IMG/VR virus record: IMGVR_UViG_3300023210_000017
Location: 29,689 to 93,688 of that record
Length of the DNA: 64,000 nt
Source of the DNA: a virus
Strand: one strand, 5' to 3'
In this document: in pieces, positions 1 to 64,000 of the stretch
Layout: every line of letters starts with the position of its first letter
Numbering within the stretch: the stretch's first letter is position 1
Translations under genes and position numbers: made by a program
The notes under the pieces: generated by a model
The model's input: only the letters and a program-made list of their open reading frames with translations
Database searches by the model: none
What the model was told of the DNA's origin: nothing

Positions 1-2
1 TA

Positions 3-1817
3 GCAAGCTCTTATAATGCATATGATGCGGTAGTTGGTCAAAGATATCCATCAAATGAATTTTTATCTGAAGCAAAATTAAAGGAATCTTTAGGGCTTCA
101 AAGTGCAAGTAAAGAGAAATTGGGTTATCCATATTATGATGATGGCGTATTAATGCAACAGGATCCTGATAAGTCAAGTGGATTTACACCTGTTTCAGAA
201 GGAACTAAAAATTGGATAGAATCAGTACCATATTTTAAACATACTAGAGAGGGTAAAACAAAGCTTGATTTTACAGCAGATAGTTGGGATACCCATGGTG
301 TAATGGTTGAAAACAAAGGTAGCAATATTTTTACAGCTTCAGATGATGATATTAAAAATAACAGAAATAAGTTTGCAAATTTATCTGAAAAAGAAAAGCA
401 AAAGCTTTATGCTCAAATGACTCCAGGTACAGTTGTATCATTTACAAGTCCTTTTGGTGCAAGTGATGGTAATTTAAGAATAGGTCTTAATGATAAGTAT
501 GGTTTAGGTAATTCAAGTCATAGTGCTCAAGTTGTTGGTTATGCTGAAGATGGTGTTCCAATTATATTTGACTATGGTGTGTATAGACGTATAGATGATG
601 ATGATGCAGCTCCAGTATACGGTGATATGAATACTTTAAGTAACATCACTATACCTAAAGCGCATATAGGTAAAAATCTTGAATGGGCTAAGAAAAATGG
701 TTACTTTGACAAAGAAGGACCTGGAGAATTAGATTTTGATTTAACCCCTTTATATGATGAGAAAAATGCAGATATAGATGAATTAGAACCATTTTATAAT
801 GCATTAAAAACTAACAAGCGTTCTTTAATGGATGATCTTAATATTAAATCTGAAAACTATGACATGATTGCCAAATCATTAATTGGCATAACAATGGAAG
901 AGACAGAAGGTGGTTCTGGATTGCAACATAATATTGAAAATAAAATGTTTAGTGTAGGTCAAGACAGTATTGGATTAACTCAGCTAATGTGGTCTAACAT
1001 TGAAAATGATCCTAAGTTAAAAAAAGTAGCTGCAAAATATGACATTACTAAAAAAAGTGATTTAAAAGACTCTGACAAAAGTGCTATTGCTTCCATGATA
1101 TATGGGCATAGAAACTTTTTATCAGCTAAAGAAAATTATAAAAAGGGTAAAGGAAAGCCTGGTATAAGAACATATAAAGCATCTGATAGCTGGAAAACTA
1201 CTGCTAAACAATATGCTTTAAAAGATCCTGTATATGATGGATATACATTTAGAACAGAAGAAGGTGTGGAAGTAGATTTCTTTACAGGTGCTAATGATGT
1301 TTGGAATCCTTTTTATGGTGTAGGTATGGATAAAAGTATAGAAAATATTCAAAGTCAATTTGAAAAAATAGCACCCGGTAAATATAAAGTACGTGAAGAA
1401 GATGGAGAGTATGTTGTTGATAAAACTACATTGGGTAATGGTAGGATTAATAAAGAAACAGGAGAACTAGAAGATCTTACAGACTCTGAAATATTTTCAT
1501 ATAATTGGAATTCACCTTATAGCTTATCTTCAGGAGATGCCCAAGGTGGTGCAGCATATGTAGAGGGTATACAAAATATAGGGAATCTTATACAAAAAAA
1601 GGTTGGAGGTGAGATTGCACGTAATCAAACTGTTTTAGAAAAGTTTAATTCAGGGGGAGCTAAAGAACTTAAATTATATAAAAATTATTTTAATGGAAAG
1701 GTGAAGAATGAAAAGGCACGTAAAAATTATGATAAACTTAATAGAGTTTATTACAAAGATGCTAAGGCTAAAAAAATGTCTTCACCTAATTATATATTAA
1801 CGCATGTAATTACATAG
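3..1817 (+). CDS. Virion-associated peptidoglycan hydrolase, 5'-truncated (NlpC/CHAP-like region plus lysozyme/SLT-like domain)
   Basis: The frame is open from position 3, so TTG at 120 is not the real start. 'TPGTVVSF...SSHSAQVVG' resembles the NlpC/CHAP His strand. 'LIGITMEETEGG...SIGLTQL...DLKDSDKSAIASMIY' matches the lytic transglycosylase E-S/T...GLxQ pattern. Confidence 0.6.
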   Translation, partial: ASSYNAYDAVVGQRYPSNEFLSEAKLKESLGLQSASKEKLGYPYYDDGVLMQQDPDKSSGFTPVSEGTKNWIESVPYFKHTREGKTKLDFTADSWDTHGVMVENKGSNIFTASDDDIKNNRNKFANLSEKEKQKLYAQMTPGTVVSFTSPFGASDGNLRIGLNDKYGLGNSSHSAQVVGYAEDGVPIIFDYGVYRRIDDDDAAPVYGDMNTLSNITIPKAHIGKNLEWAKKNGYFDKEGPGELDFDLTPLYDEKNADIDELEPFYNALKTNKRSLMDDLNIKSENYDMIAKSLIGITMEETEGGSGLQHNIENKMFSVGQDSIGLTQLMWSNIENDPKLKKVAAKYDITKKSDLKDSDKSAIASMIYGHRNFLSAKENYKKGKGKPGIRTYKASDSWKTTAKQYALKDPVYDGYTFRTEEGVEVDFFTGANDVWNPFYGVGMDKSIENIQSQFEKIAPGKYKVREEDGEYVVDKTTLGNGRINKETGELEDLTDSEIFSYNWNSPYSLSSGDAQGGAAYVEGIQNIGNLIQKKVGGEIARNQTVLEKFNSGGAKELKLYKNYFNGKVKNEKARKNYDKLNRVYYKDAKAKKMSSPNYILTHVIT

Positions 1818-1848
1818 CTACGCTTATTAGCAAATATCCTTATTTATT

Positions 1849-1858
1849 TGTATATTAT
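1849..1858 (+). promoter_or_regulatory. Putative late promoter motif TGTATATTAT
   Basis: Intergenic, 17 nt before ATG 1876. The identical 10-mer occurs at 35788 and 36210 before other + strand genes. Confidence 0.55.
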
Positions 1859-1875
1859 TAATATAGATTATCATC

Positions 1876-4800
1876 ATGGATTTAAAAAGCATAAATAAAA
1901 AAAGTTTAAATGGAAAGCCATTTCATAAAATGCCAGATGGATCTTGGATGCCCGGCACAAAGCATATGAAAAAAGGCGGAGAACTTGAAGAGACTGTTGT
2001 TAGTGAAAAAGGTTTTGATTATAAAAAAATCTATGATGCTAGTTCTGGTACAACAATGTATTATACAAAACCTTCAAGAGGTAAAAATTGGAAAGATCTT
2101 CAAGATGGTAGAAACAATAGAACATTAACTGTTGTTAAAACAAAAATATTTAAAGATGATTCTTTAAAAGAATTAAAAGAAGGTGGAGATTCTGAAGAGA
2201 AATATATTCCAACAATAGATGAAATTAAAAAAGGCGGTTACAAAGTTAAGGTAATAGCGTATGCTCCAAGTAAAAGCATGCCTCCTGGACATACAGAAGC
2301 TATACTCATTGATAAAAATGGAAACCCTGTTGATTATTATTATGATAAAGATGATAACAAAAAAGAAGCCTTTGTAAATAGATGGGAAGAAGGAGGAGAT
2401 GAAGGATCACAATTTGATGATGATGCTGGTTGGGATAATAGAAACAAAAGCTATTTTAAATCTAAATCTATAGAAGCTTTAAATAAAAAGATTAAAGCAA
2501 ACAAGTATAATAGAGCAATGGATCTAAATTTAGATTCTGATCAAATTGAAAATTTTTTAAACAGCACATCATTAGAAGGCGGCCTTGATTATAACTTCAT
2601 GGAAAATAATTGTGCTGACGGTGTATGTAGAGCTTTTGGTTTAGACTCAGATAAAGTTGGAGGAACATTTGGCACACAATGGGTAGGAACAGAACCACAA
2701 CAAGTATTTAGCCAATTGCAAGAAAACTATAAAGATCAAATTTCAGGTAAAGTAGTAGGAGAGCAAATGTCTAGAGAAGACTTTGTAAAACAAGCTGCGC
2801 TACTTGGAGCAGGAAATGTAGATGGGATAGGAGGTACTATATTACAAGGTATTGCAACACAACAAGTTAATGACCCGACCAGTCTTCTTAATGCAGCGGG
2901 GAATGCATACAAAGCTGGAAGATATGTAAAACAAAAACTGGAAGATTCTGCAGATTTTGTAGATGAAAATACAGATTTTTCTTCTGAAGGGGTGAGTAAT
3001 TTTTTCCCTTGGTGGGGTAATACAATTAATAGCGTATTTGGAGGAGATGAAAATTATTGGAAATATTCATCTCAAAAAAGAGCAGAAGCAGCAGCTAGAA
3101 AAAAGAAACGGGATGCAGATAATTGGGCCAACCCTGTTATAATAGATCCAACTTTAATGCAAGGTGATGAAACAAGGCAGGGCCCAGCATTTACTCAACC
3201 ATTTAATTTAAAAGAAGGTGGACAATTACCTACAGCGCAAAATGGAAATGGTAGATATTCAGATTTAACTTCTAGGTATGGTAGTTATAATCAATGGAAT
3301 CAAAGCAATGATAGGTCTGTTAGAGCGCCTGTTCAAAGCGCTTATTTGCCAATGAACTTAGGAGCAAGAGGTGATGTGATAGGTGCAGTTTCCACTCTTG
3401 TTGAAGGTGCTGGAAGATTATTTGGCGGTAAAGATAGAGATGGAGATGGGCTAATGGATGGAGCTTTTAGAGATAATAAAGCTAAAAGAAAAAGACATAA
3501 AGCTAGAAGGCAATTAGAAAAATCTCAAAACTATGATTATAAAGTTACAGCTGATCCTAATGATCCAACTAAATATGTAGATTCATCAACAAATCTTTAC
3601 AATGCTAGTAAGAAAAAAAATCCTGAATCTTTGCAAACTGTTGATAGTTGGAAAGGTGAGTTAAATGAAGATAATACATTTTTAGACTTTGATGTTGCAT
3701 CAAATCAATATACGGCTAGCTATATGGATCCTGATCTTATGTCAAAAAATAAAAAACTTAGACCTACTAATACTGTTAAAGATTTTCAATCTCGTAAAGA
3801 AAAGCTGGATACTGGCAAGTATAATGAACTTAGCTTATTAGGTCAAGATGCTGATGCATTTAATGCTGCTAATGACATACCCGAAGGTACTACATTTGGC
3901 ATGAATGAAAATGGTCAAAGTACATATTATGCGCCTAATGCACAGACAGAAGAAGAAAAAACAAATTACTATAATACAATGATGATGAAAAAATTTGGAG
4001 GACACATGCAAGAAGGTGGGCAACCATCTCCAGAAGAAATGGCAATGATGCAGGCTCAACAAGAACAAGCGCCACAACAACAAGCACCGCAAGAAGGTGG
4101 TGAAGAAGCTGTAGTTCAACTTATGGAAGAAATAAAAGGAGCTCTTGAAGGTGGTGCTAAACCACAAGAAGTAATGGTGCAGTTAATACAAAGTGGTATG
4201 CCGCCTGAATCTGTGGCTCAAGTATTTGTACAATTAGGAATGCCCGAAGATCAAATAGGTCCAGCTATAGAACAAGCAATGACTCAAGCTCAAGGTCAGC
4301 AAGGCGCTGAACCTTCTGAAGAAGAAATGATGGCGGCTCAACAATCACAAGCTGGAGCACCTGCTCCACCAATGATGAGATATGGAGGTGGAGATTCACC
4401 TTTTGCGGAAGCACATCCATTGTCTGCATTTGCATATGGTGGTGATAACGATTATGTTGAAACAGGAGAAGGACTTTTAGATGAAGATAACTTTATTAAA
4501 ACTAAACGTAAAAGAAATGGAAAAATTAAACAAAAAGAAATTTCTGAAAAAAGATTTAATAGAATTCAAGATAGATATGAAAGAAAAGGTGGACACGATG
4601 GTGGAGATAACCCCAATGTAGATAACACTGTTAATAGAAGAGGTAATAAAAGTGTTTCTGATATGAATGCTGGAATACCTTGGGAAGATTATACACGACC
4701 TAGCTTGATAAGACCTCAGTTAAGAACTCCTTATGAACGTCCACTTGCTATGGTTGAACCTGACCTAATATTTGATGATCCTTCAACTATAGAAGCACCA

Positions 4801-5649
4801 GCATTTAATGCAATGCAAGAGTTGAATAGTGCTGATGCTCAATACTCACCGACCCCTTCTTTTATTAGTAGTTCTGATCCTATGGCTGCTGCTATGGCAG
4901 CAGATGCTACAAGTACTCCATCATTTGCATATGGTGGTCAAGCTCAAGATGGAACTGAAATAAATCCAGCACAATTTGCAGCTGAACAAGATACATATGC
5001 AGCATCTGAAGGAGATCCTATGGCTCAACAAATGATGCAAGAGTCTAATCCACAAGGTGGTTCTGGAGATTTAATTCAAGAAGTTTTAGCAGCTTTATCA
5101 CAAGGAGTAGGTCCAGAACAAGTATATACTAAAATAATGGAAATGGGCATTGATCAAGAGCAAGCTGGTCAAATTATACAGCAAGCTATGGCAATGATGA
5201 ATCAAGGTGGACCAAGTAATCAAGCGCCTGCTGAAGATGATGGATATGCTCAAATGCTTTCACAGCTTCAAGATCAAAGAGATTCTTTTAAGAATGAATA
5301 TAGAAGAGATGTAAATAAATTAGGTGGAGGTGCAGCTATGCAAAATGCTCAGAATGGTACTGGTAGAGTTGTAAAATCAGACACAACTAAAACATCTAAA
5401 TTTTGGCCTAGAGAAAAAACATCTGCTATTTTTAATGAATTTCTTGGACAGGGTTATAGTGCAGAAGAAGCTAGAAATAACATATACAATATGAATGTAA
5501 TCTCTGAAAAAGATTATGATTTTGTTAGAGGGTTGGGAGCTAAAAAGAAAAAATTAAAGAAAAGAGGTGGTCAATCAGATTCTGTAGAATTAACTACTAA
5601 GCAAATTGCTCAAATAATCGCTGCAGGTGGCAGTGTTAAATACGTATAA
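1876..5649 (+). CDS. Virion cargo-like protein (1257 aa) with a permuted papain-like peptidase domain and many xxxGG motifs
   Basis: 'PPGHTEA...LDYNFMENNCADGV' places His before NC, as in PPPDE/LRAT-type permuted peptidases. Also Q/M/E-rich linkers, a duplicated helical domain and a DRDGDG Ca-loop-like motif. Confidence 0.6.
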   Translation: MDLKSINKKSLNGKPFHKMPDGSWMPGTKHMKKGGELEETVVSEKGFDYKKIYDASSGTTMYYTKPSRGKNWKDLQDGRNNRTLTVVKTKIFKDDSLKELKEGGDSEEKYIPTIDEIKKGGYKVKVIAYAPSKSMPPGHTEAILIDKNGNPVDYYYDKDDNKKEAFVNRWEEGGDEGSQFDDDAGWDNRNKSYFKSKSIEALNKKIKANKYNRAMDLNLDSDQIENFLNSTSLEGGLDYNFMENNCADGVCRAFGLDSDKVGGTFGTQWVGTEPQQVFSQLQENYKDQISGKVVGEQMSREDFVKQAALLGAGNVDGIGGTILQGIATQQVNDPTSLLNAAGNAYKAGRYVKQKLEDSADFVDENTDFSSEGVSNFFPWWGNTINSVFGGDENYWKYSSQKRAEAAARKKKRDADNWANPVIIDPTLMQGDETRQGPAFTQPFNLKEGGQLPTAQNGNGRYSDLTSRYGSYNQWNQSNDRSVRAPVQSAYLPMNLGARGDVIGAVSTLVEGAGRLFGGKDRDGDGLMDGAFRDNKAKRKRHKARRQLEKSQNYDYKVTADPNDPTKYVDSSTNLYNASKKKNPESLQTVDSWKGELNEDNTFLDFDVASNQYTASYMDPDLMSKNKKLRPTNTVKDFQSRKEKLDTGKYNELSLLGQDADAFNAANDIPEGTTFGMNENGQSTYYAPNAQTEEEKTNYYNTMMMKKFGGHMQEGGQPSPEEMAMMQAQQEQAPQQQAPQEGGEEAVVQLMEEIKGALEGGAKPQEVMVQLIQSGMPPESVAQVFVQLGMPEDQIGPAIEQAMTQAQGQQGAEPSEEEMMAAQQSQAGAPAPPMMRYGGGDSPFAEAHPLSAFAYGGDNDYVETGEGLLDEDNFIKTKRKRNGKIKQKEISEKRFNRIQDRYERKGGHDGGDNPNVDNTVNRRGNKSVSDMNAGIPWEDYTRPSLIRPQLRTPYERPLAMVEPDLIFDDPSTIEAPAFNAMQELNSADAQYSPTPSFISSSDPMAAAMAADATSTPSFAYGGQAQDGTEINPAQFAAEQDTYAASEGDPMAQQMMQESNPQGGSGDLIQEVLAALSQGVGPEQVYTKIMEMGIDQEQAGQIIQQAMAMMNQGGPSNQAPAEDDGYAQMLSQLQDQRDSFKNEYRRDVNKLGGGAAMQNAQNGTGRVVKSDTTKTSKFWPREKTSAIFNEFLGQGYSAEEARNNIYNMNVISEKDYDFVRGLGAKKKKLKKRGGQSDSVELTTKQIAQIIAAGGSVKYV

Positions 5650-5650
5650 T

Positions 5651-8600
5651 ATGCCTAAAATAAAAAATACAAAACATAGAGTTTTAATATCTAATCTTCC
5701 TAAAGGGTTTGAATTAGTTGATGGTGAATTAGTAAAAAAAGCACATGGTGGTTTAGTTACTGGAGATCAACATAACTATGGTTTAGTTACATTTAATCCA
5801 CACGCAGGTGATTCAGAAAATGATAGAGATGTAGATGTAAGATATAGTTTATCTTCAGTGCCTAGAGATGCTGCTAATATAGAAGCTGAAGGAGGCGAGA
5901 CTGTATTAACAGATCTTACTAATGATGGTAACTATGGATTGTATGATATAACAGGACCTAAACATTCTAAAGGTGGTGTACCAATGTTCTTACCTGAACA
6001 ATCTTTTATTTTTTCTGATACAGAGAAGATGAAGATGGATAAAACAGAGCTTGCTGAATTTGGAATTGAATCTAAAAAGAAGATGACCCCAGCTAAGGTT
6101 TCTAAAAAGTTTGATTTAAATAGATACTATGGTTTATTAAATAGTGAATATGCAGATAAGACACAGGCAAATTCTGCAGAACTTATGCTTACAAAAAATT
6201 CAGAGTCTCTTTCTAAATTAGCATTTGGTCAAGAATTGAAAAAGGATTTTGAAGAAGGTGTTCCTGTAGCAGCTCATCCATATCTTAATTCTATTGGTAT
6301 AGATCCAATGGAGTTTACTGCACAAGTAGAACAAAGACAACAAGGTGGCCAAGAGCAAATGGGTGAAATGAGATATGGTGGTATATTACGTAAAGCACAA
6401 GTGGCTGGACCTGCTCCTTGTCCAGAAGGACAAGAATGGGATGATGCTGTACAGGCGTGTGTATTAAAAGAATCAACAAGCGAACAACCAAATGGTCCAT
6501 TTGCTCCACAAAATCAATATACTTCTTCAGCATATTCTGAGTATGAAAATGATGACATAAATGATGGTACTTTACCTGCAAATCCTGGACAATTTGGACT
6601 TACTCGACCTGAAACTCCTGCTGTTGAAACTCCTACTTATGGAGCGCCAACTGTAGAAAGAACAAATAAAAAAGGAATGGGTGCAAGAATGGAGCAAGGA
6701 TTAGATAGATTTATGGATAGTCCTGGAGTGGATAAATTTGCAGAAATTGGATCTTTTGGTGTAGCAGCTGCAAATGTTGGGAATCAAATAGCTCTTAATA
6801 CTAAAGGTGAGCAAGCTAAACAAGATATGCTGAAAATGAGCATGGTAGATAATTCCGTTGGTGTTGTAGATTATGATCCAAATGCTCTGGGGTACACGGG
6901 TGTACAAGAAGGTCTTATAAATAAAACCCTGCAAGGTCAAGGTCCTTCTGGATATAATGGTTACTATGGAGAAGATGGGATGGAAATACCAAAGGCTCAA
7001 GAAGGTACAGAAACTGGATATTATGATGTTATGGGAAATTGGTACCCTATTGATAAACCATTATCTACCGGAACTGATTTTGCTATGGTAAATGGATTTA
7101 GTGCAACGAAAGAAGAGTTAGATCAATTTGTAATAGATCAACAAGCTGAATTTGATAGACAAACTGCAGAATTAAACGGTACTCCAGCAAAAGCAGAACA
7201 ACTATGGGAATCAGGCAAAACATATAAAGGTGGTTCTCCTGAATGGAATCAATGGTATATGTCTGATAATGCTGAACAATATAGAGATGATAGATATACT
7301 GCATATAAAGCCCGTAGGGAATCAAAAGGTTTAAAATCTTTAGATGCAGATGCTTACCACGATATATATCTAAGAGGTCAAAAGCAAATTAATGCTATAC
7401 AACAAAGGTATGAAAGTGATCCAACTACTTTAACAGATAAAAAGTGGGATGCAACTCAAAATGATTTCTATAACGAGCAGATTGACCTTTTAAATGCAGA
7501 TATAGAAGCTGCAAATACTGCAGGTCTAGCAGCAGATCCTGACTATAAAGCAAAACCTTTATATAAAGGATTATCTGATAGTGAGGTTGGTGATTTTCAA
7601 TCAGGATATATAGGAGGAAAGTTTCTTCAATCTAATATTGGCGGTACTTCAAAAGATTTAGTAGACATGATTCATAAAGGTGTCAATGATCAAACTGTTA
7701 ATGTAGGTGCTGATACTTATAACATATCACCAGAAGATAAGTGGTTTGGAGATACAACGGTTGGACAATGGGAAGAAAAAACAATACCCACCTATAATGA
7801 AAAGACTGAAAAATGTGAGTGTGAATTTGAAGGTCAGACATTTGAAATGACACCACTTAATGATGGCGGCTGCCCACCATGTCCTGAAAAAGAGCAAAAA
7901 ATATTAGATGATGCAGAAGTACCTGAAGAAATAGCACCTACTGCAAAGGTTCCTTTTATACAAGACATTTTAAAGTTAAGATCTATTGCAAATAGGAAAA
8001 GAGATTTATTTTTACCATGGGAACCTGCTGAACGAAAGGTACGGTATGAAGATGTATTAGAAGATCCAACTAGAATAATAGCTGCTGCAAATTCAGATGC
8101 TAATGCAGCAATGCAAGCAGCTGGAGCATTTGCTGGACCACAAGCTTTAGGAGCAAGAACTGCTGCTATTCAAGGTCAAAATGCTAGAGCTATTGCAGAT
8201 CAAGTTGGAGCAGTTAATCAAAGAAATGTTGCAACTATTAATAGAGGTAATGCAGTTAGAGGTCAATTTGAAGATTCATATAATCAAAGAAGTAATGCTA
8301 GCAATAAAAGAGTATATGATAATACTATGAAAGCCCTTCAAATAGGAATGGATGAGCAAAACTTTGATAATGAGCAATATATAGATCAATTGGGTAATAC
8401 AATTACAAATGCATCACATGCATATAATGATAACTCATTGAGAGATTATTATGGTTATAATCCTTTAAAAGGTGGAGATGTATATCAAAAAGGAAGCAAA
8501 GCTTTTAAACCTGTACCAGAAGTAGATAGATTTGCACATGTAGATAAAGCTGGTGAAATAGCAAAGCGTTATAGACTAGCTACAAATTCAGAACCATCTA

Positions 8601-8767
8601 AAGAAATGATGAATTATTTAATGGGTATAGAATCAAGCAAAAAGTCAAATTCAAATGAAACATATGCTCAGAGAGAAAGAAGAAATGAACAAGGCGCAAG
8701 CAGAAAAAAAGGTGGAGCAATGAAAGCATGGGCATCTCCATTTTACACAGGAAAGATGGGTGTTTAA
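5651..8767 (+). CDS. Virion cargo/internal protein (about 1038 aa; real start probably ATG 5651)
   Basis: ATG lies 1 nt after the upstream TAA. 'NIEAEGGE...GPKHSKGGVP' is a motif seen in Bacteroidota-phage virion proteins. The C-terminal region is Ala/Gln/Asn-rich and helical, and there are Cys motifs CPEGQEWDDAVQAC and CEC...CPPC. Confidence 0.6.
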   Translation: MPKIKNTKHRVLISNLPKGFELVDGELVKKAHGGLVTGDQHNYGLVTFNPHAGDSENDRDVDVRYSLSSVPRDAANIEAEGGETVLTDLTNDGNYGLYDITGPKHSKGGVPMFLPEQSFIFSDTEKMKMDKTELAEFGIESKKKMTPAKVSKKFDLNRYYGLLNSEYADKTQANSAELMLTKNSESLSKLAFGQELKKDFEEGVPVAAHPYLNSIGIDPMEFTAQVEQRQQGGQEQMGEMRYGGILRKAQVAGPAPCPEGQEWDDAVQACVLKESTSEQPNGPFAPQNQYTSSAYSEYENDDINDGTLPANPGQFGLTRPETPAVETPTYGAPTVERTNKKGMGARMEQGLDRFMDSPGVDKFAEIGSFGVAAANVGNQIALNTKGEQAKQDMLKMSMVDNSVGVVDYDPNALGYTGVQEGLINKTLQGQGPSGYNGYYGEDGMEIPKAQEGTETGYYDVMGNWYPIDKPLSTGTDFAMVNGFSATKEELDQFVIDQQAEFDRQTAELNGTPAKAEQLWESGKTYKGGSPEWNQWYMSDNAEQYRDDRYTAYKARRESKGLKSLDADAYHDIYLRGQKQINAIQQRYESDPTTLTDKKWDATQNDFYNEQIDLLNADIEAANTAGLAADPDYKAKPLYKGLSDSEVGDFQSGYIGGKFLQSNIGGTSKDLVDMIHKGVNDQTVNVGADTYNISPEDKWFGDTTVGQWEEKTIPTYNEKTEKCECEFEGQTFEMTPLNDGGCPPCPEKEQKILDDAEVPEEIAPTAKVPFIQDILKLRSIANRKRDLFLPWEPAERKVRYEDVLEDPTRIIAAANSDANAAMQAAGAFAGPQALGARTAAIQGQNARAIADQVGAVNQRNVATINRGNAVRGQFEDSYNQRSNASNKRVYDNTMKALQIGMDEQNFDNEQYIDQLGNTITNASHAYNDNSLRDYYGYNPLKGGDVYQKGSKAFKPVPEVDRFAHVDKAGEIAKRYRLATNSEPSKEMMNYLMGIESSKKSNSNETYAQRERRNEQGASRKKGGAMKAWASPFYTGKMGV

Positions 8768-8826
8768 ACTTTAAAAGTGTTTTTAATTTGTTTTTTAAAC
8801 CTATAAAATTTTATTAATTTAGCAAT

Positions 8827-11800
8827 ATGGCAACTTACGTACCAGGAGTACCACAATATTTACCAACATTTAAACCATTTACACCGGACTTTAAATACCT
8901 ATCTAATGTAGTAGATGCAAAAGAGCAGAAGTATAATTCTAATCATAAAGCATTAAATGATTTATATAGTAAAGTAGTGTATGGAAATCTTTCTAGGGAA
9001 GACACTAGAGAAATGAGAGATCAGTTTGCTGAAAACTTAGGTCCAAAATTACAACAAATTTCAGGAATGGATTTATCCATGATGCAAAATGCAGAAGCTG
9101 CAAAATCTATATTCAACCCTTTCTTTGAAGAAGACCTTATTGTTAAAGATCTTGTAACAACTAAAACATATAGAGAGCAAATGCAGGAAGCTGAGTTATT
9201 GAGAAATAATTCAGATAAAGATCTTCGTGAAATGTACTGGCAGACTGGAGTACAGAAAATGCAATATGAAATGGAAGATTTTGTAAATGCAACTGAAGAA
9301 GATGCAATGAGAATGGCTGCACCTAAATATACTGCAGATGCAGATCTTCATGAAATGGCTATGGCTGTATTAACAGAATCTGGTCTTGAGACTGGGGATA
9401 TTTCAGAGTTTTCTAAAGATGGTATGTGGAAAATAACTAGAGCTAATGGAGATCTTATTAGTAGAGAGGCATTACAGTTAGTTCAAAAAACACTTAAAGA
9501 TGATCCTAGAGTTATAGATGCATATCATGCTAAAGCTTTTGTAGAATCAAGACAGTTTGCGGATAATGGTATAAAAGAAGGAAAATATCAAAATGTTAAT
9601 GAAGGTCAAGTTGCTTGGGCTGCAGATAAAATATCTGATATAGAAGCACAAATTGCAGAACAAAATAAAGGTTTAGTAAAAGAAGAAAAAGTTGCTCAAA
9701 ATACAGCAACCTCTTGGGATGTATATAGAAATGAGCATGATCTAATAAAAGGAAGTAAAGAAGCAAAACTTGCTAGAGAGTCTTGGTCAGTTGTTAATGC
9801 TATAAAGCAAAAAATAAAAAGTAACAATGCTGCACTATCTGATACTAAAAGTGTAGATGTATCAAACCCAGAAGAAGTAGTTCCTGAGAATAAACAAAAG
9901 CTTTTACATAGAGCATACGGTTTAATGATGAATTTAAACATGGAATCTGATCTTCAATCAGCAGCTTTAATATATAGTAATATTGGTAAAAAGATTGATT
10001 TTGAAGCAACAGAACTTCAAAAAAATAAATATCAAATGGCTCAAATAGATAGACGCCATGAAAATGCAAAAAAATTAGCAGATTACAATAGAACGAAAGA
10101 CAAGGAGGCAAATGCTGTAACTGGATTTGAGTTTATTGATGAAGCTGTAGGAGCTGCCGGTCAACTTAATACACATACTGCAAAAATGGTAGATGGTAAA
10201 CTTGCTTTACATACAGATACACAAGCAGACCAAGATGCTAAATACAATAAGCAGGATGATATATTAATGCGAAATAAAATAGACATAGCTTTAGGAGGAT
10301 TAGCTGGTCTTGATAAAGCTGGTAGCACAACTGCTTTATATACTGTACCTGGAATAGGTAAAGATAAAACTATGAATCAGCTACAACAAATAATGAAAAA
10401 TGGTTTAAGTAGTGGCAATGAATCAATCATAGCTGCTATAGATGCAGAATATTATAGAATAGAAGATTTATTTGATGCTAAAGATGCAGAAGTAGCAGCA
10501 GCATCTGATGGCAAACCTTATCCTAAAAGCGAGCATTATCTTGCATTGAGAGGAGGTATGATAGATATTGAATCACATCAAGGTGCAATAGATGCTGCTG
10601 ATTCAGCAGTAAAAGCATCTCTTTCTAGAAACCTTAATAGATTAGCAAATACTGCATTAGACCAGGTTGACGGGCAAGAAGAAGCTGGAGCAGCAGTAAA
10701 GCAATATATGAATTCTAGTGGCCCTAGTATTTTTTATGAAGATGCAGAAGGTAACACTCACAGGTATACAGAAAAAGAATTTGTTAATGTATTTGCTGAT
10801 TGGGCTCAAAGTGATAAAAATAAAACTAATGTAAGAAATACATCTTTTGATGATAGTAGTTTCTGGAGTCATGATGGAAGTGAGCAAACCGTAAATGAAG
10901 ATGGAGGTGCAGCTAAGTTTGGTTATGGTCAAAATAGACCTGTACTTGGAACAAGTGTAATAAACATAGCTCATAGATCTCCTGGTGGTGGTGGAGGTAT
11001 GGATCCAAATGCTGGATCTCACACGGTAACTAATTATGGAGATTATGATGGAGACTTTTATTTTCAAAAAGATTTAGCTAGAACACAAGCTGAAACAATA
11101 TATAAATCTCAATATAACTTAGCAAACAATTCTGCAACTGGAGCATTAGAAGGAGAATTTGGAGTAGAAGGATCAATGTTTGAAACACCAGATTTTAATC
11201 AATTTTTAAAAGGTGTTGATATAGCAAATATGACTCCTGGAGATATTGCTTCAAATCCAAGTTATATAGCTGTTGTAGATCCTGCAAATGCAGATCCAAA
11301 TGGTGCAGGTGTAGATTTTTTAAAAAATATACACTATGCAACACAAGTTGATGCTTTTGGAACAGATGTATATATGAATGATGTAGCATTCAATGAGCAT
11401 CAAGCGAATGAAGGAAAATTTCTGAATGCCGATGATCAAAATTCAGAAATACTTGATCCTGCTGATGATGATTCAGCTGGTCAAGCAAATTTTGATGCTG
11501 GTCAAGCAATATTAAAAGATTATTACATGGAGATAAAAAGATTGCAGGGAGCGGGAACTCCTACTAAATCTGACTATCCAATAGCTACAATACAATATTT
11601 CCCAGCTTGGAGTGCTGATGCAAATGATTTTAGTGGTGGTAAAGCAGGCTATACAATTACATTTGGTGAAGATTATATGGATAAACATAGAAAATCAGGT
11701 GGTATATTAGATGGCCTATCAGGAAGTAATGGTGGTAAACCTTATGTATTAAATGTTGTAATTCCTAGTGAAAACGATCATAATGTTAGGAAAGCGGGAG

Positions 11801-12186
11801 AAATGAATTTTTCATCTGTTGCTGCACAGGTAGCTTCTAGTACAAACGGAGGATATCAATATGTAGCTCCTTTAGGTGGATCCTTGAATATTACTCAAAC
11901 TCATACTGGCCAATTTCAAATAGACTATTCAGCATTACAATTTGATGCTGATGCTGCAGGAAAAGGAGAAAATATGTGGAAATCTGTTCAAGAAACAAAA
12001 CTAATGGAATATAAAGGGGTGCCTATAACATCTCTTGATAGAAGATATTTAGATTATTTTGTAAATGAATATAGAGGTTTACTTGATAATAATGGAATAA
12101 CTAATGAGGCAGATAGAGCTAGTTGGTTAGCTTCACATCCAGAAATGAAAGTAGAAGGTCCAACATATCAATATGATTATAAATAA
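8827..12186 (+). CDS. Putative DNA-ejection/cargo protein (1119 aa)
   Basis: Pro/aromatic-rich N-terminus (MATYVPGVPQYLPTFKPFTPDF) followed by a long coiled-coil region. It lies directly upstream of the virion RNAP, where crAss-like ejection proteins are found. Confidence 0.5.
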   Translation: MATYVPGVPQYLPTFKPFTPDFKYLSNVVDAKEQKYNSNHKALNDLYSKVVYGNLSREDTREMRDQFAENLGPKLQQISGMDLSMMQNAEAAKSIFNPFFEEDLIVKDLVTTKTYREQMQEAELLRNNSDKDLREMYWQTGVQKMQYEMEDFVNATEEDAMRMAAPKYTADADLHEMAMAVLTESGLETGDISEFSKDGMWKITRANGDLISREALQLVQKTLKDDPRVIDAYHAKAFVESRQFADNGIKEGKYQNVNEGQVAWAADKISDIEAQIAEQNKGLVKEEKVAQNTATSWDVYRNEHDLIKGSKEAKLARESWSVVNAIKQKIKSNNAALSDTKSVDVSNPEEVVPENKQKLLHRAYGLMMNLNMESDLQSAALIYSNIGKKIDFEATELQKNKYQMAQIDRRHENAKKLADYNRTKDKEANAVTGFEFIDEAVGAAGQLNTHTAKMVDGKLALHTDTQADQDAKYNKQDDILMRNKIDIALGGLAGLDKAGSTTALYTVPGIGKDKTMNQLQQIMKNGLSSGNESIIAAIDAEYYRIEDLFDAKDAEVAAASDGKPYPKSEHYLALRGGMIDIESHQGAIDAADSAVKASLSRNLNRLANTALDQVDGQEEAGAAVKQYMNSSGPSIFYEDAEGNTHRYTEKEFVNVFADWAQSDKNKTNVRNTSFDDSSFWSHDGSEQTVNEDGGAAKFGYGQNRPVLGTSVINIAHRSPGGGGGMDPNAGSHTVTNYGDYDGDFYFQKDLARTQAETIYKSQYNLANNSATGALEGEFGVEGSMFETPDFNQFLKGVDIANMTPGDIASNPSYIAVVDPANADPNGAGVDFLKNIHYATQVDAFGTDVYMNDVAFNEHQANEGKFLNADDQNSEILDPADDDSAGQANFDAGQAILKDYYMEIKRLQGAGTPTKSDYPIATIQYFPAWSADANDFSGGKAGYTITFGEDYMDKHRKSGGILDGLSGSNGGKPYVLNVVIPSENDHNVRKAGEMNFSSVAAQVASSTNGGYQYVAPLGGSLNITQTHTGQFQIDYSALQFDADAAGKGENMWKSVQETKLMEYKGVPITSLDRRYLDYFVNEYRGLLDNNGITNEADRASWLASHPEMKVEGPTYQYDYK

Positions 12187-12195
12187 AATTTAATA

Positions 12196-15100
12196 ATGGA
12201 AGATATCATTTTAAATAATCAGGTTCCAAACAATCCTGTTGGAGTGCCAGATGATCAATTTAATTTTCAAACAATTTCAGAATTAGAAGTTCCGCCAAAT
12301 TTAGCAGAATTTGATAAATCTTTAGATCCTGAATATGAAGTAATGTTGGAGCAGCAATCTGCTTTAATTAATAAGTTTGCAATGGCTGCAACTCATAATT
12401 ATAATTCTCCATATCCAGCTCCATCAACTGGAGGTTATAATACAGCTAGTCAACAATCTGCACCAAATCCTCATACATTGCAAGGTAAGTTAAGATTATT
12501 TTCTGATGTAGATAAACAAGATCCCGTAGTTAAAGAACAGGGTATGTTTGGAAGTAATGTAGTAAAAATAGCAGATCCTGTAGTTTCTGGAATTAGACAA
12601 AGTAATTTTGATAGATTCTATGCTTCCCCTGCTTATGGTAAACTAGGTTGGCATCCTCATGCTAACATGGAAGAATACTATAATGAACGTACTACTTGGT
12701 GGGATGATACTTCAAGAATGCTTGGTGAGTTAGGTGCATTAACTGGAACTGGTTTTTTAAGTGGTTATAGAAGTTGGGGTGATTTGGATAGTGTTATGGA
12801 TCTTCAAAGTGCTGTTGAGTATGAAGATGCAATAAGAATTGGTTCTTCTTCTAAAGATGGTTTTGGTGCAGGCTTTAATAATTTTCTTCTTAATGCTGGT
12901 TATACATTTGGTATTATAGGTTCAATTGCTTTAGAAGAAGCTGCATTATTTGGTCTTGCTGCAATACAAGGAGGATTAAATCCTGCATCTGATGCTATAT
13001 TAGCGGCAAGAACTGCATCTAATGCAAGTAGATTAGCCAAGCTTGGTAGAAGAGTTGCAAATAGTTTTTCAGTTGGTAAGTTGGCTCAAGGTACTAGAGC
13101 TATAGTTCAAAATTTAAAAAGAATAGAGAATGCAAGAGATTTTTATAGTGTTGCTAAAGCTGGTGGAAATGTATTAGGTAAAATGCTTATTCCAGAAACT
13201 ATGTCAACTTTTAAAAATCTTAAAAGTGCTCAGAAAGCTGGAGAGAATTTAACCTGGATGGCAAGAAGTTCTAAAAAACTTGGAGGATTTTACAGAGATG
13301 CTAGGTCTATGAACTTTGCATTATCAGAAGGTAGAATGGAAGGTGGTTCAGTTTATAAAAGCCAACTTTCTGCAAATTATGCTATTCAAGCAGAAAAAAA
13401 TAGAAGAGAAGGTTTAGGAGATGTTACTTCAGAGCAAATGAAAGCGTTAAGTGATCAAGCATTGGAGGCTGCTTTTGTAACAAGTTCATGGAATGTTCCG
13501 GTTATTTATTTATCTAATCAATTACTACTAGGAAATGCTTTTGGAGGTTTTAAAAGATCTCTTAGTCAAATGGCTAGAGATAATATTAAAGGTGTTGGTA
13601 AGAGAATTCTTAAAACTAAAGCTACACTTGAAGGAGCAAAAGGCGCTAAAAAAGTAGCTAGAGATGTTTTTGAAAAAGTAGATGATAGTTTTATGGATTG
13701 GAAATATCTTAAAGCTAAGGTTAAAGCTGGAGGTGCAAAAGGTGGGGTTGTAATGGCTGCTGGTGCAGGTCTAAGATTTTTTGCAAATAATGTTGCAGAG
13801 GGTGCTCAAGAACTTTATCAAGAAGCTGTATCTGCAGGTGTAAAAGATTACTATACTAGTTTAATGCGTGATCCAGCAAATTCTAACATTCAGCAAATGA
13901 AAGCATCTGCACAAGCAGGTCTAGGTGAGCAATGGAGTGGTCAAGGTTTAGAAACATTTATGTCTGGATTTTTTATGGGAAGTGTAGTAAGCGGACCACA
14001 AAAATTAGTATTTCAAGGAATACCAAATCTTTATCAAGCTAAGTTTAATAAGACTGAGTATGCTGAATACAAAGCAAATAAAGAAAAATTAGTAGATGCA
14101 ACACTTAAGTCACTAAATAGTAGTTGGAATTCACAACAAGAAAGTGTTGATTCAATGTTTGACACAGATACCTTAAATTTTCTAGAGCAAAAGCAAGCTG
14201 CTGAAGCTATGGAAAGTGCTACTATGCAAGATAATGTATTTGATTTTATGGATGCTGGTGATACGGCAAGATTTTCAAGTCTGCATAGAATGTTTAGTAC
14301 AGGAAAAGAAGACTTCTTTAAAGAGCAATTGCAAGATTATTTAACTATGTCCGATGAAGAATTAGGACAAGCTTTTCCTGCAGAAGCAAAAGCAGCTAAA
14401 TCTGGCAAGCTTAGAAATAAAATTCAAAAGCAGATAAAGAATATTGATGTAATGCGGGAGATGTATGATAAGCATAATGAGGATATGGTTAATCCTTATG
14501 ATCCTGCTGCATTTACCCCAGGCTCTAAAGAACATACTGAAGAATCATATAAACATCTAGCTTTTAATCACGCTAAGATGCTATTCATGTTTACCAAAGA
14601 TGGTTTTTTAAAAGCCGGAGAAAGAGCTCAAAGTATTTATAATAAATTAGAAAGTGATCCAATAATAAAAGAATTAGCTGCAAATGATATAACAGTTCTT
14701 CTTAATAAAGATACTTTACAAAAAGAAATTAAACAACTTGAGGAAGAAATCCCAGGGCTAGGTGAAGCAGGGACCAAGCTTCTTAAAAAGGATAAAGAGA
14801 AAAAATTAGAAAAGCTTAAAGCTATTGCAGAAGTATTATATGCAAATGAGAATCAAACACTATCAATAAAGGATAAGCGTTTTGATAGAAGAAAAACTAG
14901 CAAACTTATGCCTAAAGTTTTAGACTATTTAAAAATGTTAGCTAAAACTAAAAAAGATTTTGTTGATGAATCAAGAATAAAAGAAGTGATTAACATGATT
15001 ATAGATCATAATCATTTATCAAATAGACAAAAGGTTTATGATAAGGCTATACAATTTATGACCAATCCTAAAGAGTTAGATCTTATTGTTAGAAGAAGTG

Positions 15101-18100
15101 CTGAGTATATAAAGTTTGCACATACAGATAAACTCAATCTTCAAAAAGAATTAATTGAAAAGTTAATTTTAAGAAAGGAAATAAATCAATTACTAAATGA
15201 ATTGATGAAGTTAGATGTATATGTTGATCCTAGTGAAATGTTAATGTTTAATGAAACTGGAGACTCTAAACATCTTAGAACATTTCATACAGAAGATGGA
15301 ATATTAAATGAAATAGATGATCCAGTTTTGTATAATAAAGTACTTAGTATAATAGATGTATATAGACAAACTTCTGGAGTTCAAGAAAAAATTGATGCTG
15401 AAAAAGCTGCTGAAGCTGAAGCTGCTCAATCTGGTACACAGAGTGCAGATACTACAAAAAGTAAAATTGATGAATTGCTTGAAGAAGAAGGTATTAAAGC
15501 TCCTGAAGTTAAAATTCAAGGTAAAGCAAAAAATGAATCTCCTGTCTTAGATAAAATTATAAACTCTAGATGGATTCAATATAGAGCTATGCAGGCAAAT
15601 CTAGGAAATGCTCCTGTTACTTTAGAAGAGTTTTTAGAAACAGCTATTGCAAAAAATATTATAACTGCATATACTGGTTTAAAAAAACTATGGTATCAGA
15701 GTTTAATCAGTATGGAGAATGAGCAGATAAGAATGCTTAAGTATACTACTGATAATGGGTTTTTAAATTGGCTATCTCTTCAAGAAGAAAATCCTATAGT
15801 TTTCAAAATATTAGATGAAAGTAATTTAGATTTTAAATTCTTTTTGCCTGACTTTGAAAAACAGAAAGGCGAGCAAGCTGGTAAAGAAGATGGGGAAAAA
15901 ACATTTAAAGGTTATACTGGAAATAATGTAGAAATAATTGAAATAGAAAGTATAGATATAAACACAAAAGAAAAAACTACATATTATCAAATACGTCAAA
16001 AAAATGGAGACTATGTTGAAGAAAGTATATCAGATTCTGTTGCTCCAGGCAATCCAACTTTATCTTTTACAGATGCAGCTGTAGCTAAACAAATAGCTGC
16101 AAAAATAGATCCTTTAGTAGTTAACCTTGATGCATATGAATTCGGAGGACAGACTCTTCAGTATGGTATGAGAATAAAGGATGTAAAAACAGGCAAGCAT
16201 TATATTGTATTGGCAAATCCTTCTGATGTTAAATCTGGCAGAATATATGTTTTAAATGAGGATTCTTCATATTTATTAGCTAGTGATAAACGTACTAGAA
16301 ATGCAAGTGTTGAAAAAGGAAAAGATGGTAAAAGAGGATTAACTGAAGCTGAATTTCAAGCACGTTTTAAAGTAGAAAAAATTAATCTTGGTGCAACCGC
16401 TTTACCTAAAGGAGCAAGTAAGTTAAGACTTGATTCAGCAACCAGTTTAATACCACATAAAAATGATAGAGGTACTAATACTGAAGAAGGAAAAGTATTA
16501 GCATTTAGAAGATATGCATACATTGTTCAAAGATTATCTAAAGAAGAATTAGAAAGTTTAGAAGTTGAAGTAACAACAAACTCAAATGGTGGAGCATTCA
16601 TCCGTCAATTTAAATTAGATAAAGAAGGAGCTGAACCAAATCCTTTTATAGATGCAACTAGCGCCCCTTATAATATTGCAATTAAAATGCCTGAAGCATT
16701 ATCAAAAAAAATGAATAAGCTTCTTTTAGCTGAAAACCTAAATCCAACTAAGGATGGTATAATAGGATATATTCCAAATGGTGATGTAATATTAAAAGAT
16801 AGAAAAACCGGAGAGGTGATCAATCCTTTAAATATACAAGGAGATCAAATTTCAGATTTATTTAGCACTTCAAAAGATAGTGAGGTAGCAGCAAAAGAAA
16901 TCCAACAAAGCTTTGCTATTCAGTATACTATAATGAATGCAATAAAAGATAAACTTGATGGTGCATCTGAAGGAACATTTAGTTTAACAGATATAGGTGG
17001 AGTTAATTTTTCAACTACACCTGGGTATATAGAATTTCTTAAAAAAGGAGAAACTGTAAGAATTGATCAACTGCATCATAATACAGTTGATGGTAAAGTT
17101 GTGATTTTAAAGAATACTAAAAGAAGAAATAAAAAAGGAGAAGCAAGTATTAGTACAGCATTTACACCAATGGGTTTACCTGTTGAAGAAGAATTGGCAT
17201 TTGAGAAAAAAATTAAATCTGAAATGAATGATCAAAGTTTAAACATATGGGATAGCGCAACTAATGCTGGAAGATATGTTATGATTGTTAAACAGGATAA
17301 TGGCGTATACTCATATTTTCCAATTAAATCTGATAAATTAGAAGCTGAAGAATTAAATACTTTAGCTGATGCATTAATTAAACAATCAGCAACAACAGCA
17401 AAAGAAAATGTTGAAACTAATGAAGATGGTGAAACTAAAGTAAAAGATTTATCATATAGTTCTGCGTGGAATCAAGATTTAAATAATGGAGAAATTGAAG
17501 GTATTTCAGGATTCTATATAGCTTCTATACCGGGTTATTCTTTTGATATTAATATAACAGCAAAAGGTGGGATTCAAGTAAAAATTTATGATAGAGCTGG
17601 AAATGAAGCTATATCACTTATAATGTCTAATGTTTCTGATATAGCTCAATATGCTGGTGCTGAAAATAAATCTGATTTAATAAAAGATTTATTTGAATTA
17701 GTTAATGAACAATTAAAAGATGCTCCTAGTAAATTTACAAAAAAGACTTCTGATGCTAGAAAGAAAGTTATAAGAGATGCTTCTAAAAATATAAGTTTAA
17801 ATCTTGACTCTTTAAGAAAATCATTTTCTCAAAAAACAAAAGCTAAAGACATTATAGATAATGTAGTAACAACAGTATCTCCAAGTATTAGAGCAGGTGC
17901 AAAAATAATATCTAATGTAGATGGTGTAGATGCACAACAAATGATAGCTGCTGGTGTAACTGTAGGACCTTCAGTTCCAACTGCTGGTACATTTACGCCA
18001 ACTGAAACTTTTACAGATGCGGATGGAAAGCCTATACCTAAAGGACCTGAAACAACTACAAGTAGTGAAGATTTAGATATTGATCTAGCTTTACTTTCTG

Positions 18101-21100
18101 ATGAAGCGTTTAAGGAAATGCAAGATAAAGAGTTTATAAGCCTGACTAATAATCAAAAAGATTTTATTGCAGATAAAATAGCAAAAGACGGATTAACTAG
18201 TTTATCAAACAGAGAGTCTCAGGTAATGGAGTCATCTTATAGAGATATAATTAATGGAAAGGTTGCTAAAAAATTAGCAAGTAAATCTTCTACTGCATCT
18301 GATCCTAAAAAATCTACATCTGAAAAAGAAGTGGTGAATTTAAGAGCAGAGTTGGAAAAAGTAAAATTAGAAATAGAAGCACGAGAAACAGAGCTTTTTG
18401 ATAATAAACTTACTAATGCTGAATATATGCAGCAAATAGATCCAACTTCTAAAATATATGATAAAAACTTAAAAAAATTAGTAAAAGAACGCAATAGCAT
18501 TCTTTCAAAACTTGGAGCAAATAAAGTTATATCTGATGATTTAACTACTGAAGAAGTTGCGCACATAGATGAGTTTATACAATGGGCTGCTGAAAATCTA
18601 CCTGACTTTATTACAATAGAAAATATTGATACTTTAGGTAATAATATGAAATCTGGCGGTCAAAGAGTTGGATCATTTGTAATGGCACTTAATAATATAG
18701 CCGGTAAACAATCAATTAACGGAACTATATATGCAGGTACATCAACAAGACACGCATACCATGAAGCATTTCATGCTATATTTGAAATGCTTTTAACTGA
18801 AGATCAACAAAACCAATATTATAAAATTGCTAAAAAAGAGCTTCTAGGTAAATTGAAGTCTCAAGGTAAAAGTCTTAAGTCTGCATTAGAAGAACTTAAA
18901 AATTCTGATATAGATAAATATAAAAGATATTCTAAAGAAAAACTAGAAAAGTTATTGTATGAGGAATATATGGCAGATGAGTTTGAGCTGTTTAAGCAAA
19001 ATCCAAAAAGCACTAAAACTGATTCTTGGATTAAGTCTTTGTTTAATAAGATTATTGAGTGGCTTAGAAATGTATTGGGTACTTATAATGCTACTGAATT
19101 GCGAGTTTTATTTGAAGAAGTTAATGCAGGCAAGTTTAGATCTGGCAAAGTTCAATCTAATCCGTTTACAAATGAGGCTGCGTCAGGCGTTACTTTGGAT
19201 GTCAGTAAGATAATTAGAAGTAAAACAGTAAAAGGAGAAGATGGTTTTGAGTATAGTGTAAGTTTAGATCCAGATGTAGGAAGAGGTATGGTGTCTTCTA
19301 TTGCAGCTAGAGTTATAATGCTAGAGTTAGAGAATGAAGATCCTAATTTCAATATAGCAGATGCGGTTACAACTTCAATTGATCTTTATAGAGATCTTTA
19401 TAAGCTTGATAATCCTCAATATGAAAATCTTTCAAAAGCTCAATTTGATCTTTTAATTGCAATAAATAATTCATTTGAAGATTTTGGATATGATTTTTAT
19501 GAAGCAGTTATAGATGAACTTAAACTATATGATATAAAACTTGAACTCAAAGAAGAAGAAGATTCAACATGGGAAGAGGGATATGGATTAAGATCTACAG
19601 GAGAATATGATAAAGATGCTTCTCAAAGTGGAGGAGTTAGATCGTTGCCATCTTTCATAAGAAAATATATAGGTACTACAACTATTAGTGAAAAAGATAT
19701 CTTTGGTCAAACTGTTTTAAGAACTTATGAAAATGACAAAGGTGAGACCGTTAATGAAAATATTATAACAGCTGTAGATTTTAGTGCAGCTTATTCAGGA
19801 TTTTTAAAAGCTGCTAGTGGCAAGTCTGATCCTGTAACTATATTGCAATCATTATATCTTTTTAGTATTGACAATCCACAAACAAGTGCGGTTGTACAAA
19901 GGTTGTTCAATGATTTAGGTATAGTATGGGAAGGCCAACTTGAACAAGGTGAACTACCAGGAAAAATCAAACAAAATGGTTTATTCCAAGCTATGCTTAA
20001 AGGATTTGAAAACTTTAAAGTTGATTACCTATTTATACACAGAGTGCTAGGAAATGGTAAGAATGATCCAAATTCAGGTAAAGTTGTAACATATGATGCA
20101 GCTAATAGAGATGATGCTCATGAGCAAATAGCAAGATGGACAGATAATTATAAAATGTTACGTAAACAATTTAATTTAGATCCAAGCTTAAGCAAAGATC
20201 TTTCTGATAAGTTAAATGAGTTAATGAAATATTTAGATTCTGATAATAAACAAGAAGAAATATCAGATAAAAAATTAGGAGATATATCTAGAGAATTTGC
20301 AAAATTATTAGAAAGTACTTTAGGTATAGTGTTAAGTCCAAGATATATTGCGTTTAGTATTGCTTCTAACTTAGTTATTGCAACTCCTTATCAAGATGCA
20401 TTACTTAGATCTCAAAAAGATATTGTACCTATACAACATAAAGTTATAGAAGAATTACGTATTGGTGTTGATAATAATGCTGATATCATGTCTGAAACTG
20501 AAGAAGGTTTATATGGCAGACTTAGAACAATGGCTTTAGGTAATGCACCATTTGATGAAAGAATAGGTGCGTCAGTATTTAGAAATCCTAATGGGGATTT
20601 AGTATATGCACATCAACTTCCTACATTCCACCTTAAAAGAATAGCTTCATTAAATGATGTTAAAGGAAAAGGTGCTGTTATTGCAGACTTAGCTGAAACA
20701 GATCCTTTTTTAGCAATGAACTTTTTAGTAAAAAGTGAAGCTATGCAGAAGCTTTCTGCAGAAGGTAGATTGAAAATTACTAGACTTTCTGGTTCAAAAT
20801 CAAGTAGATCTATTGAAAAAGATGAAGCTGGAGGTATAACAGAGACATATGATAAAAATGAAAAAGGAACTGTATATGGGGATTATAATCCTCAAGAATT
20901 TATAGTTGGTTTATTAAGTGCTTATATATCAGGTGTTAATCCTAAATCAGGAAAAGTAAATGATGTAATAGTAGAAACTGAAAAGGATGGAGAAAAAAGT
21001 GTAGCAATAGCTCCAGTTTTACTTAGAGTGATTGAAGCATCTAATACAGGAGATATGATAGGATTACCTATTATAAAAGCTATATTAAAAAGTTCTTCTG

Positions 21101-24100
21101 GAAAACCTAAAATTACTCAAGAGGCTATTGATGCTCTTGCAGGAAATGTTGAAGCTGAATTTAATAGAATAATGTTGGAGTTAAATCCTGAGACAGCTAC
21201 ATATAATCCTGAGACAAAAGAAGGTGAATTAATTGTAGGAGCTAATGCAGATAAAACTGGTCAAAATTTTGATATAAACGGAAGAGCCTTTCAATTTACT
21301 AATAATAAATTAATTTTAGAAAATGCTATCAAGAAAGCTTCCATAGATACTTCAACAGCTAATATTGAACATAATGTTGAACTTGTAGAAAGAATTAAAG
21401 AAGGTACTCAGACAATGTTTATAATGTCTAATGCTGGAGCTACATTTTCAAATTTTAAAACATCTGATCAAATTAGAAATGTATCTATACAAGGTAGGCT
21501 AGGTGCTAAAAAAGCAAATAAGAAAAAAGGCATAAAAGCTCAACCTAAACAATTAGTTGGAGATCCTACATTAAGAAGAGTTAAATCTTATGGTAAGATA
21601 AGTGTTGATGGCTTAAATGAAGGTCAAGTAATAGAAAAATTTGGCAGTGCTTTACATGTTGATAAAATTCCAGGTGCTAAAAAAGATCATATAGTTGCTA
21701 TTGCTGGTAAAAGATATTATGTAGAATCTTTAGAAATAAAAGAATTTTTACAAGGTAATAGAGAATCTTATTTATATGAAGTACTTGAAGATGTAGATAC
21801 ATCAGAAGAAGTTGAACAAGCTGCAACTGAAGGATTTGCTAATAGATTAGAAACATTATTAAAAGATAATGCTAAACTACCTAAAGATAAACAAGTAGCT
21901 TATACATTAGACTCAGCATTAAAAGCTATTGGGGAAAGCAGAAAAACTTTCAATGAGTTTATTGAAAGAAGAATGGATGAAAACTTTAAAGAGTTTGAAA
22001 TTGAATTAAATAAACAATTTCCTAAAGGGGGATTACCTAGATTTATAGATGAAGGTTTAGTTGGATCTACTACAGCTGGTAAAGATGGAAGTTTTGCAAA
22101 AGCAAATGAAAAATTAAATTTAACAAATAATGCAACGCATAATTTAAAGCAAATATTTATAAATGATTTTATAAATACTACAGCTATAAATGATATTTTA
22201 TTAGGAGATCAGACATATACTCTTAAAGATGCAGTTGATGCAGTTAAAAGAGCAAAGATGCAAAATGCTGCATACTACAGTGCTGAAAGTAAAATAGCAG
22301 CTCCAGAAATGGGAGTTAAAAAAGCAACTAGTAAAATATCTTTATTTGCAACTACAGATCCTGTAGGAACTTCTATTCATACAGGTAAAGATATTGAAAT
22401 AGCAGATGCTCAAAACTATATGACTGTTAAAGCATTTAGATATATGTGGTTTGGTTTTGGAAAGCTTACTCAAACTCAATCTAATTTAATTGATAAAATT
22501 GAAAGAGGTGAAGATATACCAGTAGATGATATATTTGGTGCAGCAGGTGCAGCAAAGAAACAAGAAATGCTAAACTCTAAAAAACTTGTTTATGGTGATG
22601 GAAGAACTTTTGATAAAATGTCTATTGTCCCTCTTACTAAAGCGTTGACTTCTATTAAAAATGAACAAGGCCAATGGGTTGCAAACCCACTTAGAGCTAG
22701 ACTTCATAATATTAGAGTTAAGATGGAGCAGTTTGAGCAAACTAATGATACTATTGCAATAACAGCTCCTTTATCAGCTCTTAAGATGTTAAAAAAGAAT
22801 GTCACTCTTATTGATGATTTTAGTGGAGATAGTGGGGCAATCTGGCAATCTGATTCTAAAGTTTCAGGACCTGGGGGTTCTTTTGACTATATGGATAGAT
22901 TTGTATCAACAAATGCTTCTGAGTTATCTATAGATCAATCTATGGAACTTGACACTAACTTTATGGGACTTCAGGTTTTAAATCCTTCTAATAAGATGGA
23001 GATAGTAGATCCTACTCAAATTAAATCAATAATAACCGGAGAACAAGATGATAGTGTTACTGTAATAGTAGACGGTAAACCTGTTTCTATAGGAAAACTT
23101 AGAGATCAATATAATAAAGCTACATCAGATAGAATGTTGGGTAAGCATTTAAATAAAAGAAATTTAATATTTTCTTTTGATCCTGAGTATGCTTCAGATG
23201 AACTTCATAAAAGCATTAAAGAAGGTGCAATAAATGTAGACTTATTTAATTATTTACAATATGCTCAGACTAGTTTGGAATCATCTCAAAGTGCAAGTGA
23301 TCTTATTGAGTTCTTTACAACTGATGAGGATACAGGTGAGCAAAAATATGAACTTAATAATCCAATTGTAATAGCAAAATTTGAACAATTGTTTCTAAGC
23401 TATTTTAGTAAAGGAGTAACAGCTGAAAAATTGCCTGGTACATCTGCAGCTTTAATGTCTGATTTTGGAATGAATGTTTATAGAAGAGTTATAAGCGTAG
23501 ATGAAAAAGGACATCCGTTAGAACAAGAAATAATTAGATCAGATGATTTCTTAAATAACTATTCTCAAGAAGATCTTATTGCAAGAGGAGATAAACCATT
23601 AGACTTTTCAGATGATAAAAGTTTTGACACACTTAAACTTGAAGTAGAAAAAGCAAAAGGAAAAGGTGTAATAATATTAGATAGACTTAGATCTGATATG
23701 ACTGAATTTAAAGATGGAAAATCTACAAAAATAAAATACAGTGAGTCATTGTTACCTGCTCATTCTAAAGAAGCATACACATTAGTAGATCAGGTTCCAT
23801 CAAAACAAATACCAGATGTACTTTCAAAAATGTTTGGTATACGTATTCCATCTCAGGATAATCATTCTACAGTGAATATTAAAGTTGTAGATTTCTTACC
23901 TGTCTTCTATGGTTCAACAATTGTTTCTTCACGAGAACTAGTTGAGGTATCAGGGGCCGATTTTGATATTGATAAACTTTATATTCAAATGAAGGATTAT
24001 TATGAAGATAATGGAGAATTTAAAGAATATTCAGATTCACATGAAGATTATATTAGATATGTAAATAAACAAGTAAACAAACAAGGGAGTATATATAATG

Positions 24101-27100
24101 AAGCTTTATTAAAATCTCAAAAAGGAATGGATGAAAGTGTTGATGACAGCACTATGGATTCTTTCAAAAAAGAGAAGTTAACAGCAGCCAGCATTAATGC
24201 TTTAACTGAATTAAAATTACCTAGATCTAAAGCTGAGTATGACGCATATATTAAAAAGAATGATAGAATTCCATATGCAGGTGCTTTAAATAATAAAATA
24301 TTAGATTTAAAAATAGCTTTAATAGGTAATGACGGTGTAACAAAATCTATGAATGGTAATTCACCTATATCATATGAAGCCGCAGATATAGAGATACTAA
24401 CTGATGTATGGAAAGAAATTTCAGAAGCACTTCCACAGTTAGCTGAATTGGTTAATGAAGATGGGATTAATGCTAATGATTTATTTGGTAAATGGAAAGG
24501 ATTTACAAATAATAAAGCGGGTGCTAGATCAATTGGAGCTGCAGTATTACCAAACTTATATCTAAGTTTAATGCAAGAATATGAACTTGAATTTAACTCA
24601 GTAACAGTTGCTGGTAAAACTTTAGGTACTAAATTAACTTTTGATAATAAAATTTTTAGAAACTTTAGAAATAAAGATGAAAATGGTAAATCTACAACTA
24701 GAGAGTTAAAAGAAGATGGCACTGAAGGTAGAAGAAAGCAATATATAATTTCTGCATTAATTACAGCAATGACAGATAATGCTAAAGAAAGACTTGCTGC
24801 TAAATTAGGATTAAGTAGAAATTCTTTAGCTGTTGTTACTAATATGGTTGCAATGGGTGTTCCAATTAAAACTTCTATATTATTAATGAATCAACCTCAA
24901 GTGAAGAGAGTGTATGAATTAGAAGCATTATCTGGTGATGAAATTTTTAGTGTTACTAAGGTAATGGAAGAAATGGTTTCAGCTCTTGAAGGTGCTGTAA
25001 TGTCTCATCCTTCAACTATTAATATTGAAGATATAAATGTTAATCAAAAATCATTGACTGAAGCAATTGATGACCCAAGTTTAGCTTTTGATGATATTTC
25101 AGATTTCTTTGATAGTGCAGATGACTTAGATTCAAAAATAAATAAAGCTATTGAATCAGGAAAAAATATTAATCCAGAAAATATGGTTAGAGATATTGCC
25201 ATATTAAATCAATTTTTAGAAGCTGCTAAAATTGCAAAGTTTACACGAAATTTAGGAGCAATATTAAATTTAACAGGTGGATATGGTAAAAATTTAGCTG
25301 AATTTACACAGATTGACAATGCTATAAAAGAACTTGGTTTAAATTTAAGTGATGCGGAATATAATAAATTGCCTATTTCAAAATCTAAATTTACTAAAAG
25401 TAGCAAAAGTAATTCAAAATTGACTGTAAAGCCAATAATGGATGTAAGAAAGATATTTAAAGGTAAGGCATGGCAAAGTACACTGCTTAATGTATATTTA
25501 GAATTTTCTAAAAATTTAGCACCTAAAGTATTTTTATCTGAAAGCAGAATATACAAAGCAATGTATAATTCAATAATTGATCAGATGGAAGGCTTTGTAT
25601 CAAATGATACTAGAGATGTTATTAAACGAGATCTTTTATCTTACATTACATTAAAAGCCTGGGTAAAGTTATCCGTTGAGTCTAGTTCAAGTGGTTGGGC
25701 CAATTTGAATAATGACATGATTTATGAAGAAGGTGAAAGTAGTATAGGAAACATTGTAGAAAAAGCAAGAGAAGCAAACGGTGCTACATACAATGCGTTT
25801 TTAAATGATTTCATTAAGATAGAAAGAGCATCAGATGAAAATAATAAAATAGGAATAACAACAATATCAGCAAATACATTAACACCGTTAAATGATTTTC
25901 AAAAAATTAATGTTCAAAATGGATTTAAAGAATTGTTTGTAAATCCTGAAACTAGAGAATATGCTGTTGCAATTTTAAATTATCTAATGGTTAAAGATGG
26001 ATTGCAACCTACATATAAAACATTGTTGACAGCTGTTTCACCAAGTATGCTTGGACGATATCTTGAAAGTATAACAACAGTGAGAGAAGCTGTTGCAAGA
26101 GAAGAAGATTCCAATCAACTTTTTCAATCAGTATTTGGCATGAGTGCTAGTGAATTAAGATCTGATTTTACAGTTAACTATTTAGCTTCTGTAAAAAATA
26201 AAAGATTTGTTCAACAAAAAGGAGAAGGAACAGCTATTCCATCATATAATCCTATATCACAAGCTATTACTACATCAACTATTTCAACTGAAAAAGTAAT
26301 ATCTCAACCTAATACACTTTTTGTTATATTTGATAATGAAGATGGGCTTGGTTCAACTGATGGTGGAATTGTAAGAGATCAACCTAATGTTTATAGAATA
26401 AAAATTAAAAAGAATATAACAAATAATGCAGGTAGTTTTTATACAGAGGATGAAGTTACTGCTAAAACAATAGAGTTAACAAACTCAATAAATCAATTAG
26501 AAAAAACTGCAGAATTATTTCCTGGCGGTATAGTTTTTCCAACAAAAATGGAGGATACTATTAGAAAAGCTTTTAGTGAAAATAATCCAAAAATGCATGA
26601 TGATTTAGCTATTTTATTGCAGGAAAAGTTTGCGTATAGAATGAATGGTGTAAAAACAGAAAAGCAAAAAAATGCGGCCCCTGTAAATAAAAAAGCTGTT
26701 AAAAGTCCTATATATATAAATAACTCTAAAGAAGTTCCGGTGTTAATCATTGATTTAAATAAAAATGTAGGTAAAGAATTTTCACCAAAATCAAATGAAG
26801 TTCAAGAAAGAATTCAACCTAAAGCTAAAAACTCTGCAGAAAGAAAAACTTTTAAAGATAATCTTTATAAAGTGAATGTGGCCGGATTTAAAAGTGTAGA
26901 AGTTGTAAGAAATAATATTCAATATCAAGAAGTATTATTACCTGCAATGATTAAGGTGAAAGGTCAGCTATTTCAATTAGTAACAATAGCCGGAAGTCAA
27001 TTGGGAGATCAATCTATTTTAGATAGTCTTGGTGTTTTATCAGGAAACTACGCTGAATATATTGCAGTACCTGATATGGGTAGTACTGGAGCAACAGCAG

Positions 27101-27801
27101 TAGGATTTGTATTTCCAAATCTTAAAGAAACTAGTGAAGTTCAAAAGGTTATTAAAGAAGCTAATCCTAATTCAGAAGATGGTGGTAATAAATTTACAAA
27201 AGATCCAATACCATCACAAGATTATACGCAAGGAGATTATCCAGCAATGGATGCTATACTTGAACAAAAATATGAAGAAATGTCAACTGTAGCAAAATCA
27301 GTTAATATTCAGGTACCAACATATGAAGAATTTATTTTATTAGATACGGCTCAAAAAGCAATTAAAAATTATTTAGATACAATATCTGATTCTGATTCTC
27401 AAGTAACTTATACTAATGGTTCAGTTACAGTTAATGGAAATCCATTAAATGATCTTAAAGCAGAAATAGAAGAAGCTGGTGGAGGTAAAGCTGAAGATTC
27501 TTTTGATATAGGAGGTCAACCAGCACAACCAGCTAGTGAGGTTGAAGGTAAAAAAGAAGATTCTTTTGATATTAATAATACTGAAGGTGTAGCAAATGAA
27601 AATGAAAGTGATATATTTGGGAATTCTTCTGAAACTACATTAATGTTAACAGAATTTTATGATAGTTTGACAATACGTCAAAAACAAATATTAGCAACAT
27701 TTGAGATTAAATCAACTAAAGATTTAATTAAAGAAAGTGAAAAAAATCAATATGGTACAACAGAAGAATTTATTGAAGAGATTAAACAATGTTTTATTTA
27801 A
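12196..27801 (+). CDS. Virion-packaged DNA-dependent RNA polymerase polyprotein (5201 aa) with N-terminal membrane-insertion segments and a zincin domain
   Basis: RIPSQ (23842-23856) and GADFDIDK (DFDID 23959-23973) form the two-barrel crAss-like vRNAP catalytic motif. HEAFH (18760-18774) plus downstream EEYMADEF gives a zincin. Gly/Ala-rich hydrophobic helices lie near the N-terminus. Confidence 0.92.
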   Translation: MEDIILNNQVPNNPVGVPDDQFNFQTISELEVPPNLAEFDKSLDPEYEVMLEQQSALINKFAMAATHNYNSPYPAPSTGGYNTASQQSAPNPHTLQGKLRLFSDVDKQDPVVKEQGMFGSNVVKIADPVVSGIRQSNFDRFYASPAYGKLGWHPHANMEEYYNERTTWWDDTSRMLGELGALTGTGFLSGYRSWGDLDSVMDLQSAVEYEDAIRIGSSSKDGFGAGFNNFLLNAGYTFGIIGSIALEEAALFGLAAIQGGLNPASDAILAARTASNASRLAKLGRRVANSFSVGKLAQGTRAIVQNLKRIENARDFYSVAKAGGNVLGKMLIPETMSTFKNLKSAQKAGENLTWMARSSKKLGGFYRDARSMNFALSEGRMEGGSVYKSQLSANYAIQAEKNRREGLGDVTSEQMKALSDQALEAAFVTSSWNVPVIYLSNQLLLGNAFGGFKRSLSQMARDNIKGVGKRILKTKATLEGAKGAKKVARDVFEKVDDSFMDWKYLKAKVKAGGAKGGVVMAAGAGLRFFANNVAEGAQELYQEAVSAGVKDYYTSLMRDPANSNIQQMKASAQAGLGEQWSGQGLETFMSGFFMGSVVSGPQKLVFQGIPNLYQAKFNKTEYAEYKANKEKLVDATLKSLNSSWNSQQESVDSMFDTDTLNFLEQKQAAEAMESATMQDNVFDFMDAGDTARFSSLHRMFSTGKEDFFKEQLQDYLTMSDEELGQAFPAEAKAAKSGKLRNKIQKQIKNIDVMREMYDKHNEDMVNPYDPAAFTPGSKEHTEESYKHLAFNHAKMLFMFTKDGFLKAGERAQSIYNKLESDPIIKELAANDITVLLNKDTLQKEIKQLEEEIPGLGEAGTKLLKKDKEKKLEKLKAIAEVLYANENQTLSIKDKRFDRRKTSKLMPKVLDYLKMLAKTKKDFVDESRIKEVINMIIDHNHLSNRQKVYDKAIQFMTNPKELDLIVRRSAEYIKFAHTDKLNLQKELIEKLILRKEINQLLNELMKLDVYVDPSEMLMFNETGDSKHLRTFHTEDGILNEIDDPVLYNKVLSIIDVYRQTSGVQEKIDAEKAAEAEAAQSGTQSADTTKSKIDELLEEEGIKAPEVKIQGKAKNESPVLDKIINSRWIQYRAMQANLGNAPVTLEEFLETAIAKNIITAYTGLKKLWYQSLISMENEQIRMLKYTTDNGFLNWLSLQEENPIVFKILDESNLDFKFFLPDFEKQKGEQAGKEDGEKTFKGYTGNNVEIIEIESIDINTKEKTTYYQIRQKNGDYVEESISDSVAPGNPTLSFTDAAVAKQIAAKIDPLVVNLDAYEFGGQTLQYGMRIKDVKTGKHYIVLANPSDVKSGRIYVLNEDSSYLLASDKRTRNASVEKGKDGKRGLTEAEFQARFKVEKINLGATALPKGASKLRLDSATSLIPHKNDRGTNTEEGKVLAFRRYAYIVQRLSKEELESLEVEVTTNSNGGAFIRQFKLDKEGAEPNPFIDATSAPYNIAIKMPEALSKKMNKLLLAENLNPTKDGIIGYIPNGDVILKDRKTGEVINPLNIQGDQISDLFSTSKDSEVAAKEIQQSFAIQYTIMNAIKDKLDGASEGTFSLTDIGGVNFSTTPGYIEFLKKGETVRIDQLHHNTVDGKVVILKNTKRRNKKGEASISTAFTPMGLPVEEELAFEKKIKSEMNDQSLNIWDSATNAGRYVMIVKQDNGVYSYFPIKSDKLEAEELNTLADALIKQSATTAKENVETNEDGETKVKDLSYSSAWNQDLNNGEIEGISGFYIASIPGYSFDINITAKGGIQVKIYDRAGNEAISLIMSNVSDIAQYAGAENKSDLIKDLFELVNEQLKDAPSKFTKKTSDARKKVIRDASKNISLNLDSLRKSFSQKTKAKDIIDNVVTTVSPSIRAGAKIISNVDGVDAQQMIAAGVTVGPSVPTAGTFTPTETFTDADGKPIPKGPETTTSSEDLDIDLALLSDEAFKEMQDKEFISLTNNQKDFIADKIAKDGLTSLSNRESQVMESSYRDIINGKVAKKLASKSSTASDPKKSTSEKEVVNLRAELEKVKLEIEARETELFDNKLTNAEYMQQIDPTSKIYDKNLKKLVKERNSILSKLGANKVISDDLTTEEVAHIDEFIQWAAENLPDFITIENIDTLGNNMKSGGQRVGSFVMALNNIAGKQSINGTIYAGTSTRHAYHEAFHAIFEMLLTEDQQNQYYKIAKKELLGKLKSQGKSLKSALEELKNSDIDKYKRYSKEKLEKLLYEEYMADEFELFKQNPKSTKTDSWIKSLFNKIIEWLRNVLGTYNATELRVLFEEVNAGKFRSGKVQSNPFTNEAASGVTLDVSKIIRSKTVKGEDGFEYSVSLDPDVGRGMVSSIAARVIMLELENEDPNFNIADAVTTSIDLYRDLYKLDNPQYENLSKAQFDLLIAINNSFEDFGYDFYEAVIDELKLYDIKLELKEEEDSTWEEGYGLRSTGEYDKDASQSGGVRSLPSFIRKYIGTTTISEKDIFGQTVLRTYENDKGETVNENIITAVDFSAAYSGFLKAASGKSDPVTILQSLYLFSIDNPQTSAVVQRLFNDLGIVWEGQLEQGELPGKIKQNGLFQAMLKGFENFKVDYLFIHRVLGNGKNDPNSGKVVTYDAANRDDAHEQIARWTDNYKMLRKQFNLDPSLSKDLSDKLNELMKYLDSDNKQEEISDKKLGDISREFAKLLESTLGIVLSPRYIAFSIASNLVIATPYQDALLRSQKDIVPIQHKVIEELRIGVDNNADIMSETEEGLYGRLRTMALGNAPFDERIGASVFRNPNGDLVYAHQLPTFHLKRIASLNDVKGKGAVIADLAETDPFLAMNFLVKSEAMQKLSAEGRLKITRLSGSKSSRSIEKDEAGGITETYDKNEKGTVYGDYNPQEFIVGLLSAYISGVNPKSGKVNDVIVETEKDGEKSVAIAPVLLRVIEASNTGDMIGLPIIKAILKSSSGKPKITQEAIDALAGNVEAEFNRIMLELNPETATYNPETKEGELIVGANADKTGQNFDINGRAFQFTNNKLILENAIKKASIDTSTANIEHNVELVERIKEGTQTMFIMSNAGATFSNFKTSDQIRNVSIQGRLGAKKANKKKGIKAQPKQLVGDPTLRRVKSYGKISVDGLNEGQVIEKFGSALHVDKIPGAKKDHIVAIAGKRYYVESLEIKEFLQGNRESYLYEVLEDVDTSEEVEQAATEGFANRLETLLKDNAKLPKDKQVAYTLDSALKAIGESRKTFNEFIERRMDENFKEFEIELNKQFPKGGLPRFIDEGLVGSTTAGKDGSFAKANEKLNLTNNATHNLKQIFINDFINTTAINDILLGDQTYTLKDAVDAVKRAKMQNAAYYSAESKIAAPEMGVKKATSKISLFATTDPVGTSIHTGKDIEIADAQNYMTVKAFRYMWFGFGKLTQTQSNLIDKIERGEDIPVDDIFGAAGAAKKQEMLNSKKLVYGDGRTFDKMSIVPLTKALTSIKNEQGQWVANPLRARLHNIRVKMEQFEQTNDTIAITAPLSALKMLKKNVTLIDDFSGDSGAIWQSDSKVSGPGGSFDYMDRFVSTNASELSIDQSMELDTNFMGLQVLNPSNKMEIVDPTQIKSIITGEQDDSVTVIVDGKPVSIGKLRDQYNKATSDRMLGKHLNKRNLIFSFDPEYASDELHKSIKEGAINVDLFNYLQYAQTSLESSQSASDLIEFFTTDEDTGEQKYELNNPIVIAKFEQLFLSYFSKGVTAEKLPGTSAALMSDFGMNVYRRVISVDEKGHPLEQEIIRSDDFLNNYSQEDLIARGDKPLDFSDDKSFDTLKLEVEKAKGKGVIILDRLRSDMTEFKDGKSTKIKYSESLLPAHSKEAYTLVDQVPSKQIPDVLSKMFGIRIPSQDNHSTVNIKVVDFLPVFYGSTIVSSRELVEVSGADFDIDKLYIQMKDYYEDNGEFKEYSDSHEDYIRYVNKQVNKQGSIYNEALLKSQKGMDESVDDSTMDSFKKEKLTAASINALTELKLPRSKAEYDAYIKKNDRIPYAGALNNKILDLKIALIGNDGVTKSMNGNSPISYEAADIEILTDVWKEISEALPQLAELVNEDGINANDLFGKWKGFTNNKAGARSIGAAVLPNLYLSLMQEYELEFNSVTVAGKTLGTKLTFDNKIFRNFRNKDENGKSTTRELKEDGTEGRRKQYIISALITAMTDNAKERLAAKLGLSRNSLAVVTNMVAMGVPIKTSILLMNQPQVKRVYELEALSGDEIFSVTKVMEEMVSALEGAVMSHPSTINIEDINVNQKSLTEAIDDPSLAFDDISDFFDSADDLDSKINKAIESGKNINPENMVRDIAILNQFLEAAKIAKFTRNLGAILNLTGGYGKNLAEFTQIDNAIKELGLNLSDAEYNKLPISKSKFTKSSKSNSKLTVKPIMDVRKIFKGKAWQSTLLNVYLEFSKNLAPKVFLSESRIYKAMYNSIIDQMEGFVSNDTRDVIKRDLLSYITLKAWVKLSVESSSSGWANLNNDMIYEEGESSIGNIVEKAREANGATYNAFLNDFIKIERASDENNKIGITTISANTLTPLNDFQKINVQNGFKELFVNPETREYAVAILNYLMVKDGLQPTYKTLLTAVSPSMLGRYLESITTVREAVAREEDSNQLFQSVFGMSASELRSDFTVNYLASVKNKRFVQQKGEGTAIPSYNPISQAITTSTISTEKVISQPNTLFVIFDNEDGLGSTDGGIVRDQPNVYRIKIKKNITNNAGSFYTEDEVTAKTIELTNSINQLEKTAELFPGGIVFPTKMEDTIRKAFSENNPKMHDDLAILLQEKFAYRMNGVKTEKQKNAAPVNKKAVKSPIYINNSKEVPVLIIDLNKNVGKEFSPKSNEVQERIQPKAKNSAERKTFKDNLYKVNVAGFKSVEVVRNNIQYQEVLLPAMIKVKGQLFQLVTIAGSQLGDQSILDSLGVLSGNYAEYIAVPDMGSTGATAVGFVFPNLKETSEVQKVIKEANPNSEDGGNKFTKDPIPSQDYTQGDYPAMDAILEQKYEEMSTVAKSVNIQVPTYEEFILLDTAQKAIKNYLDTISDSDSQVTYTNGSVTVNGNPLNDLKAEIEEAGGGKAEDSFDIGGQPAQPASEVEGKKEDSFDINNTEGVANENESDIFGNSSETTLMLTEFYDSLTIRQKQILATFEIKSTKDLIKESEKNQYGTTEEFIEEIKQCFI
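27493..27572 (+). repeat. 17-bp direct repeat GAAGATTCTTTTGATAT (EDSFDI x2) in the acidic C-terminal linker of the RNAP
   Basis: Identical copies at 27493-27509 and 27556-27572. Confidence 0.8.
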
Positions 27802-27811
27802 GTAAATAATT

Positions 27812-30800
27812 ATGGCAACGTGTATAAATAAGAACCTTAGTGAATTTAAAGAAGTGGCCAAGGTTATGGGTTCTCCTATTTTAGCAAATAGTTTAATAGC
27901 GTCATGGCAAATATTTAATAATAATGATTCAATTCCAACAGTAGTTGAAGCTCTAGCTTTTCATAAAAAAACAAAGTCATTTAGTACTTTAAAAATAAAT
28001 GAGTTTACTGAAGCGTTATATGCTAATTTAGTTAGAGAAAAAATACTAACTAAATTTAAAGGTGATTATTATATTGTTTCTTCACAAAATAGAATCTTTG
28101 ATCCTAATATAAGAAAGTTTAATAAAGATAGATTATATAACTATTTAAGAATAAATAATATAAATAGTGAATCTGTAGTAGAGACTACAAAAGGAAAAGG
28201 TTTATCAATAAAAATTAATAAAACTTTATTTTCACCAAAAGATATTATTCCTGAATCTAGAGGTTTTAATACTCCACAAACAAAAGAAGTTGTAAGACAT
28301 TTGATAAGAATGTTTCCTAAAATGAGAGTGAAGATGTTTTCAGTTAAAGATGCTAAAGCTTTACATGATGCCTTGCCTTCTTCACAAAGATCTAAAGTAA
28401 ATTTTAATGAAGTAAGATCTTTCTATATAAATGGAATGGCTATTTTAATTGAAGGTAGAGTTACAGATGATGTTGCTATTGAAGAAATCTTACATCCATT
28501 TATTGAAGCAGTTTCTTTAGATAATACAGCATTGTTTGATGGTTTAGTTAAAGAAGCTAAAAAAAGTTTTCCTGAATTATGGGAAGGTATAAAAGATTCA
28601 TATAATGATAATAAAGAGTTTAGTGAAAAAGATAGAAATTTAGAATTAGTAACTCAAGCTCTATCTAGACATTTCAATAAAGAGAATAAAGAAAATGGTA
28701 CAGTAACATTCCGCAACAGAGTAAAAGATTTTTTAGATTGGTTTCTAAATATAATAAAAGATCTTCATGAATATATAGCAGGAAAACCATTGACTGTTGG
28801 CATGATATCTCCAAATGCTACTTTAACAAGCATTGCAAAATTATTAAATACTGAAAGTATTGAATTTAAATTATCTACGTTACCAGAGAAAAAAATAAGA
28901 TATAATTTATCTCCAGAAAAAAAGCAGGTTTATGATTATATATCTGCAAGAGGGAATAAAGTTCAGCAATCAATTATAGAAACAATGTTTCATGCTGGTG
29001 TAAATTCACCTAAGCAAGTTGGGTCATTGGCAGCATCTACTATTACAGATGGAGATCCTATATTAGTTTTAGATGAAGCTACACACACCTATCAAGATAT
29101 TAATGATTTAACTAGCAAGTGGACAAGCGCTACAACAGCAATTAATGGTAAAATGTCTGATGAAGTTAAAGCTGAAATTCAATTAAATTTAGATTTAGGA
29201 AATGATTTTGATTCAATATTAGATGGTTTAGCTACAGATAAGTCATTAGAAGAAATCATGCCTAATCTTAAAGTTTTAAATCAAGAACAATCTGGAAAAG
29301 CTTATGCGGCATTACAAGCTAATTTAGCATTACTAACGCAAGACGGTAGTATAGCAATACCTCAAGTTGTTGTTTATGATCAAGCAACAGGAATGGCGGG
29401 TAGTATTGATTTATTATTAGTTAAACCTAATGGGACACTTAAGATAGTAGATCTTAAAACTTCACGTACATCTATTAGTGAAAAGAAAATTGGAGGAAAA
29501 CTTAAGTATGACACTATAAGTGAGTATGATACTCTTAACGAGGATAGTCTTTTAGCACAAAAAGGATTAGCTAAAGAACTTAGTAAAAGACAAAAGCATA
29601 ATCTGCAAGTAAATCTTTATAGAAGGATGTTAGAAAATATGGGTTATACCATATCTAATGAAGAAGGTGCTACTAGCACAATGCATATTAAAGTTGATGT
29701 GACAGGCCGAGGTAAGGAACAAAAGTTCAAAGGTGGGTTTACAACTGAACAATGGATAGAACATCCTATAAGTCAAAATCAGTTATATGTAGATGCAATT
29801 GTACCATCAAATGTAAATCAATCTAAAAAAGAAAAAATTAATGAGGCTACATCAGAATCTCCTGAGTCTATTCAAAGTTTTAATTTAAATGAAGAAGACC
29901 AAAAGCCGGATCCAATAGATGTAGACTCTTCTGGTAAGAATTCAGATATTGCATATGAAGTTATAGGTCAATCTTTAATGAATTATCAACTAGGTCTTGT
30001 TAAGAAGCAAGAAGTTATTAATGCAACTCAAGGTAAAGCATTTCTTGGCCGTCATCAAACAACAGCACAATTAGAAGAAAGTGTATTAAATGCAATTAGT
30101 GCAGTTAATATAGCATTAGCTGGATCACCTACAGGTAGATCTAGAACTTATACAGCATTGTTAAGAGATTCTTTAAAGCAAATTAATGAATTTCAAGCTT
30201 ATGTTGAAGATCCTGCAAATTTTGGAAAACCTGAGTATATATCTTATGTATTAAATTTTGATAAGTTCTTATCTACTTTTGAAGGACTATATGCTATTAG
30301 TAATGCTAAAGGATTAAATTCATCACAAAAAACTTTAGTATTACAGCTTCAAACCAAAGCAAATGAAATGGTTGGAGTTGGTGGTTTTGATAAATATTCT
30401 GAAGGAGTTATTGATAAAGCGGTAATGTCATATGTAAGAAGCACTGTTGAAAATACATCTGAAAGAGAGTTTACCAAAGATCAGTTAGATGAGTTATTGC
30501 AAATGGGTGAAGAGATGGGGGTTGTTGATTATCAAACAAGAGATATGGCTACTGCAGAAGATACCCTTTTAGCAGTAATGGATAAAATATATAAAATAAA
30601 AAAACAAGAACTTTTAGATAAAATACAAACTAGAGAAGGTGGCATAAGACGAGCTGCTCAAAAGCTTCAAGAATTAAGCGGTATTACAAATATAGAAAGC
30701 CCAAAGCAACTTAAGAAGTTGTATGAGTTTATGTTAATATTTGATAAAGATGGTGAATTTTCAGGAAGATATGTTCAAGAACTAGGAGAAGAATATCAAA

Positions 30801-33517
30801 ATAAACAAGATGAATTAAGAGCTCCTTTATTTGATGAACAAGGTCAACCATATCAGTTTAGAGATATTACAGATCTTGCAACAGCAAAACCTGAAGATAT
30901 TGAGTACAATAAAAAACTTGCAAAAAATAAAAGATTATTTGGAAAGTTTTTTAATGCTGAAACTAAAGGTTTAAATGATCAACCTGTACCGGGAGAATAT
31001 CATAGTTATACTGAAGAATTTAAAACTGCTAGAAAAATTCATGAATATTTTGTACCAGTTGGTGAAAATGGATATTGGAAAAGAAGAAAAAACATAAGTG
31101 ATCAAAATTGGTCTAAATATGAATCTAAATATTATACTACAGGTGTTGACAATGAAGGCGTAACTATAGCTTTAAAAGATCAAGATGGTAATTATACAGG
31201 TGCAATTAAAAAAGATTTTCTTTTTCCAAAAGTTAAAACTGAGTATAGAATAGCTAGATTAGATTCAGGATACCCGTCTAATAAAGATATGCGTAGTGAG
31301 CAATTTAAAGCTATACAAAATGATAAAACAGCATTAGGTTTAGCACGTAAAGAATTTTATGATTTATTTAGGTCCCAATATGAAAATGAACTTTTAACTA
31401 AATTACCAAAAGCCCAAAGAACTCAAATGTTAGGAAGAGTTCCATTAATAAGAGGGAGAGTTACTCAAGACTTAAGAGGTAAAGGTATACCGTTTGCAAA
31501 AGCATTTGCAAAAACAAGTAAAGGTGTAAAAAATCTTTTTACAACTACATCACAACAAAGAACTTTACTTACAGATGAAAAGAATAACATCATAGATACA
31601 ATGCCTATATTTTATACTGGTAGACCAGCAGATGATAAACAGCTTGTTGATATAGATGAAAGAATTCAATCATTAAATCAAGAAAGAAAAGAAGGTAAAG
31701 TAAAATTTCAAGAATATAAAGATAAAATAGCTATTCTTGAAGGTGAGCGTGTAAAAATAGAAAGTAAGCCAACTAGAGGTGAGTTAAACTTAGATATGGG
31801 GAATGGCTTATTAAAGTTTGCATCAATGGCAGAACATTATGAAACCATGAGTACTGTTGAGGATACGTTCAAAGCAATGCTTGAGGTTATAAAAAGAAGA
31901 GAATATCAACCTGCTGGTGGAAAAACTAAAACTCGTGTTAAAAAAGCACTTGGATTTGAGGCAAAAGGAGCAATAAAAGGAGTTGATTCAAATGTATTAA
32001 AGCGGGCTAAAAAGTGGATGTCTATGGTCTATTATGATAATGATCAAATGACTAAAGGATTTTTTGATAAAGCGGCTGATGGATTAATTCAATTTTCATC
32101 TTTATCATATGTTGCGTTTAATCCATTTGGTAACTTTAATAATTATGTTCTTGGTAGACTCAATGATAATATAGAAGCAATAGGGGGTAGATTTTTTGGT
32201 GCTACAGCGTATGGTAAAGCTTCTTTAGAGTGGAATAAAAGAGCTCTTCCTGATATGATTCATAGATTATCTTCAATGGCCCAAAAGCCTTTATGGAAAA
32301 ATGATTATGATCCAGAAATGCCAACTAGTAAGTATGAAGCATTTGTAGATCTATATAGAATGATGGATTCTGATGTAGAAATAAGAGAATCTGGTTCTAC
32401 TATAGATAGAGCTGGTAAATCTTATTTTAAAAGATTTATGGAATGGGGTTATGTAATGCAAGATGCTGCAGAGTGGAATGTTCAAAGTAAAGTTGGTATA
32501 GCAATGTTGATGGATACCTTTATTAAAAATAAAGAAACTGGAGAAATATTATCACTTTATGATGCACATGAATTTGACTCAGCAACTAAAGGTGTAAGAT
32601 TAAAAGAAGGTTTTACAACAATAGTAGAAATAGATAATAAAAATTTAGATGAAAATAGTCAGCCTCAATTAATAAGAGAAGTTGAAGAATATGGAGATCA
32701 ATATAGATATAAACTTAGAAATAAAATACGTGAAGTAAACAAACAAATACACGGTAACTATTCATCTGAAGATAGAATGGTTTTACAATCTAGCACAGTT
32801 GGTAAATTAGCAGCTCAATTTCACAAATGGGTTGCACCTGCAGCAAGAGCAAGATTTCAAAGAGAATATTTTGATGAAAACTTAGGTTGGATGGAAGGTA
32901 GATATTTAGGTTGGTGGAAATTTGTAGCTTACTCTTCTAGTCAAGTTGCTAAAGGAAATTTTAAATTTAATAAATTTTCAGATGGGTTTTTAGAAGATCA
33001 AGGTTTTATAGAAGGAGGAAGTAGACAAGATAACCAAAGAGCAAAAGATAAGTTATTTGGTTTTTATAGAACTATGGGAGAAATTGGAATTATGATGATG
33101 ACCATGGTAGTCAAAGAATTAATGGCTGCTAGTATGGGAGATACTGATGATGATGATGAGATTACAAGAAAGTTTAAAAATATAGCTTTATACCAGGCAG
33201 ATAGAACTTTTAAAGAATTAATTTTATTTACACCTTTTGGAGGAGATCAAATTTATCAAATGGTTAAATCTCCAATTGCATCTACAAGAACTATGGGTGA
33301 ATTAACTCAAGCATTGTATTCAACTATTGAAACTCCATATCAATACTTTACTTCATCTAATAATGAATTTTGGTCAAATTCAAGTGTAGTTTATCAAAGA
33401 GGAAGCAGAGCCGGTAGCCTTAAGTTGGTTAAAGAATGGCAAGATGGTATGATTATTTTATCTACTATTAAAAAATGGGAAAATTTTAATGATAGGCATG
33501 ATTTCTTTATTAAATAA
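27812..33517 (+). CDS. Giant virion protein (1901 aa) with a degenerate zincin-like region and a PD-(D/E)XK nuclease domain
   Basis: EEILH (28481-28495) stands in place of HExxH. 'AGSIDLLLV...IVDLKTS...QVNLYRRML' is a RecB/Cas4-type nuclease motif. The C-terminus is long and helical, typical of the protein following crAss-like RNAP. Confidence 0.75.
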   Translation: MATCINKNLSEFKEVAKVMGSPILANSLIASWQIFNNNDSIPTVVEALAFHKKTKSFSTLKINEFTEALYANLVREKILTKFKGDYYIVSSQNRIFDPNIRKFNKDRLYNYLRINNINSESVVETTKGKGLSIKINKTLFSPKDIIPESRGFNTPQTKEVVRHLIRMFPKMRVKMFSVKDAKALHDALPSSQRSKVNFNEVRSFYINGMAILIEGRVTDDVAIEEILHPFIEAVSLDNTALFDGLVKEAKKSFPELWEGIKDSYNDNKEFSEKDRNLELVTQALSRHFNKENKENGTVTFRNRVKDFLDWFLNIIKDLHEYIAGKPLTVGMISPNATLTSIAKLLNTESIEFKLSTLPEKKIRYNLSPEKKQVYDYISARGNKVQQSIIETMFHAGVNSPKQVGSLAASTITDGDPILVLDEATHTYQDINDLTSKWTSATTAINGKMSDEVKAEIQLNLDLGNDFDSILDGLATDKSLEEIMPNLKVLNQEQSGKAYAALQANLALLTQDGSIAIPQVVVYDQATGMAGSIDLLLVKPNGTLKIVDLKTSRTSISEKKIGGKLKYDTISEYDTLNEDSLLAQKGLAKELSKRQKHNLQVNLYRRMLENMGYTISNEEGATSTMHIKVDVTGRGKEQKFKGGFTTEQWIEHPISQNQLYVDAIVPSNVNQSKKEKINEATSESPESIQSFNLNEEDQKPDPIDVDSSGKNSDIAYEVIGQSLMNYQLGLVKKQEVINATQGKAFLGRHQTTAQLEESVLNAISAVNIALAGSPTGRSRTYTALLRDSLKQINEFQAYVEDPANFGKPEYISYVLNFDKFLSTFEGLYAISNAKGLNSSQKTLVLQLQTKANEMVGVGGFDKYSEGVIDKAVMSYVRSTVENTSEREFTKDQLDELLQMGEEMGVVDYQTRDMATAEDTLLAVMDKIYKIKKQELLDKIQTREGGIRRAAQKLQELSGITNIESPKQLKKLYEFMLIFDKDGEFSGRYVQELGEEYQNKQDELRAPLFDEQGQPYQFRDITDLATAKPEDIEYNKKLAKNKRLFGKFFNAETKGLNDQPVPGEYHSYTEEFKTARKIHEYFVPVGENGYWKRRKNISDQNWSKYESKYYTTGVDNEGVTIALKDQDGNYTGAIKKDFLFPKVKTEYRIARLDSGYPSNKDMRSEQFKAIQNDKTALGLARKEFYDLFRSQYENELLTKLPKAQRTQMLGRVPLIRGRVTQDLRGKGIPFAKAFAKTSKGVKNLFTTTSQQRTLLTDEKNNIIDTMPIFYTGRPADDKQLVDIDERIQSLNQERKEGKVKFQEYKDKIAILEGERVKIESKPTRGELNLDMGNGLLKFASMAEHYETMSTVEDTFKAMLEVIKRREYQPAGGKTKTRVKKALGFEAKGAIKGVDSNVLKRAKKWMSMVYYDNDQMTKGFFDKAADGLIQFSSLSYVAFNPFGNFNNYVLGRLNDNIEAIGGRFFGATAYGKASLEWNKRALPDMIHRLSSMAQKPLWKNDYDPEMPTSKYEAFVDLYRMMDSDVEIRESGSTIDRAGKSYFKRFMEWGYVMQDAAEWNVQSKVGIAMLMDTFIKNKETGEILSLYDAHEFDSATKGVRLKEGFTTIVEIDNKNLDENSQPQLIREVEEYGDQYRYKLRNKIREVNKQIHGNYSSEDRMVLQSSTVGKLAAQFHKWVAPAARARFQREYFDENLGWMEGRYLGWWKFVAYSSSQVAKGNFKFNKFSDGFLEDQGFIEGGSRQDNQRAKDKLFGFYRTMGEIGIMMMTMVVKELMAASMGDTDDDDEITRKFKNIALYQADRTFKELILFTPFGGDQIYQMVKSPIASTRTMGELTQALYSTIETPYQYFTSSNNEFWSNSSVVYQRGSRAGSLKLVKEWQDGMIILSTIKKWENFNDRHDFFIK

Positions 33518-33550
33518 AAATAAAGAGGACTACCACATCCTCTTTATTTT
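33517..33550. terminator. Bidirectional intrinsic terminator between convergent genes
   Basis: Perfect 13-bp stem AAAATAAAGAGGA / TCCTCTTTATTTT with an 8-nt loop, and T-rich tails on both strands. Confidence 0.85.
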
Positions 33551-33599
33551 ATTTTTAACATAGATATTATCTACGTTATTTATATAGCTAGCGATTAAT

Positions 33600-35459
33600 C
33601 TATTGAATTTCACAAGCACCTCCTGCACAGGCTAGTTCACCTGTAAGGTTTGTTTCATCTTTTTCTTCTATTACTTTAGATAAGTCAATTTCTTTAAGAT
33701 ATTTTAACATCTCATTGTACTTCTCTTTTGTAATGTCTTGAAAAGGTGCTTGCTTATATGTACCACCGTTATGCGGTAAAACAGATAATCCATTATAAGA
33801 ATCTCTATTTTCCCACATCCATTTACCAGCTAGGTCCCAATCATCTTCTTTTAAAGATATTGTGGCTGAAACATTATGGGTATTTGAACCAGTCCTATGA
33901 CCAGGTTTAATCCATTCTGCTGCAACTCTCTTAACTCTTTCTAAAAGAGCAAATGGGGATTCAGTTCTCATTATTGCTCCTTCTGGAGCTTTTTGAGGAA
34001 TGCTGATAACAGCAGTGGTATGAGGACTAAAAAACTCATCTTCTACCAATGCTGGGATGTTCTTAGAAAGATACTCATATATAGCTTCAGTCTTACCAAC
34101 CCGTAGAGTACGAATATAATAATCATTATGCCATGCATGAATACCAGAACTTGTTCCTAAAGTTAAAGATGTAGTGCCCGCAGGTTTTACAGTTGTTGTT
34201 CTAGCAGACTTATTGATTCCAATAAGCTTTGCTACTCTAGAGTTTTCTCTTTTTACAACATCTGCAGCTTTAGGCATATCATATGTTAAAACAGATCCAG
34301 ATCCAATTCCTGTCATTGACACGCCAATTAGCGCATCTTTTTCAGTGGTTTCTTTCCAGATATTTCTTAAATAATGAAAATCAGTATAACCAGCTTGAAG
34401 TGTACCAATAAATGCAGCACCCTTAACTCTTTCATTTAAGTCTTCTTGTGATTCAATATTAGATACATTAACTTCACATAGATTACAAAATTGAAAAGGA
34501 CGTAAAGCTATTTCACAACATGGATTGGTACCCCAATCTTTATCATTGTTAAAATAGAATCCAGGTTCTCCAGATCCACTTGCTTCTACACGTTTCCATA
34601 AATTCATAAAAAACTCTTCAGTAATTTTATGTCTTATTAAAACTGCAGAGTTATTTGCTCTACCTCTTTGTGGATTTAATTCCCACCAGTCTCCAGATTT
34701 ACATGAAATCATTTCTAAATCATCAGCACTAAATAAACTAATAAGTGCAGCTCTACGAATACCACCTGCTAATACTGCATCTGCAATATAACAAATCATA
34801 TCATGTACTTCTAAAGTTGTAAGCTTTTCACCATCTTCTTTTTGATCTAGAATACCTGTTAATTTAACAATACATTCTTTCAATGGTTGAGGGCCCGGTG
34901 CTTTACCACCTGATGTTACAAGTCTTGCGCCTTTAGCACGTATATCTGAATAATCAAATTCAATACCAGAACTTTTACCATTAAGATAAGACTTCATAAG
35001 AATTTTAATAGCATCAGCCCATCCTTCAATTGAATCACCAATTAAAAACCTACGTTTTCTTTTTGGATATGGTTTATTTATAGGAGGAAGTTTTTCTACA
35101 TGATGTTTTTGTACTGAGTAACCTACACCGGTTCCTCCTAGTAGTAAAAACATAACTTCACTAAATGACGCTTTGTCATCTATTGGTAAATAAGCACAAT
35201 TATATATTCTATTTGGTGATATTTCAATAGGTTTTCCACCAAATTGCATACTCCTCATTGACGGGAGAACTTTTTTATTATAGACAAGTTTATACACTTT
35301 ATTAATTTGATCCTTTAATTCTGGATATTTTTTAATGTGCATTTCCTTGTTTCTTGTTGTAAGTTCATTCCATGTCTCTCTTCTATTGAGTTCAGGTATA
35401 AATCTTGCATACTTCATGTGGACAGTAATGTCACTAAGAATTTTGTTGCTTAATTCCAT
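33600..35459 (-). CDS. nrdJ: Class II (adenosylcobalamin-dependent) ribonucleotide reductase, monomeric RTPR-like
   Basis: NPCCEI finger loop, CNL, TVKPAGTTS, and C-terminal redox cysteines ACAGGAC. No adjacent NrdB-like small subunit. Confidence 0.92.
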   Translation of the reverse strand: MELSNKILSDITVHMKYARFIPELNRRETWNELTTRNKEMHIKKYPELKDQINKVYKLVYNKKVLPSMRSMQFGGKPIEISPNRIYNCAYLPIDDKASFSEVMFLLLGGTGVGYSVQKHHVEKLPPINKPYPKRKRRFLIGDSIEGWADAIKILMKSYLNGKSSGIEFDYSDIRAKGARLVTSGGKAPGPQPLKECIVKLTGILDQKEDGEKLTTLEVHDMICYIADAVLAGGIRRAALISLFSADDLEMISCKSGDWWELNPQRGRANNSAVLIRHKITEEFFMNLWKRVEASGSGEPGFYFNNDKDWGTNPCCEIALRPFQFCNLCEVNVSNIESQEDLNERVKGAAFIGTLQAGYTDFHYLRNIWKETTEKDALIGVSMTGIGSGSVLTYDMPKAADVVKRENSRVAKLIGINKSARTTTVKPAGTTSLTLGTSSGIHAWHNDYYIRTLRVGKTEAIYEYLSKNIPALVEDEFFSPHTTAVISIPQKAPEGAIMRTESPFALLERVKRVAAEWIKPGHRTGSNTHNVSATISLKEDDWDLAGKWMWENRDSYNGLSVLPHNGGTYKQAPFQDITKEKYNEMLKYLKEIDLSKVIEEKDETNLTGELACAGGACEIQ

Positions 35460-35579
35460 TTAATTAATTTTTATTGTTAATAATTGAATTTTGATTGAGT
35501 TATTCTAGAAAATGGTGTATTAATTCTCTAACTCATCTATACTTAATTTAAGTAAAATAAAACTTACAATCAAGATATT

Positions 35580-35744
35580 TTATATAATTTTTATCCAAGT
35601 CAGCTTAATAAATAGTAAACCTATTTCTAAGCCAATTACTCTACTTATTTTATCATCTTCTATGACACATCTTGAGTTTACTATTAATATGCCAAGCATT
35701 GGTTCTTCTGGTAGTAATACCAAGTTAAAAACATTTTTCTTCAT
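35580..35744 (-). CDS. Small beta-strand-rich hypothetical protein (54 aa; not in ORF track)
   Basis: MKKNVFNLVLLPEEPMLGILIVNSRCVIEDDKISRVIGLEIGLLFIKLTWIKII*, with a promoter-like motif about 25 nt upstream. Confidence 0.6.
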   Translation of the reverse strand: MKKNVFNLVLLPEEPMLGILIVNSRCVIEDDKISRVIGLEIGLLFIKLTWIKII

Positions 35745-35768
35745 AAATTTATTTTTTTGATTTAATTA

Positions 35769-35797
35769 TAAATATACATTTTTTATATGTATATTAT
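35769..35797. promoter_or_regulatory. Divergent promoter pair: TGTATATTTA on - (35769-35778) and TGTATATTAT on + (35788-35797)
   Basis: Inverted copies of the same core lie at the strand switch between the RNR unit and the lysis/tail unit. Confidence 0.55.
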
Positions 35798-35850
35798 AGT
35801 ATGTAGTAATAGGTATTATTACTTTTTATATATTTACATAATAATAATAC

Positions 35851-36171
35851 ATGGAAGTTACAGGAGTTGGGATAGGTTTTGAAGCATTAATTTCATTACT
35901 ATCTGCAGTAGTAGGCGCATTAACTGTATGGTACAGTTTAAAGGGAAAGGTGGAAATTCAATCTGTAATTTTAAAAAATCTTAAAGCAGATATGGAAGAG
36001 GTTAAAGCAGATAAAAAAGCTGGACATACCACATTGCATAAAAGAATAGATGATGTAAAAATGCAAGTTGAAGAAAACCGTGCTAATAATGATAGGGTAA
36101 TTGGTGATTTAAAAACAGAAATGCAGGCAATGGAGCTGAGAATTATAACAGCTATTCATGAAAACAAATAA
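35851..36171 (+). CDS. Membrane-anchored coiled-coil protein (lysis-associated, holin/spanin-like)
   Basis: One N-terminal TM helix followed by coiled coil, two genes upstream of a holin. Confidence 0.45.
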   Translation: MEVTGVGIGFEALISLLSAVVGALTVWYSLKGKVEIQSVILKNLKADMEEVKADKKAGHTTLHKRIDDVKMQVEENRANNDRVIGDLKTEMQAMELRIITAIHENK

Positions 36172-36209
36172 CCTTAAAGTTTCTCTTTTTGGTTTTGTCA
36201 ACTGTTTTT

Positions 36210-36219
36210 TGTATATTAT
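36210..36219 (+). promoter_or_regulatory. Putative late promoter motif TGTATATTAT
   Basis: 18 nt before ATG 36238; third identical copy. Confidence 0.55.
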
Positions 36220-36237
36220 ATTATAAAATAAAAACTT

Positions 36238-36495
36238 ATGAAAGTATTAAAATTTATTATTAATTTTGTATGGACTTTATCCTTACAAAATCTTTTTTTA
36301 TGGGCTGGAATGTTATGGAAATGGCTTTGGTCTTTAACAACTGTTGATGAAAGAAGCATTGCTATAGCAAAAGAAATTAAAGCTAGAGCTGAAAAAGCAG
36401 CAGATGAGATGGGGGATGTTGTAGATGCTTTAGCTGGAAAAGAAATTAATCCAAATGGCAAATCTAAAAAATCTAAGTCTAAATCTAAAAAATAA
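36238..36495 (+). CDS. Small membrane-associated protein with a Lys-rich tail
   Basis: Trp-rich amphipathic N-terminus, helical middle and KSKKSKSKSKK tail; in the lysis cluster. Confidence 0.55.
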   Translation: MKVLKFIINFVWTLSLQNLFLWAGMLWKWLWSLTTVDERSIAIAKEIKARAEKAADEMGDVVDALAGKEINPNGKSKKSKSKSKK

Positions 36496-36500
36496 ATATT

Positions 36501-36941
36501 ATGCCAGCGCCTTGGGTAACAAAAATATTTGGAAATCTTCTTGGTAATGCTGATAAGATAATTGATAATGTTGTAACTAGCAATGAAGAGAAAACTACTT
36601 TAAAAAATGAATTAGAAGATCTCTTAATAAAAGGACAACAGTCAATAGATGATAATGTAACAAAAAGATGGGAATCTGACATGGCTAGTGATAGCTGGTT
36701 AAGTAAAAACGTTAGGCCAATGGTTTTAATGTTTCTTGTTTTTTGTACAGTGCTTATGGTTTTTATTGATGCTGGCTCTATTAACTTTAATGTTGAAGAT
36801 AAGTGGACTGATTTATTAGAAATTGTTTTAATTACAGTGATTGGAGCTTATTTTGGAGGTAGATCTGTAGAAAAGGTTGGTAAAATAAAAAGTTGGAGAG
36901 AAAAACGTGCTGAAAAAAAAGCATTAAAGAAAAATAAATAA
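36501..36941 (+). CDS. Holin, GTA-type 3TM holin family
   Basis: Signature 'RWESDMASDSWLSKNVRP', two TM helices, then 'AYFGGRSVEK' and a basic C-terminus. Confidence 0.85.
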   Translation: MPAPWVTKIFGNLLGNADKIIDNVVTSNEEKTTLKNELEDLLIKGQQSIDDNVTKRWESDMASDSWLSKNVRPMVLMFLVFCTVLMVFIDAGSINFNVEDKWTDLLEIVLITVIGAYFGGRSVEKVGKIKSWREKRAEKKALKKNK

Positions 36942-37087
36942 TGAGACCATACATTATGCAAATTTCTTTTCATTGGCCGCATGATAGACTTGCGTTAGGT
37001 TGGGATTGGGTACGTCCTAGTTTTAAATTTAATTATCATACATTTACATTATATCTTTTAATATGTACTGTAGATATTAATATATAA
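36941..37087 (+). CDS. Small beta-strand-rich hypothetical protein (48 aa; not in ORF track)
   Basis: TAATG overlap with the holin stop; MRPYIMQISFHWPHDRLALGWDWVRPSFKFNYHTFTLYLLICTVDINI*. Confidence 0.65.
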   Translation: MRPYIMQISFHWPHDRLALGWDWVRPSFKFNYHTFTLYLLICTVDINI

Positions 37088-37090
37088 GTT

Positions 37091-37252
37091 ATGAAAAAAA
37101 AATCACAATCACTTTTAACAAGTTTAGAAGGACGCTTAGATATGACAATGCCTGGAGTATCTACAAAAAAAAAAGATTGCGGATGCAAGCATAAGAAAAA
37201 GATGAACATGGGAGGAACAGTTCCTTCAGCAAATACTTATCAAGGTAAATAA
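37091..37252 (+). CDS. Small basic protein (53 aa) with CGC and MNMGG motifs (not in ORF track)
   Basis: MKKKSQSLLTSLEGRLDMTMPGVSTKKKDCGCKHKKKMNMGGTVPSANTYQGK*; its stop overlaps the next ATG (TAATG). Confidence 0.7.
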   Translation: MKKKSQSLLTSLEGRLDMTMPGVSTKKKDCGCKHKKKMNMGGTVPSANTYQGK

Positions 37253-39048
37253 TGAATATTTTAACGGATATACTCAGCCTTATAAGGAGAAAGCAATATG
37301 TTTCACAAGCTTTACCCGAAGATGTTATTGTATTGGGTGTACATACAGAGCCTGAAATAGAAGGAATAGCTTCTCCAATTCCTTATAAAAATGTTAAGCT
37401 TATAAAGATTAAAGACTTCGTTGAGCAAAATGAATGCTTACCTGTCAATGTTCCAATTGGAGGTTTAGGATCTGGTGTATTTAGAGATAAAACAATTGAT
37501 CCTTTAACTGATGAGTGTTATATAAACTTTAGAAGGTTAAAATCATTATCTTTAAATTTAATAATTAATGAAAGTCTTGACAATAACTTTGTTGAGTTTA
37601 ATTGCATAGCTGAATTAAATACAGCATCTAATGTTGGTGGTGGATCAAAAGTATTTAAACAAAAAGTTGGAGAAGATCTTGAATTTAGAACTTTAACTTC
37701 TATAGATAATAGTGTAACTATAACTGCAGGTCTTGATACAATTGATTTTGCAACACCCGGATCTTCTGGATATGGAGTATGGTCAATATCAGATGCTTTA
37801 GGTCTAAGAACTTATTATCCTACAGTAACTGATGCATTAGCAGCTGCAGTTGCCTTTGATACAATACATCTACATGCAAATGTAACTGAAACTAGTGTTA
37901 CAGTTATATTAAAAGACAAAGTAAATATTGATTTTAATGGATTTTCATATTTTTATACAAATCCTGATACATCAAGTGCATTTACTGATGATAGTGAAAA
38001 AGTAATAACTAACTTATTTAATGGTCTTATATATAGAGCAGGTTCACCATTAGGTGATGAAACTAATACTGCATGTATAGAAATGCTATCTCAAAGTTCT
38101 GCATTGATTTCTAAAAATACTGAATTTATAAGTACTGAAACTTGGGCTGTAATTACACAGTGTTATACAGAAGGTGTAATTGCATATGGTTATTATGGAG
38201 GAATTGCGCTTAGTGGTTATGTTGAAATAAAAGATTGCATTGGAAAAGGCATTAACCAATCTGGAATTAAAGTATTTGGTGCAATTAAAGAAGGAACCAT
38301 GTTCAATTGTAAAGGTTATTCTTCTAGTGGACCACAACAACATGCTGGAATACATAGTGAATTTGCAAACATGGAAGTTTCAAATTGTTTTGGGTATTGT
38401 GCTAATTTGGGAGATGGTGTTTTTTTAGGAAATTGTCAAAGTACAAGTATTACTGGAATTTCTAAAAAAGGCTCAGGGGTTGTTATATCAGGAAGAAATT
38501 GTACATCAATTACAGGTAAAACATATTCTAATGAAACCCCAGGCTTAAATCTTATAGCAGGTGTTGTATTAATTGATGTAGAAACAGCTACTAATATAAA
38601 TGGAAGTTCTGAAAGTCAGGATAATCCAGGTATAGCTATTGGTCAATATCAATCAGGGCTTGGTGGTTCCGAATGTATTGTTTTAAATGCAAATGGCAAA
38701 GGTAGAGACATTGGATGTTCTATTTATCAAACTCTTGGAGGAGATGGAGCTGCTAATAGATTGATGATTCAGAATAGTAGTTTTCATGCTGAAAGTTTAA
38801 ATAATGCTGTTGCATGCACTATTGAAAAAAATCAAAATTTTGGAAATAGAATAAATATTTTAAATTCATCTTTTACAACAAGTGGGGCTAATGCAATTGG
38901 AATAGAAGGAATTGGTGTTGTAGCACAAGTAAGATATTCTAATTGTTCATTTGCTTTTGGTCTTGATAGTGGTAACAATCCTGCTACTGTTAATGTAACT
39001 CAGCTTATAACTAATACACAAGACAATCAAGGTAATATACTTTTATAA
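37252..39048 (+). CDS. Tail fibre/tailspike protein with a beta-helix-like C-terminal region
   Basis: 'NTASNVGGGSKVFKQKVGEDLEFRTL' fibre repeat, 'YPTVTDALAAA...DTIHL' beta-helix cap, and Gly/Cys/Asn-rich repetitive strands. Confidence 0.7.
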   Translation: MNILTDILSLIRRKQYVSQALPEDVIVLGVHTEPEIEGIASPIPYKNVKLIKIKDFVEQNECLPVNVPIGGLGSGVFRDKTIDPLTDECYINFRRLKSLSLNLIINESLDNNFVEFNCIAELNTASNVGGGSKVFKQKVGEDLEFRTLTSIDNSVTITAGLDTIDFATPGSSGYGVWSISDALGLRTYYPTVTDALAAAVAFDTIHLHANVTETSVTVILKDKVNIDFNGFSYFYTNPDTSSAFTDDSEKVITNLFNGLIYRAGSPLGDETNTACIEMLSQSSALISKNTEFISTETWAVITQCYTEGVIAYGYYGGIALSGYVEIKDCIGKGINQSGIKVFGAIKEGTMFNCKGYSSSGPQQHAGIHSEFANMEVSNCFGYCANLGDGVFLGNCQSTSITGISKKGSGVVISGRNCTSITGKTYSNETPGLNLIAGVVLIDVETATNINGSSESQDNPGIAIGQYQSGLGGSECIVLNANGKGRDIGCSIYQTLGGDGAANRLMIQNSSFHAESLNNAVACTIEKNQNFGNRINILNSSFTTSGANAIGIEGIGVVAQVRYSNCSFAFGLDSGNNPATVNVTQLITNTQDNQGNILL

Positions 39049-39066
39049 TTAAAATTATAGATAAAA

Positions 39067-40002
39067 ATGGCAGTAACAGTATTAACAACGGATATGGCAG
39101 GAGGGGTAAATTACACTCATACTACAGAGATTCCTTTAGATTGGGTCCTTATTCCAAATGATACTTACTTTTATGATTTACAAGATAAAATAGTTTATTA
39201 TAAAGATGGATCTGGTACTATAATTAATGCATATGGGTCGGGCGGTACTGGTTCAGTTACTAGCATTGATACCACAATAGGCGGAACAGCAATTACAGCA
39301 GGTGGAGTACCAATAACAACTAGTGGAACTATAGCTTTTACATATAATGGGGCTGCAACAGATTATATAGATGGAGCTGGAGATTTTCAACCTTTTCCAG
39401 CCATACCAGTTTTACCTGCTAATATAGTAGAAACTGTTACTACAACAGATGGTTCATTTATAGATCTTACACCTAATGCTCCAATAGATGGAGCTGTTAC
39501 AGTAACTGCAGATTTATCTGCTACAGGAACACAAGATACCACTACTTTTTTAGGAGGAGATAATGTTTGGAATATTGCTCTTAAAAGTTTAACTGTAGGA
39601 AATAGTACATTTATAAATTTACAAAATGTAGGTACAGTAAATGTACCTGATATTACGGCTACATTATCTGCTACTGGTACACCAGACGCTACTACATTCT
39701 TAAGAGGAGATAACACATGGGTTACACCTGCAGGTGGCAATATTGTTAGACCTGTTTCTACTACTCAAGTTATATTATCAACTGATCAAACACTTGATTG
39801 CACAAGTACTATAACATTAACTTTGCCCACAGCAGCACTTATAAATGGTAAGATTTACAATATTAAAAATAGTGGTGCTGGAGTTATAACAGTTGATACA
39901 ACATCAGGGCAATTTATAGATGGAACATTAACAAAAACAATAAATGTACAATGGGATAGTATGACAGTACAGTCAACTGGATCTAATTGGATTATTATAT
40001 AA
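39067..40002 (+). CDS. Tail fibre protein
   Basis: Thr/Gly-rich, with a 'GTGSVTSI' motif, duplicated 'LSATGTxDxTTFLxGDNxW' and a C-terminal 'TLTLPTA...GKIYNIKN...IDG' module. Confidence 0.75.
   Translation: MAVTVLTTDMAGGVNYTHTTEIPLDWVLIPNDTYFYDLQDKIVYYKDGSGTIINAYGSGGTGSVTSIDTTIGGTAITAGGVPITTSGTIAFTYNGAATDYIDGAGDFQPFPAIPVLPANIVETVTTTDGSFIDLTPNAPIDGAVTVTADLSATGTQDTTTFLGGDNVWNIALKSLTVGNSTFINLQNVGTVNVPDITATLSATGTPDATTFLRGDNTWVTPAGGNIVRPVSTTQVILSTDQTLDCTSTITLTLPTAALINGKIYNIKNSGAGVITVDTTSGQFIDGTLTKTINVQWDSMTVQSTGSNWIII
39511..39720 (+). repeat. Internal about 60-bp duplicated fibre repeat (LSATGT.D.TTFL.GDN.W)
   Basis: Copies at about 39511-39570 and 39661-39720. Confidence 0.75.
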
Positions 40003-40005
40003 ATT

Positions 40006-42372
40006 ATGAGTTATTTACCAAACATATCAACAGGAAATACTTTATGGGTAGATGCGACCAATGGCGATAATTCTACAGGACTTAGAGGTAAAGGAGATAA
40101 ACCATTTTTAACAATAGAAGCTGCAATTACTGCTTCAATTGCCGGTGATTTAATTTCTGTTAGACCAGGAACATATCCTGAAGAAGGTTTAAACATATCT
40201 GGAATATCTTTAATATCAACAGGACAGTGGGAACATACAATTATAGGTCCTGCACCAGCTGTTATTACACAAGATGTTATAACAATTGGCGATGAAGGAT
40301 ATCTTCAGGGATTTAGCATTAATGTTCCTAGTGGTGCATTTAATGCAATAAATTGCAATCAAGCAAGCGGAACAAATTCAATATACGATGTAGCATTTTA
40401 TGGGAGTGGTGTATTAGCCGGTCTTGGAACGGCATTAAATAGAGAAGGTGGTGGAAAAACAATAGGTGGTAATATTAGAGTAGAAGGAGGTGGTATGTTA
40501 AATGCATTAAGAGTAGATTCTGGTGTATTAGCTTTAGAAGGCATACATGTACCTCAATCTGGAGGTGCTATAACCAATGTTCTTTTATGTACAGTTAATG
40601 CAGGACAAACTACTGGTGGTAGAGCTCAAATGATAGGATTTAATTCGGGTTCTACAAATGTAACTAATGGTATTAGAATAGAAGGTGGAGTTTCAGGACT
40701 TACTTTTAATCCAACAGCCTTAATATTTACAGCAAATATATTTAATTGTACTAATGCCTTAAGTACAGATGGTGTTTATTTAATTGCTAATTTACTTGGA
40801 GGAAGAATTGAAAATGTTACTTATGCTGTTAGTGTGGATATTGGAGCAACAGGAGTTGGAATAGAAGATTCAACTTACAGATTAACATGCAATCATCAAC
40901 CTAATTATTTTTATAATCCAGAAGTTGCAAATAAGGCTGAGTTTTCTTTAAATTTTACACAAGAACGTACAGATACATTTGATTCAAGTTTTAATATATT
41001 TGGAGCAGATCAGCTATCAGTAGGTTTTTCTGAAAAAGGAACAGAATCTCATTTTGGTAAAGGTGCTCCATTTACAACTGGAATGGTTGTTCTTAATGCT
41101 ACTGATTGTGTTCTTGCAAATACTGCTACCGATATAACAGATATAACGGTAGATGCTTTAAGTAAAGATGGTAGTTCTTTTGGGTTTCAAACAGCTGTTG
41201 CAAATAATGGTATATATATAGGCTCATTTAGAAAAGATGGTTTTGGAAATCCTTTACCATTTTATGGATTTGAATTATTTACAATTACTGGAGCTTTAGG
41301 GAACGTTGGTGATTATATAATTGAAACTTGGGATGGAACAGGTTGGAAAACAATTAATGCTATGAGTACTTCTAGTGAAGAAGGTTATCCTTATAGTATA
41401 AATCATTTTTTAAGATCTGATTCACAAGAATTTGTTAGAGCTGGAATAACTAACACTGCTTTTTATGAACCTACTGGATCTTATGGTATAATTGAAAATT
41501 CAAATTGGCAATCAGTATCTGTTACTCCAACAGCAGGACCTTTAAGTGGCGTTGCAATAAATTCTTATTGGTTAAGAATAAAAACTATAGTACCTGAAGG
41601 AGGTGGTGTTACATATCCAACATTTGAACAATTTAAAATAACAGATAGTTCATTTAATGTTTCTAAAAATGGTATACCATATGGTACTGGCTTAGGAATG
41701 TTTGTAAAAACAATATCTTTAAGTGGTAGACTATGGTCTAGTAATATTGCTGGAATGGGTGTAGTAGACTTAGAAAATTATGCAAAAGTAGTAGGAAATA
41801 CTACAGGAGATAATTGGACACATGAAATTAATTTTTCACAAATGGCACAAAACGATGAAATTAATATTCAATTTCCAATTCCAATAGGAACATGTACAGC
41901 ATATCCAATAAAAATAAAATGTGTACTTAATTTTGAAGAAAGTCAAAACAATCTTACTGATTTAGCAAGCGATCCTGTGACACTAACAATAAATACTTTA
42001 CCACAAACTAGTAGTAATAATTTTGTTGCAGATCCTAGTGGAGGAAAAACTTTAGTTAGAAGAAATTTTTCAGTTGCAAATGAATTATCTGCATCTGGAT
42101 CAAGAGATCCTCTTGTTGTTGTAAAAACAATTAATGGAAGTACAGTTCCAACTGTAATTGAAGGTGCTATTGGAACTACATTATGGAGTGATTTAGAAAA
42201 CTTAACTCATGAAATAGAATTGTGTGAAATTGATGTATCTTCTCTTTATGAAAATGATGTAATTCTTTTAAATGTTAACTATACTGATGATCCTACAAAC
42301 GGTGATTTGTTAATTACTCCATTTACTTTAATAGTAGAAGGTGTTTTTCATCAAGATGGAGCAGGTATATGA
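40006..42372 (+). CDS. Tailspike / receptor-binding protein with a right-handed beta-helix (possible polysaccharide depolymerase)
   Basis: N-terminal 'WVDATNGDNSTG...KPFLTIEAAI...GDLISVRPGTYPE' is a DUF1565/pectin-lyase-like cap, followed by Gly-rich beta repeats. Confidence 0.7.
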   Translation: MSYLPNISTGNTLWVDATNGDNSTGLRGKGDKPFLTIEAAITASIAGDLISVRPGTYPEEGLNISGISLISTGQWEHTIIGPAPAVITQDVITIGDEGYLQGFSINVPSGAFNAINCNQASGTNSIYDVAFYGSGVLAGLGTALNREGGGKTIGGNIRVEGGGMLNALRVDSGVLALEGIHVPQSGGAITNVLLCTVNAGQTTGGRAQMIGFNSGSTNVTNGIRIEGGVSGLTFNPTALIFTANIFNCTNALSTDGVYLIANLLGGRIENVTYAVSVDIGATGVGIEDSTYRLTCNHQPNYFYNPEVANKAEFSLNFTQERTDTFDSSFNIFGADQLSVGFSEKGTESHFGKGAPFTTGMVVLNATDCVLANTATDITDITVDALSKDGSSFGFQTAVANNGIYIGSFRKDGFGNPLPFYGFELFTITGALGNVGDYIIETWDGTGWKTINAMSTSSEEGYPYSINHFLRSDSQEFVRAGITNTAFYEPTGSYGIIENSNWQSVSVTPTAGPLSGVAINSYWLRIKTIVPEGGGVTYPTFEQFKITDSSFNVSKNGIPYGTGLGMFVKTISLSGRLWSSNIAGMGVVDLENYAKVVGNTTGDNWTHEINFSQMAQNDEINIQFPIPIGTCTAYPIKIKCVLNFEESQNNLTDLASDPVTLTINTLPQTSSNNFVADPSGGKTLVRRNFSVANELSASGSRDPLVVVKTINGSTVPTVIEGAIGTTLWSDLENLTHEIELCEIDVSSLYENDVILLNVNYTDDPTNGDLLITPFTLIVEGVFHQDGAGI

Positions 42373-42776
42373 TCTTAGAAAAAAATTTAAACATTGAAAT
42401 AAGAAAAAGCATACTTCATGGATGGGGTGTATTTGCTATTAATGATATTTCAAAAAATACTTTATTAGAAGAATGTCATGGTTTATTTCTTTCTACGGAA
42501 GACTTTAAAAAAATAAAATCTATTTCAGGAATTGGTTGTAATAGTTTTACAATAGATAAAGATAAAATAATGATACCATATGGTTATGGCGCAATATATA
42601 ATTCTAAGAAAGATAAGACTGTTACAACAAAATTTAATAAAGAAAAAAAAACATTAGATTTTTATACTATAAAAGATATAAATGCTAATGAAGAATTGTT
42701 TCTTAATTATGAATTTGCAAGACTAATCTATAAACAAGAAGGTATAGAAATACAAAAAGAGCCCACTAGAACATAA
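42369..42776 (+). CDS. SET-domain protein (lysine methyltransferase-like)
   Basis: 'IRKSILHGWGVFAINDI', 'GYGAIYNS' and 'TIKDINANEELFLNY' match SET motifs; ATGA overlap with the tailspike gene. Confidence 0.8.
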   Translation: MILEKNLNIEIRKSILHGWGVFAINDISKNTLLEECHGLFLSTEDFKKIKSISGIGCNSFTIDKDKIMIPYGYGAIYNSKKDKTVTTKFNKEKKTLDFYTIKDINANEELFLNYEFARLIYKQEGIEIQKEPTRT

Positions 42777-42788
42777 TAACTAGCGGGT
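42754..42788 (-). terminator. Intrinsic terminator for the - strand replication unit
   Basis: Minus strand CCCGCTAG-(10 nt)-CTAGTGGG, with one G-U pair, followed by CTCTTTTT. Confidence 0.5.
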
Positions 42789-42826
42789 TGGTTTCTCTTT
42801 TCATACCTTTCTTTCAGAAAATGTTT

Positions 42827-42910
42827 TTAATATCTATCTTGTCTTGTAGCTATAAGATAGATAATACCCATGGCTATAAAAGCCTTTAATATTAAGCCTA
42901 TTATAATCAA
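42827..42910 (-). CDS. Possible 27-aa transmembrane peptide
   Basis: TTG start overlapping the upstream TGA; (M)IIIGLILKAFIAMGIIYLIATRQDRY*. Confidence 0.3.
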   Translation of the reverse strand: MIIIGLILKAFIAMGIIYLIATRQDRY

Positions 42911-43872
42911 ATTTCAAAATCAAATGAGTTATCTTCTAATTCTCTTTCTTCAATGATTTCTTCATTTTTAATCATGTCAGCTTCTTCAGTAGCCTCACCA
43001 AATTCTTCAACTTGCTGTTCTTCTACTAAGTCATAAGTCTCTTCCATAGTAGGAGGAGTTTCTTCTGAATCTAACATAACATCACTTTCATTTTGATCTA
43101 CAACGCTATTTGTATTAATTGTATCTGTATTTATAATACCCATACCTTTTAATACATTTGCTGTCATAAAATCATGAAAGTTTTTGGTATCACTTAACCA
43201 AGATCTTGGATGAACACTTTTATAAGCATGCGTTACATGGTTGTAAAAAGCCCAGGCATTATCTTGATCTGCTTGATAGTCAAAAGATGGCTTATCCATT
43301 TCATCTTTAACAGTACTCATTTGTCTAGCACTGATTAAATCTTCATTAAAAAACATTCTACCTAATAATTCAGCTTGTTCTTTTTCTGATAATGTAACTG
43401 TTCTTAGTGCATCTTTATCTTTTTTGATTCTATCAAATGCTTTTTGAGCATTTTTGATTTGACTAGATATTTGCATTTTAATTTCTTGATCTGCGGTCCC
43501 TGTATGCTTTCTAGCATAATTAAGTTCCCCGCATACCATTCCATTAGAACAAGCCATTACATAAGCTCCTAATGCACACTGAAACCTTATAGACTTATCA
43601 TAAGAGTTTGTCCAAGCAAACATCATCCCTAAATCAGCATCTGTTGAATTTTCAGGATTATGTATAGATTTTATATGATATATACCTTGAGCAACTTGAC
43701 CCATGCCATTTGCTCTATAATATTCATGTGTAATAATAAAGCCGCTATTAGCCAGCATTTGTTTTGTTGTATCTATCACTTGTTTATGTGATATAACAGT
43801 GTATGTACTACCATGATTTGGTAGTGGTGCATTGAGAACATAACTTTTCTCTACATTAGTTTTACTTTTCAT
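42907..43872 (-). CDS. DUF932/DUF945-like protein with an acidic tail
   Basis: 'YTVISH', 'NSYDKSIRF...GAYVMACSNGMV...RKHTG' and 'AWAFYNHVT' are typical of the family. Confidence 0.8.
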   Translation of the reverse strand: MKSKTNVEKSYVLNAPLPNHGSTYTVISHKQVIDTTKQMLANSGFIITHEYYRANGMGQVAQGIYHIKSIHNPENSTDADLGMMFAWTNSYDKSIRFQCALGAYVMACSNGMVCGELNYARKHTGTADQEIKMQISSQIKNAQKAFDRIKKDKDALRTVTLSEKEQAELLGRMFFNEDLISARQMSTVKDEMDKPSFDYQADQDNAWAFYNHVTHAYKSVHPRSWLSDTKNFHDFMTANVLKGMGIINTDTINTNSVVDQNESDVMLDSEETPPTMEETYDLVEEQQVEEFGEATEEADMIKNEEIIEERELEDNSFDFEI

Positions 43873-43891
43873 ATTTTAAACTTTATAAGTG

Positions 43892-43901
43892 TAAATGTAT
43901 A
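43892..43901 (-). promoter_or_regulatory. Putative promoter TATACATTTA (Bacteroidota TAnnTTTG-like -7 element)
   Basis: 19 nt upstream of the DUF932 start; resembles the motifs at 35769 and 59990. Confidence 0.45.
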
Positions 43902-43925
43902 AATTATTTTAATTTATTCCAAATT

Positions 43926-44009
43926 TTATTCAATAATTATATATGCAGTTATTGCTAATATTAAAATCATTATTATAAATGATAATATTCTATGTCTTAA
44001 TTCTTTCAT
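43926..44009 (-). CDS. 27-aa single-pass membrane peptide (not in ORF track)
   Basis: TAATG overlap with the PolB stop; MKELRHRILSFIIMILILAITAYIIIE*. Confidence 0.45.
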   Translation of the reverse strand: MKELRHRILSFIIMILILAITAYIIIE

Positions 44010-46009
44010 TAAAATAATTTTAATTGATTAATGCTTGCAGATAAAATATTATTTATTTCAGATTCAATAGCTTTGCTATAGTATGCTTTATTAATATTAT
44101 AATCTTCCCATTTAAGCTTAAGCTTTATATTATTATATATTGCTTGTTCCCAAATACCAGCTTCACACTGTATCTCTCTTCCATCATCTTTATTGACTTT
44201 GATCATTTTAACACTTTCTTTGCCAGATTTAGATATATAATATCTATTTATTTTTTGAAGATTTTTTTCTGAGTATACACCATCATCAATTGATCTTGAA
44301 ACTTGTTTCCAAGCTCCTTTTGATTTCATTCCAATGCAGTAATCAAGTATATTTTTATTTTGATTTAAATAATCTTCAGGAAGAATATCTTTAACAAAGT
44401 AATTATATATTGCTTTAGGAACTACAAGCTTTGACTTATTCTTATGAAGAGCTAAATCATGGAAATTAAACCTTCCTTTAAGCTTAACTGCAGCATACAT
44501 AAACTGTGATCCTTTTACTTTAAATAAATAATGGGGATTACTTTCTTTAATTTTTCTCCAGTTAGTTAAATCAATCTCTTTATATTCATTTACGGCTATG
44601 TAATTATTTACATCTCCTAATATGATTTTTTCATAAGTATCATGTTCTAAATTTAACTTAGTTAAATCTTCCCATTCTTTACAAATTTCTAAATAAAGAT
44701 CTTTTTTATTTCTAGGAATTCTAATTTCAACTCCATCTGTATTTTGCAATAAACCAAATGCTTCCGGTATCCTTTCACATATCATTTCATATAGCATCAT
44801 CAAACTTAATTGACCATTCAATGTTATACGCATGCATAGTTCTGGATCATAAAAGAAACTATTCTCTTCATTACTTAAGCCAAATATGCAATTAAGTATA
44901 ATCTTATATACGTAATTCATAGGATTAGACTTTGGAATTGCCACTCTTTCATCAAAAATCCATTCATATAGCTCACAAAACTCTTCTTTTGGAAAATGAG
45001 CGGGTGCCCAATTGTTTCTAATAACTAAATTAGGATAGAAACTGGTAACATCTGAAGACATTATAATATGATCTTCATCTGATTTATATACACCACTCTT
45101 TCTAGCACCATGGATGCCACCTAAAGCAAAAGTTGTATGAACACCTTTATGTTCCAACTTATATTTAAATTGACCTTTAAGACTCATTGCATCAAGCTCC
45201 AAAGAATTAAATCTTATTAAAGCCTGTTGAAATACAGGAGATGTGAACTTTATATAAGGAAGTATTAAATCTTCAACTTTAATTATAGATCTATATGTTT
45301 TCCTTTGTTTTATTTCACGTTCACCTACATTTAATTTTCTACTTAAAAAATATGCAAACAACTCTTTAGCAATTTTTGGTTCAGAAGCACTAAATAAATT
45401 AATATTATACTCAGAGGTCAACTCTTTACGTAATTTAATTTGTGATTGAGATCTATTATAAATCTCTTTAGTAGAAGTTACATCATTAATGCAATAACCA
45501 ATAATCATATCTAACTCTTCTTGGGTTTCAATTGGTGTAGTATGGTCAATAGGCATTTCTTGCATATTTTCCCAATCCATGCTATATTGAATCCATTTAA
45601 GGCTAGATCTTTTAGCCGGATTATCCCAATGATGCATTTTAAATAAATCAATTTGACCTATTGTCATATGCCATGGTGCATAAACTCCAAACTCTCTTCT
45701 ATTTTGTCTAGCTATTGTTTCTTGAGCAAATGCATAAATAGCTTCACCTATTGCACATCCAGACATGTTCTCCCATAATTGAGCATTATTCATTATATGG
45801 TGAGTGACTTGGGCATCAAAGGCTAAACCATTATAGGATATATGCCACTCTTTGTTTTCTTTATTGTGTTCTAAGAACTCAACGAAATCTTTAAGATCAT
45901 TTTGTAGATCATGTATGACAAAAATCTTCCTTTCAGAAGTTTTATAATGTTCAAACACAGCCACAAAACAATTACGCAAAGTTTCATAATCCATTACATA
46001 ATGATTCAT
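44009..46009 (-). CDS. polB: DNA polymerase family B with 3'-5' exonuclease
   Basis: Exo motifs DYET, YNGLAFD and YCINDV; polymerase motifs DVTSFYP, KIILNCIFG and NTDG. Confidence 0.92.
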   Translation of the reverse strand: MNHYVMDYETLRNCFVAVFEHYKTSERKIFVIHDLQNDLKDFVEFLEHNKENKEWHISYNGLAFDAQVTHHIMNNAQLWENMSGCAIGEAIYAFAQETIARQNRREFGVYAPWHMTIGQIDLFKMHHWDNPAKRSSLKWIQYSMDWENMQEMPIDHTTPIETQEELDMIIGYCINDVTSTKEIYNRSQSQIKLRKELTSEYNINLFSASEPKIAKELFAYFLSRKLNVGEREIKQRKTYRSIIKVEDLILPYIKFTSPVFQQALIRFNSLELDAMSLKGQFKYKLEHKGVHTTFALGGIHGARKSGVYKSDEDHIIMSSDVTSFYPNLVIRNNWAPAHFPKEEFCELYEWIFDERVAIPKSNPMNYVYKIILNCIFGLSNEENSFFYDPELCMRITLNGQLSLMMLYEMICERIPEAFGLLQNTDGVEIRIPRNKKDLYLEICKEWEDLTKLNLEHDTYEKIILGDVNNYIAVNEYKEIDLTNWRKIKESNPHYLFKVKGSQFMYAAVKLKGRFNFHDLALHKNKSKLVVPKAIYNYFVKDILPEDYLNQNKNILDYCIGMKSKGAWKQVSRSIDDGVYSEKNLQKINRYYISKSGKESVKMIKVNKDDGREIQCEAGIWEQAIYNNIKLKLKWEDYNINKAYYSKAIESEINNILSASINQLKLF

Positions 46010-46026
46010 ATTTTTAATTTTAAGAC

Positions 46027-46058
46027 AAAAAAAAAGGCTGAATAAACAGCCTTCTTTT
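46027..46058. terminator. Intrinsic terminator
   Basis: AAGGCTG-AATAAA-CAGCCTT stem with a 9-A run on one side (U tract on the - strand) and TTCTTTT on the other. Confidence 0.8.
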
Positions 46059-46076
46059 GTAAGTTTAGATTAAATT

Positions 46077-46496
46077 CTAAGTTGGTAATATAAGAGGAGA
46101 TTTTTTAGTTTCTTTCTCTTCAATGTTAAGAAATTGATCATAATCAAATGATTCAGCATTAATTGCAAATAAATTAATGAAATTCTTAATTTCTTCTTTT
46201 TCTACAATATAAACTTCAGAAAAAGTTTCTACAGTCATTCTTTGTTCTTTATGAACTTTACCAGTTTCTTTGTTAGGAACTTTAAGCCTTTGAGGTTGAC
46301 CACTCTCATCCAATCTTGGCATCATATGGAAAGATTGTTTTCTAATTTTTGTTATAACAGCAATAATTCCTGAACTAGGATCAAACATTGCTTCAACATA
46401 TGGGCAGTCATCATTGACTGGCATTAAACTAAATGATTTAACATTTCTAAAAACTGATGAAATTAACATCATGTTTTGACCTATTTGGTTTTTCAT
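46077..46496 (-). CDS. Hypothetical phage protein (139 aa)
   Basis: Co-oriented, tightly packed ORF; no recognisable motif. Confidence 0.7.
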   Translation of the reverse strand: MKNQIGQNMMLISSVFRNVKSFSLMPVNDDCPYVEAMFDPSSGIIAVITKIRKQSFHMMPRLDESGQPQRLKVPNKETGKVHKEQRMTVETFSEVYIVEKEEIKNFINLFAINAESFDYDQFLNIEEKETKKSPLILPT

Positions 46497-46498
46497 AC

Positions 46499-47086
46499 TT
46501 ATTGATTTGTTTTTTCCAAATGTATTAATTTATTTTCAAGTTCCAATACTTCATCTGGTATTTTTTCAAATAAAGTTTCTTTTTCTATATCAGGAATGCT
46601 GCATATTTCATAAACTTCTCTTATTAAGTCTACATGCACTAAAAGTGCTTCAGCGTATACTTCATGGTATTCTTCAGGGTTTAAATAACTTTTAATATAG
46701 CTGCTAATTTTACCCACTTTACCAAAATAATTTAATATTTTATTTTTGCAGTTTATAGAAAATTTTGAATAATACCCATTAATAAACATTTCATAATCAT
46801 GCTTATGTTCTGAATAATCAAAAACATAAACATGTCTATCTTCACTTAAGCTAAATGATAATTCATAGTTATCAAGATGCTTTAACACATTATCTTCAAA
46901 TAATTTATATTTTTTATCTTTTTTTGCATTGTAGATGCATATATATTTGCAATCTTCAGCAGTATAAAGCTTATCCCAACAGATGTATGTTTCTATTGGG
47001 ACATACTCTTTACCTTTGCTAATGCCTAAAAGAGGATATAAAAAAATTTTTGATTTTTGAAAATAATGTGTATAAGCACTTATCAT
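46499..47086 (-). CDS. Hypothetical protein (195 aa) adjacent to the exonuclease
   Basis: Tightly coupled ORF with 'FLYPLLG' N-terminus and 'GYYSKFS'; function not recognisable. Confidence 0.7.
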   Translation of the reverse strand: MISAYTHYFQKSKIFLYPLLGISKGKEYVPIETYICWDKLYTAEDCKYICIYNAKKDKKYKLFEDNVLKHLDNYELSFSLSEDRHVYVFDYSEHKHDYEMFINGYYSKFSINCKNKILNYFGKVGKISSYIKSYLNPEEYHEVYAEALLVHVDLIREVYEICSIPDIEKETLFEKIPDEVLELENKLIHLEKTNQ

Positions 47087-47087
47087 A

Positions 47088-48083
47088 TTATAGTATAAAT
47101 TTATTAGGTTTTAAAAACTTATAAGGTAAACTATAATCTTTTCTAGTATAATGTACATTTACTTCATCTAAAGTTGCTTTCAACCCTTGTCCCCAGCTAT
47201 GCATGGTAGATTCAGAAACATCAAATACATATACTTGATTATATTTATCTATGACTACAAATTTAAACAAATATTCATAACTTTTTGAAGTTTTATTCAA
47301 TTTAATATATTCATATACTAATTTATAATAAATAGCGGCTTGCAGCCAATAATTATAAAACTCAATAGTTTCTGTAAAATCAGATATAGTTTTACCAGTA
47401 GTTTTTAAATCACAAATAATAACTTGACCGGTCTCATCATTTACTTTAAAGTAATCTATGTATCCGTGTAAGCCAAATTTATAATTTTGTAAATCACATT
47501 GCAGATATTTTTCTGCATATGTAGTAACATTATCTAATTCAAAATCACTTTTTGGATCACTTCTAAATAAATGCATTACATCTTTATTGGATTCTAAACA
47601 CTCTACTTGACGTTTACATCGTTCTAGGGTATCATTATCAACAACATCAATGACTTTATTATTTAGAAATTCCCAATAAGGTTTAAAATCTACAACTCTT
47701 ATTTTAGCTATTCTAGATTCATCTGTTTTAAGAGATTGATATAGATCCATATGTTTTAATGAATCAAGAATTATATGATCATCAATGTTATCTAAATCCT
47801 TTTCATCTGTATAAAGCACCATATCTTTCATTACTTTTCTAATATTATCACTAGGATTCTTCCCAGGCACAACATTAAACTTGTCTTTAAGATTTTCAGG
47901 TTCAAATAAAAGACAATGCACAAGCTTGCCTTCAATAAGATGCTTTTCAGTTTGAATCTCACGATCTTGTAATATATAATCTTTATAGAATAAAGAGGGT
48001 GAAAATTTTAATTTGTTAATAGAAGAATAGCTAAAATTAAAATCTTTAGCATAGAATTCTTCTTCTTTTTTTAAGTTTATCAT
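47088..48083 (-). CDS. PD-(D/E)XK exonuclease, RecE/ExoVIII (DUF3799)-like
   Basis: 'SYSSI', 'EGKLVHCLLFEPE', 'GYIDYF...CDLKTT' and 'YWLQAAIY'. Confidence 0.85.
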   Translation of the reverse strand: MINLKKEEEFYAKDFNFSYSSINKLKFSPSLFYKDYILQDREIQTEKHLIEGKLVHCLLFEPENLKDKFNVVPGKNPSDNIRKVMKDMVLYTDEKDLDNIDDHIILDSLKHMDLYQSLKTDESRIAKIRVVDFKPYWEFLNNKVIDVVDNDTLERCKRQVECLESNKDVMHLFRSDPKSDFELDNVTTYAEKYLQCDLQNYKFGLHGYIDYFKVNDETGQVIICDLKTTGKTISDFTETIEFYNYWLQAAIYYKLVYEYIKLNKTSKSYEYLFKFVVIDKYNQVYVFDVSESTMHSWGQGLKATLDEVNVHYTRKDYSLPYKFLKPNKFIL

Positions 48084-48085
48084 AA

Positions 48086-49210
48086 TTATTTATCTAATCT
48101 AAATCCGTGGCACACTGGAAATCTTGGTATACCATCTTCACTATATTCAAAGAATCTTATCTCTGCAGTTTTACCAATGTAATCAGCTTTATTAATTAAT
48201 ATCTCCTCACGTTCAGCATGAGAAAACTTCATTCCACAACCAAATGTACCTTTATCATTTTCACAGTGCACTACACCTTGTTCTGGATTCTTATCTGAAG
48301 GTAGTACATCTATTACATTACAAGAAATATCTATAAAATCTTTATATTTTAATAATTGACTATCTCTTTTATTAATAGCATATCCAGCATCACTGTGTCT
48401 TACAATTGTTCCTTCATATCCTTGAGATATAAATTCACCATGTAAACGTTTTAAGGCTTCTTCATCAGCTACAACATATGTTTTGACTAATTCAATAGCA
48501 TCTACATAACTGGCTAAACTTTTAAGGATTTTAAATCTTTCTATAAAAGGAATATCTAACACAATGTCATACACGCAAAACTTTACTTTTTCAGTCTCTT
48601 CACCACGGTCTTTTTTAATAAGCCTCATGTTTTCTTGAAATGACTCACCGTGTACATACAATTCACCATCTAAATAATTATCATTTAGTTCCTGTGAAAC
48701 ATTTGGAAGAGCATCTTCAATGTGTTTCATTGTATCTATAGATTTTCCTTTTCTTGATATAAATCCTGACTTTTTATTGTATAAAGCCCTCATTCCATCT
48801 AATTTTGGTTGAATAACGCATGGAAACTTAATTTTATGAGATTCTTTTTTATAATCTTTAGCCAACATAGGTAGAATTACTACATTATTTTCAGCTTCTT
48901 CAATTGTTTTAAAATAACCCTGAGTCATTTTATTTTTAATTTTAGATGTTGCTTCTAATATAGCTTGCTGTTCAGGCGTTGTTTCATTAGATTTACCAGT
49001 ATTTTTTCCTTCACAAGTATGAACATGATTAATCATATTTTCACTACCGTGTACTCCAGAATTTTGAATTACATCAGCACCTTTATTATAAACGTGTAAT
49101 ACACGCACTTTTCCTTTACTATCTTTTTTATAGATTTTTTTTGAAAATGATTTTATTTGATCATTCATAATTGCATTTTTAATAATTTTTGATTTTAAGT
49201 GTACTGTCAT
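48086..49210 (-). CDS. ATP-dependent DNA ligase with N-terminal extension (start may be ATG 49168)
   Basis: PMLA, QPKLDGMR (motif I), LDGELY, YEGTIVR, LLKYK and an OB-fold RFP. Confidence 0.92.
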   Translation of the reverse strand: MTVHLKSKIIKNAIMNDQIKSFSKKIYKKDSKGKVRVLHVYNKGADVIQNSGVHGSENMINHVHTCEGKNTGKSNETTPEQQAILEATSKIKNKMTQGYFKTIEEAENNVVILPMLAKDYKKESHKIKFPCVIQPKLDGMRALYNKKSGFISRKGKSIDTMKHIEDALPNVSQELNDNYLDGELYVHGESFQENMRLIKKDRGEETEKVKFCVYDIVLDIPFIERFKILKSLASYVDAIELVKTYVVADEEALKRLHGEFISQGYEGTIVRHSDAGYAINKRDSQLLKYKDFIDISCNVIDVLPSDKNPEQGVVHCENDKGTFGCGMKFSHAEREEILINKADYIGKTAEIRFFEYSEDGIPRFPVCHGFRLDK

Positions 49211-49238
49211 ATTATTGATATTTAATGTTTATCCTATT

Positions 49239-49311
49239 TGTTACGGTAACATAAGGGTGGATGTGTACATTTCTGCACACATCCAATAACAATCAATTAT
49301 GGCTACCCTTA
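49239..49311 (-). other. Structured intergenic element: GAAA-tetraloop hairpin within an outer stem
   Basis: Minus strand GGATGTGTGCA-GAAA-TGTACACATCC (11 bp, one G-U), enclosed by TAAGGGT/ACCCTTA, next to a TGTTAC/GTAACA palindrome. Confidence 0.55.
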
Positions 49312-50544
49312 AAGTTGTACATCAGCCAAAAGTTCTCCAAAGCTTAGTTGATTAGGATCAACTTCTTTTACAGCAAATTCTTTTGAAAGTTTGATATCTG
49401 ATATATCTAATTTAAAAATATCACTTTTAGTTAATCCTATATCTGCAAATACTGTTTCAGAAATATCAACAATTGTTGCTTTATATGCAAATTCTGTTAT
49501 TGCATCATTTTCTTTTAAATATCTAAACAGTCTTTCATATGGATACATTCCTCTATTATAATCATCTTTTGTACCTGCTTTCTCTAATCTAGATCTTAAT
49601 GTTTTAACATTTACAGTATTCCAATTCTTAGCATTTCTTAAATAATAAGCATGTTTAAAATATAATAATGCAGCTTTATCTAAAGACTTTTCTATATTAC
49701 AGTTTGCTAACATTTCTAAGCCTACAGCCATATTATCTATATCTTTAGATTTAAACATAGAGTTTAAAGATTTATATTGATCTTCTGTTAATACTACAGA
49801 ATCCTCAGAGCATATTTTTGAAATATGAGAATCCATAACTAAATTATTGCTGTCACTCATACTTTTAAATGCAACAGCATCTGTTAAATATAAAGGACGA
49901 CTAATAACATCTATATCACTTATATTACTCACTTTAGTTACCCTCTTTAATGTATCAAAATTATCACTCCAATTATAATTAATAGATATATGAAAATAAG
50001 AATCTTCTGAAATTTTATTTAAAAAATTTTCTAATGAAGCTTTAGCTTGTGAATCTAAATGCTCATTAAGATCAGTAACATAATGATTGATTGCTTTTTT
50101 AGTATATACAGATTGCCATCCACCATGAAACATATTATTTATATATTTTTTAGATATAATCTTATAATCAGCTTTTGTTCTATCTCTTATAATTTTAACA
50201 TTATACTTATCTTTTAATAAATCTACTTTTGATCTTGGTAAAGTTAAATCTGGATACCTGTATAATAATTTATCTTGGATATCTGCACCTGTTATATTTA
50301 ATGCTTTATCAGATATAACAGAAAGATCCTCCTTATGATTTCCTGAAGCTGGATTTACATATAAACACTCTACACCTTGTAAATCATAATTAACTTCACT
50401 TTTTACATGCCAGTTATTTCTCAACCATTCTGTACTATATGACAAACTATCTAATAAAAGAATAGAATCTCCAGTACCTAAATCAGCTGTAGTTTCTTTA
50501 TTTATAGTTATTGATATTACATATACTTTTTTTAGTTCATTCAT
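49309..50544 (-). CDS. BRCT-like domain protein, paralogue A (411 aa)
   Basis: 'LYRYPDLTLPRSKVDLLKDKYNVKIIRDRTKADYKII' aligns with the neighbouring gene, and both share a C-terminal helical motif. Confidence 0.55.
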   Translation of the reverse strand: MNELKKVYVISITINKETTADLGTGDSILLLDSLSYSTEWLRNNWHVKSEVNYDLQGVECLYVNPASGNHKEDLSVISDKALNITGADIQDKLLYRYPDLTLPRSKVDLLKDKYNVKIIRDRTKADYKIISKKYINNMFHGGWQSVYTKKAINHYVTDLNEHLDSQAKASLENFLNKISEDSYFHISINYNWSDNFDTLKRVTKVSNISDIDVISRPLYLTDAVAFKSMSDSNNLVMDSHISKICSEDSVVLTEDQYKSLNSMFKSKDIDNMAVGLEMLANCNIEKSLDKAALLYFKHAYYLRNAKNWNTVNVKTLRSRLEKAGTKDDYNRGMYPYERLFRYLKENDAITEFAYKATIVDISETVFADIGLTKSDIFKLDISDIKLSKEFAVKEVDPNQLSFGELLADVQL

Positions 50545-51563
50545 TTTAAATATTTTTGATATTCTTTTTTTACACTTACTTTAAATGTATATAACTCTCT
50601 ATTATGTATGGAGATTTCTTGACGTATTATTTTTTCAAGAAACCTAAATGATGCTGAATCAAGTTTTTTTTCTTCTTCAAGCTTTAAAACCATTTCTTGA
50701 GCTTCTGTACGATAAAGACTATTTATATCTGCAGCGTCCATCCAATATTGAACATCTTTATCTCTTTTAAAACTATACATTCTACCTCCTATTTTTTGAG
50801 CTAAATGCCATACTAAATGAGGATGTTTTGTATAATTTATTGTTGGTAAAATTTTACCAGCAAGACTTATGTTATCATTATCTGATGAATCTAACCAATG
50901 TTCTAAATCATTAACCAATTCTTCAGTAAGATCAATTAGATTTGCTGAAGAATGCAATAATGTTTCTGAATCTAAAGTTTGCAATTGACCAGCTTCTATT
51001 AAATATGCTAAATTTATAGCAAGACCTGGAATACCACATTCATCCATTAATGAATCAGTTACATTGCAATGATAAGAGTTTGTATGTTCAGTCCATTTTT
51101 CATCATATATTACAGATTTATCATGGGTTTCAACTATATTAATTCTACCATTACTTGAATCCATAGCTTCATAATTCCATAAAGTATACATCACAGTTTG
51201 AATTTTAATTTTTTCACCGTGTTGAAATAGTTCATAAAAGTCATCATGTGTAATTATAAAATCAGCCGCTTCATAATCATTGGTAATGGTTATTTTATGT
51301 TCTTTACAAGCAGCTTTAATTCTGTCTTGAGATATGGGGCATTTAGGTAGAATAAATGCTCTTTTATAAGATTGAAAATTAGTAGAAGTTAATGTAGATC
51401 CTGCTAAAATATCTTTTATTTTATTATATGTAGTTACATCTTGGGTTATAAGCACGTCATCAACTTGATTTGAAGTGATGAGCCCAAACATAGGCTCATC
51501 CTCCAATCCAAAGTGAATAAGTGCATCTAAATTGTATTCTTGATATACTGATTTATTTGCCAT
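50541..51563 (-). CDS. BRCT-like domain protein, paralogue B (340 aa)
   Basis: 'AFILPKCPISQDRIKAACKEHKITITNDYEAADFII'; shares the helical motif with 49309-50544 and 54006-54383. Confidence 0.55.
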   Translation of the reverse strand: MANKSVYQEYNLDALIHFGLEDEPMFGLITSNQVDDVLITQDVTTYNKIKDILAGSTLTSTNFQSYKRAFILPKCPISQDRIKAACKEHKITITNDYEAADFIITHDDFYELFQHGEKIKIQTVMYTLWNYEAMDSSNGRINIVETHDKSVIYDEKWTEHTNSYHCNVTDSLMDECGIPGLAINLAYLIEAGQLQTLDSETLLHSSANLIDLTEELVNDLEHWLDSSDNDNISLAGKILPTINYTKHPHLVWHLAQKIGGRMYSFKRDKDVQYWMDAADINSLYRTEAQEMVLKLEEEKKLDSASFRFLEKIIRQEISIHNRELYTFKVSVKKEYQKYLK

Positions 51564-51564
51564 A

Positions 51565-52833
51565 TTATTTTATTGTCATCTTGATAATTTCTGGTTTCAT
51601 CATCAATTTATTAAATTTTTGCTTGTTTCCGTTGAAAATAGTTCTTACAACTAAGTACTTAAGATCATTAGTAAAATAATCTTTTGTACAAAGAGCTTCT
51701 AATCTATCAGTGATCTTTTGTGTAATTGTATTTTCTTTAGAATAAACAACTGAATAATTAGCTAATCTTGTAGCTAATGTTGACGCAATGTCTGCACGAT
51801 AATTATCATCTTTACCTACACATCCTGTTAACTCACCAAGAATATAAGACTCATTATCATGAGTTAATAGATCTTTTGGAGTAACAAGTTTATCTAACTT
51901 ATTATTAATAAAAACTGTAAACATTGATGCAAATTCATCACCTACAGATCCTTCACCAATCATTTGAATGTATGGTAAATTATCTTCAAAATTTTCAAAA
52001 CTTGATATTGAATTAAAGAATGTAGTAATTGCTCTTGCATTTGTTTCTTGTGTTACAAGCTCAGGATGTAATAATAAAAAGTTAATACATCTTGAATCTA
52101 TCCCAGCTTCTTCTGCCCAACGAGCCCATACATCTACATCAAATTGAAGATTAGCTGTTATGTATCTTGTTTTTTGTGCTGAATCAACTGAATTAACCAT
52201 ATAATCTCCAGTATCTGGATTTGCTGTTAATACAATATGCCAATCTTTAGGAAGAGACCATGAAATATATGTTTGTCTGTCAACTAACTCCATACATGCT
52301 TGAATAAATCTAACATCTGCACGGTTCCAATCATCTAATAATAAAATACCACCGGCTTTTTTATCAGCAATCCATTCTGGTGCACAATAAGACATTCTAT
52401 TCTTACCTGTCATCTTATAACCATTTTTTAAATAGTCAGCTACAGCAAGTTCATTAACCCATTGGCCAACTTTTTTTGTAACAGTATTTTGTGACATTTT
52501 TGTTAAATCTTCAGAAGCAGCTGCTTGAGATGAATATTGTATATCATCAGATTTACCAACTTTTACAACTTGCTCTTTATACATTTGAAATTGTCTTGTT
52601 GGAAATCCAACTAAATCACCAAGCTCTTCAATTTGAGCTAAATTTAATTTTACAAAATCTAAATCATGTTCTTCAGCTATTTCTTTAACTGTAGATGTTT
52701 TTCCAATTCCAGATTCACCCAATACTTCTATTGAGACAGGAAGCTTTCCTTCTTTTTGTAAAAATCTATTGTTATTAATAATGTGACCCATAAATCCTTT
52801 TAGGTCGTCAATGTTTAAATTTACTTGTGCCAT
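51565..52833 (-). CDS. MoxR-like AAA+ ATPase
   Basis: Walker A GESGIGKT, Walker B ILLLDDWNR, sensor 'LTANP' and Arg finger 'DSAQKTR'; adjacent to a VWA gene. Confidence 0.85.
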   Translation of the reverse strand: MAQVNLNIDDLKGFMGHIINNNRFLQKEGKLPVSIEVLGESGIGKTSTVKEIAEEHDLDFVKLNLAQIEELGDLVGFPTRQFQMYKEQVVKVGKSDDIQYSSQAAASEDLTKMSQNTVTKKVGQWVNELAVADYLKNGYKMTGKNRMSYCAPEWIADKKAGGILLLDDWNRADVRFIQACMELVDRQTYISWSLPKDWHIVLTANPDTGDYMVNSVDSAQKTRYITANLQFDVDVWARWAEEAGIDSRCINFLLLHPELVTQETNARAITTFFNSISSFENFEDNLPYIQMIGEGSVGDEFASMFTVFINNKLDKLVTPKDLLTHDNESYILGELTGCVGKDDNYRADIASTLATRLANYSVVYSKENTITQKITDRLEALCTKDYFTNDLKYLVVRTIFNGNKQKFNKLMMKPEIIKMTIK

Positions 52834-52857
52834 AATTGTTTTTTTATTAATTTGTTT

Positions 52858-54012
52858 TTAGTTTAATTGTATTTTTTGTCCTGGTAATTCATCATTTATA
52901 CTGCATGCAGAACTATGCACCCATAAAGTATTATTTGGACATTTGTCTGGAGTTCCTGCTTCTCCATCTGTAAAATAGATGAGAGCTGTATATCTTCCAA
53001 ACTCATTATAATGGTCTATAACAGGTTGGAATATTGTCCCACCTCTACCATGTATTTCCCAATCTTGTTTAGGATTAAAATCCTTAACTGAGTTTATTTT
53101 TGTATCACATTGAACAATTGTAATTTTATGTCCAGTTTTATGCATGTGAGTCAATTCACTAAAAAATTCTTTTAATTCATTTTGACTTACAGAACCTGAT
53201 GTATCTACACCAACACATATGTGATTTTTAAATTTAATTTTAAGACCAGGGCTACCTGAATATCTTTTGTTATACTTCCGTCTGATCTTCTTTGTAAAAA
53301 CAATAGAAGAGTTTCCAACAAATCTGCGTAAATATCCTTTCCAATCAAATTTTGCAGGTTCAACATGTCTTAGTCTTTGAATAAGATCTGCTAACTCTCC
53401 AGGTATGCTACCACATCTTTTTTCTGTTGTGTCAGCATTTTCTTTGACTTGATGATCAATCTGTTTTTGAATTAACTTTTTTTCAGCTTCAGGGATATCC
53501 TCAAAATCATCCCAAGTAGGATGACAATATGGAGAATTACCATCCATTTCATCTAAAAGTGAATCTAAAGCTGGACAAGAACCATCTTGACGGGCCTCTT
53601 CTAACATTTTATAATATACTTTAGTTCCAGCTCTACAAGGAAAGTTTATTTCAGGAAAAGAATCAAATGTTAATCCGCCTTCTGGAAGATCTGAACTATC
53701 TATGTATTGATTAATTTCTAAATCAGCTGCTATATTAAATAGTTTATGATCACTGTACATATCTCGCATAATTAAATGCCCAAAACTTATATGAAGTAAT
53801 TCATGTTTTAATAAACCAACTCTATGTCTTTCACTTAAAGAATTAAAAAAATCAGGATTTACTGTTAATTGTACGCCTATTCCATTCTTGCTGACACCAG
53901 CTGTAGGAATTTTATCTGTGAAGGATTTATTTAATCCAACTAAAAAAAGCCCGTAAAAGGGCTCTTCAAATATTAAGTTTTTACTTGTTTTTGAAACTAA
54001 GTCTGCTACCAT
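52858..54012 (-). CDS. Metallopeptidase-VWA fusion protein (DUF2201-like)
   Basis: 'LKHELLHISFGH' (HExxH), 'NIAADLEIN', MIDAS 'VDTSGS', 'GRGGT' and 'YFTDG'. Confidence 0.88.
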   Translation of the reverse strand: MVADLVSKTSKNLIFEEPFYGLFLVGLNKSFTDKIPTAGVSKNGIGVQLTVNPDFFNSLSERHRVGLLKHELLHISFGHLIMRDMYSDHKLFNIAADLEINQYIDSSDLPEGGLTFDSFPEINFPCRAGTKVYYKMLEEARQDGSCPALDSLLDEMDGNSPYCHPTWDDFEDIPEAEKKLIQKQIDHQVKENADTTEKRCGSIPGELADLIQRLRHVEPAKFDWKGYLRRFVGNSSIVFTKKIRRKYNKRYSGSPGLKIKFKNHICVGVDTSGSVSQNELKEFFSELTHMHKTGHKITIVQCDTKINSVKDFNPKQDWEIHGRGGTIFQPVIDHYNEFGRYTALIYFTDGEAGTPDKCPNNTLWVHSSACSINDELPGQKIQLN

Positions 54013-54383
54013 TTTTTATTGTTTTTGTTTATGTCATCTATATTAGGATGAAAGCTCGGATTATATATTAATTTTTTATAAATTAATTTGTAATTATTTT
54101 TATAAGCACTTTTATCTTTACTTATATTTCTAACTATATTATGTGTTGTTAAACTTTCCCAAGTTTCAGTATTATATGGTAAATCAAAGTATGCACTATA
54201 AGATACTCTTTCAGTAAAAAATAAAAGTTTTAAAAATAACATATGATATATGTCCGTCATATTCATATTTTTTATAGTCACGTATGCTAAATCTCTATCT
54301 TCAATAGTTGATTCAATCATTTTTAGTAATCTCTTAAATGTTTTAAGATCAATATCTAATTCATTTTTTACTTCACTTGTCAA
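54006..54383 (-). CDS. Hypothetical protein (125 aa) carrying the helical motif shared with the BRCT-like paralogues
   Basis: 'IDLKTFKRLLKMIESTIEDRDLAYVTIKNMN'. Confidence 0.6.
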   Translation of the reverse strand: MTSEVKNELDIDLKTFKRLLKMIESTIEDRDLAYVTIKNMNMTDIYHMLFLKLLFFTERVSYSAYFDLPYNTETWESLTTHNIVRNISKDKSAYKNNYKLIYKKLIYNPSFHPNIDDINKNNKKW

Positions 54384-54760
54384 GATTTAATAATTTTAAT
54401 TTCTACACCGGGATTTACTTTATCATATAAGTAAGGTTCAAATACAGGTATTATATTTTCCATATTATCATCTTCAATCCAATTATATGTGACCATATCA
54501 TCTTGGGTTGTTTGAGCTGGATTAATATAATCAAACTTATGTTTGCTGCCTCTAATGAAAGTAAAAGAGACTTTAACAGGTAGTGTATGCTTTTTTAATT
54601 CTTCTTTAAATTCTGGAGCATATTTTTCAAAAAAAGATTTAGTATCTTTTCTATATTTCATAGTAGATTTACTTGCTATAAAGTACTTGCCTGTCCAACG
54701 TCTTCCATTTTTACTAGACGGAACATTCCCTGGTATAAACCATTTTTTTTCTTTTGCCAT
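54380..54760 (-). CDS. RusA-like Holliday junction resolvase
   Basis: 'IPGNVPSSKN', 'FDYINPAQTTQDDMV...WIEDDN' and a terminal 'VEIKI' strand. Confidence 0.78.
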   Translation of the reverse strand: MAKEKKWFIPGNVPSSKNGRRWTGKYFIASKSTMKYRKDTKSFFEKYAPEFKEELKKHTLPVKVSFTFIRGSKHKFDYINPAQTTQDDMVTYNWIEDDNMENIIPVFEPYLYDKVNPGVEIKIIKS

Positions 54761-54761
54761 A

Positions 54762-55736
54762 TTATTTGTGTATAGTCTTCTTAAGAAGAGATTTTAATTC
54801 ATCATGGACTTTTTCCCATCCATAATTTTTAACAGCATCTGAAGGATCTTTGCTTAAGCTAATTGTTGTGCCATCTAGATTATATAATTCTTTATATTTA
54901 TCTATAGCATTTTTTCCTGCTGTATCATTATCAAAAAGTGTTATTACTTTTTTATATTTATTTTTCAAATTTTCAATTATATGAGGTTTTATCATTGTAT
55001 TTTCACTGTCTGGAGCAATTAACTCTACATTATATCCAAATTCATCTAAACACATTATATCTTTTAAAGATGATGTTATTATTAAATAAGGTTTATTATA
55101 TTGTAATTGATCTATACCTTGAATATGAGATGCTACTTTATGAAACTTATGTTTTTTATTAAACGGTTGGTAAATTTTATATAATTCACCAGACTTATTA
55201 TAATACCCATACATTGAAGATGATTGAATTTTTATTTTATTTAATTTATCATCATCCTGTTTAATCATATTGTAATATTCAATAGGAGCTACATTATATT
55301 TTTCAAGCATAGTTTTACCTATTCTATATTGAAGCCAATATTTTACATCTATTTGATTCCAGTCTCTTGTTTTTATTAATTCAATTTCCCATTTAGCAGC
55401 CACTTTAAAAGATACATCTATTGTGTTACTCTTTATAAAGACATTATAGTCTTTGATCATTTTTTCTATAGAATCTGAATAATTTAAATTAAATAACTTT
55501 TGAATTAAATTAATTTTATTTCCTCCAGTACCAGTTGAAAAATCTTTAAACATATAACATTGCTTTTGCGTATCTACATATATGCACATACTAGGAGTTT
55601 TTTCAATTGGATTCCACGGAGATGTTATTTTTAAATCTTGACCAGTGAGAGATTCCTCTATATTGAGATAATACTGAAAAACCCAATAACTTGGAATATC
55701 TGATTCTCTTACAACTAAGTTTTTAGTATTTATCAT
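54762..55736 (-). CDS. dnaG: DNA primase (Toprim)
   Basis: N-terminal 'SPWNPIEKTPS...FKDFSTG', Toprim 'ITSSLKD', 'LFDNDTAG' and 'KDPSD'. Confidence 0.85.
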   Translation of the reverse strand: MINTKNLVVRESDIPSYWVFQYYLNIEESLTGQDLKITSPWNPIEKTPSMCIYVDTQKQCYMFKDFSTGTGGNKINLIQKLFNLNYSDSIEKMIKDYNVFIKSNTIDVSFKVAAKWEIELIKTRDWNQIDVKYWLQYRIGKTMLEKYNVAPIEYYNMIKQDDDKLNKIKIQSSSMYGYYNKSGELYKIYQPFNKKHKFHKVASHIQGIDQLQYNKPYLIITSSLKDIMCLDEFGYNVELIAPDSENTMIKPHIIENLKNKYKKVITLFDNDTAGKNAIDKYKELYNLDGTTISLSKDPSDAVKNYGWEKVHDELKSLLKKTIHK

Positions 55737-55747
55737 ATTATAAATTT

Positions 55748-55789
55748 AAAAAAAAAGGAATAGACAATTTTATATGTCTATCCCTTTTA
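55748..55789 (-). terminator. Intrinsic terminator
   Basis: Minus strand AAAAGGGATAGACA-loop-TGTCTATTCCTTTT followed by a long U run. Confidence 0.8.
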
Positions 55790-55794
55790 GATTT

Positions 55795-56001
55795 TTACTC
55801 TTTTTCTGCAACTACTTCAGCGTCTGGAGAAACAGCATCAGCTGATTCTTCAATTACAACTTCAATAACAGCTTCTTCAACTACAACTTCTGCAATTTCT
55901 TCTACTGCTGGTGCAGCATCAGATGTAGCTTCATGTGTATCTGAATCATTACAAGAATAAAGTGCACAAAGTGCAAATAAACTAAAAAATAACTTTTTCA
56001 T
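55795..56001 (-). CDS. Small acidic lipoprotein
   Basis: Signal peptide MKKLFFSLFALCALYS|C (lipobox) followed by a low-complexity E/A/V/D tail. Confidence 0.7.
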   Translation of the reverse strand: MKKLFFSLFALCALYSCNDSDTHEATSDAAPAVEEIAEVVVEEAVIEVVIEESADAVSPDAEVVAEKE

Positions 56002-56078
56002 GTGTTGATTTTTAAATATTAATAAAAAGATTGATAGTTATAGACCATAACCTAAAAAAGATGTCTTAATTTTAAATA

Positions 56079-56747
56079 TTAAAGATCAAAATCATCTCCT
56101 TTAGCCGCTTTAACAGGCTCAAAAGTTCCTGCAGTAGCAGCTTTACCTTTTAACTCACGAACGTGATCTGATTTAGAAAATGTATATAATCTACTATTAT
56201 CATTATCTAATGATTCCAGGGCTACACCATCTTTAGAGTTTCTTGGTAAGAATAAATCAAAGTTAATATACCCTTCTTTATTTTCCCATTCTCTACCTCC
56301 AATACAAGCATTGATATATGTATCTCCAGATAATAGACTATTAGCAGAAACCATGAATTCTTCAATAGTATCTGCTTCAATATTATCAAGATCATCTCTT
56401 TTACCTAAAACTTCAGATAAAAAAATCATACCTTTTAATACTTCTTGATCTCTTGTGATTTCTCTACCACTAGGTAATGTTGCATCTTTATATGCAAATG
56501 GACTTAATCTTACTCTTCCAACTTGGCCTTTATATCTAGGTCCATTTTGATCTGTAGAGTCTACTAAAAATCCATCAAATTCACCAGTTACTGGCTCACT
56601 TTCTACATGTAATACAACATTATATGAATCTTTATCATATGGTGTTTGATCAAAAGTAATTTTATTAATTTTAACTTTTTGATTACCTACAGTAATTACA
56701 GGTCTTGTTTTGCCTGATCCGGCACTCATGTCTTTTGTATTTAGCAT
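56079..56747 (-). CDS. Single-stranded DNA-binding protein (putative)
   Basis: Beta-rich body with an acidic-aromatic C-terminal tail GDDFDL, directly downstream of the Sak4-like ATPase. Confidence 0.6.
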   Translation of the reverse strand: MLNTKDMSAGSGKTRPVITVGNQKVKINKITFDQTPYDKDSYNVVLHVESEPVTGEFDGFLVDSTDQNGPRYKGQVGRVRLSPFAYKDATLPSGREITRDQEVLKGMIFLSEVLGKRDDLDNIEADTIEEFMVSANSLLSGDTYINACIGGREWENKEGYINFDLFLPRNSKDGVALESLDNDNSRLYTFSKSDHVRELKGKAATAGTFEPVKAAKGDDFDL

Positions 56748-56778
56748 ACTTTCTTTTTTTGATTAATTAATTATTTAT

Positions 56779-57462
56779 TTATTGTTCATATTTGATTATA
56801 CAATCTTTTACATATTGTAAATCATTTTCTATAAAGGATTCTTCAAACATACCCATAGGAGATTTACAAGTGTTGTTCCCGTCAGTTTGTGTTTCAAATC
56901 CATATTGTAATACACCATCATCATCTTTAATAACTTTACCAAATAACACAATGGAGAATAATCCTTCCAAAGTTAAAGCATTATCTATCATTTTACCAAC
57001 AGTTTTTGCTTTTACTCTTCTACGACCATTCATATCAGTTGATTCTTCTGAATGAGTTAGAAAAAATATATATAAATCATCTCTCAAGTCTTTTGGCATT
57101 TTTGCTACCTGGGCTAGGTTAGAAGCTATTGAGGTAAATTTATCATATCCTTTTTCATTTGCTTTATCAAAATACTCAAAAGCGGACATATATTGCCAAT
57201 CATCTACAACTAAATTAGTTATATGAGGCATTTTATCATTAACATGTTGAATAGCTTTTATAATTCCAGCAGCTGATGACGCATTTGTCATATTACCTTT
57301 AGGATTATCTTTGCTAATTAACGTATAATCTTTTCTCCAACCCTTAAATGGTAAAGGTTTGTTTGCTATATTAATCCAAAAAGTTTCTTTTGAATCTAAA
57401 GTTCTACCTGATGTAGATTTACCAGAGCCTGACTCTGCTATTACTAATGTGCTTTGCGCCAT
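56779..57462 (-). CDS. Sak4-like / AAA_24 recombination ATPase
   Basis: ESGSGKST, VVDDWQY, FLTH, 'KTVGKMID...LEGLFSIVL' and 'KSPMGMF'. Confidence 0.85.
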   Translation of the reverse strand: MAQSTLVIAESGSGKSTSGRTLDSKETFWINIANKPLPFKGWRKDYTLISKDNPKGNMTNASSAAGIIKAIQHVNDKMPHITNLVVDDWQYMSAFEYFDKANEKGYDKFTSIASNLAQVAKMPKDLRDDLYIFFLTHSEESTDMNGRRRVKAKTVGKMIDNALTLEGLFSIVLFGKVIKDDDGVLQYGFETQTDGNNTCKSPMGMFEESFIENDLQYVKDCIIKYEQ

Positions 57463-57464
57463 AT

Positions 57465-57992
57465 TTATTTATTTATTGATTTTGCTATTGATTCTAATGC
57501 TATTGCTATTCTTTTTAACCATTCTTGGTTACCTTCAATAATATCATCCGGATTTGGCAAATCATCTATTTTTAAAATAGAGGCTACCTTACCTCTTGAT
57601 GTAACATCATTTATTATCCTTAATTCATTTACTGGAATAAGATGTCTTTCAAATCCTGAGTTACTAGTTACAAGCTCATATTCTTCTTTCCAATGAGGAT
57701 TATACTTATATAGGTATAAAGTTCTTTTTGGATCTTCAGAGTCATATGCTATGCTTACAAATTCTGTATATATTTCACCGCCTTTTTCTAGTTCACTAGG
57801 AAAAAAGGATATATGCAAATCATCTTTGCCCGATGGTCTATATGCCATTTTTGGTATATATAAAGCATCAGTTTCATCAATAGTTTGAAAATACTCTTCA
57901 TGCTCTTTTCTTAATTTTGCAACTTTTTCTTTTCTTTCAGTTGGTGTCATATTTGCATTTGTTATATTTTTTTTATTTTTAGTACTTATCAT
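57465..57992 (-). CDS. Hypothetical protein (175 aa)
   Basis: Translationally coupled to the helicase (ATGA overlap); no recognisable motif. Confidence 0.7.
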   Translation of the reverse strand: MISTKNKKNITNANMTPTERKEKVAKLRKEHEEYFQTIDETDALYIPKMAYRPSGKDDLHISFFPSELEKGGEIYTEFVSIAYDSEDPKRTLYLYKYNPHWKEEYELVTSNSGFERHLIPVNELRIINDVTSRGKVASILKIDDLPNPDDIIEGNQEWLKRIAIALESIAKSINK

Positions 57993-58942
57993 CTTCTATC
58001 TTGTTGGTCTGGTGTTTTCATTTCAGCTATTTGCATTTTTTCAAATTCACCTCTAAAAAAACTCATTCTTGCATCTCCATTTCTTGCTTTAAGAAAGTGT
58101 AATACAAGAGTTCTATCATCTTTTATTATATATCTATCAGGCCCATAAAATCTAATTTTTTGTTTTGCAGGTCTGTTTATACCAATTAATGTATCAGCAT
58201 GTTGTAACATTGCATCTGAACCAAATATATCTGATTCAAGAACGTAGTTACCATATTTACCATCTACAGCTCTATCAGGATTATCAATATTCCTATTAAG
58301 CTGAGATAATGCAATAAATAAACAAGGGTAATCTCTTTTAGCTTGAGTAAAAAACTCACCTAACTCAAATAGCATGTCTAATCTATTATTTTGATATGGA
58401 GCTCTCTTTACAAGTATTGTATGATCTAACGTTACCATAGTCTTTTTACCTTTATGAAAGTTCATATACATATCTAATTGATCTCTCATTTGATTAACTG
58501 TCATAGGAGTACTAATTATATCAACCGGATGCTTCACTCTTTCTTTTGCATATTGATGGCAATTGTTGATAGTATCGCTTGATACTACACTACCTGCACT
58601 ACAAAGTTCTTTATAAGTTTTTCCTGTTAAAGAACTAAATTCTCTAATTGCTGAAGTTCTTCCAACCATTTCAAATTGAAATTCTAAAACTCTAAAATCA
58701 TCATTGGGATTTAAATCAAATGATTCTCTTATAATCTGATCTTTAATTAAAGTTTTACCTGAGCCAGGTCTTCCGCCAATTACAGTAAGAGTATTCCACT
58801 CTAATCCATCTGTAGTAGCATCATTAAACTTTGGCCAAGGTGTATATATAGACTTTTCTTCTCCAGTCTGTCTTTTCATCATATATTGCAATGCTTCATT
58901 AAAAGCACTGTATTGACCATTCCAGGCTTGTTTATCACTCAT
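57989..58942 (-). CDS. dnaB: DnaB-like replicative helicase (C-terminal ATPase domain only)
   Basis: GGRPGSGKT, FEM, LDH, ALSQLNR, ESD..GSD and KARNG. Confidence 0.9.
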   Translation of the reverse strand: MSDKQAWNGQYSAFNEALQYMMKRQTGEEKSIYTPWPKFNDATTDGLEWNTLTVIGGRPGSGKTLIKDQIIRESFDLNPNDDFRVLEFQFEMVGRTSAIREFSSLTGKTYKELCSAGSVVSSDTINNCHQYAKERVKHPVDIISTPMTVNQMRDQLDMYMNFHKGKKTMVTLDHTILVKRAPYQNNRLDMLFELGEFFTQAKRDYPCLFIALSQLNRNIDNPDRAVDGKYGNYVLESDIFGSDAMLQHADTLIGINRPAKQKIRFYGPDRYIIKDDRTLVLHFLKARNGDARMSFFRGEFEKMQIAEMKTPDQQDRR

Positions 58943-59520
58943 ACTATTTTTTCTTTAAAATAATCTTCTTCTGTAGTAACTCCATCTTTAATCATATCAC
59001 AGTAATCTGCAAGTTTTGATGTCTTTACTTTATGCTTATCTTGTTTAGAAATGAAATATTGACTATTCTGCATATACATATACTCTTTATCTCTATATTC
59101 ATTTACATACATTTTAGCTGCTTTTATAACATCTTCCCAGGTATAATCATATTCTGCAAAAAACCATCTAAAATTTTCAGTTAGTATTTTTACATTGTTT
59201 CTAGCTGGGACCCCAGATGGTAATTTAATTGCAGGAAATATTTCCCTGTATTGACTAATATTTAATTTACCACTTTTACCCAATAATTGAGCATTGGTCT
59301 TTTTCTTATTTATAAGGAAGTAATTATCAAGTGTAACAATAATTTTTTTACCTTCTGGAGTTATAGATTTATCTTCATGTATATATCCTTCTTCAAATAA
59401 AGCTGATAAATCAGCAGCTCCACAATTTAAAGGCGTGATATCTTCATTAAATGCAAATAATATTAAGCATTGATCTGGTGTTATTTTATATTTCTGTATT
59501 TTTTGGAATAGTTCCCACAT
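58939..59520 (-). CDS. Putative replication initiator / helicase-loader-like protein
   Basis: N-terminal wHTH-like segment ('LFEEGYI...ITPEG') and a helical C-terminal domain ('FP...WEDVIKAAKMYV...YM.NSQYFI'); coupled to the helicase gene. Confidence 0.5.
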   Translation of the reverse strand: MWELFQKIQKYKITPDQCLILFAFNEDITPLNCGAADLSALFEEGYIHEDKSITPEGKKIIVTLDNYFLINKKKTNAQLLGKSGKLNISQYREIFPAIKLPSGVPARNNVKILTENFRWFFAEYDYTWEDVIKAAKMYVNEYRDKEYMYMQNSQYFISKQDKHKVKTSKLADYCDMIKDGVTTEEDYFKEKIV

Positions 59521-59974
59521 AATCTTTTAATTTATTAAGTAATAAGTTATATCCAGTCATAAAAGTTTCATCATTACTCCAAATATAAGCTTCTGATCTA
59601 TTAATTGAATTTATAGCAGTAGCATGATTTTTGTGTAAAAATTCACCAATAAGCGTGGGCCCAAAGTTTAATTCTTTATTAGCTATATGAGAAAATGCAT
59701 GCATATAAGTTATCCATGTTCTCTTTCTAGTTTTTTTTTGTAAAAAAGTATATTCTAGATATTCAGGATCATTTTCTGCTACAACTTCAATTAATAAAGC
59801 CCATAATTCTTTTAATGATATAATTCTATTTTGATTTGGATTAACCGGTACAGAAACTACATATAATTTAACATTGTGTATATTGAACATTTTACTTCTA
59901 AAATTAGAAATTTCTAATTCAACTTGTTCTTGAGAAGTTAATTTTATTTTTTGACTTTCTTTTAGTTTAATCAT
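59486..59974 (-). CDS. Protein with a DnaA domain IV (Bac_DnaA_C)-like HTH
   Basis: 'KTRKR...HAFSHIA...PTLIGEFLHKNHATAINSINR' resembles the DnaA signature IG..F..RDHTTV. Confidence 0.65.
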   Translation of the reverse strand: MIKLKESQKIKLTSQEQVELEISNFRSKMFNIHNVKLYVVSVPVNPNQNRIISLKELWALLIEVVAENDPEYLEYTFLQKKTRKRTWITYMHAFSHIANKELNFGPTLIGEFLHKNHATAINSINRSEAYIWSNDETFMTGYNLLLNKLKDYVGTIPKNTEI

Positions 59975-59989
59975 ATTGATTTAAGTTTG

Positions 59990-59999
59990 TAAATATACA
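59990..59999 (-). promoter_or_regulatory. Putative promoter TGTATATTTA
   Basis: 15 nt upstream of ATG 59974 and identical to the - strand motif at 35769-35778. Confidence 0.55.
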
Positions 60000-60013
60000 A
60001 ATTATAACATTCT

Positions 60014-60712
60014 TTACCAAAGAATAGGACTTCTGTTTTGCTCTTGTAATATCACATTTATTTTATAAAATATATTATCACAATCCCATTTTCCACCATT
60101 ATATGCAGCAGATGCAGGATGTGGTATTTTAAATATTTTTTGATTATGGAGTCTTAAATGCCATTCTTCAGCTTTAACACCAAACAATACTACAGGTATT
60201 CCATCAAGATCATCATTTATCTCACTTAATATTAATTTAATTATAGGCTTCCATAAATCATGATGACTTCCTATTTTACCTATTTGAACAGTAAGCGCAG
60301 TATTAAGCAATAAAACTCCTTGATTAGACCATCTTTTAAGATCTGGATTAAGACTATCCCATTGACTTCCATTTAATTCTTTAAATATATAGCGTAATGG
60401 AGGTTGTATTGTTTTTGTCTTAGAACAACTAAAGGCAATGCCATCAGCTACTCCTAATTCTGGATAAGGATCTTGACTTATAAATATTGTTTTTAATTTA
60501 TTATAAGGACATTCTTCAAATGCTTTAAATATATCTTTTATTTTAGGTGTAAATCTTTTGTTATTTTTTACTTCTGTTTTAAGAAAATATATAACTTCAT
60601 CAAATCTATCACTATTTATAATTGGTTCTAATAAAAACATCCAACCTGATGTTTTTAACCCATCACACAACATTTTTTTTATATTTGGTATGTTTATCTC
60701 ATTTTTATTCAT
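60014..60712 (-). CDS. ung: Uracil-DNA glycosylase, family 1
   Basis: SQDPYP (GQDPY motif), ADGIAFS, WSNQGVLLLNTALTV and PHPAS. Confidence 0.9.
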   Translation of the reverse strand: MNKNEINIPNIKKMLCDGLKTSGWMFLLEPIINSDRFDEVIYFLKTEVKNNKRFTPKIKDIFKAFEECPYNKLKTIFISQDPYPELGVADGIAFSCSKTKTIQPPLRYIFKELNGSQWDSLNPDLKRWSNQGVLLLNTALTVQIGKIGSHHDLWKPIIKLILSEINDDLDGIPVVLFGVKAEEWHLRLHNQKIFKIPHPASAAYNGGKWDCDNIFYKINVILQEQNRSPILW

Positions 60713-60719
60713 AAATTTG
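60712..60719 (+). promoter_or_regulatory. Bacteroidota -7 promoter element TAAATTTG
   Basis: Exact TAnnTTTG match about 18 nt upstream of ATG 60738. Confidence 0.45.
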
Positions 60720-60737
60720 ACTATTAAAATAATTATT

Positions 60738-61175
60738 ATGGCTGATAAAGAAAAAAAAGAAAGAGTTGCATTACACGATACTATAGACTATACTAAAATG
60801 CTTACTGAATTAAGTATTGGATCTTCTTATATTTTTGCATTGGAGCAATTAATGATGTATCATATTATGAGATTGGATAATCCCGGAGAATCTCCACTTA
60901 TATTTGCTAAATTTGAAAAATACGTATTAGGTGAAGCGGATTTAGAAGCAGATCCTTGGTCTGAAATTGAAATGCATTTATTTACAATATTTTCATTACA
61001 ACAAATGCTTAAAGCAAGAGCTTATCAAATGGGATTTAATACCAAAAATGAAGCTACACTTGATCAAGATTTAGTTGATGAATTAATGACTGCTACATTT
61101 AAGCAAGATGCTGATAAAATAAATGAAATAAATGAAAGAATAGAAGAATCCATCAAAGAACAACAATCATCTTAA
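60738..61175 (+). CDS. Hypothetical helical protein (145 aa; real start probably ATG 60738), lone + strand gene
   Basis: The 5' part of the track ORF overlaps ung antisense. ATG 60738 has an A-rich leader and a promoter motif. Confidence 0.7.
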   Translation: MADKEKKERVALHDTIDYTKMLTELSIGSSYIFALEQLMMYHIMRLDNPGESPLIFAKFEKYVLGEADLEADPWSEIEMHLFTIFSLQQMLKARAYQMGFNTKNEATLDQDLVDELMTATFKQDADKINEINERIEESIKEQQSS

Positions 61176-61550
61176 TTGGACTCCACTAAAATCACCTATT
61201 TCAATACAAGCTTGTATAGCTAGATTTAAATCATCTTTATCACAATCTGCAAAAGATTTGCAATATTCTGTATTATTTCTTGTAAAGCATAATCCCGCTG
61301 TTCTTTTTACTTGTAATTTAATTTCTTCAAATGTATATCCAATATCATTTGCTAATTGTCTAATCATAGCATGAATTCTTGCTAATTGTGGATTACTACC
61401 TTTATCTGTAGTAACTCCTATAAACATTTCTAATTTTGCATCATTTGGTAAATTTTTAAGAAATGTATTTAATTTAGTTTCTTGAGCTTTCATTGGAAAA
61501 CTAAGCTTTCCATCTTTGACGGAGAGCTTTATAAAAATGTTATCCTTCAT
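61167..61550 (-). CDS. NinB/YbcN-like recombination accessory protein
   Basis: 'GSNPQLARIHAMIRQLANDIGYTFEEIKLQVK...KSFADCDKDDL...IQAC'. Confidence 0.55.
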   Translation of the reverse strand: MKDNIFIKLSVKDGKLSFPMKAQETKLNTFLKNLPNDAKLEMFIGVTTDKGSNPQLARIHAMIRQLANDIGYTFEEIKLQVKRTAGLCFTRNNTEYCKSFADCDKDDLNLAIQACIEIGDFSGVQLR

Positions 61551-62130
61551 ATAAATCTATTATTGCTCCACTTGTTAAGGTGTATAAAACACATTTTAAT
61601 TCAGCTTTATCAAGAATATTATTTACCCATGTATTACAAGTATTTAATGCATTATAAGATCCTTTAGCTTTATAAAATTTAGTATTGTTATATTTTAATA
61701 TAGGGTTAGAATTAAATTCTTTATCATTAAAAAATGAATTATTGATTTCTTCTTTTACAATTAAATATTGTTTTTTAGAGCAATTAACTTTTACCCAATT
61801 TGTATTTATTCTATAAGAATCTATTACACGCATTAAACTTTCCGGTTCTGTAAATAAAGCTTTGAATGCAATTCCGCATGTTAAATCATCCCAAGTCTCA
61901 ACCTCTGTAAAAAAGATTTTTGATCCCCAACCATATGCTTTATAACGTCCTTCTTCATATAGTATAATGTCAATATGTCTTCCGTTATCTGATAAATAAA
62001 ATTCTGCTTCTGTTGAAGAACTATGAGAATTTATTGAAATATAATGTGGGATAATTATTATTAAAGAAATAATAGTAATTAATCCAACTGTAATGTATAA
62101 TATTTTTAATAATTTCTTTAAATATTTCAT
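61540..62130 (-). CDS. DUF2459 (TIGR02117)-like membrane-anchored protein with a permuted papain-like fold
   Basis: N-terminal TM helix, 'NGRHIDII', 'YGWGSKIFF...TWDDL' and 'FYKAKGSYNALNTCNTWV'. Confidence 0.75.
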   Translation of the reverse strand: MKYLKKLLKILYITVGLITIISLIIIIPHYISINSHSSSTEAEFYLSDNGRHIDIILYEEGRYKAYGWGSKIFFTEVETWDDLTCGIAFKALFTEPESLMRVIDSYRINTNWVKVNCSKKQYLIVKEEINNSFFNDKEFNSNPILKYNNTKFYKAKGSYNALNTCNTWVNNILDKAELKCVLYTLTSGAIIDLYEG

Positions 62131-62236
62131 TTTTTAATTAATACTTTTATTTTAAACTTTTTTAAAAATTTTTTTCTTTTTATTCTCATATATCTATTTA
62201 TGAGCTCATCTATGTTGTCATTCTTTTTCACACTAA

Positions 62237-62494
62237 TCAGGTTAGATAATCAATATAAGGATTTTCTCCTGATTTTTTTAATTTTTTTAACTCTTCCTTC
62301 CACTTTTCTATTTCTTTATCTTTATTTATAATCATATCTGCCAACATCTTGTTCTGAGCTATTATATCATCTGCTATGGCACATGTATTTTTAAGATTTT
62401 CTAATACTTCCATTTGTCTAGCAGTTGCTCCGTGAAATATCACATGTCCAAACTCTGGATGATCTACTTTTATTTCTTTTCTTTTATCTTTCAT
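62237..62494 (-). CDS. Hypothetical coiled-coil protein (85 aa)
   Basis: Starts within the junction repeat; C-terminal coiled coil. Confidence 0.65.
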   Translation of the reverse strand: MKDKRKEIKVDHPEFGHVIFHGATARQMEVLENLKNTCAIADDIIAQNKMLADMIINKDKEIEKWKEELKKLKKSGENPYIDYLT

Positions 62495-62738
62495 CTTCTT
62501 TGTTTTGGTTTAATAAATTAATTAGCTCAGTCAGTGACTTAACATCCCTGAACTTTATTCTTGGGTTACAGTCAAAGGATAATTCTATAGACCACTCATC
62601 ATTCTTAATTTCATCATCAGCATCTGTGATGCCATACAAGCCTTCTACTATATTCAATGTATAATAATAGTATGGGCTTTCTTCATCTTCTTCTATATGC
62701 TTTTCAAAGCCTAGTGATATTAATTCTTGTTCAGTCAT
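62484..62738 (-). CDS. Hypothetical acidic protein (84 aa)
   Basis: MTEQELISLGFEK... ending in LNQNKDER; flanked by junction repeats. Confidence 0.7.
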   Translation of the reverse strand: MTEQELISLGFEKHIEEDEESPYYYYTLNIVEGLYGITDADDEIKNDEWSIELSFDCNPRIKFRDVKSLTELINLLNQNKEDER

Positions 62739-63153
62739 TTTTGTTTTGGTTTAATTTATTTTTAACTCTTTCTGATATAGGTATAGCATCGCCATCACCA
62801 TCTACTCTAACAAACTTTATGTTAGTTGTTAATACTGATGTTTGTTTTCCTGTATATACGCTATGTGCTCTACACTCTAATAATAGAGTTACAGATGTAG
62901 TTCCAAACTCGTATACTTTACCATAGATTTTTAGTAGTTGACCTTCTTTGGATGCTTTTTTAAACAAACATTCATCTATCTTTATTGTAACCATTCTTGG
63001 GGTATCACATACTTGAGCTGCGAATGCTGCTCCTGCTGCATCTAACCACGCTAATAGTTTACCACCAAAAAGTTTTCCATGAAACCCTAAGTCTGATTTC
63101 TTGATCGGGTGTGTGGATATTAATTGAAATTCTTCTAATTCTTGTTCAGTCAT
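62731..63153 (-). CDS. Acyl-CoA thioesterase (hotdog fold, YciA-like)
   Basis: 'DLGFHGKLFGGKLLAWLDAAG', 'VTIKID...F', 'GTTSV' and 'FVRVD..G.AIPI'. Confidence 0.88.
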   Translation of the reverse strand: MTEQELEEFQLISTHPIKKSDLGFHGKLFGGKLLAWLDAAGAAFAAQVCDTPRMVTIKIDECLFKKASKEGQLLKIYGKVYEFGTTSVTLLLECRAHSVYTGKQTSVLTTNIKFVRVDGDGDAIPISERVKNKLNQNKND

Positions 63154-63180
63154 TTTTTTTGCTTTATAGGTTTAACACAT

Positions 63181-63333
63181 TCATCCTTGTTTTGCTTTAT
63201 ATGATAATGATATTCCTACACTCATCCACCCAACTATAAATTCATACTCTCCGTTAAGAGTTCTGTCATACGTTATCTTAATGTAAGGTAACACATGAAA
63301 CTGTCCTACTATACTGTGCTTACTTATCTTCAT
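63181..63333 (-). CDS. Small beta-strand-rich hypothetical protein (50 aa; not in ORF track)
   Basis: MKISKHSIVGQFHVLPYIKITYDRTLNGEYEFIVGWMSVGISLSYKAKQG*. Confidence 0.65.
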   Translation of the reverse strand: MKISKHSIVGQFHVLPYIKITYDRTLNGEYEFIVGWMSVGISLSYKAKQG

Positions 63334-63430
63334 GCTCCTCAATTATTTTTATAATTTCTTCTAATATTGATTCATCTAGTATGTTGAGTATTTGTTCAAG
63401 TACCTCAAGCCTTAGTTCATTTATGTCCAT
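63320..63430 (-). CDS. 36-aa amphipathic helical peptide (not in ORF track)
   Basis: MDINELRLEVLEQILNILDESILEEIIKIIEEHEDK*; its start lies in a junction repeat. Confidence 0.55.
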   Translation of the reverse strand: MDINELRLEVLEQILNILDESILEEIIKIIEEHEDK

Positions 63431-63465
63431 CTTTGTTTTGGTTTAGTTTTTTCAATTGCACTACT

Positions 63466-63502
63466 AAATGCTTTTTACCCCTTTAAAATGCTTTTTACCC
63501 CT
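63466..63502. repeat. 17-bp tandem direct repeat AAATGCTTTTTACCCCT, 20-bp period
   Basis: Copies at 63466-63482 and 63486-63502 in a non-coding gap. Confidence 0.85.
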
Positions 63503-63628
63503 AAAAGTGTAGTATAAAGCACTATAGTAGCAATTTCTACAACTACTTAGTATCTTTTGTTACTGGAGTAGCTATTGATTTTGTAAACAAATCTGTTTAC
63601 TTTTATATGGTTTTGTAAAGACAGCTCC

Positions 63629-63826
63629 TTACTTATTTTTTATCCAGGGATACCATTTATTAGTTATTAATATAAATAATAGAAAAGTACAAGTTGATCT
63701 AAGATAATTATTTGGAATAAGGTCATAAATAATCTCACGACATCCAAACCAAATTAACATCAATAACCCTATAGTTAACCCTGTATAAAATAAATTTGTT
63801 ATTATAGTATATAATTTTTCACTCAT
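63629..63826 (-). CDS. Small two-TM membrane protein (65 aa)
   Basis: Two hydrophobic helices; its start lies in a junction repeat. Confidence 0.65.
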   Translation of the reverse strand: MSEKLYTIITNLFYTGLTIGLLMLIWFGCREIIYDLIPNNYLRSTCTFLLFILITNKWYPWIKNK

Positions 63827-63986
63827 CTTTGTTTTGGTTTAATCCATGCAATCTTTCTAATATGTATTGCACTAATGGACTTGATGTAATCTTACCTCCT
63901 GCACCTATTGGATTCAATACTTGGGGATTCTCTTTAATGAACTCTAACATTTGTTCTAATTCATCTTTTCTAAATGGGTTATTCAT
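63819..63986 (-). CDS. Hypothetical protein (55 aa; not in ORF track)
   Basis: MNNPFRKDELEQMLEFIKENPQVLNPIGAGGKITSSPLVQYILERLHGLNQNKDE*; both ends lie in junction repeats. Confidence 0.65.
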   Translation of the reverse strand: MNNPFRKDELEQMLEFIKENPQVLNPIGAGGKITSSPLVQYILERLHGLNQNKDE

Positions 63987-64000
63987 CTTCTTTGTTTTTA

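What the first reader, a model, noticed from the sequence alone, without database searches (positions are those of the whole stretch)
49309..54383. Five-gene MoxR-AAA / metallopeptidase-VWA module with three partner proteins sharing one helical motif
Seen: a MoxR-like ATPase and an HExxH+VWA protein are flanked by three uncharacterised genes carrying an alignable motif. These are 411 aa 'VLTEDQYKSLNSMFKSKDIDNMAVGLEMLANCN' (about 49695-49795), 340 aa 'DLTEELVNDLEHWLDSSDNDNISLAGKILPTIN' (about 50835-50935) and 125 aa 'DIDLKTFKRLLKMIES-TIEDRDLAYVTIKNMN' (about 54262-54360). All five genes overlap or lie within about 25 nt of each other. Established: MoxR ATPases use VWA proteins as adaptors to remodel client proteins, and MoxR-VWA ternary systems are linked to biological conflict. 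Inference: the shared motif is a docking or client tag, and the unit is a phage-encoded chaperone/protease machine placed between resolvase/primase and ligase. It could remove protein-DNA adducts, assemble the replisome or disable host defences.
Basis: partly seen in the sequence, partly recalled or inferred. Interest (0 to 1): 0.82.

Follow-up and report, generated by a model that had tools for sequence, protein, structure and literature searches.

The report
Phage remodelling engine with three partners
An uncultured marine phage carries a very conserved ATP-driven motor and a protease-adaptor protein, flanked by three fast-evolving proteins that keep one small helical module; the same module marks the partner proteins of related bacterial gene cassettes, so it may be the handle that couples partners to this widespread but unexplained machine.

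Summary
Five tightly packed minus-strand genes (49309-54383) encode a small protein, an HExxH-zincin/VWA protein (DUF2201_N+DUF2201), an AAA+ ATPase of the AAA_5/midasin/MoxR kind, and two larger proteins.

Pairwise BLASTP does not support the shared motif. Profile comparisons do, all in one register:
- small vs 411 family: E 8e-6
- 340 vs 411 family: E 3e-3 over 139 columns, so these two are paralogues
- small vs 340 family: not significant alone

All 81 related viral loci keep the block. The motif model hits only the three partner positions among 13,029 ORFs.

Outside the clade, bacterial (Bacteroidota) ATPase/VWA cassettes have a neighbour with BRCT + the same module + LRR. In five such genomes, all 10 module hits lie within 5.4 kb of the single DUF2201 gene. 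Among 200 other genomes of that phylum, 0 had the module and 10 had DUF2201.

ATPase and VWA are the best-conserved genes of the block; the partners evolve fastest.

Most likely this is a three-component remodeller/protease with the module as the partner's coupling handle. The ATPase/VWA pair is in print. I found no paper on the partner family, though this scan noted it before on other DNA.

The parts
54006..54383 (-). Small partner protein (125 aa). Its N-terminal 45 residues are the shared helical module (54261-54356). Translationally coupled to RusA upstream and to the VWA gene downstream.
   Evidence: ORF. A positional orthologue lies just upstream of the VWA gene in 76 of 76 loci that cover the region. 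74 of those carry the module; the other two (L039, L041) have an unrelated 52-aa ORF. hhalign against the 411 family: E 7.9e-6. Overlap read.
52858..54012 (-). Zincin (HExxH) + VWA protein of the DUF2201_N + DUF2201 type, with an intact MIDAS motif.
   Evidence: Pfam PF13203 and PF09967, both above cut-off. phrog_1314 at 1.7e-63. H70, E71, H74, H79, D270, S272, S274, T326 and D349 are invariant in 11 diverse homologues. 27% identical to N4 gp25, E 4e-19.
51565..52833 (-). AAA+ ATPase of the AAA_5/midasin/MoxR-like kind. Walker A is GESGIGKT. Walker B reads LLLDDWNRA, with D-D where the aligned N4-like (SBP1) and Moorella phage homologues have D-E and E-E.
   Evidence: phrog_1297 at 1.1e-33. 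Profile A5 hits midasin at 4e-14 in the PDB. N4-like and Moorella homologues pass Pfam AAA_5. hhalign to N4 gp24: E 2e-4. 79-88% identity among 25 loci. Motifs read.
50541..51563 (-). Partner p340: a BRCT-like segment (about 51240-51365, residues 67-108), the helical module (50838-50936, residues 210-242) and a strongly conserved C-terminus.
   Evidence: 334 homologues, none with a Pfam domain among the 120 listed. Alignment A1. The BRCT part of the bacterial partners aligns to A1 71-99 with score 22.3, against a shuffle maximum of 15.3. Pfam BRCT is weak in 3 of 26 members.
49309..50544 (-). Partner p411, a paralogue of p340: a BRCT-like segment (about 50140-50274, residues 91-135) and the helical module (49699-49797, residues 250-282).
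   Evidence: 115 homologues. 947 clusters at 50% identity with E<=1e-3. hhalign to the 340 family: E 0.0029 over 139 columns, plus a collinear N-terminal piece at E 0.04. The 340-family HMM hits L085's p411 at 3e-6 over model positions 36-251.
49258..49285 (-). 12-bp hairpin about 20 nt after the p411 stop; a possible 3' end of the transcription unit.
   Evidence: Terminator-like scan; sequence read. The tail is not T-rich, so its function is uncertain.
55753..55788 (-). 14-bp hairpin followed by a T-run, just upstream of primase. With the hairpin above it brackets primase, RusA and the five genes.
   Evidence: Terminator-like scan: 14 sites found against 2.8 expected in shuffles.
54380..55736 (-). 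Context: RusA-like resolvase (54380-54760) and DnaG-type primase (54762-55736), directly coupled upstream.
   Evidence: Pfam and PHROG hits. The same order is seen in every related locus that covers this region.

Best explanation
The five genes are a phage version of a three-component system with these parts:
1. An AAA+ motor of the AAA_5/midasin/MoxR kind.
2. A zincin protease fused to a VWA adaptor domain with an intact metal-ion site (MIDAS).
3. A partner component defined by a helical module of about 45-65 residues.

In related bacterial cassettes the partner is one large protein, or two, built as BRCT + module + leucine-rich repeats, usually with two copies of the module per system. In this phage clade the partner has become three genes. 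Two are paralogues with a BRCT-like front and no LRR (p340, p411). The third is a small protein that is little more than the module.

Shown here:
- the homology of the module
- its strict linkage to the ATPase/VWA pair
- the conservation contrast between the engine and its partners

Inferred:
- The module is the handle by which partners are coupled to the VWA/ATPase engine.
- The BRCT-like parts point the partners at DNA ends or phospho-proteins of the replication and recombination apparatus, whose genes surround the block.
- The motor and zincin then remodel or cut the partner, or what the partner holds.
For: Module homology:
- small vs 411 family scores 42.8 against a null maximum of 17.3; 340 vs 411 family scores 30.7 against 24.1; all in one register.
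- out-of-sample locus L085.
- the small-family HMM finds p411 at E 1.8e-4. That is the best non-self hit among 1,549 six-frame ORFs of the whole 93.7-kb genome plus three other phage loci.

Linkage inside the clade:
- All 81 loci keep the order small - VWA - ATPase - p340 - p411 wherever the contig covers it.
- The motif HMM (E<=0.01) hits only those three positions among 13,029 ORFs in 1.15 Mb.

Linkage outside the clade:
- Of 58 out-of-clade VWA loci in bacterial assemblies, 9 have a module-bearing ORF beside the pair. Four of those loci supplied or duplicate the model.
- Pfam finds BRCT above cut-off in three of these proteins and LRR families in five.
- Their profile matches the 411 family (Prob 94, E 1.5e-7, 153 columns) and the small family (E 1.5e-4), with the motif in register.
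- In 5 whole genomes (13.7 Mb), all 10 module-covering matches lie within 5.4 kb of the single DUF2201 gene. The other 4 matches cover only the BRCT part and lie on other contigs.
- In 200 other genomes of the same phylum the module was found in 0 and DUF2201 in 10. The module was never seen without the pair.

Conservation (32 loci), median identity to the window's protein:
- ATPase 80.6%
- VWA 70.9%
- RusA 67.7%
- primase 57.9%
- PD-(D/E)XK 57.2%
- p340 49.1%
- p411 29.4%
- small 23.3%
The module is better conserved than the rest in the small family (0.36 vs 0.23) and the 411 family (0.535 vs 0.35).

Engine intact: HExxH and MIDAS residues are invariant. Midasin, the best solved relative of the ATPase, is known to use a MIDAS domain to grip its substrates. 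That last point is established knowledge, recalled.
Against:
- The engine exists without a detectable module:
  - 0 of 1,008 ORFs around the pair in six cultured phages reach E<0.05.
  - 49 of 58 out-of-clade genome loci show none, though many have short flanks.
  - None of the 10 sampled Bacteroidota genomes with DUF2201 has the module.
- In L039 and L041 the small partner is replaced by an unrelated 52-aa ORF.
- No single acidic residue is conserved in all families. E277 of p411 is K in 84% of the 340 family, so a simple MIDAS-ligand reading is not backed.
- In p340 the module is no better conserved than the rest (0.49 vs 0.545).
- Co-occurrence inside the clade could be inherited synteny alone.
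Confidence: 0.5

Rival explanations
1. The module is a homotypic association domain. It brings the partner proteins together with each other, like the paired 'effector-associated domains' of MoxR-vWA ternary systems, rather than docking on the VWA protein or ATPase.
For: - Every system seen has two or three copies. The phage has three proteins with one copy each. The proteins in L102, L106, L107, L098 and L099 each carry two copies, and L092 has two proteins with one each.
- Kaur et al. 2020 (PMC7159879, passages read) describe non-enzymatic domains that recur in adjacent genes of MoxR-vWA systems, and read them as adaptors.
Against: - It does not explain why the module is never found away from the pair. 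That fits docking equally well or better.
- No Pfam family of that paper's domains matched.
- There are no interaction data either way.
Confidence: 0.25
2. The motif is only a structural helix hairpin (HEAT/ARM-like) inherited by paralogues. The five genes are neighbours by descent and need not work together.
For: - p340 and p411 are paralogues.
- 9 of 113 members of the 411 family give weak hits to the HEAT-like family PF08713 (best E 0.022).
- Small vs 340 is not significant alone.
Against: - The same module sits beside the same gene pair in bacterial chromosomes with unrelated surroundings, such as sensor kinase, T9SS and carboxypeptidase genes, and in both gene orders.
- It is absent from the rest of 13.7 Mb and from 200 sampled genomes.
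- The genes overlap or abut.
Confidence: 0.12
3. The pair is a virion-assembly chaperone and processing protease, as proposed for group 2.2 jumbo phages, and the three partners are assembly factors.
For: - Iyer et al. 2021 (PMC7824862, passage read) propose this for MoxR + metallopeptidase-vWA pairs, citing the archaeal virus ATV.
- In cyanophage S-TIM5 the pair lies next to Hsp20 and a gene annotated as a virion structural protein.
Against: - Here the block lies inside the replication and recombination genes, on their strand, coupled to RusA and primase.
- In an N4-like Vibrio phage (SBP1) and a Moorella phage the pair lies beside DNA helicase genes, with a DNA polymerase nearby in SBP1. In N4 a helicase gene lies about 9 kb downstream.
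- N4 gp24/gp25 are called middle transcripts (PMC4193335, passage read).
- The bacterial cassettes have no virion.
Confidence: 0.08

Closest known systems
Phage MoxR-type ATPase + metallopeptidase-vWA pair (PHROG 1297 + 1314; N4 gp24/gp25; group 2.2 jumbo phages, Iyer et al. 2021, PMC7824862)
   Same: The two engine proteins are homologous: VWA to N4 gp25 at E 4e-19, ATPase to N4 gp24 at hhalign E 2e-4. They share the HExxH + MIDAS architecture. tblastn finds the VWA protein in 360 phage records.
   Different: - No module-bearing partner was detected beside the pair in six cultured phages.
- p340 and p411 have no match in 50,697 phage records.
- This clade's ATPase has a roughly 65-80-residue insert between Walker A and B, and D-D in Walker B.
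MoxR-vWA 'ternary' conflict systems (VMAP, iSTAND and others; Kaur, Burroughs, Iyer, Aravind 2020, PMC7159879)
   Same: - Three-component logic: a MoxR-like ATPase, a vWA protein and a third, faster-evolving component.
- The same non-enzymatic domain recurs in adjacent genes.
- The bacterial relatives carry repeat (LRR) partners.
   Different: - Gene order differs: here VWA, then ATPase, then partners.
- The vWA domain is C-terminal to a zincin and carries no C-terminal effectors.
- No VMAP or iSTAND family matched.
- Here the VWA protein and ATPase are the slowest-evolving genes. In that paper the vWA component evolves fast.
- BRCT is absent from that paper's text and LRR appears only in its reference list.
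Midasin/Rea1 (AAA_5 ring with a MIDAS domain)
   Same: It is the best solved sequence relative of the ATPase profile (E 4e-14, summed over several AAA modules). It pairs an AAA_5 motor with a MIDAS domain that grips substrates (recalled).
   Different: Midasin is one giant eukaryotic chain with six AAA modules and no protease. Here the motor and the MIDAS protein are separate, and the MIDAS protein carries a zincin.
Chaperone-like MoxR/VWA couples (CbbQ-CbbO, NorQ-NorD, RavA-ViaA, ATV p618/p892)
   Same: An AAA+ motor plus a VWA adaptor acting on a specific client. They are cited as such in PMC7911831 (passages read).
   Different: None of these carries a zincin on the VWA protein, and none has BRCT/LRR partners with this module (recalled, not tested). 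Pfam AAA_3, the MoxR model, is not met here.

Membership tests
DUF2201_N + DUF2201 (zincin-VWA) | Pfam PF13203 and PF09967 above their gathering scores | tested here: met
   59 bits (cut-off 23.2) and 57 bits (cut-off 26.4).
DUF2201_N + DUF2201 (zincin-VWA) | HExxH and MIDAS (DxSxS...T...D) residues present | tested here: met
   H70, E71, H74, H79, D270, S272, S274, T326 and D349 are invariant in 11 diverse homologues.
MoxR AAA+ ATPase | Match to Pfam AAA_3 (PF07726) at its cut-off | tested here: not met
   10.7 bits, E 0.025, against a cut-off of 27.
AAA_5 (dynein/midasin-related AAA+) | Match to Pfam PF07728 | tested here: inconclusive
   There is no match on this genome at E<=10. Homologous ATPases of an N4-like phage and a Moorella phage do pass (23.7 and 24 bits, cut-off 22). 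The joint profile's best PDB hit is midasin, 4e-14.
AAA+ ATPase in general | Walker A, Walker B, sensor-1 Asn and a conserved Arg | tested here: met
   G39, G42, G44, K45, N205 and R223 are invariant in 7 homologues. Walker B is LLLDDWNRA, with D in place of the usual catalytic E.
VMAP-type MoxR-vWA ternary system | Gene order VMAP - MoxR - vWA, a VMAP-C domain, and effectors C-terminal to the vWA domain | tested here: not met
   The order is small - VWA - ATPase - p340 - p411. The VWA domain is the C-terminus. No such Pfam family matched. Whether Pfam holds a VMAP-C model is recalled, not checked.
BRCT domain (p340, p411) | Match to Pfam PF00533 | tested here: not met
   No match in the window's genome at E<=10. 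3 of 26 members of the 340 family match, at best E 0.048. BRCT is not among the 25 families listed for the 113 members of the 411 family.
BRCT domain (p340, p411) | Profile similarity to a bona fide BRCT | tested here: inconclusive
   The comparison used the BRCT part of the bacterial partners, which passes Pfam at 23.3-40.2 bits.
- Against the 340 family: score 22.3, with a null mean of 11.3 and maximum of 15.3, but only 29 columns.
- Against the 411 family: 13.3 with a null mean of 11.8, so not supported.
HEAT/ARM-like repeat (the shared module) | Two antiparallel helices with the repeat signature | not testable with these tools
   The resemblance is recalled. The only hint is weak PF08713 hits in 9 of 113 members. 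No structure model could be made.
Leucine-rich repeat partner (as in the bacterial cassettes) | Pfam LRR families C-terminal to the module | tested here: not met
   There is no LRR family on p340 or p411. LRR is present in L092, L094, L099, L102 and L107.

The most novel reading that the evidence does not exclude
The module is the universal recognition handle of an adaptor-guided, ATP-driven protease. Partners with BRCT or LRR fronts would pick targets: DNA ends or DNA-bound and phospho-proteins in the phage, foreign proteins in the bacterial cassettes. Through the module they would deliver those targets to the VWA/zincin + AAA_5 motor for extraction and cleavage. That would make this a prokaryotic and viral counterpart of the Wss1/SPRTN-Cdc48 or midasin logic. 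It would also assign a first function to a gene pair that is core to N4-like phages.
Probability: 0.15. Interest if true: 0.8.

Novelty: new variant of a known kind. Interest (0 to 1): 0.6.

Why it matters
The ATPase + zincin-VWA pair is widespread but has no known client or function. tblastn finds it in 360 phage records, it includes N4 gp24/gp25, and it occurs in bacterial cassettes.

A partner family marked by one small module gives concrete candidates for what the machine binds. The module was found only beside the pair. It is joined to BRCT and LRR recognition domains in bacteria and to BRCT-like domains in a phage replication block. That makes the question testable by pull-down and cleavage assays.

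I found no paper on this partner family in the searches, or in the passages read. Supplementary tables of those papers were closed and may list it.

Tried and rejected
Searches that gave nothing useful:
- Pairwise BLASTP among the three partners: not significant.
- blastn of the block against 50,697 phage records: no match.
- tblastn of p411 and p340 against the same records: no match.
- Pfam, PHROGs, NCBIfam and PADLOC on the three partners: nothing usable. The best were phrog_15042 at E 0.0059 and PD-Lambda-5_A at E 0.0016, both weak and not followed.
- PDB sequence-profile searches with the 411 and 340 families: only chance-level hits. The VWA protein alone gave none.
- ESM Atlas: the p411 model has pLDDT 0.35 and no feature hit reached 0.9. 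There is no model and no hit for p340.
- The representative search with the 411-family profile gave 947 clusters, but only the best 150 are listed and all are family members. The distant tail could not be inspected.
- Two distant p411 relatives were used to fetch more loci. P0365 found none. P0377 gave L085.
- Rfam scan for group I introns in four loci with split genes: none at gathering score.
- Sequencing runs: no RNA holder listed.
- phmmer of the window's primase, RusA, ligase and nuclease against the out-of-clade genome loci: no shared replication context, apart from one ligase hit in L124.

Rejected readings:
- 'HNH endonuclease', the PHROG 1314 label. The protein is a zincin-VWA by Pfam.
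- A defence system in the phage. There are no PADLOC hits on four of the five proteins, and only P-loop-level hits on the ATPase.

Full report
WHAT IS THERE.

The window is part of a 93.7-kb IMG/VR virus record, CheckV completeness 81%, with about 29% G+C. On the minus strand lies an uninterrupted run of genes:
- primase, 54762-55736
- RusA-like resolvase, 54380-54760
- a 125-aa protein, 54006-54383
- an HExxH/VWA protein, 52858-54012
- an AAA+ ATPase, 51565-52833
- a 340-aa protein, 50541-51563
- a 411-aa protein, 49309-50544

Then comes a 98-nt gap with a hairpin. After it follow an ATP-dependent ligase, a PD-(D/E)XK nuclease, two small genes and a DNA polymerase.

Junctions inside the five-gene block are overlaps of 7 and 4 nt and gaps of 24 and 1 nt. 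RusA overlaps the small gene by 4 nt. The small gene's last codons (AAA TGG TAG) contain the VWA start codon.

Two strong minus-strand hairpins, at 55788-55753 and 49285-49258, bracket primase through p411. The likely unit is therefore seven genes, not five.

THE TWO ENZYMES.

The 384-aa protein carries Pfam DUF2201_N (putative metallopeptidase) and DUF2201 (VWA-like), both above cut-off. It matches phrog_1314 at 1.7e-63. That PHROG's label, 'HNH endonuclease', is a misnomer that recurs in RefSeq records. In an alignment with ten homologues, from this clade, two N4-like Vibrio phages, a Moorella phage, phage G and cyanophage S-TIM5, these residues are invariant: HExxH (H70, E71, H74), H79, and the MIDAS residues D270, S272, S274, T326 and D349.

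The 422-aa protein matches phrog_1297 (1.1e-33). In Pfam it matches only the P-loop end of PF00004, at 21 bits. Pfam AAA_5 finds nothing in this genome, and AAA_3, the MoxR model, reaches 10.7 bits against a cut-off of 27. Its homologues in an N4-like phage and a Moorella phage do pass AAA_5. A joint profile finds midasin as the best solved relative, at 4e-14. So 'AAA_5/midasin/MoxR-like' is fair, but 'MoxR' as family membership is not shown.

Walker B reads LLLDDWNRA in all 25 clade members aligned. The aligned N4-like (SBP1) and Moorella homologues have D-E and E-E at that position.

N4 gp25 and gp24 are homologues (E 4e-19; hhalign E 2e-4).

THE SHARED MOTIF.

BLASTP between the three unannotated proteins is not significant. 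I therefore collected families:
- 334 homologues of p340
- 115 homologues of p411
- only 7 of the small protein by search, but 53 distinct positional orthologues taken from 76 syntenic loci

Profile-profile comparison gave:
- small vs 411 family: Prob 83.8, E 7.9e-6, residues 7-51 against 248-296
- 340 vs 411 family: E 0.0029 over 139 columns, from the motif to the C-terminus
- small vs 340 family: E 0.11

Forty column shuffles per pair gave null means of 12.0, 16.5 and 12.7 and maxima of 17.3, 24.1 and 21.6. The real scores were 42.8, 30.7 and 16.9. Two comparisons are clearly above chance, and the third is not on its own. All three place the motif in exactly the same register.

A second, collinear piece joins the N-terminal segments of p340 and p411 (E 0.04).

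The merged motif aligns without internal gaps across 192 sequences. The pattern is hydrophobic positions, then S-x-(D/N)-x-(E/D)-(D/N), then a second helix with a small residue and N/T.

INDEPENDENT CHECKS.

- The small-family HMM alone finds p411 at E 1.8e-4. That is the best non-self hit among 1,549 six-frame ORFs of the whole genome plus three other phage loci; the next is 0.68.
- L085 is a more distant relative not used in any model and has the whole block. The motif HMM hits its three partners and nothing else. The small-family HMM hits its p411 at 2.5e-6. The 340-family HMM hits its p411 at 3e-6 over model positions 36-251. So p340 and p411 are paralogues over most of their length.

CONSERVATION OF THE BLOCK.

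In 80 viral loci found with the 340 family, plus L085, the order is primase - RusA - (0-2 extra genes) - small - VWA - ATPase - p340 - p411 - (0-2 kb) - nuclease, wherever the contig covers it.

The motif HMM (E<=0.01) hits only the three partner positions among 13,029 ORFs.
- Small partner: hit in 75 of 81 loci. Four loci lack the region. In L039 and L041 an unrelated 52-aa ORF stands there.
- p411: hit in 77 of 81 loci. In the other four the contig ends first.

The ligase is not found next to the block in any of the 80 loci.

Median identity to the window's proteins over 32 loci:
- ATPase 80.6%
- VWA 70.9%
- RusA 67.7%
- primase 57.9%
- nuclease 57.2%
- p340 49.1%
- p411 29.4%
- small 23.3%

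The engine is the most conserved part of the replication block, and the partners are the least. The module is better conserved than the rest in the small and 411 families, but not in the 340 family.

BEYOND THE CLADE.

An earlier follow-up note of this scan (e1-5976816) said the same module marks the partners of bacterial versions. I tested that.

A scan of species-representative genomes with the VWA alignment gave 63 loci. Five belong to this phage clade, binned into MAGs.

Among the other 58, nine have a module-bearing ORF beside the pair: L092, L094, L102, L103, L106, L107, L098, L099 and L128. Four of these supplied or duplicate the model used.
- Pfam finds BRCT above cut-off in three of these proteins: 23.3, 28.1 and 40.2 bits against a cut-off of 21.3.
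- Pfam finds LRR families or DUF285 in the others.
- The layout is BRCT, then about 40 residues, then the module, then LRR.
- The surroundings are ordinary bacterial genes.

A profile of these proteins matches the families as follows:
- 411 family: Prob 94, E 1.5e-7
- small family: E 1.5e-4
- 340 family: two weak collinear pieces (BRCT segment E 0.015; motif E 0.074)

The controls split that profile in two:
- Module part: 45.2, 32.4 and 18.6 against null maxima of 26.9, 16.6 and 16.8.
- BRCT part: 22.3 against a maximum of 15.3 for the 340 family, but 13.3 (null mean 11.8) for the 411 family.

In the five whole genomes that hold L092, L102, L106, L107 and L099 (13.7 Mb), all 10 matches covering the module lie within 5.4 kb of the only DUF2201 gene. 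The four other matches cover only the BRCT part and lie elsewhere, three of them in intact 667-705-aa ORFs and two interrupted by stop codons. They look like NAD-ligase BRCT domains, which I did not check.

In 200 further genomes of the same phylum the module was found in 0 and DUF2201 in 10.

Around the pair in six cultured phages no module was detected.

So the module was never seen without the pair, while the pair is often seen without the module.

READING.

The data fit a three-component system in which the module is what all partners have in common, while their other domains (BRCT, LRR, DUF285, or nothing) vary. I think the module is most likely the coupling handle to the VWA/ATPase engine, with confidence 0.5.

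A homotypic role is the main rival, because every system has two or three copies.

The replication-block position suggests that the clients are DNA-bound or replication proteins. Supporting context:
- the pair lies beside helicase genes in an N4-like Vibrio phage and a Moorella phage
- N4 gp24/25 are reported as middle transcripts (PMC4193335, passage read)
- p340 has a BRCT-like front

This is inference. In S-TIM5 the neighbours are Hsp20 and a gene annotated as a virion structural protein. Iyer et al. 2021 propose virion assembly for jumbo phages (PMC7824862, passage read).

LIMITS.

- There is no structure model and no gene-neighbourhood look-ups.
- There are no expression data.
- The fold of the module is unknown; the HEAT-like resemblance is recalled.
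- No universally conserved acidic residue was found.
- Supplementary tables of the papers were closed.

NOVELTY.

The pair is in print (PMC7824862; the general MoxR-vWA logic in PMC7159879 and PMC7911831, passages read). I found no paper on the partner family or its module in the searches. This scan has noted the same block on other DNA, with several first-stage notes and one follow-up.

Noticed in passing
L033 4502-5597; L018 4273-5402 (also L010, L029, L079; L019, L020): In some relatives the ATPase gene is split right after Walker B by a ~1.1-kb insert with a GIY-YIG-like ORF. The VWA gene is split inside HExxH by a ~1.1-kb insert with a LAGLIDADG-like ORF. These look like homing-endonuclease insertions at the most conserved codons. 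Rfam found no group I intron at gathering score.
   Followed up: partly
window 51565-52833 (Walker B near residue 167): Walker B is D-D (LLLDDWNRA) in all 25 clade ATPases, where the N4-like and Moorella homologues have D-E and E-E. The clade also has a ~65-80-residue insert between Walker A and B.
   Followed up: partly
phrog_1314; N4 gp25, S-TIM5 gp056, phage G gp576: The zincin-VWA protein is labelled 'HNH endonuclease' in PHROGs and in RefSeq phage records. Pfam gives DUF2201_N + DUF2201 and no HNH.
   Followed up: yes
L018 6319-6705; L033 3578-3964: An extra 128-aa ORF is inserted between the VWA and ATPase genes in some relatives. Its function is unknown.
   Followed up: no
L085 12240-13862: A 540-aa ORF that reads like a GroEL-type chaperonin lies about 2 kb downstream of the block in a divergent relative. 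This was judged by eye, not by a family search.
   Followed up: no
L005-L013, L027-L032 and others, between RusA and the small gene: Many relatives carry one or two extra genes (about 115 aa and 116-127 aa) between RusA and the small partner. The window has none.
   Followed up: no
window 48086-49210: The ATP-dependent ligase next to p411 has no counterpart at this place in any of 80 related loci. It looks like a lineage-specific insertion behind the hairpin at 49258-49285.
   Followed up: partly
window 55795-56001: A 68-aa ORF with a lipoprotein-like signal (…LYSC) and a very acidic Ala/Glu/Val tail lies just upstream of the hairpin that precedes primase.
   Followed up: no
run X11: Besides many seawater metagenomes, one run filed under a coded single organism holds 58% of the block's sampled words. 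It could point to a host or a culture.
   Followed up: no
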